Assembly (NCBI GenBank): GCA_022777645.1
Contig: JALFFX010000059.1
Coordinates: 1 to 53,316 of the forward strand
Reading direction: 5' to 3'
Origin: Erysipelotrichaceae bacterium
GTDB lineage: Bacteria; Bacillota_I; Bacilli_A; RFN20; CAG-826
Length of the DNA stretch: 53,316 nt
Each line of letters begins with the position of its first letter. The first letter of the stretch is position 1. Positions 1-53,316 of this stretch are shown here, in pieces. Position numbers and translations under genes: made by a program. The notes beneath the pieces are model-generated. The model ran no database searches, had not been told where the DNA came from, and saw only the letters and a list, made by a program, of their open reading frames with translations.

Positions 1-624
1 CTTATCAGCATATTTTTTTATTTCTTCATCATGGCTTGCTACGATAATCAAATAATTTTTGCTTAATTTGTGCAATATCTCATATATCGATTTAGCATTT
101 TCTTCATCGAGAGCGCCAGTCGGTTCATCGCATAAAAGAATTTTAGGGGAATTACTTATCGCTCTTGCGATGGCAACGCGTTGCTTTTCTCCGCCACTTA
201 AATTGGCAACAATTTTATTTTTTAGGTGACTAATATGCAATAATTCAAAAGCGTCACTTACGCGCCTTGTTTTTATTCTTTTGACTAGTAAAGACGAGCA
301 AGAAAGTGGGAGCATGACATTATCAAATGCAGTCTCATCATTAATTAATGAAAAATTTTGAAAAACATATCCAATATTATTTATTCGATAATCTTTTAAT
401 TTGTTGCGCTTTAATTTTTGTATATTAATATTTTCAAAATATATTGAGCCATTATAATCTTGATCAACACCACTTATCATATTTAATAATGTCGATTTCC
501 CACATCCTGATTGTCCAATTAAGGCGACTAGACCTTTTCTTGGCAAGGAAAGATTTAAATTAAAAAATAATATTCTTTTATCGAAAGATTTTTCTTTGAT
601 ATTAATTTTTAAGATATCATTCAT
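1..624 (-). CDS. ABC transporter ATP-binding protein (LolD/MacB-like), runs off the window edge
   Basis: Hand translation from ATG at 624: MNDILKINIKEKSF...GQSGCGKST (Walker A)...LSGGEKQRVAIARA...ILLCDEPTGALD...VASHD. Not in the ORF track because it is open at the edge. Confidence 0.9.
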   Translation of the reverse strand, partial: MNDILKINIKEKSFDKRILFFNLNLSLPRKGLVALIGQSGCGKSTLLNMISGVDQDYNGSIYFENINIQKLKRNKLKDYRINNIGYVFQNFSLINDETAFDNVMLPLSCSSLLVKRIKTRRVSDAFELLHISHLKNKIVANLSGGEKQRVAIARAISNSPKILLCDEPTGALDEENAKSIYEILHKLSKNYLIIVASHDEEIKKYADK

Positions 625-2698
625 CCTTTAATTCCTCGCTTAAATTGATTTTTCGATATAAAAGAAGAGGCCCTATTGTAAAAATAAGAGTGATTAATAA
701 CGCGATTAATAGAATTAATAAAGGCAACGCGAAAGGAATGTTGTTGAACGATAAATAAGGGAAAATAATAAAATTTTTGATATTTAAAATATTGTAAAAA
801 TAATTATTGAGCAATATCTCTAAAGGAAAAATAAATAAACTAGCTAAAAGAAACGCGATTAATAATAAATAAATATTTTCTTTTGTATATATTTTTATTA
901 ACGAAATATTTCTCAAACCAAAACAAGTTAAAATTGCCGCCTCTTTTTTATGAGCAATAAAATTAGAAAAAGAAAACATCGCAATAATAAAACTAACACC
1001 AACAAAAGAGATAAAGGCAAAAACATATAAAAACGATATAAGAGAATTCATAAATTCAAAATATGCATCTTTTTTATCAAGACCACTAGAAGAGAACTTT
1101 AATTTGTTTTCACCATTGTTAAAATTTTTAATAAATTCAGAGAATTTAAATATTTCATCTTTGTTATTAATAAATATGGAATAGCTATAAGATGATAATG
1201 GATCATCATTTTCACATTCAACTAGATAGCGATAAGCTGATATGTCTTCGCCTTCGTATTCACTTGCTTTTTTTAATATTTTTTCTTCTAAATATTGTTT
1301 GATGAAGGAATATTCATAATATATTGTTGGTGTTTCTAAAAATGAAAATTCGTTAATGACACCTCTAACATTTCCTTTTAAGGAAATATCAATATTTTCT
1401 TTAATGAATGGATTGTTTTCATCACGAGTTTTATATTTTATTGTCACTTTATTAATAAAATTAATCGTCTCTAAAAATATATTTTCTTCTCCATTTAATT
1501 TTTCATATAAATTTTTATTGATATAAATTGGAAAAGAAGATGGCTCACTACTACTTTTAATTAATAAATCATCGATAAGTGATAAATCACCAAGTGGACA
1601 AAAATATATATTTTCAAAATCATCCCCCATAAAGGAAATAACATTTATCGAATTAATAAAATATTCAATGTTTGGCACGATTTGAATAGAATCAAATAAT
1701 TCTAATAAAAACAAACATTCTTCATTTTTTGGCCTTTCACTTTTCTCAAAACTTAATGATGAATTATCAATTTTAAAATATGTTGTATTTGAAATATTTG
1801 CATAACTAATAGAAGCAATATCATAAATGACTTGATTTCTTGAAATATTAAATCCGTTTGATATTCCAAAGCAAATAAACAAACACAATATTCCAAAACA
1901 CGTCGATAAAATTGATAAAAAGTTTTTCGTTTTATTTTGTTTGAAATGACTTTTGATTATTAATTTTGATGCTTTTTCTTTCCTAATATTTTGTTTTTTA
2001 ATATGTGTTATTGCTTTATCATTTGTTTTATTAAGCAATATTTCTTCTTTTATTTTCCCGCCTGCTAGGCAAATTATTTTATCGGCATATCTAGATACAA
2101 GACTTTCATCGTGAGAAACCATTATAACAAGGTGATTTAATGAAACGATTTTAAGCATATCCATCACAATTATCTTGTTATGAACATCAAGCGCTCCAGT
2201 TGGTTCATCCGCCAAGATGATTGGGCAATCAGTAATTAAGCTTCTAAGTATGGCAATTCTTTGCTTTTCTCCACCAGATAGAGATGACACCAACTGGTCT
2301 TTTAAATATAAGATGTTAAACCTTTCAAATAATTCTATTGCTTTTGTTTTTGCTTTATTTATTTTTTCACCCTTTATTAATAAAGGAATCATGACATTTT
2401 CTAAAGCAGAAAGATTCTCAATCAAATTATAATGTTGATATATAAAAGAAATAACGTTTGTATGAAACGAAGAGAAATCTTTATCTTTTAATTTAGTTAT
2501 ATTTTTATTGTTTATTAACATCTTACCTTTATCAGGCTTAACAATGCCAAAAATGATATTAAGAAGTGTTGATTTGCCACATCCTGATTTGCCTTTAATA
2601 ATGATTAAACCATTTTGAGGTAATGAAAAAGAAATATCATCTAAGACTATTTGGTTTTGATATTTTTTTGAAATGTTTAAAAGTTTAAAAAATGCCAC
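617..2698 (-). CDS. Fused ABC ATP-binding/permease protein (MacB/FtsX-like)
   Basis: GKSGCGKST, LSGGEKQR, ILADEPTGALD, then one TM helix, a large extracellular domain and three C-terminal TM helices. Confidence 0.9.
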   Translation of the reverse strand: MAFFKLLNISKKYQNQIVLDDISFSLPQNGLIIIKGKSGCGKSTLLNIIFGIVKPDKGKMLINNKNITKLKDKDFSSFHTNVISFIYQHYNLIENLSALENVMIPLLIKGEKINKAKTKAIELFERFNILYLKDQLVSSLSGGEKQRIAILRSLITDCPIILADEPTGALDVHNKIIVMDMLKIVSLNHLVIMVSHDESLVSRYADKIICLAGGKIKEEILLNKTNDKAITHIKKQNIRKEKASKLIIKSHFKQNKTKNFLSILSTCFGILCLFICFGISNGFNISRNQVIYDIASISYANISNTTYFKIDNSSLSFEKSERPKNEECLFLLELFDSIQIVPNIEYFINSINVISFMGDDFENIYFCPLGDLSLIDDLLIKSSSEPSSFPIYINKNLYEKLNGEENIFLETINFINKVTIKYKTRDENNPFIKENIDISLKGNVRGVINEFSFLETPTIYYEYSFIKQYLEEKILKKASEYEGEDISAYRYLVECENDDPLSSYSYSIFINNKDEIFKFSEFIKNFNNGENKLKFSSSGLDKKDAYFEFMNSLISFLYVFAFISFVGVSFIIAMFSFSNFIAHKKEAAILTCFGLRNISLIKIYTKENIYLLLIAFLLASLFIFPLEILLNNYFYNILNIKNFIIFPYLSFNNIPFALPLLILLIALLITLIFTIGPLLLYRKINLSEELKDE

Positions 2699-2754
2699 TT
2701 AATTTGCCGCCTATTTATTAATAGGCATTTTTTAGCAAAAAAGTGACAAAATTT

Positions 2755-2949
2755 TTAATCTTTTTTAACGCATTTATATTTTTGGTTGAATATATCGCGA
2801 GAAATTGTGATGACATTTCCGCATCCAAGGCATTTAATTTTTAAGTCAGCACCGACCCTTACGATTTGAAAAAGTTTTGATCTGGCAGCACACGGATGTG
2901 GTTTTTTCATTTCCACAATATCGTTTAATTGATAATTATAATCTTTCAT
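2755..2949 (-). CDS. DUF951 (YyzM-like) small protein
   Basis: DIVEMKKPHPC...RVGADLKIKCLGCG motif typical of DUF951. Confidence 0.85.
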   Translation of the reverse strand: MKDYNYQLNDIVEMKKPHPCAARSKLFQIVRVGADLKIKCLGCGNVITISRDIFNQKYKCVKKD

Positions 2950-4556
2950 TATTCGTCTTCCATTTTAACAGCTGCTGGAACTTTTGGTAATCCCGGCATT
3001 GTCATGATCGCGCCTGTATAACAAACGATGAATCCGGCGCCAGAAGATAATGACAAATCTTTAATGTGAATTGTATGACCTTCAGTAACCATATTGTTTT
3101 TTGCATTATCGGTTAATGAAAGTGGAGTCTTGGCCATACAAATTGGTAGTTTATCGCATTTATCTTTTTCATATAAAGCGATTTTTTCTAAAGCAAGTGA
3201 GGAATATTCAACATCTTTCGCACGATAAATCTCTTTAGCAATGGTTTCAATTTTTTCTTTGATGGAGGCGTTAACATCATACAAAGTATGATAATTATTT
3301 TTCATATCCAATAATTTCATAATCTTATTGGCAAAATCAACGGCGCCTTCACTACCTTTTAAATATGAATCAACAAAGCTGACTTCATAGCCATTATCTA
3401 AACACCATTTCTTCAAATAGTTAATTTCATTTTCTGAATCATCTTTGAAATGGTTGATTGCAACCATAACAGGAAGACCATATTTTTTCATGTTCTCGAG
3501 ATGGATTTTTAAATTAATAACGCCACTTGCTAAAGCATCAACGTTTTCATTTGCTAATTCTTCAAAGGCGACTCCGCCATGAGATTTTAGTGCTCTAATC
3601 GTGGCAACGACAACTACCGCATTAGGTTTAAAGCCACCTGAAGGAGCACATATATCTAAAAACTTTTCTGCGCCAAGATCAGCGCCAAAACCTGCTTCAG
3701 TAACAACAACATCCGCTAATTTTAAAGCTATATTTGTCGCAATGATTGAATTGCATCCATGAGCGATATTGGCAAATGGACCACCATGAATTAAAGCTGG
3801 ATTTCCTTCTAATGTTTGAACAATATTTGGTTTTAATGCTTGACGCATCAATTTCATAATAGCATTAGAAATACGAAGCGATTTTAAATAGACTGGTTTA
3901 TCAGAATAATCATAAGCAACAATTATATTGTTAATACGGCGTAAAAAATCTTTTTCATCTTTGCTTAAACACATAATTGCCATCAGTTCACTAGCGACAG
4001 TGATTTGGAAATGATCAATTCTTGGAGTTCCGTTTTTCTTACCTAATGCAACATTAACTTCACGTAAAGCGCGATCGTTCATATCAAGCGCTCTTTTCCA
4101 GGTAACTTTTTCTGGATTAATATTGAGTTCATTGCCTTGGAAAATATGGTTATCGATAATCGCGCTTATCAAGTTGATTGAGCTTGTTAAAGCGTGCATA
4201 TCACCTGTGAAATGAAGATTGATATCTTCACTTGGAATAACGCTTGCTTTACCTCCACCAGTCGCACCACCTTTCAAACCAAAAACTGGACCAAGTGATG
4301 GTTCTCTTAAACAAAGAAGAGAATTGACATTAATTCTTCTTAACCCATCGTGAAGAGCAATGCTCATTGTTGTTTTACCTTCACCGACCTTGGTTGGGGT
4401 AATTGCCGTGACAAGCACTAATTTGCCATTTTTGTTATTTTTAATTAAATTAAAAACTTTATCATTAATCTTTGCTTTATCATTGCCATATAAGTCAAGC
4501 ATTGATGGTGTGATATCTAATTTTTTAGCAATTGTTTTTATATTTTTGATTCGCAT
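2949..4556 (-). CDS. fhs: Formate--tetrahydrofolate ligase
   Basis: TAITPTKVGEGKTT, REPSLGPVFGLKGGATGGG, HGGPFANIAHGCNS, TEAGFGADLGAEKF, MTMPGLPK. Confidence 0.97.
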   Translation of the reverse strand: MRIKNIKTIAKKLDITPSMLDLYGNDKAKINDKVFNLIKNNKNGKLVLVTAITPTKVGEGKTTMSIALHDGLRRINVNSLLCLREPSLGPVFGLKGGATGGGKASVIPSEDINLHFTGDMHALTSSINLISAIIDNHIFQGNELNINPEKVTWKRALDMNDRALREVNVALGKKNGTPRIDHFQITVASELMAIMCLSKDEKDFLRRINNIIVAYDYSDKPVYLKSLRISNAIMKLMRQALKPNIVQTLEGNPALIHGGPFANIAHGCNSIIATNIALKLADVVVTEAGFGADLGAEKFLDICAPSGGFKPNAVVVVATIRALKSHGGVAFEELANENVDALASGVINLKIHLENMKKYGLPVMVAINHFKDDSENEINYLKKWCLDNGYEVSFVDSYLKGSEGAVDFANKIMKLLDMKNNYHTLYDVNASIKEKIETIAKEIYRAKDVEYSSLALEKIALYEKDKCDKLPICMAKTPLSLTDNAKNNMVTEGHTIHIKDLSLSSGAGFIVCYTGAIMTMPGLPKVPAAVKMEDE

Positions 4557-4557
4557 A

Positions 4558-5445
4558 TTATTCCCCCTTGTGCTCTTTAATAAATGAAATTAATTCCTCA
4601 TCATTTTTATAAAAAATAGTCGGAAATTGATGACGAATAAAAGTCATTTGTCTTTTAGCATAATTGCGACTGTTTTTCTTTATAAGTTCAATGGCGTCTT
4701 CAAGACTTATTTCATTATTTAAGTATGAAAATAATTCTTTATAACCAATTGCTTTGAAACAGTTTAAATTATGGTCATATTTATTATATAAATGTTTGAC
4801 TTCATCTAACAAGCCATGAGCAAACATTTCATCGACGCGATCGTTAATCCTTTTATATAATTTTTCGCGATCTAAATCACGGACAAAGAAAAATGTATCT
4901 TTATATATGAGTTCGTGTTTTTGTTCGCTTAACAATGTTGTTTTATTAATTTTATTTTCTTCATATATCGTTAAAGCGCGAATTATTCGCTTTCGGTTAT
5001 TGACATGAATCTTATTTGCTTCATCGATATCAATCTTTTTTAATAAATCGTGTAACTCAATATTACTTAAATTATCATATTTACTTAAATCAAGGTTGTT
5101 CTCGCTTTCTTTAAATTCATAATCATATAAAGCTGATCTAATATATAGTCCACTTCCACCGACAATGACAACATCTTTTTTTCTTGATAATATTTCCTCT
5201 ATTTTTTCTCTTAATAATTTTTGATATGTAAATATTGAAAATGAATCGGTTACAGGAATAAGAGAATATAAATGATGAGTGACTTGGCTAAGTTCATCCT
5301 TACTTGGTTTAGCCACTCCAATATCAAGTTCTTGATATATTTGAAAAGCATCACCATTGATGATTTCAGCATCAAAAGTTTTAGCGACTTCAATCGCGGT
5401 TTTACTTTTTCCTAACGCAGTTGGACCAGTTATAACAATAATCAT
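4558..5445 (-). CDS. miaA: tRNA dimethylallyltransferase
   Basis: GPTALGKS, DAFQIYQELDIGVAKP, VGGSGLYI, AIGYKE, RNYAKRQMT. Confidence 0.96.
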   Translation of the reverse strand: MIIVITGPTALGKSKTAIEVAKTFDAEIINGDAFQIYQELDIGVAKPSKDELSQVTHHLYSLIPVTDSFSIFTYQKLLREKIEEILSRKKDVVIVGGSGLYIRSALYDYEFKESENNLDLSKYDNLSNIELHDLLKKIDIDEANKIHVNNRKRIIRALTIYEENKINKTTLLSEQKHELIYKDTFFFVRDLDREKLYKRINDRVDEMFAHGLLDEVKHLYNKYDHNLNCFKAIGYKELFSYLNNEISLEDAIELIKKNSRNYAKRQMTFIRHQFPTIFYKNDEELISFIKEHKGE

Positions 5446-5753
5446 TCTAATATTTGTTTTATTTCTTTTAATAAATTATTAACTTCTTCATATAAAATTT
5501 GATAATTCACCACCAAAGGGTCATTATCAAATTCTTCTTTTAGTTTTAAATACTTTTCTTTAACGGCTTTATCATTATTTTTGCAGCTTTGATGTTGCAA
5601 TCTTTTTATATTTTTATCAAGATTTGATAATCTTTCGTTATCATTTATTTCTTGTTTTATTTTCAAAAATTCCTTTATTAAAGGAAGTGAATATAATTCT
5701 TCTTTTAATGAAAATAAAGCATTATCAAGATTAGGCATTGATAAGTTCACCAA
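5442..5753 (-). CDS. YlbF/YmcA (RicA-like) helical protein
   Basis: Coiled-coil protein with DPLVVNYQ...EVNNLL, directly downstream of miaB as ymcA/ricA is in Bacilli. Confidence 0.65.
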   Translation of the reverse strand: MVNLSMPNLDNALFSLKEELYSLPLIKEFLKIKQEINDNERLSNLDKNIKRLQHQSCKNNDKAVKEKYLKLKEEFDNDPLVVNYQILYEEVNNLLKEIKQILE

Positions 5754-7167
5754 TTAATGAATAAGTATGAGACACAATAATTTTGACATCAACAATTTTG
5801 CCAACAAGTGATAAATCACCTTTAAAATGGACTAATTTATTACCTTCGGTATAACCAGATAACATCGAACTATCTTTCTCACTTGCGCCTTCCACCAAAA
5901 CTTTAAACGTTTTGCCAACCATCGCCATACTTGATGCGGAAACACTTTTTTCAAGTTCAGCAACAAGTCTTTTAAAGCGCGATGATTTCTCTTCTCTTGT
6001 AACATTATCAACCATCTTAGCAGCAGGCGTGTTATTGCGAGGAGAATATATAAATGTAAAGGCTGAATCATATTGAGCAAATTTTACCATTTCAAGAGTT
6101 TCTTGGAATTGCTCTTCAGTTTCGTTTGGAAAACCGACAATGATATCAGTAGATAAATAAACGTCTTTGATCTTAGATCGAATAAGTGTCACCAATTGTT
6201 TATATTGATCACTTGTATATCTTCGACCCATCAATTTAAGTATTTCACTGCTTCCACTTTGAACAGGAAGATGAATGTATTTCATAATGTTGTCATATTT
6301 TGCAATGACATCAATCATTTCTTCTTTAAAATCCCAAGGATGTGAAGTTAAAAATCTAATGCGAGGAATATTAAGTTTTGCCACTTCTTCAAGAAGTTTT
6401 GCAAATGTTGTTCCATCTTTAAAATCTTTGCCATAGGCATTGACGTTTTGACCAAGCAAAGTCACTTCTTGATATCCAGCTTCTTTAAGTTCTCGACATT
6501 CATTTAAAATATCTTCCATCTTACGGCTTCTTTCTTTGCCGCGAGTATAAGGAACAATGCAATAAGTGCAAAATTTATCGCAGCCATAAGAAATGTTAAC
6601 AAATGCTTTAAAAGAAGAAAGACGAGTACTTGGAAGATTTTCTTCAATTAAAGAAGGTTGTGATTTAACATCTACTATTTTGTTTCTCTTTAAAATTATT
6701 TCATCGAGTAGTTTTGGCAAGTCCGTAATGTTATGAGTACCAAAAATCAAATCGACATGTTTATAAATATCTAAAATCTTGTTGATGATGTGGATTTGTT
6801 GAACCATACAACCACATATGGCAATAATCGCATTTTTATTTTTAGCTTTAATGGCTTTTAATTCACCAATTTTGCCAAAGACTTTATCTTCAGCATTTTC
6901 TCTAACTGCGCATGTATTAAGAATAATAATATCTGCGTTTTCATCATTAGCTTTAATAAAGCCTGCTTTTGTTAAAATGCCAGAAATAATTTCTTCGTCT
7001 CGATAATTGGCTTGGCAACCATATGTGTGAATATAATATGTTTTTCCTTTTGCATAATTAGATAATGTTTCTGAAATATTAATTTCATCATATGAAAAAG
7101 AAAAAGAAGTATTTCTTTGTCTTTGTAATTTTGCATCAGGAAGGGATTTAAATTCACATTTTGCCAT
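5731..7167 (-). CDS. miaB: tRNA-2-methylthio-N6-dimethylallyladenosine synthase
   Basis: TYGCQAN, LNTCAVRE, radical-SAM GCDKFCTYC, HLPVQSGS, TDIIVGFP and a C-terminal TRAM domain. Confidence 0.96.
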   Translation of the reverse strand: MAKCEFKSLPDAKLQRQRNTSFSFSYDEINISETLSNYAKGKTYYIHTYGCQANYRDEEIISGILTKAGFIKANDENADIIILNTCAVRENAEDKVFGKIGELKAIKAKNKNAIIAICGCMVQQIHIINKILDIYKHVDLIFGTHNITDLPKLLDEIILKRNKIVDVKSQPSLIEENLPSTRLSSFKAFVNISYGCDKFCTYCIVPYTRGKERSRKMEDILNECRELKEAGYQEVTLLGQNVNAYGKDFKDGTTFAKLLEEVAKLNIPRIRFLTSHPWDFKEEMIDVIAKYDNIMKYIHLPVQSGSSEILKLMGRRYTSDQYKQLVTLIRSKIKDVYLSTDIIVGFPNETEEQFQETLEMVKFAQYDSAFTFIYSPRNNTPAAKMVDNVTREEKSSRFKRLVAELEKSVSASSMAMVGKTFKVLVEGASEKDSSMLSGYTEGNKLVHFKGDLSLVGKIVDVKIIVSHTYSLIGELINA

Positions 7168-7169
7168 TT

Positions 7170-7955
7170 TTATTCACCTATTATTTTTATTAAGAATATT
7201 TCGCGACTTTTTTTGCTAACTTCGTCAACATCGATAACGACACCATTGAGGATATATTCACCTTGATCAAGAAGAGTGAAACGTTCGTTGTTGCCGAATA
7301 TTGTTTTGTTGATGACGCTATTGCGTTCAAAACCTAAGACGCCAGTATTAGATCCACACATTCCTGCATCAGAAATAAAGGCTGTACCTTTGTCTAATAT
7401 TTTGGCATCGTTTGTTTGAGTGTGTGTATGCGTTCCAATAACTGCGCTAACGCGTCCATCAAAAACATATCCAAAACACATCTTTTCGCCAGTTGCTTCG
7501 GCGTGGAAATCAACAATATGAATCGAATCTTCGTCTTTGATATCTTCGAGCAATTCATTTAATGATTGATAAGGGCTTTTAACCTCTTCTTTCATAAATG
7601 AAGCGCCAAGAACATTGCTAACACGAACAAGAACACCATTAACATCAAATAATTTTGTTCCTTCTCCACCGAAATCATTTAGCAAATTGAGTGGACGAAC
7701 CAAATTTAAAGCATCATCAATATATGCATCAATTTGATATTTCCCACGATAATGGTTTCCTAGCGTTATCGCATCAACACCAGAAGATAATAATTCTTCA
7801 TAATGTTTTTCGATCAAGCCTTTTCCGTGAGTGGCGTTTTCCGCATTTGCAATAACAAAATCAATTTGATGTTTCTTTATTAAAGAAGGAAGATTTGCTT
7901 TGACAGCATTTCTTCCAATTTTTCCAACAATATCACCTAAAAATAATATTCTCAT
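7170..7955 (-). CDS. ymdB: YmdB-family metallophosphoesterase
   Basis: GDIVG, NAENATHG, TLGNH, DFHAEATGEK, GTHTH; follows rny. Confidence 0.93.
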   Translation of the reverse strand: MRILFLGDIVGKIGRNAVKANLPSLIKKHQIDFVIANAENATHGKGLIEKHYEELLSSGVDAITLGNHYRGKYQIDAYIDDALNLVRPLNLLNDFGGEGTKLFDVNGVLVRVSNVLGASFMKEEVKSPYQSLNELLEDIKDEDSIHIVDFHAEATGEKMCFGYVFDGRVSAVIGTHTHTQTNDAKILDKGTAFISDAGMCGSNTGVLGFERNSVINKTIFGNNERFTLLDQGEYILNGVVIDVDEVSKKSREIFLIKIIGE

Positions 7956-9517
7956 TATTTTGCTGTTTCTATCGCACGATATTCACGAATAACCGATACT
8001 TTGATTTGACCAGGATAGGTCATTTCGTTTTCAATTCTTTCACGGATATCACGCGCAAGTTTAAAGGCTGCTAAGTCATCAACCTTATCAGGAATTACCA
8101 TGACACGAACTTCACGACCTGATTGCATGGCGTAGCATTGATATACACCTTCATATGATTTGCAAATAGTTTCAAGTTGTTCAATACGCTTAATATAATT
8201 TTCAAGAGTTTCGCTTCTTGCTCCTGGACGAGCCGCTGATAATGTATCTGCAGCTTGCACAAGATTAGCAATAATATATTTTGCTGGAACATCACCATGG
8301 TGAGATTCGATTGAATTGATAACAACATCTGGTTCACCATATTTTTTAGCAAGGCGAGCACCAAGTTCGACGTGGGAACCTTCTTGTTCGAAGTCAACGG
8401 ATTTACCAATATCATGAAGAAGTCCGGCGCGTTTTGCTAGATTTGGATCAAGTCCTAATTCGCTTGCCATAATACCTGCTAAATAAGCAACTTCCATAGA
8501 ATGGTCAAAGGCATTTTGACCATAAGAAGTACGATATTTTAATCTACCGATGTAAACGCTGAGTTCTTTGTTGATTTTTGGCAAGCCAAGTTTAAAGCAG
8601 GCTTCTTCACCAGCTTTGCGAATTGTTTCATCAATTTCTGCTTTGACTTTAGCTGTAACTTCTTCGATTCTTCCTGGTTGAATACGACCGTCTTTAATTA
8701 AAATATCTAGGACGCGTTTTGCTGTTTCTCTTCTAATTGGATTAAAGCAAGATACAGTGATAACTTCTGGTGTGTCATCAATAATTAAATCGACGCCGAG
8801 AAGTTGTTCTAATGAACGAATATTTCTTCCTTCACGACCAATGATTCTTCCTTTCATTTCATCGCTAGGAAGAGAGACTGTTGAAACAGTTTTTTCGGTA
8901 ACGACATCTTGCGAGAATTTTGAAATTGCATAACTTAAGATGTTTTTAGCTTTTTCTTCACATTCGGTTTTAGCTTCATCTTCACGGTTTTTGATATACG
9001 CCGCAATTTCCATCGACATTTTGCTTTCAACACGAGCAAAAATTTCATCACGTGCTTCTTTGACAGATAATTGAGCAACTTTTTCTAATTCAGAAATAAT
9101 CGAATCAATTTTTGTTTGAAGAACATTTTCTTTTTTATCGCATTCTTTTAAACGACGATTCAATAATTCATTTTTCTCTTCAAGAGCATTTTCTTTGTTG
9201 ATCAAATTAGCGTCACGCTTATCGATATTCGCTTCTCTTTGATTGAGTTTGTTTTCAAGCTGATAATATTCTTGTTTTCTTTCACGAATATCTTTTTCAG
9301 CTTCGTTGCGCATTTCTTGCACAGCTTGTTTGCCATCAATTTGGGCATTTTTTCTAATTTGTTCTGCCTTTATTTCTGCATCACGAATAATTTTGTCAGC
9401 TTTTTTAGCTGCGTTTTTGGCTTGTAAAGCCGGAATTATTTTGTACAAAACGAAGGTGACTAATGCACCTACGAATAAGGCGAGAACTATTAGAATGATT
9501 CCTAAAGTTAAATCCAT
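7955..9517 (-). CDS. rny: Ribonuclease Y
   Basis: N-terminal TM helix, coiled coil, KH domain ([13 protein letters not shown]) and HD domain (LLHDIGK). Start moved to ATG 9517, which has GGAGG upstream. Confidence 0.97.
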
Positions 9518-9744
9518 ATAGTCCTCCATTTTAAAAAGTTTAAAACTTTATTAATTATTACCAGATGTTGCCTATTGAAAAAATCATGGGCATATTATTT
9601 AAGTTAAAATTGGGCAAAACCCGAATTAATAAATTATAAAGGTAATAAGTATCAAAACGATACGTTAATATTATAACCAATAAAATATTATTTTTGAATA
9701 ATAAAAGCAAAAACTATCTAAGAACTACATAATTGACGGAAATT

Positions 9745-9768
9745 AAAAAAAGACAACAAAGTTGTCTT
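9745..9768 (-). terminator. Intrinsic terminator after recA
   Basis: aagacaac-aaa-gttgtctt hairpin followed by a T-run on the minus strand. Confidence 0.7.
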
Positions 9769-9769
9769 C

Positions 9770-10750
9770 TTAGTTTTCTTTTATTTTGGCGATAAGTTCA
9801 TCAGCAATTTCTGGATGTTCTTCTAAATATCTTCGCCCTTGATCTTTACCATTTGCGAATCTTTCGCCATTGTATTCAAACCATGAGCCAGATTTAGTTA
9901 AGATTCCTTTTTCAACACCTAATTCAAGGATTTCTCCATTGCGATTAATACCTTTGCCAAAAATAATATCGATTTGACAAGATCTAAATGGAGGGGCAAC
10001 TTTGTTTTTAACAATTTTAACGTTGACTGTATTGCCGACTATGCTTGTGCCATTTTTAATCGCTTCGCTGCGACGAATATCAATTCGCACTGAAGCATAA
10101 AATTTTAAAGCACGTCCACCAGTGGTTGTTTCTGGGTTGCCGTATAAGACTCCAACTTTTTCACGTAATTGGTTAATAAAAATAACTGTACAAGAATGTG
10201 AATTTAAAATTCCAGCAAGTTTGCGCATAGCTTTTGACATTAAACGGGCTTGTAAACCGACTTGATTATCTCCCATTTCGCCATCTAATTCAGCTTGTGG
10301 CACTAAAGCGGCAACGCTATCGACGACAATAATGTCAAATGCACCACTATTGGCAAGCATTTCAACAATTTCTAATGCCTCTTCTCCACATCCTGGTTGC
10401 GATAAAATTAAATCATCAATATTAACACCAAGATTTTTGGCATAAAGTGGATCGATGGAATGTTCAGCATCGACGAAAGCTGCTCTTCCACCCTTTTTTT
10501 GCGCCTCCGCAATCGCGTGAAGTGCTAAAGTGGTCTTGCCACTAGATTCAGGACCATAGATTTCAATGATACGTCCTTTCGGATACCCGCCAACACCTAA
10601 AACAGAGTCAAGCAATAATGAACCAGAAGGAATGACATCGACATCGATGTTTGGACGATCTCCAAGGCGCATAATCGAGCCTTTTCCAAAAGCGTGTTCA
10701 ATTTCTTTTAGTGCTTCTTCAAGTGTTGGTTGAGTTGTTTCTTTTTTCAT
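9770..10750 (-). CDS. recA: Recombinase A
   Basis: [51 protein letters not shown]. Confidence 0.99.
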
Positions 10751-10786
10751 AAATATTTTTCTCCCTTTCGCAATTATTAATAGGGG

Positions 10787-11257
10787 TTATTTGTGTTTAT
10801 TTTTAACATTTTGTAAGACAAATTCGATCATTTCTTTAATAGACATACTGCGTATGTCGTTTCTATCGCCTTTGAGATTAATTTTTTTGAATATTGATTT
10901 GTCATCAAAAGCAAGACCGATATAGATTTCGCCGACTTCTTTATTTCCTTTATCAACGCTTGGACCAGCGTTACCTGTAATTGAAAGGCAAACATCAACA
11001 TTTAAAGAAACCTTACCACCTTGTGCCATTTCAAGTGCGACTTCAGGCGAGACGACACTATATTTGTCGATTGTTTCTTTTTTAACATTTGCAAAACGAA
11101 TTTTTTCTTCAGCAGCATATGTTATTAAGCTTCCTTTATAAAAAGAAGAAACACCAGGATATGAAGTTAAAGTAGCAGCAAATAAACCACCAGTCATCGA
11201 TTCTACTGTGCCAAATGTTAAGTTGTTTTCTTTGAGTAATTTAATTAATCGTTCCAT
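10787..11257 (-). CDS. CinA C-terminal domain / NMN deamidase PncC-like protein
   Basis: TVESMTGG, VVSPEVALEMA, SITGNAGP; lies between pgsA and recA. Confidence 0.9.
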   Translation of the reverse strand: MERLIKLLKENNLTFGTVESMTGGLFAATLTSYPGVSSFYKGSLITYAAEEKIRFANVKKETIDKYSVVSPEVALEMAQGGKVSLNVDVCLSITGNAGPSVDKGNKEVGEIYIGLAFDDKSIFKKINLKGDRNDIRSMSIKEMIEFVLQNVKNKHK

Positions 11258-11895
11258 TATTTTTTCAAGACATGACGATTTTGGATTATATAAATAATGC
11301 CGCTGACAAGTGACATAATTGTCGCTAGATAAAAGAAGATATTGGATATTTTTAATGGTTCGGGAAGTGCTCCATCAATATATGAAAATGGCCAATTGTT
11401 TAATAAAAGCATTGGAATAGCGACCATTTGAAAAACAGTTTTTATTTTGCCAAATATATTAGCAGCAATAACTTTTCCTTGTTCAACTGCAATCATACGC
11501 AACGCATCGACAACTAAATCACGGGCAATCATGACAATTACACAAATCATAAGAATAGTTAACATTGTTGAATCGTCTCTTTGATTTGGAGCGTACGCTT
11601 GAGGCACTAAAAGAAAAATCATAGTCGCATCATTGAGAAGTTTATCAGCAATAGGATCTAAAAATTTCCCAAAAGATGTAACTTGATTTAATTTACGGGC
11701 CAAATAACCATCGAGAAAATCAGTTAAAGCCGCAACAATAAAAACAATAGTAAAAATTAAATAAACTAAATTAATTTCGCTGCTACCAACATCTATCGCA
11801 ACAAAATCAGGAAAAAATGATAAAACAAGCATTGAAATAATCATGCATACAATTAAGACAATTCGAGAAATTGTAATTTTATTAGGTAAATTCAT
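11257..11895 (-). CDS. pgsA: CDP-diacylglycerol--glycerol-3-phosphate 3-phosphatidyltransferase
   Basis: MNLPNKITISRI and DFLDGYLARK...GKFLDPIADK (CDP-alcohol motif), GKIKT. Confidence 0.95.
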   Translation of the reverse strand: MNLPNKITISRIVLIVCMIISMLVLSFFPDFVAIDVGSSEINLVYLIFTIVFIVAALTDFLDGYLARKLNQVTSFGKFLDPIADKLLNDATMIFLLVPQAYAPNQRDDSTMLTILMICVIVMIARDLVVDALRMIAVEQGKVIAANIFGKIKTVFQMVAIPMLLLNNWPFSYIDGALPEPLKISNIFFYLATIMSLVSGIIYIIQNRHVLKK

Positions 11896-11920
11896 CTTCT
11901 TTTCCTTTCTTTTTTTGAGT

Positions 11921-12254
11921 CCCGACCCGATAAGCCATGTTTTGTCGAGGGCAAAAATTTATCTATGCATTGCTGCATGCTGGCTTCGATTCAATTCTCT
12001 AGCCAACCTCCCCTACCAAATTTGGGTTTCTCGCTTGAGGGGTTTACCAACGTTTCATCCTAATATTTCTACTAGGCTCGTCTCTGTGGCACGTTAAGAA
12101 GCATCACCATGAACATAAGTTTTTAGGCTAGCCTCGCCGTTATGTACTCCTACATACCTGGCGTTATTTTTTCCGCCAGCACAATCACTACCTCCATCGC
12201 AGAAGGTGCGAGCATGGACTTTCCTCTAGTTTCCTAGCAATTGCCTGGGTCGGG
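11921..12254 (-). ncRNA. rnpB: RNase P RNA, bacterial type B
   Basis: Minus strand reads GAGGAAAGTCCATGCTCGC...GTGCCACAGAGACG...GGTAAACCCC...GAGAAACCC...ACAAAACATGGCTTA; P1 is cccgaccc/gggtcggg; sits downstream of gpsB as in Bacilli. Confidence 0.97.
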
Positions 12255-12259
12255 TAAAT

Positions 12260-12622
12260 CTATTTTATTTTTGTTGGATCTACGCCCATCTTGAATAAGT
12301 ATCTTTCGTACTTATCAATTTTTTCATATAACTGGATATTATCGAAATTGGCGCCTTTTTTATTTTTTACTGCATCTATTGTTTTTTTCATTCCACTTAT
12401 TTGAACTTCAAGTTCGCTGTTTTTGTCACGAAGAGTTTTGAATTTGCTTTCAAGTTCAGCGATATAATCTTTAGCTTCTTTGTAGAAATTTTCATAATAT
12501 CGTAAATCACTGATGACTTTATCAAGAGTGGAATCTACATGATATGCGTCATAGCCTTTTACATTTTTCTTGAATTTGAGATTCAACAAATCGTCCGCAC
12601 AGTAATTAAGTTTAACAGCCAT
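12260..12622 (-). CDS. gpsB: DivIVA-domain protein, GpsB-like
   Basis: FKKNVKGYDAYHVDSTLDKVISD plus a coiled coil; directly upstream of rnpB. Confidence 0.8.
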   Translation of the reverse strand: MAVKLNYCADDLLNLKFKKNVKGYDAYHVDSTLDKVISDLRYYENFYKEAKDYIAELESKFKTLRDKNSELEVQISGMKKTIDAVKNKKGANFDNIQLYEKIDKYERYLFKMGVDPTKIK

Positions 12623-12700
12623 ATTTTCTCCAGTGCTTTAATTATATTAAAACTCAATAAATAAAACAATCATCAACAGAACAATTTATACTTCACCTAA

Positions 12701-13990
12701 TTAATTTTTTAATGCAGTTATCGGAATAATATAAACTCCATCAGCATTTTTATATGCCATATTACCAGCACCATAAATAACACATTTCATTATTGGCTCT
12801 TTACCGCCATTATTAACTATATCTTTGCAAACTTTGATTAAATTGTTTGAGCCTTCTTCTGCTTTGTTTAATCCTAATTTTATTTCAATAGCACACCAAT
12901 TGCCGTCTTCAAGTTCTATAACTGCATCAATTTCATTATCTTTATAATCTTGATAGTGAAATAATTTGGCATTCATGGCTTGAGCATATATAGACAAATC
13001 TCTTTCAACCATTGCTTCAAACATGAAACCAAAAGTATTTAAATCATTCATCAGTTTCTTTGGTGTTAATTTAAGCATTGCGCATGCCATTGCAGGATCA
13101 GAAAAATGTCTTTTTTCCATTTGTTTAACACGTAAAGAAGATCTTATGTTCGGTGAAAATGGTTCTTGATTGTTAAACAAAAACATTCTATTAAACGCAT
13201 CTAAATATTTGGATAAAGTATTTTTGCTAATAGATGAATTATCGTTTTCAATTATGTCATTTAAAATGCTTTGATTAGAAACGGTTGTTGATTCGTTTCT
13301 AGCAAGTGATTTCAAAATAAGCTTTGCTTTATGTTCATTAAAATCAATATCTTTATTTATTTGTTTTAAATCTGTTTTAACAACATTCTCCATGTATCCT
13401 AGGGCTAATTCACCACAATCATTTACATTAACATTAATATTTCCAGGCCAGCCACCTCTAACAATTAAGTAGGATAGTTTTTCAAGAGTCGTCTCTTCTA
13501 ATATTTTTGATTCAAATTTATTTTCACATAAGTCTTTTAATGAAAATAATCCACTCGAATCACCGGATTCGTATAACGACATCGTATTCATTCTAATACT
13601 TTTGATTCTTCCTGTACCACTATGCAAAATGCCTTTATTAACTGGCGTTGAGGATCCCGTTAAAATTAGTTGACCCTTGCTACCACTTTTATCAACAAAC
13701 GCTCTTGTTGCATCCCATAATGCAGGAACTTCTTGCCATTCATCAATTAAGCGAGGAGCATCCCCTTTTAAAACGGTATAAGGTTCAAGTTCAGCTAACA
13801 TTCTATTAGAAAAATTCCCACTTGGATCGCCAACTAGAAATTCGCTATTAGCGTGATGTGATGATGTCCACGTTTTTCCACACCATTTAGGTCCTTCAAT
13901 ACAAATAGCGCCAAATATTCTTAAATCCCTTTTCACTTGTTTATCGACTATTCTGGCTTTATAAATAGAATCATTAGTTATTTTCTTCAT
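12701..13990 (-). CDS. AAA_14-type ATPase with DUF4143 and a C-terminal PD-(D/E)XK nuclease-like domain
   Basis: GPKWCGKT (Walker A), LIDEWQ (Walker B), LILTGS, RGGWP, KRHFSDP, GFMFE, EIDAVIE...AIEIK. Confidence 0.9.
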   Translation of the reverse strand: MKKITNDSIYKARIVDKQVKRDLRIFGAICIEGPKWCGKTWTSSHHANSEFLVGDPSGNFSNRMLAELEPYTVLKGDAPRLIDEWQEVPALWDATRAFVDKSGSKGQLILTGSSTPVNKGILHSGTGRIKSIRMNTMSLYESGDSSGLFSLKDLCENKFESKILEETTLEKLSYLIVRGGWPGNINVNVNDCGELALGYMENVVKTDLKQINKDIDFNEHKAKLILKSLARNESTTVSNQSILNDIIENDNSSISKNTLSKYLDAFNRMFLFNNQEPFSPNIRSSLRVKQMEKRHFSDPAMACAMLKLTPKKLMNDLNTFGFMFEAMVERDLSIYAQAMNAKLFHYQDYKDNEIDAVIELEDGNWCAIEIKLGLNKAEEGSNNLIKVCKDIVNNGGKEPIMKCVIYGAGNMAYKNADGVYIIPITALKN

Positions 13991-14021
13991 AGCATCACAA
14001 CTCCTCTACGTTACTATTGTA

Positions 14022-14050
14022 AGTTTATTAAACTGACCCATATTTGTCAA
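14022..14050 (-). promoter_or_regulatory. Sigma-A type promoter of the AAA gene
   Basis: Minus strand TTGACA (14050-14045), 17 nt, TAAACT (14027-14022); GAGGAG SD downstream. Confidence 0.7.
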
Positions 14051-14122
14051 GATAACTGACCCATATTTGTCGAGATAACTGACCCATATTTTAGCTTTAT
14101 ACTGACCAAGATTTTTGATTTC
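14031..14122. repeat. Tandem 23-bp direct repeats, four units decaying away from the gene
   Basis: aactgacccatatttgtcaagat / aactgacccatatttgtcgagat / aactgacccatattttagcttta / tactgaccaagatttttgatttc, starting at 14031, 14054, 14077 and 14100. Confidence 0.92.
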
Positions 14123-14285
14123 GCTTTATAATTTTATTCAAAAATATTTAAAAACAAACCCAATAAAACATTCGTGTTTCCTTAGAATACCACCGCCAAA
14201 CTAATTGAAAGCAAGATGATTCGAGACTAATTTTTAATATTTTTGCTAATCACAAAAAAATCTTTGCTATAATATTGAGCGAAAT

Positions 14286-15011
14286 ATGAAATATTTAGAA
14301 AAACATCTCAACAAACGTAAAGTCTTGTGCTTTCTTGACTTAGAAGGCACTCAATTTAGTCATGAAATGATCGCTCTTGGTGCAGTCAAAGTCGACATTA
14401 AAAAAGATGGCTCAATCAAAAAAATCCATAAAGGATACTATTCTCTTGTTAAAGCTAAAAATAAAATCGGAAAAATCGTTACTGATTTAACAGGCATCAC
14501 TGAAGCGATGGTCAAGCAAAATGGCAAATCACTTCGCGTTGTTATTTCCGAATTTAAAAAATACATGGGCAAAGATTTTAGCAAAACATTGTTTGTGACT
14601 TTCGGCTCTCATGATTTACGCATTTTGGCGCAATCACTTGCTTATAATCTTGATGCTCCAAAAGAAGAAATTCAATTGATGATTAAACACGGCTTTGATT
14701 TTAGCGAATTCATGAGCCAATATGTTCGCGATGATAATGGCAACACATATTCCCTTGCTAATAGTTTAAAATTATTCGGCGTTGATTTTGAAGGCACTCA
14801 ACACGATGCTTATGCAGACGCCCTTAATCTTGCTTATTTATATGATGCCTTTATTAAAAATAAAGACATATTAAAAAATGAATACAAAAAAGTGTTATAT
14901 AATTATCGACACATTCCAGCGCCAATTAAGGAATTATTAACAAATCTTAAAGAAGGCAAATCAATAACTCCTGAAATATTTGATCATCTTGTTGAGGAAG
15001 ATTTGCAATGA
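14286..15011 (+). CDS. DEDDh 3'-5' exonuclease (KapD/ERI-like)
   Basis: FLDLEGT, LTGITE, FGSHD, QHDAYADA; TGCTATAAT extended -10 upstream. Confidence 0.85.
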   Translation: MKYLEKHLNKRKVLCFLDLEGTQFSHEMIALGAVKVDIKKDGSIKKIHKGYYSLVKAKNKIGKIVTDLTGITEAMVKQNGKSLRVVISEFKKYMGKDFSKTLFVTFGSHDLRILAQSLAYNLDAPKEEIQLMIKHGFDFSEFMSQYVRDDNGNTYSLANSLKLFGVDFEGTQHDAYADALNLAYLYDAFIKNKDILKNEYKKVLYNYRHIPAPIKELLTNLKEGKSITPEIFDHLVEEDLQ

Positions 15012-15595
15012 TTTCGTATCCTAATGGCAAAATTTTTCGCCAAGCAAACATTAAAAAAGAAAGAAAACAAAACAATATAAAATATAAAGCCGGAAATCGC
15101 GGCATGGCCCTTGAAGATGATATTAATATCTCCAATAGTTTTTATGATGAAAAAGGACTTTGTCTTATTACAAAAAGACCAACTCCAATCAATGTCGTAA
15201 AAGTTGATTATTCAAAAGGTGCAACGATAACAAATGCATATTATGAAAAGCAATCAACTACTGACTATAACGGTATCTACAAATCTCGCTATATAGACTT
15301 TGAAGCGAAATCGACAAACAATAAATCTTCATTGCCGCTTAGTAATATTCCAAAACAACAAATTGAGCATTTAAAAAAAGTAATAACTCATGGTGGCATT
15401 GCCTTTTTTATCATCTCTTTTAATACAAGAAATGAGATATATTTTCTAGAAGCACAAAAAGTCATTGATTTTATCAAAAACGAAGATAGAAAATCATTGC
15501 CTTATGAATATATAAAAGAAAACGGGCATTTAATCGAACAAGGATATTTGCCACGTCTTGATTATTTAAAAATTATTGATAAATTGTATTTTTAA
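15008..15595 (+). CDS. recU: Holliday junction resolvase
   Basis: NRGMALE, KRPTP, STTDYNG, YIDFEAKST, QIEHL. Confidence 0.96.
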   Translation: MISYPNGKIFRQANIKKERKQNNIKYKAGNRGMALEDDINISNSFYDEKGLCLITKRPTPINVVKVDYSKGATITNAYYEKQSTTDYNGIYKSRYIDFEAKSTNNKSSLPLSNIPKQQIEHLKKVITHGGIAFFIISFNTRNEIYFLEAQKVIDFIKNEDRKSLPYEYIKENGHLIEQGYLPRLDYLKIIDKLYF

Positions 15596-16212
15596 TTTGT
15601 TTTAGAACAATATTGTTTTAATTCGCATTCACTACATTTAGGATTTTTTGCTTTGCAAAAATAACGGCCAAACCATATGAGCTGGTGATTTGTTTTAACT
15701 AATCTTTCTGATGGAATAAATTTTGTAATTTTCTTTTCCATCACATCAAGCGAATCATTCTTTTTAACTAATTTTAATCTTTTGGAAATTCTTTGAACGT
15801 GGGTATCAAGCGCTAATAAAGGATAATTATACATTTCAGCTAAAAAGCAATTTTTTGTTTTATTACCAACACCTGGAAGAGCAGTTAATAAATTAGGATC
15901 TTGAGGAACAACACCATTATATTCATCAATTATTTTTGTGGCGATACCGATAACATTTCTTGCTTTTACTTTATACATTCCAATCGATGAAAGGATATTT
16001 TCTACATCTTTAATATCAGCATTTTTAAGCTGTTCTAAAGTAGGATATTTTGCAAACAAAAGCGCAGTCACTTTATTGACTGCCTTATCAGTTGTTTGAC
16101 TTGAAAGCATAATCGCAATCAAAAGTTCATAGTCTTTTGAATAATTTAGTTCGCAATGAGCGTTACTAAAATTCTTATCTAAATAAGAAAATAAAATATT
16201 TTTATCAATCAT
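15592..16212 (-). CDS. nth: Endonuclease III
   Basis: LSSQTTD, HhH LPGVGNKT, DTHV, C-x6-C-x2-C-x5-C. Likely start is ATG 16212, overlapping the dnaD stop. Confidence 0.95.
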   Translation of the reverse strand: MIDKNILFSYLDKNFSNAHCELNYSKDYELLIAIMLSSQTTDKAVNKVTALLFAKYPTLEQLKNADIKDVENILSSIGMYKVKARNVIGIATKIIDEYNGVVPQDPNLLTALPGVGNKTKNCFLAEMYNYPLLALDTHVQRISKRLKLVKKNDSLDVMEKKITKFIPSERLVKTNHQLIWFGRYFCKAKNPKCSECELKQYCSKTN

Positions 16213-16852
16213 CAATCCATTTGGCTTTAGCAACTTCAAGAAGCGATTCCATATCATCATCCCAAACTTCTTTAACATTGCTCATGCCAGTTTTTTCCAT
16301 ATCTTCTTTCGCTTTATATTGCACTAAAATGCGATCGACACTGCGAATTGTTTTTTTGCCTTTTGACAAAGCTTCATTTAATGCGCGAATAATTGTTTCA
16401 TCATCAAAACCATCATTAACCCATTCACCAATCATTGAAAATTCTAAAGGTGATAAGGTGCGGTTTAATTGTTTTTCAAACACTTCATATATATTTTTTA
16501 GATAAGCTGCTTTCTTTTCGCTAACTAAAGATTCTTGTTCTTTGCTCAAAGCAACTTGGAATGTTTCATAAAGTTTTTTATGAAGTGATTTTAAAGATAC
16601 TTTAACCTTTTTGCCCATGTCATATACAATCAAATCTCTTTCGAGCAAGGAGACAAGAATTTTATCGAGTTCTTTGCTAGAAATATTCATTTTCAAAGAT
16701 AATAAATCAGGCGTAATTAAAGTATTTTTTTGCTCTAATAAATGGTCAATCATTAAAATGACCATGACTTCATTTTCACTGAGTCTTAGTTTTTTATAAT
16801 ATTCTAATAATAAGTAGCGGAAGTCCAACGCTTCCATTTGAACACTGCTCAT
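16205..16852 (-). CDS. dnaD: DnaD domain replication protein
   Basis: LLEYYKKLRLSENE winged-helix N-terminus, FEKQLNRTLSPLE...ALNEA; dnaD-nth synteny. Confidence 0.85.
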   Translation of the reverse strand: MSSVQMEALDFRYLLLEYYKKLRLSENEVMVILMIDHLLEQKNTLITPDLLSLKMNISSKELDKILVSLLERDLIVYDMGKKVKVSLKSLHKKLYETFQVALSKEQESLVSEKKAAYLKNIYEVFEKQLNRTLSPLEFSMIGEWVNDGFDDETIIRALNEALSKGKKTIRSVDRILVQYKAKEDMEKTGMSNVKEVWDDDMESLLEVAKAKWIDD

Positions 16853-16888
16853 AATAATAATGATACTAAAAAATTAATTTTTTAGCAG

Positions 16889-17500
16889 TTAATTTTTCAT
16901 TTTTCGCATTTCCTCATTGATTTTTTGAGGATTTAATTTATTAATTAAATGATAATTTTTTAAGATGGCATCGAGACTATTTTCATCAATCTCAAAGCCA
17001 AGTTTTTCCTTGAAGCGAAACGCTCTTAAGATGCGAAGAGGGTCTTCATTAATGCGCTTAACCGGATCACCGATAAATCTAATGATCTTATTTTTCAAAT
17101 CATCTTGACCATGACAATAATCGATAACATTATAGTCTTTATCTAAATATAAAGCGTTTATTGTAAAATCGCGCCTGACGAAATCTTTTTCTAACGAAGC
17201 AGTGAATTTTATGTGGTCTGGATGACGAGAATCAATGTATGATTCTTCTTCTCTTAATGTTGTGATATCGCATTTAACATTTTTGTATTTAAGTTTGACG
17301 CATCCATATTTTTCGAAACGATAATTCGCGTCAGGTAAAAATGATCTCATTTCACTAGGCAAAGCATCGCTAACGAAATCATAATCAAAAAATTCTTTGC
17401 CTAAAAGGTAATCGCGAACACTACCACCAACAAGAAATAGTTTGTATCCGTTTTTATTAAATAATTCCGCTAATTCATCAAATATTTCTAAATGTTGCAT
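16889..17500 (-). CDS. cca: Short class II tRNA nucleotidyltransferase (CCA-adding type)
   Basis: VGGSVRD...DYD, DITTLR, RRDFTINAL, EDPLRILRAFRF; only 203 aa. Confidence 0.8.
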   Translation of the reverse strand: MQHLEIFDELAELFNKNGYKLFLVGGSVRDYLLGKEFFDYDFVSDALPSEMRSFLPDANYRFEKYGCVKLKYKNVKCDITTLREEESYIDSRHPDHIKFTASLEKDFVRRDFTINALYLDKDYNVIDYCHGQDDLKNKIIRFIGDPVKRINEDPLRILRAFRFKEKLGFEIDENSLDAILKNYHLINKLNPQKINEEMRKMKN

Positions 17501-17521
17501 ATCACTATTTTATAAAGAAAA

Positions 17522-17539
17522 TGCTTCCAAAAGGAAGCA
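17522..17539 (-). terminator. Terminator after hup
   Basis: tgcttcc-aaaa-ggaagca hairpin followed by Ts on the minus strand. Confidence 0.65.
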
Positions 17540-17561
17540 AATATTCTTATTTTAAAAATTA

Positions 17562-17834
17562 TTAATTGACTTTAGCTTTGAAATTCTTTGAAGGTCTAAA
17601 GGCAATTGTGGCTTTGCTTGGAATAGTAATAATTGCGCCATCAGATGGATTTGTGCCTTTTCTTTCTTTGCGAATTTTCTTTTCGAAAATACCAAATCCA
17701 GACAATTTAACGTCTTCGCCTTTGACGATTTCTTTTTCAATCATTGTCAAAAATTCATCGACAATTTCTTCAACATCAAAACGCGAAACATCGAGTTTTT
17801 CACTTATCTTTAAAATTAAATCTGCTTTATTCAT
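17562..17834 (-). CDS. hup: HU DNA-binding protein
   Basis: MNKADLI...VKLSGFGIFE...RKGTNP...FRPSKNFK; GGAGG before ATG 17834. Confidence 0.93.
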   Translation of the reverse strand: MNKADLILKISEKLDVSRFDVEEIVDEFLTMIEKEIVKGEDVKLSGFGIFEKKIRKERKGTNPSDGAIITIPSKATIAFRPSKNFKAKVN

Positions 17835-17859
17835 TATTTTTCCTCCAAGCTTACTAATA

Positions 17860-19167
17860 TTATACACGTTCTCTGAGGACAATTTCAATCGGCGTCCCAT
17901 CTAAATTGAAAGAATCGCGTAATCTATTTTCCAAATATCGCATATATGAAAAATGGGCGTATTTTGGTTTATTGACAAATAAGACAAATGTTGGTGGGCA
18001 GCTATTCGCCTGGTTTGCAAAATATATTTTTAAACGACCATGATTGAATTCAGGTGCTTCATTCATCATTTGGGCATCTTGTAAAACATCATTTAAAAGC
18101 GATGTTGGAATATGAGTGTCATATGCTTTATGAACTTTTTCAATGTATGTGAAAATATTGCTCACTTTTGATTTTGTTAATGCGGAAACAAAGATAATTG
18201 GGGCATAACTTAAAAATTGGAATTCTTTGCGAATTTTCTTCTCGTATTCTTTTTGAGTATTTTGATCTTTTTTTATTGTGTCCCATTTATTGACAACAAT
18301 AATAATTGCCTTTTTTCTATCAACAGCATAGCCGACAACATGTTTATCTTGTTCAATAATACCTTTTTCAGCATCGATAACAAAAAGGACGATTTCACTT
18401 CTATCAATGGCAGAAAGCGCTCTTAAAGCGGCATATTTATCAATGCTTTCATATATTTTTCCGCGTTTTTTAAGACCAGCAGTATCGATAACTACATAAT
18501 TGTTACCATCGCGAGAAAAAGGAGTGTCAACACTGTCGCGTGTTGTTCCTTCAATATTTGAAACAATAACTCTTTCTTGGTTAAGCAAAGCGTTAACTAA
18601 ACTTGATTTGCCAACATTAGGTCGACCGATTAACGAAAAAGTAATTTGATTTTCATATTCTTGTTCAACTTCATCAGGAATATAAGAAACGATTTTATCT
18701 AAAATATCACCAATGCCAATGCCGTGTTCACCACTTGTTGGAATTGGCTCTCCGAGTCCGAGAGCGTAAAATTCGCTTATTGATAAACTCATGTCAAAAT
18801 TATCAATTTTGTTAACTGCTAAAATTGTTTTCTTTTTTGCTTTATGAAGCATATTAGCAATTAAACGATCATCACTTGTTAAACCGCGTTTTCCGTCCCC
18901 GATAAAAACAATGATATCAGCTTCTTCAATCGCGATTTCTGCTTGCATGCGAATTTGTTCTTGAAATGGTCTATTTTTTACTTCGATTCCACCGGTGTCG
19001 ATCAATCGAAAAGACTTTCCAAGCCAGGATGTAGTTTCATATAAACGGTCACGAGTAATACCTGCTTGATCATCAACAATTGATCTTTTGCGACCGATGA
19101 TACGGTTAAAAATCGTTGATTTACCAACGTTTGGACTTCCAATTAAAGCAACGACTGCAAGTGCCAT
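17860..19167 (-). CDS. der: Ribosome biogenesis GTPase Der
   Basis: Two G domains (PNVGKST/DTGG/NKID and PNVGKSS/DTAG/NKWD) plus a KH-like C-terminus. Confidence 0.97.
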   Translation of the reverse strand: MALAVVALIGSPNVGKSTIFNRIIGRKRSIVDDQAGITRDRLYETTSWLGKSFRLIDTGGIEVKNRPFQEQIRMQAEIAIEEADIIVFIGDGKRGLTSDDRLIANMLHKAKKKTILAVNKIDNFDMSLSISEFYALGLGEPIPTSGEHGIGIGDILDKIVSYIPDEVEQEYENQITFSLIGRPNVGKSSLVNALLNQERVIVSNIEGTTRDSVDTPFSRDGNNYVVIDTAGLKKRGKIYESIDKYAALRALSAIDRSEIVLFVIDAEKGIIEQDKHVVGYAVDRKKAIIIVVNKWDTIKKDQNTQKEYEKKIRKEFQFLSYAPIIFVSALTKSKVSNIFTYIEKVHKAYDTHIPTSLLNDVLQDAQMMNEAPEFNHGRLKIYFANQANSCPPTFVLFVNKPKYAHFSYMRYLENRLRDSFNLDGTPIEIVLRERV

Positions 19168-19835
19168 TAAAATTCACCTACTTTATCTTTGATAATTTTT
19201 AACACAGCGGCGTGAACTTGTTCAATGCTCAATAAAGATGTATCGAGCAAGATTGAATCTTCAGCTGGTTTTAATGGAGCAAAGGCACGACTTGAATCGA
19301 TGCGATCGCGTTTTTCGACATCTTCAACAATTTCTTCATATGTGCAAGGAATGCCTTTTTCCATATTTTCTTTAAAGCGGCGATCAGCTCTTTCTTTAAC
19401 TGATGCGACCATAAATATTTTAACATCGGCATTAGGGAGAACGTATGTTCCAATATCTCTACCATCCATTACGACAGATTGAGACTCCGCCATTTTACGT
19501 TGTAATTCTACTAAAGCAAGACGAATATCTTTATAAGATGCGATATAAGAAACGTTTGAAGATACTTTTTGTTCACGAATAACTCGTGTGACATCTTTTC
19601 CAGAACACATAACTTTGCCATCAGGATATAAAACAATATCAACTTCTGGAATGAGTTTGACGCATTCTTTTTCGTTTTTTGGATCAACACCTTTGTCAAT
19701 GACATAAGATGTAAAAGCGCGATACATTGCACCGGTATCGATATAAGTAAAACCAAGCGATTTAGCGACAAGCTTTGAGATAGTGGATTTTCCGGCGGCA
19801 GCTGGTCCATCTATTGCAACAACAACACGTTTCAT
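19167..19835 (-). CDS. cmk: Cytidylate kinase
   Basis: IDGPAAAGKST, DTGAMYR, MDGRDIGT, RDRIDSSR; start at ATG 19835 after GGAGG. Confidence 0.96.
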   Translation of the reverse strand: MKRVVVAIDGPAAAGKSTISKLVAKSLGFTYIDTGAMYRAFTSYVIDKGVDPKNEKECVKLIPEVDIVLYPDGKVMCSGKDVTRVIREQKVSSNVSYIASYKDIRLALVELQRKMAESQSVVMDGRDIGTYVLPNADVKIFMVASVKERADRRFKENMEKGIPCTYEEIVEDVEKRDRIDSSRAFAPLKPAEDSILLDTSLLSIEQVHAAVLKIIKDKVGEF

Positions 19836-19837
19836 AA

Positions 19838-20161
19838 TTATTGACCTCCAAAATATAAGATTCCGCTTATTAAAGCTGTTATTGATAATATTGTTAATAT
19901 TATTGATACAATGATAACATAATTCCTTCTTTTCTTGTGAAGCCAAAGTAAAGGTGATATTTCTTCATGCTCACCTTTATCATATAATTCGTAGGCATCA
20001 AGCAAATCATCATAAGGAATCGAAGTTGAATCTTTATTTTCTGCTAAGACTTTATCGACTCTATCGCTCGTCTTTTTCATAGTTGAATCATCGTTTGATG
20101 GAAAAGATGCAGCAATTTCATCGCGATATTTTTTAAACTTTTCAACCCTTGTCTCAGCCAT
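19838..20161 (-). CDS. Hypothetical protein with a C-terminal TM anchor
   Basis: 107-aa ORF in operon position with cmk; basic patch followed by a hydrophobic C-terminal helix. Confidence 0.7.
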   Translation of the reverse strand: MAETRVEKFKKYRDEIAASFPSNDDSTMKKTSDRVDKVLAENKDSTSIPYDDLLDAYELYDKGEHEEISPLLWLHKKRRNYVIIVSIILTILSITALISGILYFGGQ

Positions 20162-20328
20162 AGTTTATATTTTAATATAGGTCTTAAGTTTTTTTAAGGA
20201 AAAGTCATTCCAATTTATATATATCGTTTTTGAATCACATTAAAACGAAAATATAGGGAAACAAATTGTCTTTTATTTGATATTGCGAGAACTCTTTATT
20301 ATAATAACTTCAGTTGGAGGGAATTTTT

Positions 20329-20499
20329 ATGCCAAAAGTAAAAGTTAACACCGAAGCATGTGCCTCATGTGGTTTATGTGTTTCAAGTTGCCCAGATGTC
20401 TTCGAATTCGATGATGAAGGACACGCAAAAGCAGTTGTCGAAGAAGTTGAAGGCGATCTCGGTTTCGAATGCCCATTTGGTGCAATCGAAGTTGAATAA
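20329..20499 (+). CDS. Single-cluster ferredoxin
   Basis: CASCGLCVSSCP...CPFGAI; GGAGG SD and TATAAT upstream. Confidence 0.9.
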   Translation: MPKVKVNTEACASCGLCVSSCPDVFEFDDEGHAKAVVEEVEGDLGFECPFGAIEVE

Positions 20500-20540
20500 T
20501 TAAACACAAAAACTTCAATAAGCATTATTGCAATTAAGGA

Positions 20541-20590
20541 AAAAAATAAAACCTCATCAATAACAACGAATAAAGATGAGGTTTTTTCTT
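20541..20590. terminator. Bidirectional terminator between ferredoxin and ribU
   Basis: aaaacctcatc...gatgaggtttt inverted repeat flanked by A and T runs. Confidence 0.7.
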
Positions 20591-20606
20591 TGCTGTTAAA
20601 TCGCGT

Positions 20607-21302
20607 TTATTGCAAATTATCGATGAGTTTATGCGACGACTTATAAATAAGAAATGTCGCTAAAATAACAATCGCGTCTTTAATCACATTAAACGGCAAT
20701 ACAGCGATTAATCCATATGTCCAACCAACATCGCTAATATTTGGATTGGCTAATTGGCAAATGAAAAGCAATTGTTCTGCACTCATTCCATACATAAACA
20801 TATAAAATGGAACCATAACATAAATGTTACCAATAACTGAAATTACAATTTGAATAAAAGAGCCAAGTAATAAGCCAAGTATCGCGCCTTTGATGTTGCG
20901 CATTTTTTTGTAAATAATCGCACTTGGTAAAACAAAAGCAGTGGAAAATAATAAATCAGATAATTCACCAACAAGCATTGTGCCGGTAAAAGGAAGTTTG
21001 ATAATGGTTTTTACTAAAATTGAGCCAAACGCTACTAAAGGTCCATAAGCAAATCCGGCAATAAATAATGGGATTTCATCGAAATGGAATTCAAAAAAAG
21101 ATGGGAATATAGGCACAGGAAATTTAAACAATGGAACAATATATAATATTGTTGATATGCCACCAAAAATGCCAATTCGTGTAATGGTTTTAACTAAATT
21201 GCTGCGTTTTGTTTTGATTTTGTTATCGCTATAAACTTTTATAAAAGCGGCAATAAATAAAAGCAAGACAACAATTTCAACAACTGAATAGAAAATATTC
21301 AT
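20607..21302 (-). CDS. ribU: ECF transporter S component, riboflavin (RibU-like)
   Basis: FPSFFEFHFDEIP, GPLVA, VGELSD, LPFNVIK; lies directly downstream of an FMN riboswitch. Confidence 0.88.
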   Translation of the reverse strand: MNIFYSVVEIVVLLLFIAAFIKVYSDNKIKTKRSNLVKTITRIGIFGGISTILYIVPLFKFPVPIFPSFFEFHFDEIPLFIAGFAYGPLVAFGSILVKTIIKLPFTGTMLVGELSDLLFSTAFVLPSAIIYKKMRNIKGAILGLLLGSFIQIVISVIGNIYVMVPFYMFMYGMSAEQLLFICQLANPNISDVGWTYGLIAVLPFNVIKDAIVILATFLIYKSSHKLIDNLQ

Positions 21303-21337
21303 AAAAAAATACCCTTCTATCAGGGCGAAAAACAATT

Positions 21338-21445
21338 GTTTCTTTCATCCAGACTTTACTGTCGCCTCTAGAATTTCACTAGATCAACCATTATATGGTT
21401 CGTGGGGTTTACCACCGGTCAGGAATTTCACCTTGCCCTGAAACT
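21338..21445 (-). promoter_or_regulatory. FMN riboswitch (RFN element)
   Basis: Minus strand TTCAGGGCAAGGTGAAATTCCTGACCGGTGGTAAACCCCACGA...GATCTAGTGAAATTCTAGAGGCGACAGTAAAGTCTGGATGAAAGAA matches the RFN consensus. Confidence 0.95.
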
Positions 21446-21452
21446 AAAAATA

Positions 21453-21481
21453 ATTATAAAGGGTTTTTTACAATAAGTGAA
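21453..21481 (-). promoter_or_regulatory. Promoter for the riboswitch-ribU transcript, inside the rsmG 3' end
   Basis: TTCACT, 17 nt, TATAAT; the -10 overlaps the rsmG stop codon. Confidence 0.6.
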
Positions 21482-22158
21482 TAATTTCTTGGGTATTTAT
21501 TTTTGCTTTTTTTATTTTTCTTAATAAGTAATATCGCTCTTTTATCAATATTGTTTGGCAAGACAAATTTATTGACACTTTCAAGACTGCAATCAAGAAT
21601 TTTAAGCGATGTTTTTGCACGAGCAATTTCTTCGTCAACATCATATTTTTTATACGCTAACAAGGCACCATTAACCTTGAGAAAAGGAATAGTTAATTCT
21701 AGTAAAATATTTAGTTCCACAACAGCGCGAGCAGAGGCAAAATCATAATATTCTCGATTTTTATTTTCTTCCGCGCGCTTATTAAATATTGATACATTAT
21801 CTAAAGATAATTTATTTTTTACTTCATTCAAAAATGATACTTTTTTAGCATTTGATTCATATAAATCAATTTTTAATTGTTTATTTAAAATCGCTAATGG
21901 AAGAGCAGGAAATCCAGCGCCAGATCCAATATCGAGCAAATGCTTATGTGAAAAATCAACAAAATTCATCACATATAAAGAATCGATGAAATGCTTATAT
22001 AAAACATCATTTTCTTCAAGAATTGTTGTTAAATTAAATTTTTCATTCCATTTCAAAAGAAGATCATAATAAATGTTAAATTTATTTAATGTGTCATCAT
22101 CAACATTTATATGAAGACTGTTTTCAATAAAGTTTTTCAAAATATCTAGATTTTTCAT
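21454..22158 (-). CDS. rsmG: 16S rRNA m7G527 methyltransferase
   Basis: WNEKFNLT, KHFIDS, LDIGSGAGFP, ARAV, KYPR. Confidence 0.95.
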   Translation of the reverse strand: MKNLDILKNFIENSLHINVDDDTLNKFNIYYDLLLKWNEKFNLTTILEENDVLYKHFIDSLYVMNFVDFSHKHLLDIGSGAGFPALPLAILNKQLKIDLYESNAKKVSFLNEVKNKLSLDNVSIFNKRAEENKNREYYDFASARAVVELNILLELTIPFLKVNGALLAYKKYDVDEEIARAKTSLKILDCSLESVNKFVLPNNIDKRAILLIKKNKKSKNKYPRNYSLIVKNPL

Positions 22159-24023
22159 TTATGTTTTTTAAGTTGCAAAATAAGAATCGAAATATCGCTA
22201 GGATTGACACCAGATATACGTCCGGCTTGACCGATTGTAAGCGGACGAATTTTATCTAATTTTTGGCGAGCTTCTAAAGCGATTTGATCCATTGAAAGAT
22301 AATCTATATCATGTGGCAATAAATAATTTTCATATTTTTCAAAAGATAACGCTTCTTCTTTTTCGCGTTTGATGTATCCATCATATTTAACTGATACTTC
22401 AAGTTGACTAACACCAATATAATCGAGTTCGATATCTTTTAAATCGTCGAGCAAATATTGCAAATGCTCATATTTAACATTTGGCCTTTTTAATAATTCA
22501 AGACCACTTACACCACAAGAAAGTGTTTCAAGATTTTGCGAAAGCAAATAATCATTTACTCTTTTACTTGAGCCCAAATAATTTTTCTTTAATATTTCTA
22601 TCGCTTTAGCGATATTTTCATTTTTCTTCAAGAATTTTTGATATCTTTCTTCACTTATCAAACCATATTTATAGCCATATGGAGTAAGGCGGATATCGGC
22701 GTTATCATGACGAAGAAGCAAACGGTATTCTGCTCTTGAAGATAATAAGCGATATGGCTCATTTGTCCCTTTTGTCACCAAATCATCGATCATAACACCA
22801 ATATAAGATTCATTTCTTTTTAAAATAAATGGTTCTTTGTTTAAAACATATAATGCGGCATTAATTCCGGCAACAATGCCAAGTCCGGCTGCTTCTTCAT
22901 ATCCTGATGTTCCACATATTTGTCCAGCACCATATAAACCTTTATATTTTTTAAGGGCAAGTGTTAAATCAAATTGAAGAGGATCAAAAGCGTCATATTC
23001 AATCGCATATGCATATTTTAAAAACTCGGCATTTTCAAGTCCTTGTAATGAATGAACCATCTTTTCTTGAATATCTTCGCTCATCGCCGTTGAAAAACCT
23101 TGTAAATAAATAGATTCTCCATCGAAAAATTCTGGTTCTAAAAATAATTGATGACGTAATTTATCTTTAAAAGTCATCACTTTGCTTTCAATCGATGGGC
23201 AATAACGAGGACCAACCCCACTTTGAAGACCATTGTATGTGGCGGTATTATCCAAATTACTGCGAATGATATTATGAGTATTTTCGTTTGTATAAATTAA
23301 ATAACATGGTAGTTGTTCAGAAAGAGGAATAAATTTATCAGTTTCAAAAGAAAAAGCATAATTTCCTTCCATTCCTGGTTGAATGCTTCCACATGAGAAA
23401 TCGATTGATGATTTTTTAATTCTTGGAGGTGTTCCGGTTTTAAATCTAATGATATCAAAACCCATTTTTTGTAAGCATTTTGATAAACCGCATGATGGTT
23501 TTTCACCATCTGGTCCACCACTATATTTATGATGACCACGCAATATCTCGCTTTCCATATATGTGCCAGTTGCAATGACAACTGCTTTAGCAAAAATATC
23601 GCCATTTTTAAAAGCTTTTACACCTTTAATAATATTACCTTCATATAATATTTCTTTAACTTCATCTTCGATGATTGATAAATTTTCTGTGTTATCTAAA
23701 ATATCTTGAATAAAAGATGGGTATAAATATTTATCTTCTTGAGCACGTAAACATTGAACACCAGGGCCTTTACCGGTGTTAAGCATTTTGATCTGAATAT
23801 ATTTTTTATCAGCAGCCTTGCCCATTATTCCCCCTAAAGCATCAACTTCACGGACAACAATTCCTTTTGCTGATCCACCAATTGAGGGATTGCAAGGCAT
23901 ATTTGAAATCATTTTTTTGTTAAGCGTAATCAAAAGTGTCTTCAAGCCCATAACACTTGAAGCATGACATGCCTCGACTCCAGCATGACCACCACCGATA
24001 ACGATAACATCAAAATTATCCAT
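22155..24023 (-). CDS. mnmG: tRNA uridine 5-carboxymethylaminomethyl modification enzyme
   Basis: GGGHAGVEA, MPCNPSIGG, RFKTGTPPR, GPRYCPSIE, AGQICGTSGYEEAA, SRAEYRL. Confidence 0.98.
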   Translation of the reverse strand: MDNFDVIVIGGGHAGVEACHASSVMGLKTLLITLNKKMISNMPCNPSIGGSAKGIVVREVDALGGIMGKAADKKYIQIKMLNTGKGPGVQCLRAQEDKYLYPSFIQDILDNTENLSIIEDEVKEILYEGNIIKGVKAFKNGDIFAKAVVIATGTYMESEILRGHHKYSGGPDGEKPSCGLSKCLQKMGFDIIRFKTGTPPRIKKSSIDFSCGSIQPGMEGNYAFSFETDKFIPLSEQLPCYLIYTNENTHNIIRSNLDNTATYNGLQSGVGPRYCPSIESKVMTFKDKLRHQLFLEPEFFDGESIYLQGFSTAMSEDIQEKMVHSLQGLENAEFLKYAYAIEYDAFDPLQFDLTLALKKYKGLYGAGQICGTSGYEEAAGLGIVAGINAALYVLNKEPFILKRNESYIGVMIDDLVTKGTNEPYRLLSSRAEYRLLLRHDNADIRLTPYGYKYGLISEERYQKFLKKNENIAKAIEILKKNYLGSSKRVNDYLLSQNLETLSCGVSGLELLKRPNVKYEHLQYLLDDLKDIELDYIGVSQLEVSVKYDGYIKREKEEALSFEKYENYLLPHDIDYLSMDQIALEARQKLDKIRPLTIGQAGRISGVNPSDISILILQLKKHK

Positions 24024-25429
24024 TAACCAATGCTCCCATCCATATCCATTTTGATAAGTTGATTTAACTCAACCGCATATTCCATTGGCAATTCTTTGGA
24101 AAATGGTTCAATAAATCCCATAATGATCATTTGAGTTGCGTCTTTACGCGAAATACCTCTGCTCATCAAATAAAATAATTGATCTTCATTGATTTTTGAA
24201 ACAGTGGCTTCATGTTCAATAAATGAGGTATTATTTCCGACTGCGTTTGTTGGAATTGTATCTGATTTAGAAATATCATCTAATATCAAAGTGTCACATT
24301 CGACATGTGATTTGCAATTATATGCATTTTTCATCATTCTGACCGTGCCGCGATAATTGGCAACACCACCATTTTTGACAATTGATTTTGAAATAATTGT
24401 TGATGATGTATTGCTCGCTAAGTGAATCATTCTTGCGCCAGCATCTTGATATTGATTTTTACCCGCAACAGCGATGGAAATACAATTTCCCCTCGCTCCT
24501 TCTCCTGCTAAAATACAAGCTGGATATTTCATATTTGTTTGACTGCCGATGTTACCATCGATCCAATCCATTTGTCCATTTTCTTTAACGAGTGCTCTTT
24601 TGGTGACTAAATTGACAATATTTGTCGACCAGTTTTGGACTGTTGAATAGCGACATTTTGCATCTTTTAAAACAACGATTTCAACCACGGCAGCATGTAA
24701 ACTATCTTTGCTATATATTGGAGCAGTACATCCTTCAACATAATGAAGGTCACTGCCTTCTTCACAGATAATTAATGTTCTTTCAAATTGACCACTTTTT
24801 TCGTTATTAATACGAAAATATGATTGCAAAGGTTTGTCTAATTTAACGCCTTTTGGAACATAAATAAACGAACCTCCAGACCAAACTGCTCCATTTAACG
24901 CTGCGAATTTATTATCGCGATATGGCACGACTGTATTGAAATATTTTTTGACAATTTCAGGACAAACTTGGACTGCTTGATCGGTTGATAAAAAGATAAC
25001 GCCTTTGTCTTCAACTTCTTTTAACATATTGTGATAAACAGCTTCACTTTCATATTGAGTTGTAACACCTGCTAAATATTTTTGTTCAGCTTCAGGAATA
25101 CCAAGTTTTTGGAAAGTATTTTTAATTGTTTCTGGAACTTCATTCCAGTCTTTTTCAACCTTTTTTGATGAACGTATAAAATATGTATATGATTGGAAAT
25201 CAAGACTTGATAAATCTGGTCCAAAAGAAGGCATATCCATTTCCATAAAAGCTTTATAAGCTTTAAGGCGGAATTCAAGCATCCATTCCGGTTCGTTTTT
25301 AAGACGTGATATTTCACGGACTACCGCTTCATTTAATCCTTTTCCAGTGTTGATTAAAGATACGTCTTCATCTTTGAATCCGTATTTATATTCTTCACCA
25401 ACACTTTTTTTAATATCTTTTTCTTCCAT
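24023..25429 (-). CDS. sufB: Fe-S cluster assembly protein SufB
   Basis: [49 protein letters not shown]. Confidence 0.97.
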
Positions 25430-25431
25430 AA

Positions 25432-25884
25432 TTATTTATGTTCCTTTGAACAAGAATGGATAATCTCTTCCATCCCGTCCCAGCCAATCGTCGCACATTT
25501 TATGCGGGCTGCCTGTTTTGATGTATTCATAAAAACAATTGCTTCATCAAGAACAGTATCATCATAATCTTCTTCATGAATCATATGTTTGTATTGATCG
25601 ATAATATATAATGCTTCATCAAATGATTTGCCAATTAGCAATTGACACATTATATCAGTGCTCGCAGTTGAAATCGTGCAAGCAACGCCATCAAAACAGC
25701 AATCAGAAACGACTCCATTATCATTTAAAAGATAAATAGTAATATCATCAATACAATTGCTGGAATTCATATTGATTGACTCATATTTTTCAATATTGCT
25801 TTCCGGTTTATGTTTAAAAGTTGGATTATCATAATGCTCCATAATAATTTGGCGCATCATTTGGGGACTAAGCGAAATAGGCAT
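25432..25884 (-). CDS. sufU: SUF system sulfur-transfer protein SufU
   Basis: EHYDNP, NCIDDI, GVACTIS, RIKCA; lies between sufS and sufB. Confidence 0.9.
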
Positions 25885-27100
25885 CGAGGAAATTACCACC
25901 TTTCTTTAAAGCATCAACTAAAGCATCGATATCTTCTTTAGTTGTATAAAAATATATTGAAGCGCGACATGTCGCCACTTCATGAAGAAAACTCACCAAT
26001 ATTTTGGCGCAGTGTTGACCACTTCTAACCGCAATACCTTGAGAATTTAAATAAGTTGCTAAATCTTGGGCAAAAATGCCTTTGACATTAAATGTAACAA
26101 TGCCAGCTTCAGCATCTTCATTATAAATAATGATATCGGGAACTTCTTTCATTTTTTTAATCATATATGAGCGAAGTTCTCTTTCATAATTTTCAATATT
26201 TTTCATACCGATGTTATTTAAATATTCAACAGCGGCTTTGACCCCATAAATACCTTCAAGGTTTAATGTTCCGGCTTCAAATTTTGATGGTGGATTTACA
26301 TATTTTACATCACCGCACATATCAAATTTTGCGTTCATTCCACCGCCAGACATAAGTGGGTCGGTTTTATTTAAAAGTTCATATTTGCCATATAATATTC
26401 CAACCCCAGTTGGACCACACATTTTATGAGCAGAAAATGATAAGAAATCAATATCTAAATCTTTGACATCAATTTCCATGTGTGGCACAGATTGAGCGCC
26501 ATCGCAGACAACAATAACATTATGCTCATGGGCAATCCTAGCAATTTCTTTGACATCGATAAGGAAACCAAGGACATTTGTCACTTGGGCAATTGCAATA
26601 ATCTTTGTGTTCGGAGTAATTGCTTTTGAAACATTTTCTGGTGTTAATCGTCCACTTTTATCAAGAGGAATATACCCGATTTTAGCACCAGTAATCTCAT
26701 GAACTTTAAACCATGGAAGAACATTTGAAGCATGCTCTGCTTGAGTGATTAATATCTCATCGTTTTCATTTAAATATTTCGCGCCATAGCCATACGCAAT
26801 CAAATTGATTGACATGGAAGTTCCACTTGTGAAAACGACTTCGTTTTCCTCTGCGTTAATAAATTTAGCGACACTTTTTCTTGATTCTTCCACACGTGTG
26901 TCAACGTTGAAACATAAATCATAATCACCGCGATGAGAATTTGCAGTTTCATTCATCAAATAATTATTAACCGCTTCGATAACACAATCAGGTTTAAATG
27001 TTGTGGAAGCATTGTCTAAAAACACAAGATCATGTCCTTGCATTTTCTTGTTGTTTCTATACATTGGAAAATCTTTTCTAATCTTATATGGATCTATCAT
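25868..27100 (-). CDS. sufS: Cysteine desulfurase SufS
   Basis: LDNASTT, EHASN, DGAQ, SAHKMCGPTG, RSGQHCA; likely start is ATG 27100. Confidence 0.96.
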   Translation of the reverse strand: MIDPYKIRKDFPMYRNNKKMQGHDLVFLDNASTTFKPDCVIEAVNNYLMNETANSHRGDYDLCFNVDTRVEESRKSVAKFINAEENEVVFTSGTSMSINLIAYGYGAKYLNENDEILITQAEHASNVLPWFKVHEITGAKIGYIPLDKSGRLTPENVSKAITPNTKIIAIAQVTNVLGFLIDVKEIARIAHEHNVIVVCDGAQSVPHMEIDVKDLDIDFLSFSAHKMCGPTGVGILYGKYELLNKTDPLMSGGGMNAKFDMCGDVKYVNPPSKFEAGTLNLEGIYGVKAAVEYLNNIGMKNIENYERELRSYMIKKMKEVPDIIIYNEDAEAGIVTFNVKGIFAQDLATYLNSQGIAVRSGQHCAKILVSFLHEVATCRASIYFYTTKEDIDALVDALKKGGNFLDAYFA

Positions 27101-27101
27101 T

Positions 27102-27803
27102 TTACATAGCCTCCATAATTGCTTTTTCAATTCTTTCTTGAGCATCTGGTGAAAAATGTTTGCTAATTGGTTGCAAATAACCTAAAGTAATCAATTCTTT
27201 AGCTTTTTCTTTAGAAAGACCACGACTCATCAAATAGAACATATGGTTTTCATTGAGCTGTCCAACGACCGCAGAATGAGCAGCATTTACATCATTTTCA
27301 TCAATTTTCAAAATCGGTGATGCAACTCCGCTTGAAGATTTATCAAAAACAATGATTTTCGCAATTTGATTAGTTTTAGAACCTTTTGAACCTTTTTTAA
27401 TATAATTTATTCCTTTAAATACAAGGTTGGATTCATCTCGAGCGACGCCATAATTATCCATAATTGATTCACTATGACCGATGTGATGAATAAAGGAAAC
27501 ATCATATACTTTCTTATCATTATTAGAAGAAAGAGTAGCAAGCGACCATGAACAAAATGAATTCTCGCCATTGATATCAACAAGGGAATTAATTGAGACA
27601 TTTCCTTTGGAAAAATCAGCAAAAATAATATTTAATTTACAACCTTCTCCAACTGAGGCATGAAATGAAACATTTTTCTCAGGCAGTAAATTCAATATTT
27701 TTAAATCTAGAGATGAAAAATTATCCAATTTGATTTCCAAATCGGAAATATCATCTATTTCTAATTCTTTTATTTCGTTATTGAGAATGATTTCGTTTTT
27801 CAT
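27102..27803 (-). CDS. sufD: SufD-family protein (short)
   Basis: PILKIDENDVNAAHSAVVGQL...FYLMSRGL; position in the suf operon. Confidence 0.88.
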   Translation of the reverse strand: MKNEIILNNEIKELEIDDISDLEIKLDNFSSLDLKILNLLPEKNVSFHASVGEGCKLNIIFADFSKGNVSINSLVDINGENSFCSWSLATLSSNNDKKVYDVSFIHHIGHSESIMDNYGVARDESNLVFKGINYIKKGSKGSKTNQIAKIIVFDKSSSGVASPILKIDENDVNAAHSAVVGQLNENHMFYLMSRGLSKEKAKELITLGYLQPISKHFSPDAQERIEKAIMEAM

Positions 27804-27805
27804 TT

Positions 27806-28618
27806 TTATTTTGCCTTAAGCGCTTCTTTTGTGGCGCATGTTCCAAGGACTACTTGTCTTTCCTTTTCAATTTCGACGCCCAATTCTTTTTTGAGCCATT
27901 CGTATCCTTCTTTATCGATTTTTTCGATTAATGAGCGATCGCCTTCAGTGGCAATTTTGCCATTGACCAACACAATCGCACGATCAACATTGATCAAATC
28001 ATATAATCTTGCATAGTGAGAAACGATTAGGAAACCTTTGCCTTTTTCTTGTTCTTCTTTAATTACTTTTGACACAGTTTGGATCGCGTCAACATCAAGC
28101 CCAGAATCGATTTCATCGAGCATGGCAATTTTTGGATTCAAAACGAGCATTTGAAGAATTTCATTTTTCTTCTTTTCACCGCCTGAAAATCCTTCATTAA
28201 GATTTCTATTAGCCATCTCGAAAGGAATCTCAGTTCTCGCATATGCTTTATTCATTACACTATAAAAAATTGCAAGTGGGACCCTACGATTTTGATGAGC
28301 GTTTAAACTAGCTTTGAGAAAGTCACTATTATTGACTCCCGGTACTTCGCTTGGATATTGCATACCAAGGAATAAACCAAGTTTGGAACGTTCATCAACT
28401 TCTAAAGAAGTTATATCTTTACCATCAAAGATAATTTGTCCTTGGGTAACGACATAATTTGGGTTGCCCATAATCGTTTGAAGAAGGGTAGATTTTCCGT
28501 TTCCATTAGGACCAAGCAACGCGATTGTTTCGCTTGAATCTGCCACCAAATCAACACCTTTTAATATTTCTTTATCTTTAACACTTACGTGTAGGTTTTT
28601 TATTTCAAGAATAGCCAT
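27806..28618 (-). CDS. sufC: Fe-S assembly ATPase SufC
   Basis: GPNGNGKST, QYPSEVPGV, FSGGEKKKNE, LDEIDSGLDVDA. Confidence 0.96.
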   Translation of the reverse strand: MAILEIKNLHVSVKDKEILKGVDLVADSSETIALLGPNGNGKSTLLQTIMGNPNYVVTQGQIIFDGKDITSLEVDERSKLGLFLGMQYPSEVPGVNNSDFLKASLNAHQNRRVPLAIFYSVMNKAYARTEIPFEMANRNLNEGFSGGEKKKNEILQMLVLNPKIAMLDEIDSGLDVDAIQTVSKVIKEEQEKGKGFLIVSHYARLYDLINVDRAIVLVNGKIATEGDRSLIEKIDKEGYEWLKKELGVEIEKERQVVLGTCATKEALKAK

Positions 28619-28852
28619 ATTTTGTCTCTCCTAAATCTTAAATATTTTAGTAATTTCTATTATTCTATGCAAATGAAACGATAAAAAACTATTCAAAGAT
28701 TAATCTTTGACGTAAAATATGGTAGAACCGAATCAATCAGAAATCAATAGATTTATCTATTAATGATTTTCTAAAAGTGTATTGTATTTATACAAATCTT
28801 GTTGTAAAATACATTCGCTATGTTTGAAATAAGGAGGCAATAAAGGTTAGAT

Positions 28853-30586
28853 ATGAAAAAATCAAAAATGACCTTAAGTATTGCTCTTGGTGCAATTGCA
28901 TGTACTATCCTTGCTGGATGTGACAATGCTACCTATTCACCTGAGGGCTATATCTTAACCTATACGAACTCTGCCGGCGAAACAATGCGTTATACTGCTG
29001 AAGACTTATTCGGAAGCTATTATAACGACTCAGGCAAAGTATCGACAATGTTCGACAGTATTTATAAAGTCATCGTTCGCAACTACTTCACAAGCGAAAA
29101 TGCTGGCTATGCAAAATACTCAGAAATATTGAAAAATGCAAAAAATGATGTTGAAGGTGTTAAATCAACAGCTGAAAAGAACGCTGATACAAATTCAACA
29201 AGTTATGATGAAGAATGGGACGCTCTTCTCAAATCCAATAACTGTGATAATGAAGAAGAATTGCTCGAAAAATTCATCTATGACCGTGAATTGACAGAAT
29301 TCAATGATCAATTCTACGAAAAGAATACAGATTTCTTACGCGATGCTGTTCCATCAGCGGTAGCTACACAAGCAAATCCAACAAATTATGAAGGATACTT
29401 GTACACTAAAGCTCCATACCATGTTCGTCATATCTTAGTTAAAGTCAATGACAGTGGTTCAACAAATTATTGGAATTCCACCATCGATGAAAGCAACGCG
29501 ATTAAGTTATACGATGTCGCCAGCGCTCTTGCAAATGGCGGACAAACATTTGGTAAAATCGCCCAGCTCAACTCTGATGATTCATCAGCTTCAAGTTATG
29601 GTGATCTTGGCATAATGGATAAAGATACTGGATTTGTTAACGAATTCAAATTAGGTATCTACGCATACGAAAACATTTATAATAACATTACTAAAACAGC
29701 TGCTGCAGCAAGCGAAATCGCAATGAATAGCGAAATTGTTGCTGATTACAAAGCTGTTGGCGGAACAACAATTGCCAAAATTCCATATGGCGCATTCGTA
29801 AAATTATACGAAGTCAGAGATGTCACAAAAGATAACCAAAACCGTGATGTCAACGATGGCAACGCCAATTTCTATCCACGTAACGTTTACTTCAACAAAT
29901 ATTTGAATAAACATTATGTTGGTGTTATCACTCCAGAAGATGTCGAAGAAGGAAGCAATGATTATTCTTCATTAGCAGGCTTCAAAGATGTCGATGGTCT
30001 TGGCAAAGTATTATGCACAAGTGAAGGTCAACCAATCTTAGTTGTTCGTGCAGGTACAAGCGATTATCAAGGTATTCATTTCATTGTTATTGAACGTAGC
30101 CCACTTATTTCCGGCGAAGTCAAAGGAACAACTCTTTCTGAATATTACACAACAAAATATCCATCACAAGAAGGTTATCCAGTTGACAGCAATAACAATC
30201 CAAAACAAACATACGTTAACTTCCTCAACCAAGATGTTAAAGCTTATAAAGAAAGAGCAACAACAGTTGAGAATAAAATTAAAGGTTTTGATACCGACCT
30301 CAATAAATTTATTTATAGCAAATACGTCAGCGAAGAAAAAATCAAATTCAATGACGCAAAATTAGAAGAAGCTATCAATAATTGGATTGATGCCAGCAAA
30401 GTTAAAAAAGCATTCGATGCTGATATTTCATGGGAACAAACATGGGATTCGTACATCGAATCACTTAAGGTTCAAAACAACGAAAGATTAAAATTAATCC
30501 CAGAAGTCTGTGCTATCGGATTTAAAACACACACAGGTGCTGATTGGGCCGATGGAGGAGTTTGCTATGACAACAAGAACAGGTAA
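28853..30586 (+). CDS. Large lipoprotein with a parvulin (PpiC) PPIase domain, PrsA-like
   Basis: Lipobox ILAGC; VRHILVK, FGKIAQLNSDD, GDLG, FVNEF, GIHFI parvulin motifs separated by large insertions. Confidence 0.75.
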   Translation: MKKSKMTLSIALGAIACTILAGCDNATYSPEGYILTYTNSAGETMRYTAEDLFGSYYNDSGKVSTMFDSIYKVIVRNYFTSENAGYAKYSEILKNAKNDVEGVKSTAEKNADTNSTSYDEEWDALLKSNNCDNEEELLEKFIYDRELTEFNDQFYEKNTDFLRDAVPSAVATQANPTNYEGYLYTKAPYHVRHILVKVNDSGSTNYWNSTIDESNAIKLYDVASALANGGQTFGKIAQLNSDDSSASSYGDLGIMDKDTGFVNEFKLGIYAYENIYNNITKTAAAASEIAMNSEIVADYKAVGGTTIAKIPYGAFVKLYEVRDVTKDNQNRDVNDGNANFYPRNVYFNKYLNKHYVGVITPEDVEEGSNDYSSLAGFKDVDGLGKVLCTSEGQPILVVRAGTSDYQGIHFIVIERSPLISGEVKGTTLSEYYTTKYPSQEGYPVDSNNNPKQTYVNFLNQDVKAYKERATTVENKIKGFDTDLNKFIYSKYVSEEKIKFNDAKLEEAINNWIDASKVKKAFDADISWEQTWDSYIESLKVQNNERLKLIPEVCAIGFKTHTGADWADGGVCYDNKNR

Positions 30587-32276
30587 ATTATTGCTCGCCT
30601 TATCCGCAGCAATGATTCTTGGTGGTTGTGATCCAATCGAAGCTCTTCCACCAAATTATGAATCACCAATCGCTGTCGTTGGCGAAGGCGATACAAAAGT
30701 TGATGTTTATGAAAACATGATGGGTGTTCTCTTCGATGGCACAACATCAAACAAAAAAGATGATGTCTTATCAAATTTCATCAACATCATTGCTGAAGAC
30801 CAATTCGGTAAATATAGTGATATCAAAACATTAGTAGAAGAAAATAATGACGCTAATATTGCTGCATTCATTGCAAATCACAAAAACGCCTATGTTCACG
30901 ATAACAAAGTGAATGATGGAGACAACGAAGTTGAAGAAGATGCTTATTTAGCAGCTAAATATAACACAACTGTTGCTGCTATTCAAAAACAAAGATTAGT
31001 CAATTTCTACAATTCTGTTAAAGACAAAATCAATGAAGCATTCTACAACGAAATTGTTGGTAAATCATACAATGATGACACCGGTAAATTCCATGAACAA
31101 CGTTTAGCCTATGCTCATTATGCTTCCCTTTATGATGTCAATATCAATGCCGCTACTTGGTATGAAGGCTATCTTACTCCAGAACTTAAGAAAGATGATG
31201 TTTCAAGCTTCATCCACTTAGATGATGGAAGATATGATGACTACATCAATCGCTCGCTCGTGCGCAATATATATAAAGATAAATTAGTTGAAGAATATTT
31301 GCTTGCCAATAACTATTCAACACTTGGTCGTGCATATGGTCGTAAAGTCAACATCATCAAATTAACACGTGATGAAAAATATAAAGACTTACCAAATACT
31401 CTTCTCAACAAATATGCTGAATTATATGTTCACGCCGGACAAGACATTGACTTTGAAACAATCGCCAATGCATGGAGAGGATTCCACGGTATTGATAAAG
31501 ACGGTAACATCGTCGGATTAAGCACTAATGAAGAAGCTCTTCTTGAAGCCTGTGGCTTAGTTAAAGTTACAAAAATTATCGACGGAGTAACATATAAATA
31601 CTTCAAAGAAACAAAATACGGTCAATTAATCGAAAGATATTCATTAATCGATGAAGATAACCGTTATGCAAGTGAAGAAGCTAATTCCGCTCTTCAAGAA
31701 TTCACATCAAGCCTTAAATACACCAAAGAAAAAGGTTTAAAAATCAAATTAGCAGAACTTGCTTTATCTGATTACACAACCGATGGCTGGTATGTGAAAA
31801 ATGGTGGCTTAACTGATTTACCAGAAGCAATTCGTAACAGATTGTTCAACATTAACGTCTCTAAAGAAGTTGACAATGTTGATCCAGCTACTTATGAATA
31901 TGCTCAAACAGATTACACCAAATATATCAAGGGACATTATTATTTAACACCAGCAACAAGCGAAGCTGGCGATGAAAATAATTTCATCATCTATGATGAT
32001 GGTAGCTTCTACATGATTGAAGTTGAAGAAGCTGTATCTACTTCAAAATTAAATATTGATGGATCAGCAAGCTATGTTGAACTTAAAACAGGTGTTGGTG
32101 CCTTATTCACCGAAGAAATTGCTCGTGAATTAGCAGCAACTCTTGGTACAAAAGATTCATACGTCAACAACGCATATGCCTCATATATTGAAAAATATGC
32201 TGTCATGTATCACGACACATCAGTCTTAGATTTCTTCAAAGAAAAATTCCCTGAATTATTCGACGAAGAAGAATAA
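30567..32276 (+). CDS. Large lipoprotein, probable degenerate PrsA-like paralog
   Basis: Start at ATG 30567 after GGAGGA; lipobox ILGGC; size and layout similar to the upstream lipoprotein. Confidence 0.65.
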   Translation: MTTRTGKLLLALSAAMILGGCDPIEALPPNYESPIAVVGEGDTKVDVYENMMGVLFDGTTSNKKDDVLSNFINIIAEDQFGKYSDIKTLVEENNDANIAAFIANHKNAYVHDNKVNDGDNEVEEDAYLAAKYNTTVAAIQKQRLVNFYNSVKDKINEAFYNEIVGKSYNDDTGKFHEQRLAYAHYASLYDVNINAATWYEGYLTPELKKDDVSSFIHLDDGRYDDYINRSLVRNIYKDKLVEEYLLANNYSTLGRAYGRKVNIIKLTRDEKYKDLPNTLLNKYAELYVHAGQDIDFETIANAWRGFHGIDKDGNIVGLSTNEEALLEACGLVKVTKIIDGVTYKYFKETKYGQLIERYSLIDEDNRYASEEANSALQEFTSSLKYTKEKGLKIKLAELALSDYTTDGWYVKNGGLTDLPEAIRNRLFNINVSKEVDNVDPATYEYAQTDYTKYIKGHYYLTPATSEAGDENNFIIYDDGSFYMIEVEEAVSTSKLNIDGSASYVELKTGVGALFTEEIARELAATLGTKDSYVNNAYASYIEKYAVMYHDTSVLDFFKEKFPELFDEEE

Positions 32277-32287
32277 AAAAATATTTA

Positions 32288-32313
32288 AGGGGCAGCGTAT
32301 TGCTGCCTCTTTT
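32288..32313 (+). terminator. Terminator after the lipoprotein pair
   Basis: ggggcagcg-tat-tgctgcctc hairpin followed by tttt. Confidence 0.75.
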
Positions 32314-32336
32314 ATATAAAAAGGAGATAAATAATT

Positions 32337-32756
32337 ATGGCAACTGATTGCTTATTTTGTAAAATCGTAAATGGAGAAATACCTTCCACAAAAATATATG
32401 AAGATGATGATGTTATTGCCTTTTTAGATATTTCTCAAACAACTATTGGTCATACCTTAGTCGTCCCTAAACAACATTTCGATAATTTCTTAACAACAAA
32501 TAAAGATATCATGCACAAGGTTATGGACGTTGCTCAACGCATCGGACAAGCCGAAATAGCGATGTTAGGAGCTAAAGGAGTAAATATCTTAACAAATGTC
32601 AATAAAGAGGCAGGACAAAGCATTTATCATTTCCATGTCCATGTCATCCCGCGATATAGTCGCGATGAAGGATTTAGAATTGAAATGAAAGAAAATCCTG
32701 ATCTTAAAAAATTATCTCTTCCTGCTCTCGCAAGCGAAATCAAAAAAGGGTTATAA
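32337..32756 (+). CDS. hit: HIT family nucleotide hydrolase
   Basis: DCLFCKI, GHTLVVPK, HFHVHVIP histidine triad. Confidence 0.95.
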   Translation: MATDCLFCKIVNGEIPSTKIYEDDDVIAFLDISQTTIGHTLVVPKQHFDNFLTTNKDIMHKVMDVAQRIGQAEIAMLGAKGVNILTNVNKEAGQSIYHFHVHVIPRYSRDEGFRIEMKENPDLKKLSLPALASEIKKGL

Positions 32757-32762
32757 AAAAAC

Positions 32763-32791
32763 AAAATCGCAAGCTTCTCACTTGCGATTTT
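32763..32791. terminator. Bidirectional terminator between hit and gpsA
   Basis: aaaatcgcaag-cttctca-cttgcgatttt. Confidence 0.75.
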
Positions 32792-32801
32792 AATTTGGAA
32801 T

Positions 32802-33785
32802 CTATTCAATTTTAAGCGGTCGATTGAAAAGCGTCGTAACCGCATCAAGCGGCGCAACATTATTAAAGACAATATCATATATTGCTTCAACAATCGGCAT
32901 TTCGACATGATATTTATCTTTGAGTTCTTTGGCTGCCATTAAAGAATTAAGACCTTCAATAACCATGCCAATTTTTTCTTGAACTTCATTTAATTTATAA
33001 CCTTGGCCAATTAAATAACCGGCATTAAAATTTCGAGAATGAGTAGAAGTTGCAGTAACAACAATATCACCAATTCCTGCTAACCCGGAAAATGTTTCTT
33101 TCTTTGCTCCTAAAACAAGGCCTAAACGGGTGATTTCAGCAAGTCCACGGGTCACAATCGCAGCTTTCGCATTATCGCCAAAACCAAGGCCACAAGATAT
33201 GCCTGATGCCAAAGCGATAATATTTTTTAAGGCTGCACATAATTCAACACCTTTTAAATCATCATTTAAATAAATGCGAAAATAAGGAAGAGAGCATTCT
33301 TTTTGAATAAATTTAGCTGCTTCAACATTATTTGATGATGATGTGATTACTGTTGGAAGAGAAAGAGAAACTTCTTCGGCGTGACTTGGACCGGAAAGAC
33401 AAACAACATCATAGTCAGGTCCAACTTCGCTTTGAATAATTTCACACATCGATAAAAGGCTGCCTTCTTCAATGCCTTTGGCGACATCTACTAATATTTG
33501 ACCTTTTTCTAAATACGCTTTTGCGTTTCTAATCGTGCTTCTAACAAAAGGCGAAGGAGTTGCAATAATAACAATTTTCGCGTCTTTAATAACTTCTTTT
33601 AAGTCGGAAGAAAAAACAATTTTTTCGTCCAATATCGCACCTTTTAAATTAGGATGAATACGACTAGTTCTTAATTTAAACGATTCTTCTTCGAAACGAG
33701 AATAAACACTTACGTCATGCTTTTTAATAAAAGCATTCGCCAATGCTGTTCCCCAAGTTCCTGAACCAAGAATTGCAATTTTCAT
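32802..33785 (-). CDS. gpsA: NAD(P)H-dependent glycerol-3-phosphate dehydrogenase
   Basis: GSGTWGTALA, KGIE, SGPSHAEEV, ALKNIIA, GDIVVTATS..SRN. Confidence 0.96.
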   Translation of the reverse strand: MKIAILGSGTWGTALANAFIKKHDVSVYSRFEEESFKLRTSRIHPNLKGAILDEKIVFSSDLKEVIKDAKIVIIATPSPFVRSTIRNAKAYLEKGQILVDVAKGIEEGSLLSMCEIIQSEVGPDYDVVCLSGPSHAEEVSLSLPTVITSSSNNVEAAKFIQKECSLPYFRIYLNDDLKGVELCAALKNIIALASGISCGLGFGDNAKAAIVTRGLAEITRLGLVLGAKKETFSGLAGIGDIVVTATSTHSRNFNAGYLIGQGYKLNEVQEKIGMVIEGLNSLMAAKELKDKYHVEMPIVEAIYDIVFNNVAPLDAVTTLFNRPLKIE

Positions 33786-34729
33786 TATTTGCTACCTTTC
33801 GGTTTATAAAAGGAAACATTATCCATTGCCCAGATGCGCTCACTAAATTCGCCTGGTTTAACATTTTCAAGCGCTTTATCAAGAACCATCATGCGTGAAT
33901 CCAATAAATCAATCATTGATAAAAGCAAAGCTTCACGAGTTGATGGAAGAACAGGAGAGCCAAATTCAAGTTGGCCGTGATGCGCTAAAATCATATGTTC
34001 AAGAAGAAGTGGAACTTCGCTTTTAATATTAAGTTCATCAACAATCTTTTTAAATTCAGCATACATCAATGAAATATGACCAACTAATTTACCTTCAACC
34101 GTTTGTTCTGGAACTGGTAGATCTTTATATTCAATTGTTTTACCAATATCGTGAAGTAAAGCACCAGCGACTAAAATATCGCGGTCAACACTTGGATATA
34201 ATTTGGCAACTGCATCAGCAAGATCTGCCATCGCTAAAGAGTGATGGATAATACCACTTCCAAATTCGTGATGAATTTTAATCGCGGCAGGATATGTAAC
34301 ATATTTTTTATAAAATCTTGAAATGACTGTATTTGTAATTAATTTAACATCTTCATTTTTAAATGAGGCAAGATATCTTTCAAGTTTTTCTTCCATTTCG
34401 TTTAGAGGAATTGGAGATACTTTTCTAAAAGCGCTTAAGTCGATTAATTCTTCATCAACTTTATAAACGGAAACAATTTTCATTTGCAAGGCGTTTTTAT
34501 ATAAAGTGACATCACCATCAATCTCGACAATTCTTCCAGGAACAAGAAGAGATAAATCATCATCTAATACATCCCATTTTTTAGCAGGAATAACGCCTGT
34601 TTTATCTTGAAGAGTGATATTTAAATATGTTTTTCCTTTATCGGAAACACATTTGTTGACGCTGGCAACGATAAATTCATCATGAACATGGCTGCCATCT
34701 TTTAAATCTTTTACGAATTCGACTTTCAT
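33785..34729 (-). CDS. yhaM: 3'-5' exoribonuclease YhaM (OB fold + HD domain)
   Basis: YLNITLQDKTG, PAAIKIHH, LLHDIGK, GHI, AHHGQLEFGSP. Confidence 0.92.
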   Translation of the reverse strand: MKVEFVKDLKDGSHVHDEFIVASVNKCVSDKGKTYLNITLQDKTGVIPAKKWDVLDDDLSLLVPGRIVEIDGDVTLYKNALQMKIVSVYKVDEELIDLSAFRKVSPIPLNEMEEKLERYLASFKNEDVKLITNTVISRFYKKYVTYPAAIKIHHEFGSGIIHHSLAMADLADAVAKLYPSVDRDILVAGALLHDIGKTIEYKDLPVPEQTVEGKLVGHISLMYAEFKKIVDELNIKSEVPLLLEHMILAHHGQLEFGSPVLPSTREALLLSMIDLLDSRMMVLDKALENVKPGEFSERIWAMDNVSFYKPKGSK

Positions 34730-35520
34730 TTTTGTTGCTCCTTTTTAACAATTAAAATGTCGTTATATGAAAAACCTTTATTTAATAAATAAGATATTGT
34801 TTTATCAATCGCCTCATCTTTTGTCATTTTATTGATATATCTTTTCAATGTTTTTGGATATTCGTTGCGGAGAATTTCCATTTCTTTATCGTGTTGATGA
34901 TAAGAAATGTTATTAATCATTTTCTTAATGACTTCGAAAGAATATCCATAACGCACAAGTGCATCATGAATGTGGACTTGTTTCATCGTGTTGTTATAAT
35001 TATCGAATTTTAAATCAAGCTTATCGATAATGTTTAAAGCACGATTATATTCTTCATCTTCATCAAAAGTGATTGAAGAAATAACTTCTGGATCAATTTT
35101 CTTATTTTTAAGGAAATCAATAATGCGATTTTTCCCGTAATTTTTCGCAAATAAATCGTTTAACAAGCTTTTTGCGTATTCATAATCATTAAGCAAATTA
35201 GTTTCTTTTAAATAAGATATGGTTTTTTCAACAATTTCATTATCAAAACATTTCCAAGATAATTTTTCTTTCATCAATTCGACGGAAACATTATTTTTGG
35301 CAAGAATCTTGTTCGCGGCATCGATAAGTTTTCCTTCTTCATCATCTTTTTTTAATAATGAAATATCTTCATCACTTAACTCTTTGCCTTTGAACAAATA
35401 ATTATTTGTATATGTAAAAGGCAATATATCAAGACGTGATCCATCAGAAAGCTTGATAATTATTTTTTTATTGCCAATATAAATATCATTTATTGTTCTA
35501 CCAGCATTTTTTGATTGCAT
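34726..35520 (-). CDS. recX: RecX family regulator
   Basis: LLNDYEYA, YGKNRI..FLKNKKI, LVRYGYS, LLNKGFS three-helix repeats. Confidence 0.8.
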   Translation of the reverse strand: MQSKNAGRTINDIYIGNKKIIIKLSDGSRLDILPFTYTNNYLFKGKELSDEDISLLKKDDEEGKLIDAANKILAKNNVSVELMKEKLSWKCFDNEIVEKTISYLKETNLLNDYEYAKSLLNDLFAKNYGKNRIIDFLKNKKIDPEVISSITFDEDEEYNRALNIIDKLDLKFDNYNNTMKQVHIHDALVRYGYSFEVIKKMINNISYHQHDKEMEILRNEYPKTLKRYINKMTKDEAIDKTISYLLNKGFSYNDILIVKKEQQK

Positions 35521-36673
35521 GTTTATATGCTCCTAAAATTCTTTGATAAAATGTATCAATTGAATAATTATCAATCGATTTAAGTGCTTCTTCTAGCATT
35601 GTATTATCATTCTTTTTATGCATTTGATAAGCTCGATATAATTTATCGGAAAATTCCTCTTCGTTTTCGAAGAAATAACCTGTTACATTATCGGTAATAA
35701 CATCGAGGAGATTGTGATCATATCGCGCGAGTGTGTAAAGACTTGCCGCCATTGCTTCCATGTATGTTAAACCTTGTGTTTCTGTTAATGAAGCCGATAC
35801 AAAAGCATGACCAAGTGCATAATAATATTGCACTTCACTTGGAAGAGATGGTCCAGTGAAGACAAATTTATCTTCTTTATTTAATTTCTTCGCCAAATCT
35901 TTTAAAATTTCTTCATCTGGGCCTTTGCCTACAATTAACATTTTTGTTTTTATTTCAGGGTGTTTATCGACAAAATGTGCAAAACATTTCATTGAGAAAT
36001 CGATAGATTTTTCTTTGGCTATTCTTCCCACTGACAAAAGAATAAATTCATCATCGCTGATATTAAATTTTTCTTTTAATTCTTTAATTTTTCCTACATC
36101 TAAATTTGCTTTGTTAAAGCGAGAAAAATCAATGCCTGTTGGAATAACGTTGATATAAGAATCAACGCCAATGCGGCGCATATAATCTTTCGTTTTTTCA
36201 CTTGGGGTAATAAATTCGTCGCTTGATAAAATCATCGTTTTTGAATATGAACGAATAATTGATTTGCTCAATCGGTCAAAATGGCCTTTAGTAATATAGT
36301 ATGTATAATCTTCATACATAGTATGATATGTATAAATTGTTGGTGTTTTTAATTTATTAGCAACCATACGGGCAAAGATGCCAATTGAAAAATCGGTTTG
36401 AATATGAATAATTTCTGGACGAAATTGACGAATAATTTTCATCGCTTCTTTTGAATATAATCCTGCAAATCGATAACCATATATCTTTTTTAGTTCAATG
36501 CCAGGAATACGAATAATATTATCTTCAAAAGTTACTTTATTAGAGAATGGGTTAGTGGTCACAACTAAAACTTTATGACCATTTTTAATAAAAACATCAC
36601 GAAGCGATTTGGTGGAAATTGCAACACCGTTGATTTCAGGTGGGAATGTATCAGTAAATAAGGCGACACGCAT
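35498..36673 (-). CDS. GT4 glycosyltransferase, probable monoglycosyl-diacylglycerol synthase
   Basis: FTDTFPPEINGVA, YTYHTMYEDY, VGRIAKEK, ETQGLTYMEAMA. Confidence 0.85.
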   Translation of the reverse strand: MRVALFTDTFPPEINGVAISTKSLRDVFIKNGHKVLVVTTNPFSNKVTFEDNIIRIPGIELKKIYGYRFAGLYSKEAMKIIRQFRPEIIHIQTDFSIGIFARMVANKLKTPTIYTYHTMYEDYTYYITKGHFDRLSKSIIRSYSKTMILSSDEFITPSEKTKDYMRRIGVDSYINVIPTGIDFSRFNKANLDVGKIKELKEKFNISDDEFILLSVGRIAKEKSIDFSMKCFAHFVDKHPEIKTKMLIVGKGPDEEILKDLAKKLNKEDKFVFTGPSLPSEVQYYYALGHAFVSASLTETQGLTYMEAMAASLYTLARYDHNLLDVITDNVTGYFFENEEEFSDKLYRAYQMHKKNDNTMLEEALKSIDNYSIDTFYQRILGAYKHAIKKCW

Positions 36674-38208
36674 TAGTCATCACCTCCACCAATTTGTATT
36701 TCATCATAATCATTATTTGATTTACTAATCGATTTTTTCTTTTTTCCTTTTTTGGAAGTATTTGTTTTTGACTTATTTTCATCTTCGACAAAATCATTGA
36801 TTTCATCGCGCTTATTTTTCTTACCAATTGTTTTTATTTTCATTTGAATTTCTTTACGTGAAATAGATGCAGTTTCAAACATTGTGTCAGAACTTGCTTT
36901 TCGTGTCTCAAATGTTTCATATTGCATAGTAACAAATGTTTTTCTGTCGGCGTGATGAATTTCGTTTTTCGGTGAACTACGATATGTTGCTGAAACAATA
37001 CCTGCAAACAGTAAAACAATATGGAATGTCGAGAATCTCCAAATGATTTGGGCAGCTGATACAATTTGAGGTGAGCAGAAATAATTGCCGAACATCAAAT
37101 TAAAGAAATATTCACTAACACCAGCGCTGCCAGGAAGAGGAATTAATCCGGTTGTCATTTGATGATAAGAACTCAAAAATACTGATTGCCAGAATGATTC
37201 GATATTCGCGCCACCAACACTAACAACAGGAGCGACACCAATTTGATTTCCACTCGCATCATACACCGCTTGAGTAATTAATGTTCCATCGATATTAGTC
37301 ATATAGCCATATCCATCAAGGGCTAATCCAGCAAAAAATGGAATGGAAAATCTAATAATCAAAATCAAGGAAAAACAAATAAATACAACAATCAAAATTG
37401 GAACATTTGAAAGCAAACGACGAAGTTCGATTTTAAAGTTCTCAACTTGGATGCGAAGTGATTCACGTGTTTTATCTGGGTTCTTTAAGATTTTTAATTT
37501 TGCTAAAAGGTTAACACCTCTATGCATAATAAAATTATGGAACACACGAGAATAAGACATTAAGAATAAGCCTAAAATAACAAATAAATTAAGCAAGAAT
37601 CCCACGATTGTTAATGGAATAGCAGGAATATTGATAACCGTATCACCAAAATTAAGAGTGAATGTTCCAATCGTGCCAATTAATTCACCTGCGGAAAAGA
37701 AAAGTGAAATTGAACCAAGCATAATGAGGGCGACTTGATAGACGATAAATGACATAATCATAATCGAAGCACCATTACTTGTTTCAACTCCTTGCTTTTT
37801 AAGGGTGTATACTTGCATGACTTGGCCACCACTTGCCCCTGGAGTAATGGCACTATAAAATGCGCCAATCATCGATGTGGCAAGGCCTTGATGATATTTA
37901 TATTTCCTTGTGTATAAGCGAGAAAATAAGAAGATAATAAACCCATCAATGCAATAAGAGAGAGCAACAAGAAGGAAGATAACAATAATCCATTGATAAT
38001 TTGATTTTCTTAAAGCATCGATAACGCCGTCAAAGTCTTGATAAAGTGAAAAGAAAAGAGCAAGACCTGTCAAAACAATAATGACAAGAAAATAAATTAA
38101 AAATTTCAGCTTTGGATGTTTCTTTTTTTCTTGAGCTGGTTTTTCTTCTTTTAATGTTGATAATTCTTCAACACTTTGTTTTTCTAAATTCAATTCTTTT
38201 TCTGCCAT
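36673..38208 (-). CDS. LPG_synthase_TM / flippase-like membrane protein
   Basis: AITPGASGGQ, IPLPGSAGVSE, IWRF; multiple TM helices; adjacent to the GT4 gene. Confidence 0.85.
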   Translation of the reverse strand: MAEKELNLEKQSVEELSTLKEEKPAQEKKKHPKLKFLIYFLVIIVLTGLALFFSLYQDFDGVIDALRKSNYQWIIVIFLLVALSYCIDGFIIFLFSRLYTRKYKYHQGLATSMIGAFYSAITPGASGGQVMQVYTLKKQGVETSNGASIMIMSFIVYQVALIMLGSISLFFSAGELIGTIGTFTLNFGDTVINIPAIPLTIVGFLLNLFVILGLFLMSYSRVFHNFIMHRGVNLLAKLKILKNPDKTRESLRIQVENFKIELRRLLSNVPILIVVFICFSLILIIRFSIPFFAGLALDGYGYMTNIDGTLITQAVYDASGNQIGVAPVVSVGGANIESFWQSVFLSSYHQMTTGLIPLPGSAGVSEYFFNLMFGNYFCSPQIVSAAQIIWRFSTFHIVLLFAGIVSATYRSSPKNEIHHADRKTFVTMQYETFETRKASSDTMFETASISRKEIQMKIKTIGKKNKRDEINDFVEDENKSKTNTSKKGKKKKSISKSNNDYDEIQIGGGDD

Positions 38209-38308
38209 GAATAACTTAACAATAATTTTATCATATATTTATTGTTATTTAATCGAATAACAAAAAATATTTTTTATACCAAAAGAAAAGAGAGCAAAGC
38301 TCTCATTC

Positions 38309-39055
38309 TTAATGGTGATTTAACACTTGAATCGATACTGCGTGAGCGTCGTTTTCGAGACGTTTTATAATTTCATCAATGTCAATTTCTTTGTTTGTTT
38401 CTGGTGATAATTTGAATGTAACTTCAATTCTTGATGCATCGCCATCTTTGACGATTTGGCTTGTTACATCAGTAACTGAGCAACTATAATCTTTTGCGAC
38501 TTTAAGAAGAACGGTCATAACAGGAACATCGCTTGGTGCAAGCATGATGAGCAACGGATTGCTTTTTGAGATTCTTCTTTCAAGACTTCTAAAGCTAATG
38601 AGAACAAGCATTACGACAACTGTGCCGCATATAGCAAGGATGAAATTCATTGATCCACAGCATAGACCAATCGCCATGACAAGCCAAATAGTAGAAGCAG
38701 TTGTTAAACCTTTGATACCACCATTATTGTGAATAATCGCACCGGCGCCAAGGAAACCAACGCCAGCAACAACTTGAGCAGCAAGTCGAGCCGGATCACG
38801 AGTGCCAAATATCGCAGAAAATCCATAAATGGATACAATCATAATCATACAAGAACCAACACCGACTAATAAGTGAGTTCTAAGACCGGCGCTACGTCCG
38901 CGTTTTTCTCTTTCGTAACCGATAATGCCACAAAGAGCAACACAAAGGACCAATGAAATAATACATAAAATTAAATTGCCCCATGGCCATTCTCCACCTA
39001 AACCGAAGTTGCTATTAAACCATTCAGCAATTTTTTGATCGATAGTTGTTACCAT
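38309..39055 (-). CDS. MgtC/SapB family membrane protein
   Basis: IGYERE..GRSAGLRTH, DPARLAAQVVAGVGFLGAG, GLTTASTIW. Confidence 0.93.
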   Translation of the reverse strand: MVTTIDQKIAEWFNSNFGLGGEWPWGNLILCIISLVLCVALCGIIGYEREKRGRSAGLRTHLLVGVGSCMIMIVSIYGFSAIFGTRDPARLAAQVVAGVGFLGAGAIIHNNGGIKGLTTASTIWLVMAIGLCCGSMNFILAICGTVVVMLVLISFRSLERRISKSNPLLIMLAPSDVPVMTVLLKVAKDYSCSVTDVTSQIVKDGDASRIEVTFKLSPETNKEIDIDEIIKRLENDAHAVSIQVLNHH

Positions 39056-39164
39056 ATTTTTCACTCCTTTGTCCGGTTGACTACATTATTATATCATATA
39101 ATAATAATTAAAAAAGATAGGGCTTACATTATTACACTTTATTGTATAAATGCAAAGGAAATTT

Positions 39165-40052
39165 TTATAAAGTAGCAATATATTCGTGAATGCTCTTTAA
39201 TTCATCGCGATTAAAATCTTTTTTTAGATTCTTTGCTAATTTTTGTTTTGATGGATATCCATATGCGTGAGCTAATCCTCTTGGACCAACCCAATTATTA
39301 TCTTCAACATCTTCATTAATGCATTTAACCATTGGAAGAGATGCTTTGTATGGATTCATAAAAATCACTTTCATGATTGGAACACAAAGGGCGTAAAAAA
39401 GAGCAGGATAATTCTTTTTGTCTTTGCTAAATAAATTAGTGGTCGACACACCAGGATGAGCTAAAACAACATCATATCCTAAAGATTTTAAATATAGTGA
39501 ATATAACATCAATAGTCTTTTTGAATTCGCATATATTTTTGTTTTATTTTTGATGTTACTTGCTTCTAAATCTTGATAATTGATATTTGTAAATGTATAG
39601 GATAAAGATGCAACATTAATGACTTTTAGATGATTATTATTTTTTAACAATTTATTTGTTAAAAGCATCGGCATTAAGAAATTGACATAATAGGTGATGT
39701 CGTGATTATCAACAATTTGTTTATCACAATGATATATGCCTGCATTATTGATTAATACATCAATATTTAATTCTGTTAATTTATTCGAACCTTCAAGAAC
39801 TGTTTCTTTTTTCATAAAATCAATAACAACAATGTCGATATCGTTATGAAATTTATCAAACAATTCTTCTTTTAACATTTCTAATCTCTTTTTGTTTCTT
39901 CCAACTAAAACAAGACGATATTTTAGATATGATAAAAATGTGGCAATGCCTTTACCAATTGAACCAGTTGCACCGGTGATGGCAACACATTTTGTGTTAT
40001 CAATATTTTTGAAATGTTTATCGATATAACGATAATATTTTTCTAATTTCAT
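39165..40052 (-). CDS. SDR family NAD(P)-dependent oxidoreductase
   Basis: TGATGSIG, INNAG, YANSK catalytic motif, HPG. Confidence 0.9.
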   Translation of the reverse strand: MKLEKYYRYIDKHFKNIDNTKCVAITGATGSIGKGIATFLSYLKYRLVLVGRNKKRLEMLKEELFDKFHNDIDIVVIDFMKKETVLEGSNKLTELNIDVLINNAGIYHCDKQIVDNHDITYYVNFLMPMLLTNKLLKNNNHLKVINVASLSYTFTNINYQDLEASNIKNKTKIYANSKRLLMLYSLYLKSLGYDVVLAHPGVSTTNLFSKDKKNYPALFYALCVPIMKVIFMNPYKASLPMVKCINEDVEDNNWVGPRGLAHAYGYPSKQKLAKNLKKDFNRDELKSIHEYIATL

Positions 40053-40163
40053 ATGCTTATTATCTAATAAAATTAATGATAAATTAACCGCTAATTAAAT
40101 TTTCTTTTATTTGTAAGAAAAAAGGTAGCAAATAATCGCTACCAAATTGTTAATCTAATTAAC

Positions 40164-40751
40164 TTATTTCATCCATTCAGCTGAAATTGAAGTTTTAAAA
40201 TCAAACGAATCAGAATCACTGTTGAAATGTGCATGTGTAGATGAGCCAGCAAGCGTCATATCAGCATTTGTTTTATATTCGCTTTCATAGTAAAGAGTTA
40301 ACGATGATCCTCCAACTGAAAATGATGTAGTAAGTGATGATTTAATTGAAAGCGCATCACCATCTAAATAAAATTTAACATAAGAATCTGATCCTACATC
40401 GGCTTCTTTGAGCTCTGAGAGTATTTCATCAATTGCGCTTTCGCTTACGCGATATTCGGCAATTTCGCTGGCAGATGTAGTGAATGTAAGTACTACAGTT
40501 TTTTCGGTTCCTTCAACACCATAAATACTTTCAAATTGACCTTTCATGGTTGTACCAAATGTGCCAGTTCCTTGAAGTGTTTCAACTTTAGTTGTGAGTT
40601 TGACGCCAGTATAAACAGTTGAAATATCTGGTGTTCTTTCGTTTGCTTTTTTGACAGCAGCTTTTGCTTCATCAGCTGTAACTTCTTTAGCGCAGCCAGC
40701 AAGCAAACAAACGCTTGATAAGCATAATAATGTTTTTGTGATTTTCTTCAT
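40164..40751 (-). CDS. Tandem-array lipoprotein, copy 1
   Basis: Lipobox LLAGC; GGGAGG SD; paralog of the next three genes. Confidence 0.9.
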   Translation of the reverse strand: MKKITKTLLCLSSVCLLAGCAKEVTADEAKAAVKKANERTPDISTVYTGVKLTTKVETLQGTGTFGTTMKGQFESIYGVEGTEKTVVLTFTTSASEIAEYRVSESAIDEILSELKEADVGSDSYVKFYLDGDALSIKSSLTTSFSVGGSSLTLYYESEYKTNADMTLAGSSTHAHFNSDSDSFDFKTSISAEWMK

Positions 40752-40901
40752 ATGAGTAAAATCCTCCCTAATTTACTTAATTATTGCATATAGAAAAGAT
40801 TTTATAAATATTTACTAATATATTTTTTTATTTTCAAAGAGAGTTGTTTTATAACAAAAAAGGTAGCGAATAATCGCTACCAAATTGTTAATCTAATTAA
40901 C

Positions 40902-41489
40902 TTATTTCATCCATTCAGCTGAAATTGAAATTTTGTAATCAAATGAATCGGATTCACTGTTGAAATAGATATGTGTAGATGCACCAGAAAGTGTCATATC
41001 AGCATTTGTCTTATATTCAACGTCAGAGTACATAGTAAGTGCTGATTCTCCAACTGCAAATGAAGTTGCAATTGATACATTTATTGAAAGCGCATCACCA
41101 TCTAAATAGAATTTTGCATAAGAATCTAAGCCCACATCAGGGGTTTTGAGTTCTGCGAGCATCTCATCAATTAAATCTTCGCTAAGGCGATAAATAGCAA
41201 TTTCGCTGGCATTTGTAGCGAATGTAAGTTCTAAAGTGGTTTCAGTTCCTTCAACACCATTAATATTTTCATATGTTGTTTGCATGGCTGAACCAAATGT
41301 ACCAGTTCCTTTAAGTGTTTCAACTTTGGATGTAACTTTGACACCAGTATAAACAGTTGAAATATCTGGTGTTTTTTCGTTTGCTTTTCTGACAGCAGCT
41401 TTTGCTTCATCAGCTGTAACTTCTTTAGCGCAGCCAGCAAGCAAACAAATGCTTGATAAACATAATAATGTCTTTGTGATTTTCTTCAT
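40902..41489 (-). CDS. Tandem-array lipoprotein, copy 2
   Basis: Lipobox LLAGC; same framework motifs (PDISTVYTGVK, KFYLDGDALS, ISAEWMK). Confidence 0.9.
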   Translation of the reverse strand: MKKITKTLLCLSSICLLAGCAKEVTADEAKAAVRKANEKTPDISTVYTGVKVTSKVETLKGTGTFGSAMQTTYENINGVEGTETTLELTFATNASEIAIYRLSEDLIDEMLAELKTPDVGLDSYAKFYLDGDALSINVSIATSFAVGESALTMYSDVEYKTNADMTLSGASTHIYFNSESDSFDYKISISAEWMK

Positions 41490-41655
41490 ATGAGTAAAAT
41501 CCTCCCTTGTTTATTAAATTATTGCACACGAAAAAATCTACATGCAAGAATTTATAAATATTAATAGGATGACTACTTTTTTTATTTTTAAATAGTCTTA
41601 ATTTATAACAAAAAAGGTAGCGAACATTCGCTACCAAATTGTTAATCTAAATAAC

Positions 41656-42243
41656 TTATTTCATCCATTCAGCTGAAATTACATATTTCAATTCAAATGA
41701 ATCAGAATTACTGTTGAAATGTACATGTGTAGATGAACTAGCAAGTGTCATATCAACATTTGTTTTATATTCACCTTCATAGTATAAAGTTAATGATGAT
41801 CCTCCAGCTGAAATTGATGTAGCGAGTGATGTTTTAACTGAAAGCGCATCACCATCTAAATAGAATTTAACATAAGAATTTGAGCCTTCCATGGCATCAT
41901 CAAGATCTGAGAGCAAACCATCAATTAAACTTTCATTAACGCGATATTCAGCAATTTCGCTGGCAGATGTAGTGAATGTAAGTTCTACAGAGTTTTCTGT
42001 TCCTTCAACACCATAAATCTTTTCATATTGTGACTTCAGGGTTGAGCCAAATGTGCCAGTTCCTTTAAGTGTATCAACTTTAGTTGTGAGTTTGACACCA
42101 GTATAAACAGTTGAAATATCTGGTGTTTTTTCGTTTGCTTTTTTGATGGCAGCTTTAGCTTCATCGGCTGTGACTTCTTTAGCACAACCAGCAAGCAAAC
42201 ATACGCTTGATAAGCATAATAATGTTTTTGTGATTTTCTTCAT
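41656..42243 (-). CDS. Tandem-array lipoprotein, copy 3
   Basis: Same lipobox and framework motifs as copies 1 and 2. Confidence 0.9.
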   Translation of the reverse strand: MKKITKTLLCLSSVCLLAGCAKEVTADEAKAAIKKANEKTPDISTVYTGVKLTTKVDTLKGTGTFGSTLKSQYEKIYGVEGTENSVELTFTTSASEIAEYRVNESLIDGLLSDLDDAMEGSNSYVKFYLDGDALSVKTSLATSISAGGSSLTLYYEGEYKTNVDMTLASSSTHVHFNSNSDSFELKYVISAEWMK

Positions 42244-42399
42244 ATGAGCAAAATCCTCCCTAATTTATTTAATTATTGCACATAGGAAAAATTTTATAAA
42301 TATTCATTAATAAATTTTCAACTTTTTTTATACAAAGAGAATTGTTTTATAACAAAAAAGGTAGCGAATATTCGCTACCAAATTGTTAATATAATTAAC

Positions 42400-42978
42400 T
42401 TATTTCATCCATTCAGCTGAAATTACATATTTAAAATCCAATGATTCAGATTCAGCATTGAAATACATACGTGAAGACATGCTGGCAAGTGTCATATCGG
42501 CATTTATTTTATATTCAACGTCTGTGTACATAGTTAATGTTGTTGTTCCAGTTGATCTTGATGCAGCAATTGATGATTTAATTGAAAGTGCATCACCATC
42601 TAAATAGAATTTAACATAAGAATCATTTTTGCCTTCTACATTTGAGACCATATAATCAATTGAACCTTCGTCCATGCGATATTCAGCAATTTCGCTGGCA
42701 GATGTAGCGAATGTATATTCTACAGAGGTTTCAGTTCCTTCAACACCATACATTTTTTCAGCTGATGCTTTCATGGCTTCACCAAATGTACCAGTTCCTT
42801 GAAGTGTTTCAACTTTGAACGTGAGTTTGACACCGGTATAAACAGTCGAGATATCTGGTGTTTTTTCGTTTGCTTTTTTGATGGCAGCTTTAGCTTCATC
42901 GGCTGTAACTTCTCTTGCACAGCCAGCAAGCAAACATACGCTTGATAAGCATAATAATGTTTTTGTGATTTTCTTCAT
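42400..42978 (-). CDS. Tandem-array lipoprotein, copy 4
   Basis: Same lipobox and framework motifs; 3 aa shorter in the variable central segment. Confidence 0.9.
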   Translation of the reverse strand: MKKITKTLLCLSSVCLLAGCAREVTADEAKAAIKKANEKTPDISTVYTGVKLTFKVETLQGTGTFGEAMKASAEKMYGVEGTETSVEYTFATSASEIAEYRMDEGSIDYMVSNVEGKNDSYVKFYLDGDALSIKSSIAASRSTGTTTLTMYTDVEYKINADMTLASMSSRMYFNAESESLDFKYVISAEWMK

Positions 42979-43091
42979 ATGAGTAAAATTCTCCCTTGTT
43001 ATTAAAATTATTACATATGAAAAAATCTATATGCAAGAATTTATAAATAACTACAAATAAGATGGCTACTTTTATATTCAAAAAAAATTTT

Positions 43092-44015
43092 TTATAATTT
43101 ATGTAATTTTGTTTTTGATAAAACCAAAATCACTTTTGGATCATCATATTCTTTGTATAGATATTCTTCAATATCGATAAAGCGTCGATGAAGTTCTTCA
43201 CTTTTCATCACCACTTTTGGATAAAGGCAAACATATATCGCGCCTTCATGATCGCTATAAGAATAATAAACATCATAATATTTAAATTCAGGGAAAGAAG
43301 AAACAAGTTTCTTTAATATTTCTTGCTCTTCATCGACATCGCGTCTTTTGTCTACTAATACCTTGATTTGATATATGATTTCTCTTATTGGCGAGATTGC
43401 ATAAATAAGCGACAAAATAATCGTGACAATAGAGTCGATATAATCTTTAAGTGGGTTTAAGAAATCAACAAATGTGAAAAGAAGAAGCGATGATGTTGCA
43501 AACAAAGTGACAAGACCATCATAAATCGATGCTTTGATTTCGAGTTTTATGATTTCAGATCCACCATCGATTTTCTTATTACAATATGCGTAAATAATCG
43601 ATATCAAAAAGCAAGAACCAACCATCAATCCAGCATAAATAGACATGTTCAGGTATGAAACATTTAGTTGATCGAAAGCAGCGTTCGTCGCCACGCTTAC
43701 AATCGTGGAAATGCTATTGATAAGTGAAAATACGATGATAAATAGCATTAAAATGCTACGAAAAATTAAAAAGATATTTTCGATTGCCCAACGACCAAGA
43801 GGATATGAACTATCAGCTTCTTTTCGCACTGAATTGCTCACAAATAAAGATATCAAAGTGGACGCAAACAAAATAAAGGAAATAAAAGCATCAAGAAAAA
43901 TGGCTTGTGATTTGCTCCAGAAGAAAAAGCCAATACCCACAAGTGCGCTAAAAGCATTGATGATTAAACCACCAAGCAACGCTCGTTTCTCATAATTGAT
44001 TTCTTTCTTTTCCAT
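43092..44015 (-). CDS. Cation diffusion facilitator (CDF) family transporter
   Basis: SQAIFLDA, YPLGRWAIE, six TM helices and a cytoplasmic C-terminal domain; start set at ATG 44015. Confidence 0.75.
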   Translation of the reverse strand: MEKKEINYEKRALLGGLIINAFSALVGIGFFFWSKSQAIFLDAFISFILFASTLISLFVSNSVRKEADSSYPLGRWAIENIFLIFRSILMLFIIVFSLINSISTIVSVATNAAFDQLNVSYLNMSIYAGLMVGSCFLISIIYAYCNKKIDGGSEIIKLEIKASIYDGLVTLFATSSLLLFTFVDFLNPLKDYIDSIVTIILSLIYAISPIREIIYQIKVLVDKRRDVDEEQEILKKLVSSFPEFKYYDVYYSYSDHEGAIYVCLYPKVVMKSEELHRRFIDIEEYLYKEYDDPKVILVLSKTKLHKL

Positions 44016-44096
44016 AATGGTTATAAAAACAAAAAGCAAACAAACATCTACTTCATTAATGATGTGTTCTTTTTGATTTACTAATTTGATTTTATC

Positions 44097-44128
44097 AAAA
44101 AAAGGGCCGATTTTCAAATCGAGCCCCT
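44097..44128 (-). terminator. Terminator after the fnl operon
   Basis: Minus strand gggctcga-tttgaaaa-tcggccc followed by a T run. Confidence 0.7.
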
Positions 44129-44135
44129 TTTCAAG

Positions 44136-45227
44136 TTAGCAATCTTTCTTATATGTGTCGTGTTTTTTCGGGTTATAAATCTCACTAATCCACATAAGTG
44201 TTGATGAATTTCCTTCACCAATATTTGTGATTTTATGTGTATACATCGGATAGATATGAACAAGGCGAGGTTCATCTCCTTTTGTGATATCAATGCATAT
44301 GTCATCATTAACAATATTTTTTTGAACGATTTCACATTGTCCTTTGACAACATAAAATATTTCATCTTTGTATTTGTGGTAATGACCACCTTTTGTAATA
44401 TTTGGGAAAGAAATATTTTCGCTTATTTGTCCGAATCGTTTTGATTTAAATAATTCTTCAAATGATCCTCTTTCATCGCTTGCAAAATTATATTCATATC
44501 CTTCATCACTTGCAAAATAAAGATAAGTCTTAAAAAGCTTTAATTCAAAATCATTATAAATGTATGGAAGATGTCTTTTTGATTCCACTTCTTGTTTGAA
44601 ATATTTTAACAAAATTGTAAGTCTATCTAGTGAACAAGGAGTTGTTGGTAAAGAAAGAAATTCTTTTTGTCCTTCTTTTTTATTATTCTCTATAAGAGAA
44701 ATAATATCATCACAAACATCATCGACATAAGTGAAATTAATAATCGTACTGCCATCATCGATTTTAATTGGTAAATCATGGGCAATGTTATATGCGAAAG
44801 TGGCGACCACTGTGTTGTAATTTGGTCTAGATCTTGGTCCAAAAATATTGCTTAGGCGATAAATGTAGCAAGGAAGATTGCTCGCTAAAAGATAATCTTC
44901 TGCCATCTTTTTTGATTTGCCATAATCATTATCGAGTTCAGCTTGTATTGAACTTGTCATAATAATTGGCAAAGATAAATTATTGTCCTTTATTAAATCC
45001 ACCAGAGTTTTTGTAAAATCAAAATTGCCTTTATAAAATTCTTCTTTTGTCAAAGGACGATTAATTCCTGCTAAATGAACAACATAATCAGCTTGTTTTA
45101 AAAACGATAACAATTCATCGACTGTATTATCTTTATCAAATTCTAAAACTTCGAAGTTTTTTCTTTTTAATAAAGTAGATAATCTACTACCAATAAAGCC
45201 TTTTGCTCCTAATATTAATATTCTCAT
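44136..45227 (-). CDS. FnlB/CapF/WbjC-type SDR-cupin nucleotide-sugar reductase/epimerase
   Basis: GAKGFIG, HLAGINRP, SSIQA, YGKSK, RPNYNTVVATF, DERGSF, KGGHYH cupin. Confidence 0.9.
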   Translation of the reverse strand: MRILILGAKGFIGSRLSTLLKRKNFEVLEFDKDNTVDELLSFLKQADYVVHLAGINRPLTKEEFYKGNFDFTKTLVDLIKDNNLSLPIIMTSSIQAELDNDYGKSKKMAEDYLLASNLPCYIYRLSNIFGPRSRPNYNTVVATFAYNIAHDLPIKIDDGSTIINFTYVDDVCDDIISLIENNKKEGQKEFLSLPTTPCSLDRLTILLKYFKQEVESKRHLPYIYNDFELKLFKTYLYFASDEGYEYNFASDERGSFEELFKSKRFGQISENISFPNITKGGHYHKYKDEIFYVVKGQCEIVQKNIVNDDICIDITKGDEPRLVHIYPMYTHKITNIGEGNSSTLMWISEIYNPKKHDTYKKDC

Positions 45228-46366
45228 TTTCTCCACACCATTTTATTAACGATATTTGTATATGATTGGATTAATTTTACTATTTTATCGCTGACATTTG
45301 TATCAACATAATCAGGGACTGGGATGCAACCTTTTTTATTTAAAAGGGCAACTTCCACGGCTTGAAGAAGTGATTTTTCATCAATTCCTGCTAAAACAAA
45401 GCAAGCTTTGTCAAGGGCTTCTGGTCTTTCTGTTGATGTGCGAATGCAAACGGCTGCAAGTGGTTTATTAATGCTGGCAAAGAAACTGCTTTCTTCAGGC
45501 AATGTACCAGAATCTGAAATAACGACAAAAGCATTCATTTGCAAATTGTTGTAATCAGTAAATGAAAGCGGCTCATGCATAATAACTCTTTCATCAAGAA
45601 CAAAGCCTGTTTCTATCAATTTCTTTTTGCTGCGTGGGTGGCATGAATAAAGAACTGGCATGTCATATTTTTTTGCAAGGGCGTTAATCGCATTAAATAA
45701 AGAATAAAAGTTTTTATCAGTGTCGATATTTTCTTCTCTATGAGCGCTTAGCAAAATATATTTTCCGCTTTTAAGATTTAGGCGTGTAAGAATATCACTA
45801 TTTTGAATACGAGAAAGATGTCTTGAAAGAACTTCTGCCATTGGAGAACCACTCACATATGTTCTTTCTTTTGGAAGTCCGCATTCTGCTAAATATCTTC
45901 GAGCGTGTTCACTATAAGCGATATTAACATCAGAAATAATGTCGACAATTCGACGATTTGTTTCTTCTGGAAGACATTCATCTTTGCAGCGATTGCCGGC
46001 TTCCATATGGAACAAAGGAATATGAAGTCTTTTCGCGCTTATCGCCGAAAGACATGAATTTGTGTCACCAAGCACTAATAAAGCATCTGGTTGAGTTTCT
46101 TTCATCACTTCATAAGATTTAGCGATAATATTGCCCATTGTTTCGCCTAAATCTTTCCCAACAGCGTTTAAATATATATCCGGATTATCTAAAGATAAAT
46201 CTTTGAAAAATATCTCGTTTAAAGTGTAATCATAATTTTGACCAGTATGAACTAATAATGTGTCAAAATAAATACGACATTTTCTAATAACTTCAGATAA
46301 ACGGATGATTTCAGGACGAGTCCCAACAATAATCATTAGTTTCAATTTGCCATTATTTTTAAACAT
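45224..46366 (-). CDS. FnlC/CapG/WbjD-type UDP-HexNAc 2-epimerase
   Basis: VGTRPEIIRLS, HTGQNYD, LGDTNS, HMEAGNR, SAHREEN, SDSGT, TERPE. Confidence 0.93.
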   Translation of the reverse strand: MFKNNGKLKLMIIVGTRPEIIRLSEVIRKCRIYFDTLLVHTGQNYDYTLNEIFFKDLSLDNPDIYLNAVGKDLGETMGNIIAKSYEVMKETQPDALLVLGDTNSCLSAISAKRLHIPLFHMEAGNRCKDECLPEETNRRIVDIISDVNIAYSEHARRYLAECGLPKERTYVSGSPMAEVLSRHLSRIQNSDILTRLNLKSGKYILLSAHREENIDTDKNFYSLFNAINALAKKYDMPVLYSCHPRSKKKLIETGFVLDERVIMHEPLSFTDYNNLQMNAFVVISDSGTLPEESSFFASINKPLAAVCIRTSTERPEALDKACFVLAGIDEKSLLQAVEVALLNKKGCIPVPDYVDTNVSDKIVKLIQSYTNIVNKMVWRK

Positions 46367-46377
46367 TGTTTTGCCTC

Positions 46378-47571
46378 CTAGTCGTGTTGACGAACTGGAC
46401 CACCAAATAGTTCGAGTTTTTTAAGCAATTTTTTCATACCTTCGACATCAAGTCTTGCGGTGTTATGAGATGTATAACTTTCCCCAAGGTTTAATTTCTT
46501 GTTTCCTTTGGAGAAATATTTATCATAATTTAAATCGCGATTATCAGCCTTGATGCAAAAGAAGTTGCCAAGATCAACACTTTTAAGCATTTCCTCTTGT
46601 GTTACAAGAGTTTCATATAATTTTTCACCATGGCGAGTGCCGATATAAGAAATACCGGTTTTGCTATTTGTTAATTCAATGACTGCTTTTGCTAAAACAT
46701 CAATGGTTGCAGCCGGCGCTTTTTGAACGAACAAATCACCTTGTTCACCATGTTCAAAAGCATATAAAACAAGATCAACCGCATCATCAAGAGTCATCAT
46801 GAATCTTGTCATGTCTGGATTTGTAATGGTAATTGGTTTTCCTTCTTTAATTTGGTTTAAAAACAAAGGAATAACGCTTCCGCGGCTCGCCATAACATTG
46901 CCATAACGAGTAAGGCATAATACGGTGTCCCCTGCTAATAATTGACGGCTTCTCGCAATGACATTTTTCTCCATCAACGCTTTTGATATCCCCATTGCGT
47001 TAATTGGATATGCTGCTTTATCTGTGGATAAGAAAATAGCTTTTTTAACATGATTTCTAACGCAGGCAGTGATGACGTTATCACTTCCTATGACATTAGT
47101 TCTCACCGCTTCCATTGGATAAAATTCACATGATGGAACTTGCTTTAATGCCGCAGCAGAAAAAACATAATCAACACCTCTAAAGGCATCAATAATTGAA
47201 TCGAGATTGCGAACATCACCAATATAAAATTTTAGTTTTTCGGAGTTGTATGCCTTACGCATATCATCTTGCTTCTTTTCATCACGTGATAAAATTCTAA
47301 TTTCTTTAATATCCGTGTTTAAGAAGCGATCCACCACTGCGTGACCAAAACTTCCAGTTCCACCAGTAATTAATAAAATCTTGTCTTTGAGAATAGATGT
47401 ATCTTTCGCCATATATTCCATAAGTTTTTCTTTGATTCTTTCAAGTTTTAATTTATCGACTTTATTTTCGTCTTTTTCATATAAAAAGTATGTGCGAAGA
47501 GGCATACCAACAATTTTTGATGCTTCCGCTTGAGTTAATTTGCAATTTATGCGTAATTGTTTGAGTTCCAT
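46378..47571 (-). CDS. XRE-HTH fused to FnlA/CapE/WbjB UDP-GlcNAc 4,6-dehydratase
   Basis: Start at ATG 47571 after AAGGAG; N-terminal LKQLRINCKLTQAEASKIVGMPLRTYFLYEK; then ITGGTGSFG, SRDEKKQ, AALKQVPSCE, STDKA, RYGNVMASRGSVIP. Confidence 0.9.
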   Translation of the reverse strand: MELKQLRINCKLTQAEASKIVGMPLRTYFLYEKDENKVDKLKLERIKEKLMEYMAKDTSILKDKILLITGGTGSFGHAVVDRFLNTDIKEIRILSRDEKKQDDMRKAYNSEKLKFYIGDVRNLDSIIDAFRGVDYVFSAAALKQVPSCEFYPMEAVRTNVIGSDNVITACVRNHVKKAIFLSTDKAAYPINAMGISKALMEKNVIARSRQLLAGDTVLCLTRYGNVMASRGSVIPLFLNQIKEGKPITITNPDMTRFMMTLDDAVDLVLYAFEHGEQGDLFVQKAPAATIDVLAKAVIELTNSKTGISYIGTRHGEKLYETLVTQEEMLKSVDLGNFFCIKADNRDLNYDKYFSKGNKKLNLGESYTSHNTARLDVEGMKKLLKKLELFGGPVRQHD

Positions 47572-47592
47572 AAAACACTCCTTGATAACTAA

Positions 47593-47621
47593 ATAATATT
47601 TTAATTCATTAATAACTTCAA
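47593..47621 (-). promoter_or_regulatory. Candidate promoter of the HTH-fnlABC operon
   Basis: Minus strand TTGAAG (47621-47616), 17 nt, TATTAT (47598-47593). Confidence 0.5.
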
Positions 47622-47797
47622 TATAAATATGCAATTTTTGCATTTTTTGCATAATATTGCTTCCAATCTAAAATTGCAAAATACAACGAATAATCGACAA
47701 AATAAACTTTCATAGTTTACAAAATAATTTAATTCTCGTATTATTTTAATGACTTCTATGAAGACAAATTTTTTTATCCGGGGTTTTTAATAATATT

Positions 47798-48829
47798 ATG
47801 AAATATCTTTCTTTTGTTGTGCCCTCTTATAATGCATCAAAATATTTAGATAAAGTTATCCCATCTTTGTTAGTGGGTGGAGATGATGTTGAAATCATCG
47901 TTGTCAATGATGGTTCAAAAGACAATACTTTAGAAATTGCTAAACGTTATGAAGAACTTTATCCAAATATTGTTAAAGCAATTGATAAAGAAAATGGAGG
48001 ACATGGCTCCACCATTAACAAGGCACTTGAAATTGCGACAGGCTTATATTTTAAATGTGTTGACGCTGATGACTGGCTTGAAGAAAATGCTTTAAAAACT
48101 TTATTAGCGAAAATCAAATATCATCACGAAAAAAATACACTACCTGACTTATATTTAACCAATTTTGTTTATGAACATGTCGAAGAAGGCATATCAAATG
48201 TTTCTTCTTTGAGAAAATATATGCCAAAAGATGAATCGATATTTGGCTGGAAGGACATCAAGAAATTTAACGCAGTTGATTTCTTTATGATGCATTCATT
48301 TGTTTATAAACTCGATGTTTTGAAAAAATCAAAACTTCATTTATTAGAACATACATTTTATGTTGATAATATTTTTGTTTATCAACCTCTTTATTTTGTG
48401 AACACAATTTGTTTCCTTGATATTGATTTATATCGTTATTTTATTGGTCGTGCAGATCAATCGGTATCAAAGACAAGCATCAATAAAAACTATATGCATC
48501 AACTCAGATGTTTTGAATATGTGATGAATTTATATTCTGAAGATGACTTTAAAAAACTCACCAAAAAACATCGTTATTTCATGATTAGAACTTTTGCAAA
48601 TATATATGGGCTAACTCAATATTATGTCACCTTCGGTGATTACAAAGAAAAATACGCCAAATACAAAGAGATTGAAAAGCGCTTTAAAGCCGAGAATAAG
48701 TCTTTATATAAGACTCTTACTCGCAAAACAATTTTTGCATTTTATCATTTCGCCCCATTCTTTATTAAGAAGATTATTATCAAAGGAAGCGAATCGATAA
48801 TAAATAAAAGAACAGGATGGTTACAATAA
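47798..48829 (+). CDS. GT2 glycosyltransferase
   Basis: VVPSYN, VNDGSKD, NGGHGS, VDADD (DXD), YRYFIGRADQSV. Confidence 0.92.
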   Translation: MKYLSFVVPSYNASKYLDKVIPSLLVGGDDVEIIVVNDGSKDNTLEIAKRYEELYPNIVKAIDKENGGHGSTINKALEIATGLYFKCVDADDWLEENALKTLLAKIKYHHEKNTLPDLYLTNFVYEHVEEGISNVSSLRKYMPKDESIFGWKDIKKFNAVDFFMMHSFVYKLDVLKKSKLHLLEHTFYVDNIFVYQPLYFVNTICFLDIDLYRYFIGRADQSVSKTSINKNYMHQLRCFEYVMNLYSEDDFKKLTKKHRYFMIRTFANIYGLTQYYVTFGDYKEKYAKYKEIEKRFKAENKSLYKTLTRKTIFAFYHFAPFFIKKIIIKGSESIINKRTGWLQ

Positions 48830-51279
48830 TGAAACACCAAGACATCATTTCCAAGATGACTCTCCTTGAGAAAGTCATTCTCACCAGCGGTAAAAACTTC
48901 TGGGAATCGCAAGAAATTCTTGCTCACCATATTCCATCAATATTTTTTGCAGATGGTCCACATGGTATTAGAAAACAAGCTTTAGCAGCAGACCACTTAG
49001 GCTTAAATGAGTCGCTTAAAGCAACTTGTTTCCCAACTGCTGTCACAATTGCTTCAAGTTTTGATAAAGAACTCGGCGAAGAAATTGGTGTCTGCTTAGG
49101 AAAAGAAGCTCTTGCCCAAAAAGTAAATGTTTTATTAGGTCCAGGACTCAATATTAAACGCAATCCACGTTGTGGCCGTAACTTTGAATATTTTAGCGAA
49201 GATCCTTATCTTGCAGGCAATATGGCTGGTTCATATGTTAAAGGTATTCAATCAAATGGAATTTCTGCGTGCTTAAAGCATTTTGCTTGTAATTCACAAG
49301 AAGAAAAACGCATGACCCTTAATAGTGTTGTTGACGAAAGAGCACTCCGCGAAATATATCTCACCGGTTTTGAAATCGCAGTTAAAGAAGCAAAACCAAA
49401 AACAATAATGTCATCATATAACCTCATCAATGGTGTATATGCGAATGAAAATGAACATGTCTTAAAAGAAATTCTTCGCAACGAATGGGGCTATGATGGT
49501 GTTGTCTTAACCGACTGGGGCGGAGAAAATGATCGTGTCAAAGGACTTATCGCTGGCAATGAAATGGAAATGCCAGGAGCAGGTGGCGACACAGTTCATG
49601 ATATTATGGTCGCAATTAAAGAAGGAAGACTTGAAGAAAGCGTCTTAGATGAAAATATCGACCGTTTATTAGATTTAATTCTTACCACTTCCAAACCATT
49701 TGAAGGCGATAAAAAATATGAATTTGATGTCGAAAAACATCACGCCTTTGCCGTTAAATGCGCCGAAGAATCAATGGTTCTTCTTAAAAACGAAGACAAC
49801 ATTCTTCCTTTGAAAGAAAAAACAAAAGTTGCTTTAGTTGGTGATTTTGCAATGACTCCACGATATCAAGGAGCTGGTAGTTCATTAGTTAATTGCACAA
49901 AACTTGAAAACACTCTTGATATTGTAAAAGAATATGATTTTGAATATTTAGGTCATGAAAAAGGCTTCCATCGTTTTGGTAAAAAGAGTAATGGCTTAAT
50001 CAAAAAAGCTCTCAAACTTGCTAGCCAAGCAGAAGTTGTTGTTGTTTATTTAGGTCTTGATGAAGCAATTGAAGCAGAAGGTCTTGATCGTAAAAATATT
50101 AAAATCAACGACAATCAAGTCGAATTGCTAAAAGCCTTAAAAGAAGCCGGTAAAAAAGTTGTTGGTGTCCTTCACGCCGGAAGCGTTGTTGAAATGCCTT
50201 GGCTTAAATATTGCGATGCTTTATTAAATGCTTATCTTCCTGGTCAAGGTGGCGCAAGAGCGGTATTAAACGTCTTAACAGGTAAAGTTAATCCATCTGG
50301 TAAAACTGCTGAAACATATCCACTTTCATATGATGATGTTCCATCAAAAGTAGATTTCCCAGCAAGAGGAAGTTCCGTTTATTATCGCGATTCAATTTTC
50401 GTTGGTTACCGTTATTACAATAAAGTTAATAAAGATGTCTTATTCCCGTTCGGCTTTGGCTTATCATATTCAAAATTTGAATATAGTGATCTAAAAGTCG
50501 ATGAAAAAGGTGTTAGCTTCACCATCACAAATAGTAGTGATGTTGATGGTAAAGAAATTGCACAACTTTACGTTTCAAAAGTTGATTCAAAAATCTATCG
50601 AAGCGCCCCAGAACTTAAAGGCTTTGTCAAAGTTAGCCTAAAAGCTCATGAAAGTAAGAACGTACGCATTGATTTTGATGAATATACATATCGCTTCTTC
50701 GATGTTAAGAAAAACGCTTGGAATAAAGAAGCGGGTGAATATCAATTGTTAGTCGGTGCTTCAAGCCGCGATATTAGACTTGAAGATAAAATCAATATTG
50801 AAGGAGATGTTTTAGAAGAAGTAAGTGATATTCCAACCTATTATTCTGGAGATATTCAAAACGTTAGCGATAATGAATTTAAATTGATTTATCAAAACGA
50901 TCTTCCTTCAACATCACTTAATTTTATTAAGAAAAATAGAATATACGTTGACTATAACACAACAGTGAACGAATTAAGATATGCAAAAGGCTGGACAGGC
51001 AGATTCTTCTCTGGTGTCATTCGCTTTGCTATCGGTTTGCTAAAAGTATTTGGAGATGTGAAAACATCAAATACACTTGTTATGGGCGTGCTTCATCAGC
51101 CAATGAGAGGGTTGTCAAGAATGACTGGCGGAGCATTAACATATAAACAATTAGACGGCCTTATCAAAATGTTCAATGGTCATTTCTTCAAAGGACTTAA
51201 CCATTTCTTCAAGATGGGTAAGGTGTCAAAGAACGAACTTAAAGAAATTCGTTCGTTTGGAAAGGAAACAAAAAAATAA
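48829..51279 (+). CDS. GH3 beta-glucosidase-like hydrolase
   Basis: DGPHGIR, RNFEYFSEDP, KHFACN, TDWG nucleophile, VNPSGK, GYRYY, FPFGFGLSY and an Fn3-like domain; TAATG coupling to the GT2 gene; no signal peptide seen. Confidence 0.95.
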   Translation: MKHQDIISKMTLLEKVILTSGKNFWESQEILAHHIPSIFFADGPHGIRKQALAADHLGLNESLKATCFPTAVTIASSFDKELGEEIGVCLGKEALAQKVNVLLGPGLNIKRNPRCGRNFEYFSEDPYLAGNMAGSYVKGIQSNGISACLKHFACNSQEEKRMTLNSVVDERALREIYLTGFEIAVKEAKPKTIMSSYNLINGVYANENEHVLKEILRNEWGYDGVVLTDWGGENDRVKGLIAGNEMEMPGAGGDTVHDIMVAIKEGRLEESVLDENIDRLLDLILTTSKPFEGDKKYEFDVEKHHAFAVKCAEESMVLLKNEDNILPLKEKTKVALVGDFAMTPRYQGAGSSLVNCTKLENTLDIVKEYDFEYLGHEKGFHRFGKKSNGLIKKALKLASQAEVVVVYLGLDEAIEAEGLDRKNIKINDNQVELLKALKEAGKKVVGVLHAGSVVEMPWLKYCDALLNAYLPGQGGARAVLNVLTGKVNPSGKTAETYPLSYDDVPSKVDFPARGSSVYYRDSIFVGYRYYNKVNKDVLFPFGFGLSYSKFEYSDLKVDEKGVSFTITNSSDVDGKEIAQLYVSKVDSKIYRSAPELKGFVKVSLKAHESKNVRIDFDEYTYRFFDVKKNAWNKEAGEYQLLVGASSRDIRLEDKINIEGDVLEEVSDIPTYYSGDIQNVSDNEFKLIYQNDLPSTSLNFIKKNRIYVDYNTTVNELRYAKGWTGRFFSGVIRFAIGLLKVFGDVKTSNTLVMGVLHQPMRGLSRMTGGALTYKQLDGLIKMFNGHFFKGLNHFFKMGKVSKNELKEIRSFGKETKK

Positions 51280-51281
51280 TT

Positions 51282-52340
51282 ATGGAAATCGAGGTAAAAC
51301 CATTATCATCTAACGGCTTTATTGCCTTCTTCCAACGCATTTATCGTTGGTGGTTAAGTGTTTGGTATTCATTTTCTGACAAACACCCTAAATTTGCATC
51401 CTTACTTTATAAAGTAGGATTCTTCTTCGCCTTCTCAATGGCGGTTACTGTTTGGCAATTTATCATCATGACTTTCTTGCCATACGCCTTCACATCAACA
51501 TGGGGAACACCATTTTGCTGGCCTCGTGTTGAATTACCATTTAAAGATGCAGCCGGCAATGCTTTATATTTTGGAATTTTCAATGAGCCAGCTCAATTTG
51601 TAGATGCAGCCGGAAAAACATTCCAAGCATATACAGAAGCTGAAGTTCAATTGATGTCGCTTAATCCAGCATTAACTCTTAAAGCAGGTGGTTTAGGCAA
51701 CTTCATCGCTTTTGAAATTGCAGTCTTCACTGCCCAATGCATCAACTTCCCACTTCAAAGAAACATCACATATAAATCAAAAGGAAATCCATATTTCCAA
51801 GCTTTGATGTATTTTGTTGGTTGGGTTGGCGTTTCTATTCTTACAAACGCTATATGGGGCATTGCAAATCCACTTCTCCTCTCATGGAATATGCCTGATG
51901 TTGTTATTGGCTTATTAAAAACATTCCTCACCGGTGGTGTCTCAATGTTTATCTTCTTCTTCATTTTCCTTCTCATTTTCCCAAATCTTGAGAACAGTGC
52001 TAAATCATTAGAAAAACGTTATGAAAAAGCCAAAGATTCAGATATGAGTGATGAAAAGAAAGAAGCCCTTCATCAAAAAGCTTTAGCTATGAGAAAAAGA
52101 GCAGATGAAGAAAACGCTCGTTTAGCAGTAATCTCTACTTCATCAATCGCAGATTCAAAAGCCATTAATTATCATTCTTGTTTAACAAGATTAAATAAAA
52201 TGAAAGATGAAAAAGGCGATGCGAATGAAATTGCTGAACTTGAAAAATTATTAAATACAAAACTTGAAGAAGCTATTAATGCAAAAAAACGCCACGAAGA
52301 AGCTGTTAAGGTGTATAATAGTTTGCATGAAGCTCAATAA
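51282..52340 (+). CDS. Membrane protein, GtrA-like core with an insertion and a C-terminal coiled coil
   Basis: Four hydrophobic segments; INFPLQRNITYKS resembles the GtrA NF-x-LNR-x-TF motif; helical charged tail. Confidence 0.55.
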   Translation: MEIEVKPLSSNGFIAFFQRIYRWWLSVWYSFSDKHPKFASLLYKVGFFFAFSMAVTVWQFIIMTFLPYAFTSTWGTPFCWPRVELPFKDAAGNALYFGIFNEPAQFVDAAGKTFQAYTEAEVQLMSLNPALTLKAGGLGNFIAFEIAVFTAQCINFPLQRNITYKSKGNPYFQALMYFVGWVGVSILTNAIWGIANPLLLSWNMPDVVIGLLKTFLTGGVSMFIFFFIFLLIFPNLENSAKSLEKRYEKAKDSDMSDEKKEALHQKALAMRKRADEENARLAVISTSSIADSKAINYHSCLTRLNKMKDEKGDANEIAELEKLLNTKLEEAINAKKRHEEAVKVYNSLHEAQ

Positions 52341-53316
52341 ATCACATTACAATTATTTAATTATCGGAGCCGGTTTATACGGCTCCGTTTTGGCATACGA
52401 GTTAAATAAACGTGGCTATAAAGTTCTCGTTGTCGAAAAGAAAAATCACATTGCCGGAAATATTTATACCGAAAAGAAAGAAAATATCGATGTTCATGTT
52501 TACGGCGCCCACATATTCCACACATCAAATAAGATGATTTGGGAATATGTAAATAATTTTGTCGAATTCATCCCATTTATCAATTCGCCTATTGCTAATT
52601 ATAAAGGTGAACTTTATAACATGCCTTTCAACATGAATACATTTAGCAAAATGTTTGAAGGTGTTATAACACCAAGCGATGCAAAAAGAAGAATCGAAGA
52701 CGAAATTAAAGCTGCCAATATTAAAGAAATCAAAAATTTAGAAGATCAAGCCATTTCTTTAGTAGGCACGACAGTATATGAAAAATTGATCAAAGGTTAT
52801 ACAGCAAAACAATGGGGCAAGTCTTGCGATGAACTTCCATCATTTATCATCAAACGATTACCACTTCGCTTTACTTTTGATAACAATTATTTCAATGACG
52901 ATTACCAAGGTATTCCAAAAGATGGTTATACCAAATTGGTAGAAGGTATGCTCAAAGATATCGAAGTAGTATTAAATACTGATTATTTCGAACATAAGGA
53001 TGAATTAAATGCGTTAGCAGATAAAATCATCTTTACTGGTCCAATTGATCAATTGTTCGATTATAAATACGGACATCTTGAATATCGAAGTGTGCGCTTT
53101 GAAAACGAACTTCTTGATGAAGAGAATCATCAAGGCGTCGCCGTTGTTAATTACACCGATCGAGAAACACCATACACAAGAATTATTGAACATAAACACT
53201 TCAATAAATTCAATAAATCAGAAAAAACAATTATTTCCAAAGAATATCCACTTCCTGCCAGTGAAACAAGTGAACCATATTATCCAATCAATGATGATAG
53301 AAATATGAATCTTGTT
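52327..53316 (+). CDS. glf: UDP-galactopyranose mutase, truncated by the window edge
   Basis: Hand translation: MKLNKSHYNYLIIGAGLYG...HIAGNIYT...HVYGAHIFHTS...GYTAKQWG...YQGIP...HLEYRS...TRIIEHKHF...EPYYP. Confidence 0.96.
   Translation, partial: MKLNKSHYNYLIIGAGLYGSVLAYELNKRGYKVLVVEKKNHIAGNIYTEKKENIDVHVYGAHIFHTSNKMIWEYVNNFVEFIPFINSPIANYKGELYNMPFNMNTFSKMFEGVITPSDAKRRIEDEIKAANIKEIKNLEDQAISLVGTTVYEKLIKGYTAKQWGKSCDELPSFIIKRLPLRFTFDNNYFNDDYQGIPKDGYTKLVEGMLKDIEVVLNTDYFEHKDELNALADKIIFTGPIDQLFDYKYGHLEYRSVRFENELLDEENHQGVAVVNYTDRETPYTRIIEHKHFNKFNKSEKTIISKEYPLPASETSEPYYPINDDRNMNLV

What the first reader, a model, noticed from the sequence alone, without database searches (positions are those of the whole stretch)
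12701..14122. Solitary AAA-ATPase/PD-(D/E)XK nuclease gene with its promoter inside a 23-bp tandem repeat array
Seen: four 23-bp direct repeats (core ACTGACCCATATTT) that decay with distance from the gene. The proximal unit supplies a perfect TTGACA -35 and most of the 17-nt spacer before TAAACT. Unit 2 has TCGACA at the same position, and unit 1 also contains a TGAC-N8-GTCA dyad. The gene sits among core genes between gpsB and recU with no integrase or methylase nearby. Established: AAA_14/DUF4143 proteins are widespread and poorly characterised, and they end in a restriction-like nuclease motif, intact here as EIDAVIE...AIEIK. Inference: the protein binds its own phased, iteron-like array (about two helical turns per unit) to autorepress a toxic nuclease. 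That would make it a one-gene module of protein plus cognate DNA array, possibly for defence or selfish spread.
Basis: partly seen in the sequence, partly recalled or inferred. Interest (0 to 1): 0.72.

Follow-up and report, generated by a model that had tools for sequence, protein, structure and literature searches.

The report
Self-operator repeats of a defence-candidate nuclease gene
A very common but untested candidate anti-phage gene (an ATPase fused to a DNA-cutting domain) carries four 23-bp repeats on top of its own promoter, and comparison of some 180 relatives indicates that the protein itself reads these repeats, most likely to keep its own level in check.

Summary
Window 14031-14114 carries three perfect and one decayed 23-bp unit. 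The proximal box fills the spacer between TTGACA and TAAACT, upstream of a 429-aa AAA_14/DUF4143 gene (12701-13990, minus strand; PADLOC candidate PDC-S01).

- In 104 of 112 genes sampled from this clade, the best upstream self-similarity lag is 22-24 bp. Controls give 6 of 73 and 80 of 856.
- Every paralog has its own box sequence.
- All five period-23 arrays in this 1.3-Mb genome lie beside a family gene or a remnant of one.

After the units were put in one register, residues 255-257 co-vary with box bases 11-14. These residues form the first turn of the predicted winged-helix recognition helix. The top pair ranks 1 of about 9,650 pairs, in two separate data sets.

A -10-like hexamer follows the proximal box at a fixed offset. 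Array plus gene form a 1.4-kb unit, inserted here into a site that is empty in 28 of the 29 congener loci examined.

The best reading is a self-addressed operator giving negative autoregulation. Binding, repression and any defence role remain untested. I found no description of this in the literature I searched. Earlier agents of this scan noted the same architecture on other genomes.

The parts
12701..13990 (-). Gene for a 429-aa ATPase / winged-helix / PD-(D/E)XK nuclease protein (P0001). Key residues: Walker A G33-T40, Walker B D83-E84, R128; winged-helix helix H3 at 256-268; nuclease residues E325, D355, E369, K371.
   Evidence: ORF and translation. Pfam AAA_14 + DUF4143. PADLOC PDC-S01 model PDLC04790, E 2.5e-54. 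Invariant columns. AlphaFold model with pLDDT 92 and pTM 0.91.
14001..14007 (-). Shine-Dalgarno-like AGAGGAG, 10 nt before the ATG at 13990
   Evidence: Read; inference.
14022..14027 (-). -10 hexamer TAAACT. It starts 18 nt after the first base of the proximal box.
   Evidence: Promoter scan, 10 of 12 matches. Across 137 non-redundant loci aligned on the proximal box, T is at +18 in 95 and T at +23 in 72.
14045..14050 (-). -35 hexamer TTGACA. Its last A is the first base of box 1.
14033..14045 (-). Box 1 (proximal) AAATATGGGTCAG, lying inside the 17-nt -35/-10 spacer
   Evidence: The same placement is seen in 7 close relatives.
14056..14068 (-). Box 2 AAATATGGGTCAG
14079..14091 (-). Box 3 AAATATGGGTCAG
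14102..14114 (-). Box 4 (distal, decayed) AAATCTTGGTCAG
   Evidence: 2 mismatches to the core. A fourth box at the same place is seen in close relatives.
12700..14121 (-). Extent of the conserved portable unit: four boxes, promoter and gene, ending at the stop codon
   Evidence: blastn against relatives that sit in other genomic contexts. Homology runs from 14086-14121 down to 12700-12708 in the 8 of 10 relatives whose locus holds the gene's 3' end. A DNA contig of run X4 departs from the window exactly at 12700 (table 7).
12640..12671 (.). Left copy of a weak flanking direct repeat. It lies in the retained gpsB promoter region.
   Evidence: the repeat finder family D3, 72% identity over 32 nt. 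Comparison with empty sites.
14142..14173 (.). Right copy of the weak flanking direct repeat. It continues into sequence that resembles the empty site.

Best explanation
The locus is a self-contained, portable, one-gene module. The protein has four parts: a STAND/AAA+-type ATPase, a helical lid, a winged-helix domain and a C-terminal PD-(D/E)XK nuclease. Its own promoter is embedded in four head-to-tail, asymmetric boxes of about 13-18 bp, spaced 23 bp apart.

Proposed mechanism:
1. One protomer docks on each box through the winged helix. The first turn of helix H3 (S255, K256, N257 here) reads the variable centre of the box.
2. The fixed 23-bp spacing lets neighbouring protomers touch, so that the array fills cooperatively.
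3. The proximal box occupies the -35/-10 spacer, so a filled array shuts the promoter. This is negative autoregulation and would hold a potentially harmful nuclease at a low, buffered level.
4. If the protein is drawn away or consumed, the promoter reopens.

Shown by comparison: the array is a hallmark of the clade, it moves with the gene, each paralog has private boxes, residues 255-257 co-vary with box bases 11-14, and a -10-like element sits at a fixed offset.

Inferred: binding itself, cooperativity, repression, the role of ATP, and the biological role (phage defence is only a database candidate label).
For: Clade-wide array:
- TRF finds period-23/24 arrays upstream of 21 of 26 clade genes in related genomes. 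Among loci from five phyla, the best array has period 22-24 in 60 of 78, and two more have period 46.
- The autocorrelation detector finds a best lag of 22-24 in 104 of 112 genes, and in 23 of 23 on viral contigs.
- Controls are at chance: 6 of 73 downstream regions and 80 of 856 upstream regions of the window's own genome.
- All 5 period-23 arrays (score >= 60) in the 1.30-Mb genome lie beside an intact or remnant family gene.

Selection on boxes:
- In the window and 7 close relatives the core AAATNTNGGTCA(G/A) is kept in all four units, while the 10-nt spacers vary freely.

Private specificity:
- Three paralogs in this genome and 10 in genome G034 have different boxes at the same period.

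Recognition code:
- After 161 unit consensuses were registered, APC-corrected mutual information over 9,660 residue-base pairs puts base 13 x residue 257 first (0.55, z 11.3) and base 14 x residue 255 second.
- Base 11's best partner is residue 256.
- Contingency counts: N257 goes with T in 28 of 36, E257 with G in 21 of 27, K257 with G in 15 of 16, and P257 with A in 7 of 9.
- The top pair is rank 1 in each of two separate data sets, 93 genome loci and 44 metagenome loci.
- The phylogenetically independent pairs test for N257/T13 gives 8 pairs: 5.6 in the same direction, 0.1 opposite, median p 0.03.
- Residues 255-257 begin helix H3 (256-268) of the winged helix in a model with pLDDT 92.

Promoter geometry:
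- Aligned on the proximal box, T is at +18 in 95 of 137 loci and T at +23 in 72 of 137. The window's TAAACT sits exactly there.

Fold:
- Residues 1-307 match ATPase + winged-helix proteins 2qen (Z 14.8) and 2fna (Z 13.5) and STAND NLRs.
- Orc1/Cdc6-DNA complexes and DnaA are among the Foldseek hits.
Against: - No binding, footprint, reporter or mapped transcription start exists.
- Promoter-like matches in this AT-rich stretch are no more frequent than in shuffles (9 found against 10.3 expected), so the promoter rests on the family-wide offset and not on the scan.
- The conservative independent-pairs test reaches only p about 0.03 for N257/T13. It is not significant for E/G, D/C, K/G and D255/G14, although all run in the expected direction.
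- The unit register came from an optimisation that I ran myself.
- 20 of 181 clade genes show no array with my detector.
- In many STAND proteins the winged helix serves oligomerisation and not DNA binding (recalled).
- Position alone cannot distinguish repression from activation or storage.
Confidence: 0.7

Rival explanations
1. The protein does bind the array, but the array is mainly an assembly or storage platform, or an activator site. An inactive oligomer would be parked on its own DNA and released or switched on by a trigger, with promoter control only a side effect or positive.
For: The evidence for binding is the same as for the best explanation. STAND/AAA+ relatives work by triggered oligomerisation (fold matches). 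There are 3-5 boxes where one would be enough for occlusion.
Against: The proximal box lies in the -35/-10 spacer at a fixed offset from a -10-like element, which is the classical place for a repressor. Nothing measured here speaks to a trigger.
Confidence: 0.15
2. The array is a cis site for movement of the cassette. The ATPase-nuclease would recognise and cut at its own repeats to excise, copy or home the 1.4-kb unit, and promoter overlap would be secondary.
For: - The unit is inserted here and absent from the same site in 28 of the 29 congener loci examined.
- Its homology to relatives in other contexts stops at the distal box and at the stop codon (table 7).
- A 96%-identical copy sits beside a DNA polymerase III gene in another congener.
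- No recombinase is nearby.
- Genomes carry 0-16 matches each.
- 7 of 152 loci carry 21-53-nt flanking direct repeats.
Against: - The array is at one end only. No box copy lies downstream of the gene.
- The flanking repeat in the window is only 72% identical, and 145 of 152 loci show none above the shuffled level.
- The fixed offset to the -10 element is explained by transcription, not by recombination.
Confidence: 0.08
3. A host factor or some other protein binds the boxes, not the encoded protein.
For: Binding by the encoded protein has not been shown.
Against: - Paralogs within one genome have different boxes.
- Box bases co-vary with residues of the encoded protein in two separate data sets.
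- The array follows the gene across five phyla.
Confidence: 0.04
4. The array is an iteron-type replication origin or a centromere-like partition site.
For: The size, head-to-tail order and spacing of about two helical turns resemble plasmid iterons (recalled). The fold is related to the initiators Orc1/Cdc6 and DnaA.
Against: - The locus is chromosomal, between recA, gpsB, recU and dnaD.
- Small genomes carry up to 16-17 copies.
- The array overlaps a promoter at a fixed offset.
- Only 24 relatives were found in the viral collection.
- No plasmid search was run.
Confidence: 0.02
5. The repeats are neutral products of replication slippage with no function.
For: Some loci have amplified arrays, for example 9 units in L168 and 7.7 in L180.
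Against: The period is the same across five phyla. Boxes are conserved while spacers drift. Controls are at chance.
Confidence: 0.01

Closest known systems
PADLOC phage-defence candidate PDC-S01 (Pfam AAA_14 PF13173 + DUF4143 PF13635; COG1373)
   Same: The protein matches the PDC-S01 model PDLC04790 over its whole length (E 2.5e-54) and both Pfam domains. It is a single gene with a patchy, multi-copy distribution.
   Different: The passages I read describe the family only as a very abundant, untested candidate. These were PMC12988326, PMC13356809 and a table row in PMC3424549. None of them mentions upstream repeats, DNA-sequence specificity or autoregulation.
Plasmid iterons with their Rep initiators (for example pPS10, R6K, RK2, P1; recalled, not checked here)
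   Same: Head-to-tail repeats of about 20 bp spaced roughly two helical turns apart, next to the gene of a winged-helix protein that reads them. Each element has its own specificity.
   Different: The module is chromosomal and present in many copies, and nothing indicates an origin. The protein is an ATPase-nuclease and not a WH1-WH2 Rep. The proximal repeat sits inside the promoter, whereas Rep autoregulation usually uses a separate inverted repeat (recalled).
Initiators Orc1/Cdc6 with ORB boxes, and DnaA with DnaA boxes on the dnaA promoter
   Same: An AAA+ module plus a DNA-reading domain, with repeated asymmetric boxes beside the protein's own gene. Foldseek lists 2qby_B, 2v1u_A and 3r8f_A (E 5e-6 to 1e-4).
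   Different: TM-scores are low (0.22-0.28). The better structural matches are the archaeal ATPases 2qen and 2fna and STAND NLRs (Z 12-15). The initiators have no nuclease domain. This family is mobile and each paralog has diversified.
STAND transcription factor MalT and its direct-repeat MalT boxes (recalled; 8bob_C is a low Foldseek hit)
   Same: A STAND-type NTPase that oligomerises and occupies several asymmetric boxes arranged as direct repeats at a promoter.
   Different: MalT activates other operons through a LuxR-type domain in response to a sugar. Here the winged helix of the NTPase module itself appears to read the DNA, the target is the protein's own promoter, and the effector is a fused nuclease.
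Controller (C) proteins and C-boxes of type II restriction-modification systems (recalled)
   Same: A portable nuclease gene brings its own operator, so that expression is self-limited wherever it lands.
   Different: C proteins are small, separate HTH dimers that bind palindromes.

Membership tests
Pfam AAA_14 + DUF4143 / PADLOC PDC-S01 | Significant match to both Pfam models and to a PDC-S01 model | tested here: met
   AAA_14 44.5 bits (cut-off 27) and DUF4143 104.6 bits (cut-off 28.1). PDLC04790 182.6 bits, E 2.5e-54, covering residues 12-427.
Pfam AAA_14 + DUF4143 / PADLOC PDC-S01 | Protection against phage | not testable with these tools
   The passages read call it a candidate still awaiting validation.
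P-loop ATPase of the STAND / archaeal-ATPase type (NBD, helical domain, winged helix) | Walker A, Walker B and an arginine, all conserved | tested here: met
   G33, P34, K35, C37, G38, K39, D83, E84 and R128 are invariant in 20 sequences.
P-loop ATPase of the STAND / archaeal-ATPase type (NBD, helical domain, winged helix) | Three-domain fold | tested here: met
   VIA-align: 2qen Z 14.8 (259 residues, rmsd 4.3), 2fna Z 13.5, plant NLRs and CED-4 Z 11.4-12.5, covering model residues 1 to about 310-367.
PD-(D/E)XK nuclease superfamily | The D...(D/E)-x-K motif on a beta-sheet, with a preceding helix carrying a Glu | tested here: met
   E325, D355, E369 and K371 are invariant. They lie on helix 317-338 and strands 353-359 and 365-373. 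Foldseek lists the Card1, Can2 and Cdn1 nucleases, but at low TM-score. DUF4143 is listed in the superfamily survey. Catalysis was not tested.
Self-operator (autoregulated promoter) | The binding site overlaps the core promoter | tested here: met
   Box 1 lies in the -35/-10 spacer. A -10-like element sits at a fixed offset in 137 loci. The transcription start is not mapped.
Self-operator (autoregulated promoter) | The gene's own product binds the site | tested here: inconclusive
   Co-variation of residues 255-257 with bases 11-14 ranks 1 in two data sets. The independent-pairs test gives p about 0.03. No physical test exists.
Iteron / Rep replicon | The repeats act as a replication origin on an extrachromosomal element | not tested
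   Context argues against it: the unit is a chromosomal insertion between gpsB and an exonuclease gene, and genomes carry many copies.
Orc1/Cdc6 initiators | Close structural match, and absence of extra catalytic domains | tested here: not met
   The Foldseek TM-score is only 0.22-0.28, and a nuclease domain is fused at residues 299-429.

The most novel reading that the evidence does not exclude
The gene and its array may form a minimal self-mobilising element. The sequence-specific ATPase-nuclease would recognise its private boxes not only to throttle its own promoter but also to nick or pair DNA at the array, and so copy the 1.4-kb unit into new sites.

This would explain four observations. 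The unit ends exactly at the distal box and at the stop codon. No recombinase accompanies it. Copies pile up, to as many as 16-17 matches in genomes of 1-2 Mb. Close relatives occur in different phyla.
Probability: 0.08. Interest if true: 0.9.

Novelty: new variant of a known kind. Interest (0 to 1): 0.78.

Why it matters
The passages I read rank PDC-S01 as the fourth most common defence candidate in prokaryotes (PMC12988326) and the most frequent single locus in rumen genomes (PMC13356809). Nothing is known about how it works.

A built-in array of private DNA boxes, with a readable residue-to-base code, would give the family:
- a concrete ligand;
- a testable regulatory logic;
- a way to predict each paralog's site from its sequence;
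- a handle for gel-shift, footprinting and cryo-EM work on how a STAND-like ATPase assembles along DNA.

It also offers a set of naturally orthogonal protein-operator pairs.

Tried and rejected
- Homodimer prediction with two copies of the protein and alignment A1 returned 'no answer' (score 0.00). It says nothing either way.
- phmmer against PDB sequences gave no significant hit (best E 0.042).
- Rfam over 12500-14400 gave only two matches far below the gathering scores. No known RNA element is there.
- No terminator-like site was found after the gene.
- The exact two-box pattern was not found in the viral collection.
- RNA evidence is weak. Metatranscriptome contigs of runs X16 and X17 cover parts of the gene (13241-13466; 12770-13132 and 13164-13555) at 95-99% identity. 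Contigs cannot show a start, a strand or expression, and DNA carry-over is possible.
- Parts of the stretch that lack cover in those runs mean nothing.
- The TGAC-N8-GTCA dyad was rejected as a conserved feature.
- NCBIfam has no model for the protein.
- A literature search for '23-bp / direct repeats / AAA+ ATPase / autoregulation / winged helix' (at least 4 of 5 terms) returned 0 papers.
- In 12 distant DUF4143 members (about 25% identity, GxRQxGK Walker A) the upstream self-similarity was at noise level, with no consistent lag. Two of them show other site types.
Full report
**1. The observation.** On the minus strand of the window lies an ORF of 429 codons, 12701-13990. Upstream of it, Tandem Repeats Finder reports 14031-14091 with period 23, 2.7 copies, 97% matches and score 115. 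This is the best score of the 39 rows for the window and the only one with period 23. The 14-nt core occurs exactly three times at 23-bp steps, and a fourth time with two mismatches. Read on the gene strand, the units consist of a 13-nt box, AAATATGGGTCAG, and a 10-nt spacer. The boxes lie at 14045-14033, 14068-14056 and 14091-14079, with a decayed AAATCTTGGTCAG at 14114-14102. The spacer before the proximal box ends in TTGACA. After 17 nt, which include the whole proximal box, comes TAAACT. This is the best promoter-like site of the region at 10 of 12 matches. Such matches are no more frequent here than in shuffled sequence, 9 against 10.3.

The right-hand neighbour is an RNase_T-type exonuclease gene that precedes recU. 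The gene is also not solitary in its genome (section 3).

**2. The protein.**
- Pfam finds AAA_14 (residues 28-141) and DUF4143 (218-372).
- PADLOC's candidate-system model PDC-S01 (PDLC04790) matches end to end at E 2.5e-54.
- NCBIfam has no model for it, and no PDB sequence matches.
- An AlphaFold model built on 20 relatives is confident, with pLDDT 92 and pTM 0.91. Its parts are a nucleotide-binding core up to about residue 167, a helical lid to about 214, a winged helix (H1 219-231, H2 239-250, H3 256-268, wing to about 297), and an alpha/beta nuclease domain from 299 to 429.
- Residues 1 to about 307 superpose on the archaeal ATPase + winged-helix proteins 2qen (Z 14.8) and 2fna (Z 13.5), and on the NB-ARC modules of NLRs and CED-4 (Z 11-12.5).
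- Foldseek also lists Orc1/Cdc6-DNA complexes and DnaA. For the C-terminal part it lists the Card1, Can2 and Cdn1 nucleases.
- Walker A (G33-K39), Walker B (D83, E84), R128 and the nuclease residues E325, D355, E369 and K371 are invariant in the 20-sequence alignment. Both activities therefore look intact.

**3. The array is a hallmark of the clade.**
- The window's own 1.30-Mb genome holds a paralog at 81% identity on contig C3, and a 46%-identical one split over two contig ends, C65 and C14.
- Both have 23-bp arrays in front of them. The C3 copy has related boxes (AAATATCGGTCAA and AAATATTGGTCAG, with TTGACA and TAAAAT). The C65 copy has wholly different boxes (GAAAAAAGTGCAC...).
- A TRF pass over the whole genome finds only five period-23 arrays with score 60 or more. 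Three are those just named. The other two, on contig C7, are each followed by a short remnant of a family gene (tblastn E 1e-5 and 9e-8).
- In 61 related genomes, 36 have matches, from 0 to 16 per genome. TRF finds a period-23 or period-24 array upstream of 21 of 26 clade genes.
- A scan of one genome per species returned 589 relatives. Of the 80 loci kept, 78 could be analysed. They come from Bacillota, Bacteroidota, Spirochaetota, Verrucomicrobiota and Fibrobacterota. The best upstream array has period 22-24 in 60, and period 46 in two more.
- With a simple autocorrelation detector, the best lag between 8 and 40 is 22-24 in 104 of 112 genes, and exactly 23 in 98. Two of the eight misses are in fact distant family members.
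- The same detector gives 6 of 73 for the regions downstream of these genes, and 80 of 856 for the upstream regions of all ORFs of 150 aa or more in the window's genome. Both are at the 9% expected by chance.
- Adding 80 metagenome loci, I detect arrays at 161 of 181 genes, and at 23 of 23 on viral contigs.
- In a Pfam-based sample of the phylum, all 12 full-length genes with 34% or more identity to P0001 have the array. These include genes in genomes that read TGA as a sense codon. The roughly 25%-identical members with a GxRQxGK Walker A do not.
- Two of those distant genes show other site types: a palindrome on the promoter in L152, and two 14-nt direct repeats 32 bp apart in L172.

**4. 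Anatomy.**
- In the window and seven relatives of 76-96% identity there are four boxes with the conserved core AAATNTNGGTCA(G/A). The spacers between them differ freely, and the proximal box always sits just before a -10-like hexamer. This is the pattern expected of a protein-binding site under selection, not of recent slippage.
- I put the 161 unit consensuses into one circular register. This gives a family-wide frame of roughly A-A/C-A-W-m-T-n-n-C-k-G-A-W-T-r-A-A-A. One A is present in 159 of 161 and another in 149 of 161. The centre of the box (positions 10, 11, 13) is free to vary.
- The box is asymmetric.
- Among 137 non-redundant loci, the number of boxes matching their own consensus is 3 in 55, 4 in 47 and 5 in 15, with a range of 2-8. 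The proximal box starts a median of 63 nt before the ATG.
- Aligned on the proximal box, T stands at +18 in 95 of 137 loci and T at +23 in 72 of 137. That is a T-A-n-n-n-T element at a fixed offset, and the window's TAAACT lies exactly there.
- By arithmetic, 23 bp is 2.19 turns of B-DNA, so successive boxes are rotated by about 70 degrees. What this means for the oligomer is open.

**5. Does the protein read the boxes?** I computed APC-corrected mutual information between every box position and every alignment column for 137 non-redundant pairs, 9,660 combinations in all.
- The top pair is box base 13 with residue 257 (0.55, z 11.3). The second is base 14 with residue 255 (0.39). Base 12 with residue 257 is sixth. 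Base 11's best partner is residue 256.
- The many high pairs that involve base 5 are spread over the whole protein and look like a clade marker.
- Residues 255-257 are the N-cap and first turn of helix H3 of the winged helix. In helix-turn-helix proteins this is where base contacts are usually made (recalled).
- The contingency table reads like a code: N257 goes with T in 28 of 36, E257 with G in 21 of 27, D257 with C in 17 and G in 12 of 31, K257 with G in 15 of 16, and P257 with A in 7 of 9.
- The same switch recurs on different backgrounds. In one clade ...DENTV... goes with ACTGAA and ...DEDTV... with ACCGAA. In another...D.NTV... goes with GACTGAAT and ...DVETV... with ATCGGATT.
- The data were split by source into 93 loci from genome collections and 44 from metagenome contigs. 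The base 13 / residue 257 pair is rank 1 of about 9,650 in each half, at z 9.6 and 10.1.
- A conservative test used phylogenetically independent pairs, on a tree built without columns 250-272. For N257/T13 it gives 8 pairs, 5.6 in the same direction and 0.1 in the opposite, with median p 0.03. P257/A13 gives p 0.06. The other contrasts run in the expected direction but are not significant.
- Paralogs within one genome have mutually different boxes, for example 10 in G034.
- I take this as good comparative evidence that each protein reads its own boxes. It is not a measurement.

**6. A portable unit.**
- In 28 of 29 congeneric loci, gpsB and the exonuclease gene are divergent neighbours. They lie 88-110 bp apart in 27 loci and 376 bp apart in one. 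The 29th locus runs off its contig.
- The window has 1,663 bp between them. The gene and array are therefore an insertion of about 1.5 kb in this species' genome.
- DNA homology to relatives that sit in other contexts runs from the array, at 14086-14121 depending on the relative. It reaches the stop codon region (12700-12708) in the 8 of 10 relatives whose locus holds the gene's 3' end.
- A contig of DNA run X4 carries the gene but leaves the window's sequence exactly at 12700. Other contigs of X4 bridge both junctions, so the insertion also exists in other pig-gut samples.
- A 96%-identical copy in a congener lies beside a DNA polymerase III gene. Others lie in clusters of paralogs.
- Copies of 76-77% identity are filed under Bacteroides and Hallerella. 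That suggests transfer between phyla, if those bins are clean.
- The insertion is flanked by a weak direct repeat, 32 nt at 72% identity. Across 152 loci, only 7 have clear flanking repeats of 21-53 nt.

**7. Mechanism and rivals.**
- The best reading is a self-addressed operator. Protomers dock head to tail on the boxes, the ATPase modules make the filling cooperative, and the proximal protomer occludes the promoter. The level of a nuclease that could harm the cell is thereby buffered wherever the cassette lands.
- I put 0.7 on binding plus negative autoregulation. The binding step alone is more likely than that.
- The main rival keeps the binding but sees the array as a platform for storing or assembling the oligomer, or as an activator site (0.15).
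- A role of the array in moving the cassette is not excluded (0.08). It is the most novel reading.
- Three further rivals are poorly compatible with the data: binding by another factor, an origin or partition site, and neutral slippage.

**8. What is known.**
- The family is listed as a PD-(D/E)XK member of unknown function (PMC3424549, one table row read).
- It is also listed as PDC-S01, a candidate found by genetic embedding. PMC12988326 calls it the fourth most common defence candidate in prokaryotes and says validation is pending for most such candidates (passages read). PMC13356809 calls it the most frequent single locus in rumen genomes (passages read).
- A search for 'DUF4143' returned four papers. 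A second search, for COG1373, AAA_14, PF13173, PF13635 or PDC-S01, returned the three papers above plus noise. A search for a repeat or autoregulation description returned none.
- I therefore found no published description of the array. Subscription journals are not covered by these searches.
- Earlier agents of this scan noted the same 23-bp self-operator on other genomes, and 33-bp or palindromic versions in other clades. I reached my reading before seeing those notes and tested it on my own data. I used the notes only as leads for the flanking-repeat test and for the look at distant clades.

**9. Limits.**
- Nothing here is experimental.
- The transcription start is not mapped.
- The unit register comes from my own optimisation.
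- Start codons were set by rule and may be off in some loci.
- Metagenome bins may be contaminated.
- Related sequences are not independent.

Noticed in passing
G000:C7:51893-51961 and G000:C7:59308-59384 (own genome, outside the window): Two further period-23 arrays, with units TGCCAAACTTGCGGTT... and TGGGATTTAATTAGTGCCAAAAA. Each is followed only by a short remnant of a family gene, so the operator arrays have outlived their genes.
   Followed up: partly
L011 1098-1197 (G000:C65) with L012 (G000:C14): A third paralog (46% identity) is split over two contig ends. It has 4.4 units of a completely different 23-bp repeat (GAAAAAAGTGCACTCA...).
   Followed up: partly
L152 and L172 (distant DUF4143 genes, about 25% identity): Distant clades lack the 23-bp array but show other candidate operators. 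L152 has a long palindrome (tatacaaatttaaagt/actttaaatttgtata) on its promoter. L172 has two copies of ATGCGTAAAAATAT 32 bp apart.
   Followed up: partly
L096, L169, L190, L248, L252, L216, L049: 7 of 152 loci have clear direct repeats of 21-53 nt between the DNA upstream of the array and the DNA downstream of the stop codon. This may mark insertion by duplication of the target. Most loci have none.
   Followed up: partly
L014, L042, L048, L183: Close relatives of the gene often sit next to other AAA_14/DUF4143 genes or fragments, forming clusters of paralogous cassettes.
   Followed up: no
L168, L180, L104, L077: Some arrays are amplified to 7-9 units. L168 has a 69-bp higher-order repeat made of three 23-bp units.
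   Followed up: no
window 12623-12700: No terminator-like site follows the gene, and gpsB starts 78 bp downstream on the same strand. Read-through from the inserted cassette into gpsB is therefore possible. The old gpsB promoter region seems to be retained at about 12640-12671.
   Followed up: partly
window 52237-52286: A 24-bp tandem repeat (2.1 copies, 81% matches, TRF score 63), not examined.
   Followed up: no
L042 (filed as Bacteroides uniformis) and L048 (filed as Hallerella sp.): Copies 76-77% identical to the window's protein, with the same GGTCA-type boxes, occur in bins of other phyla. This means either recent transfer between phyla or bin contamination.
   Followed up: no
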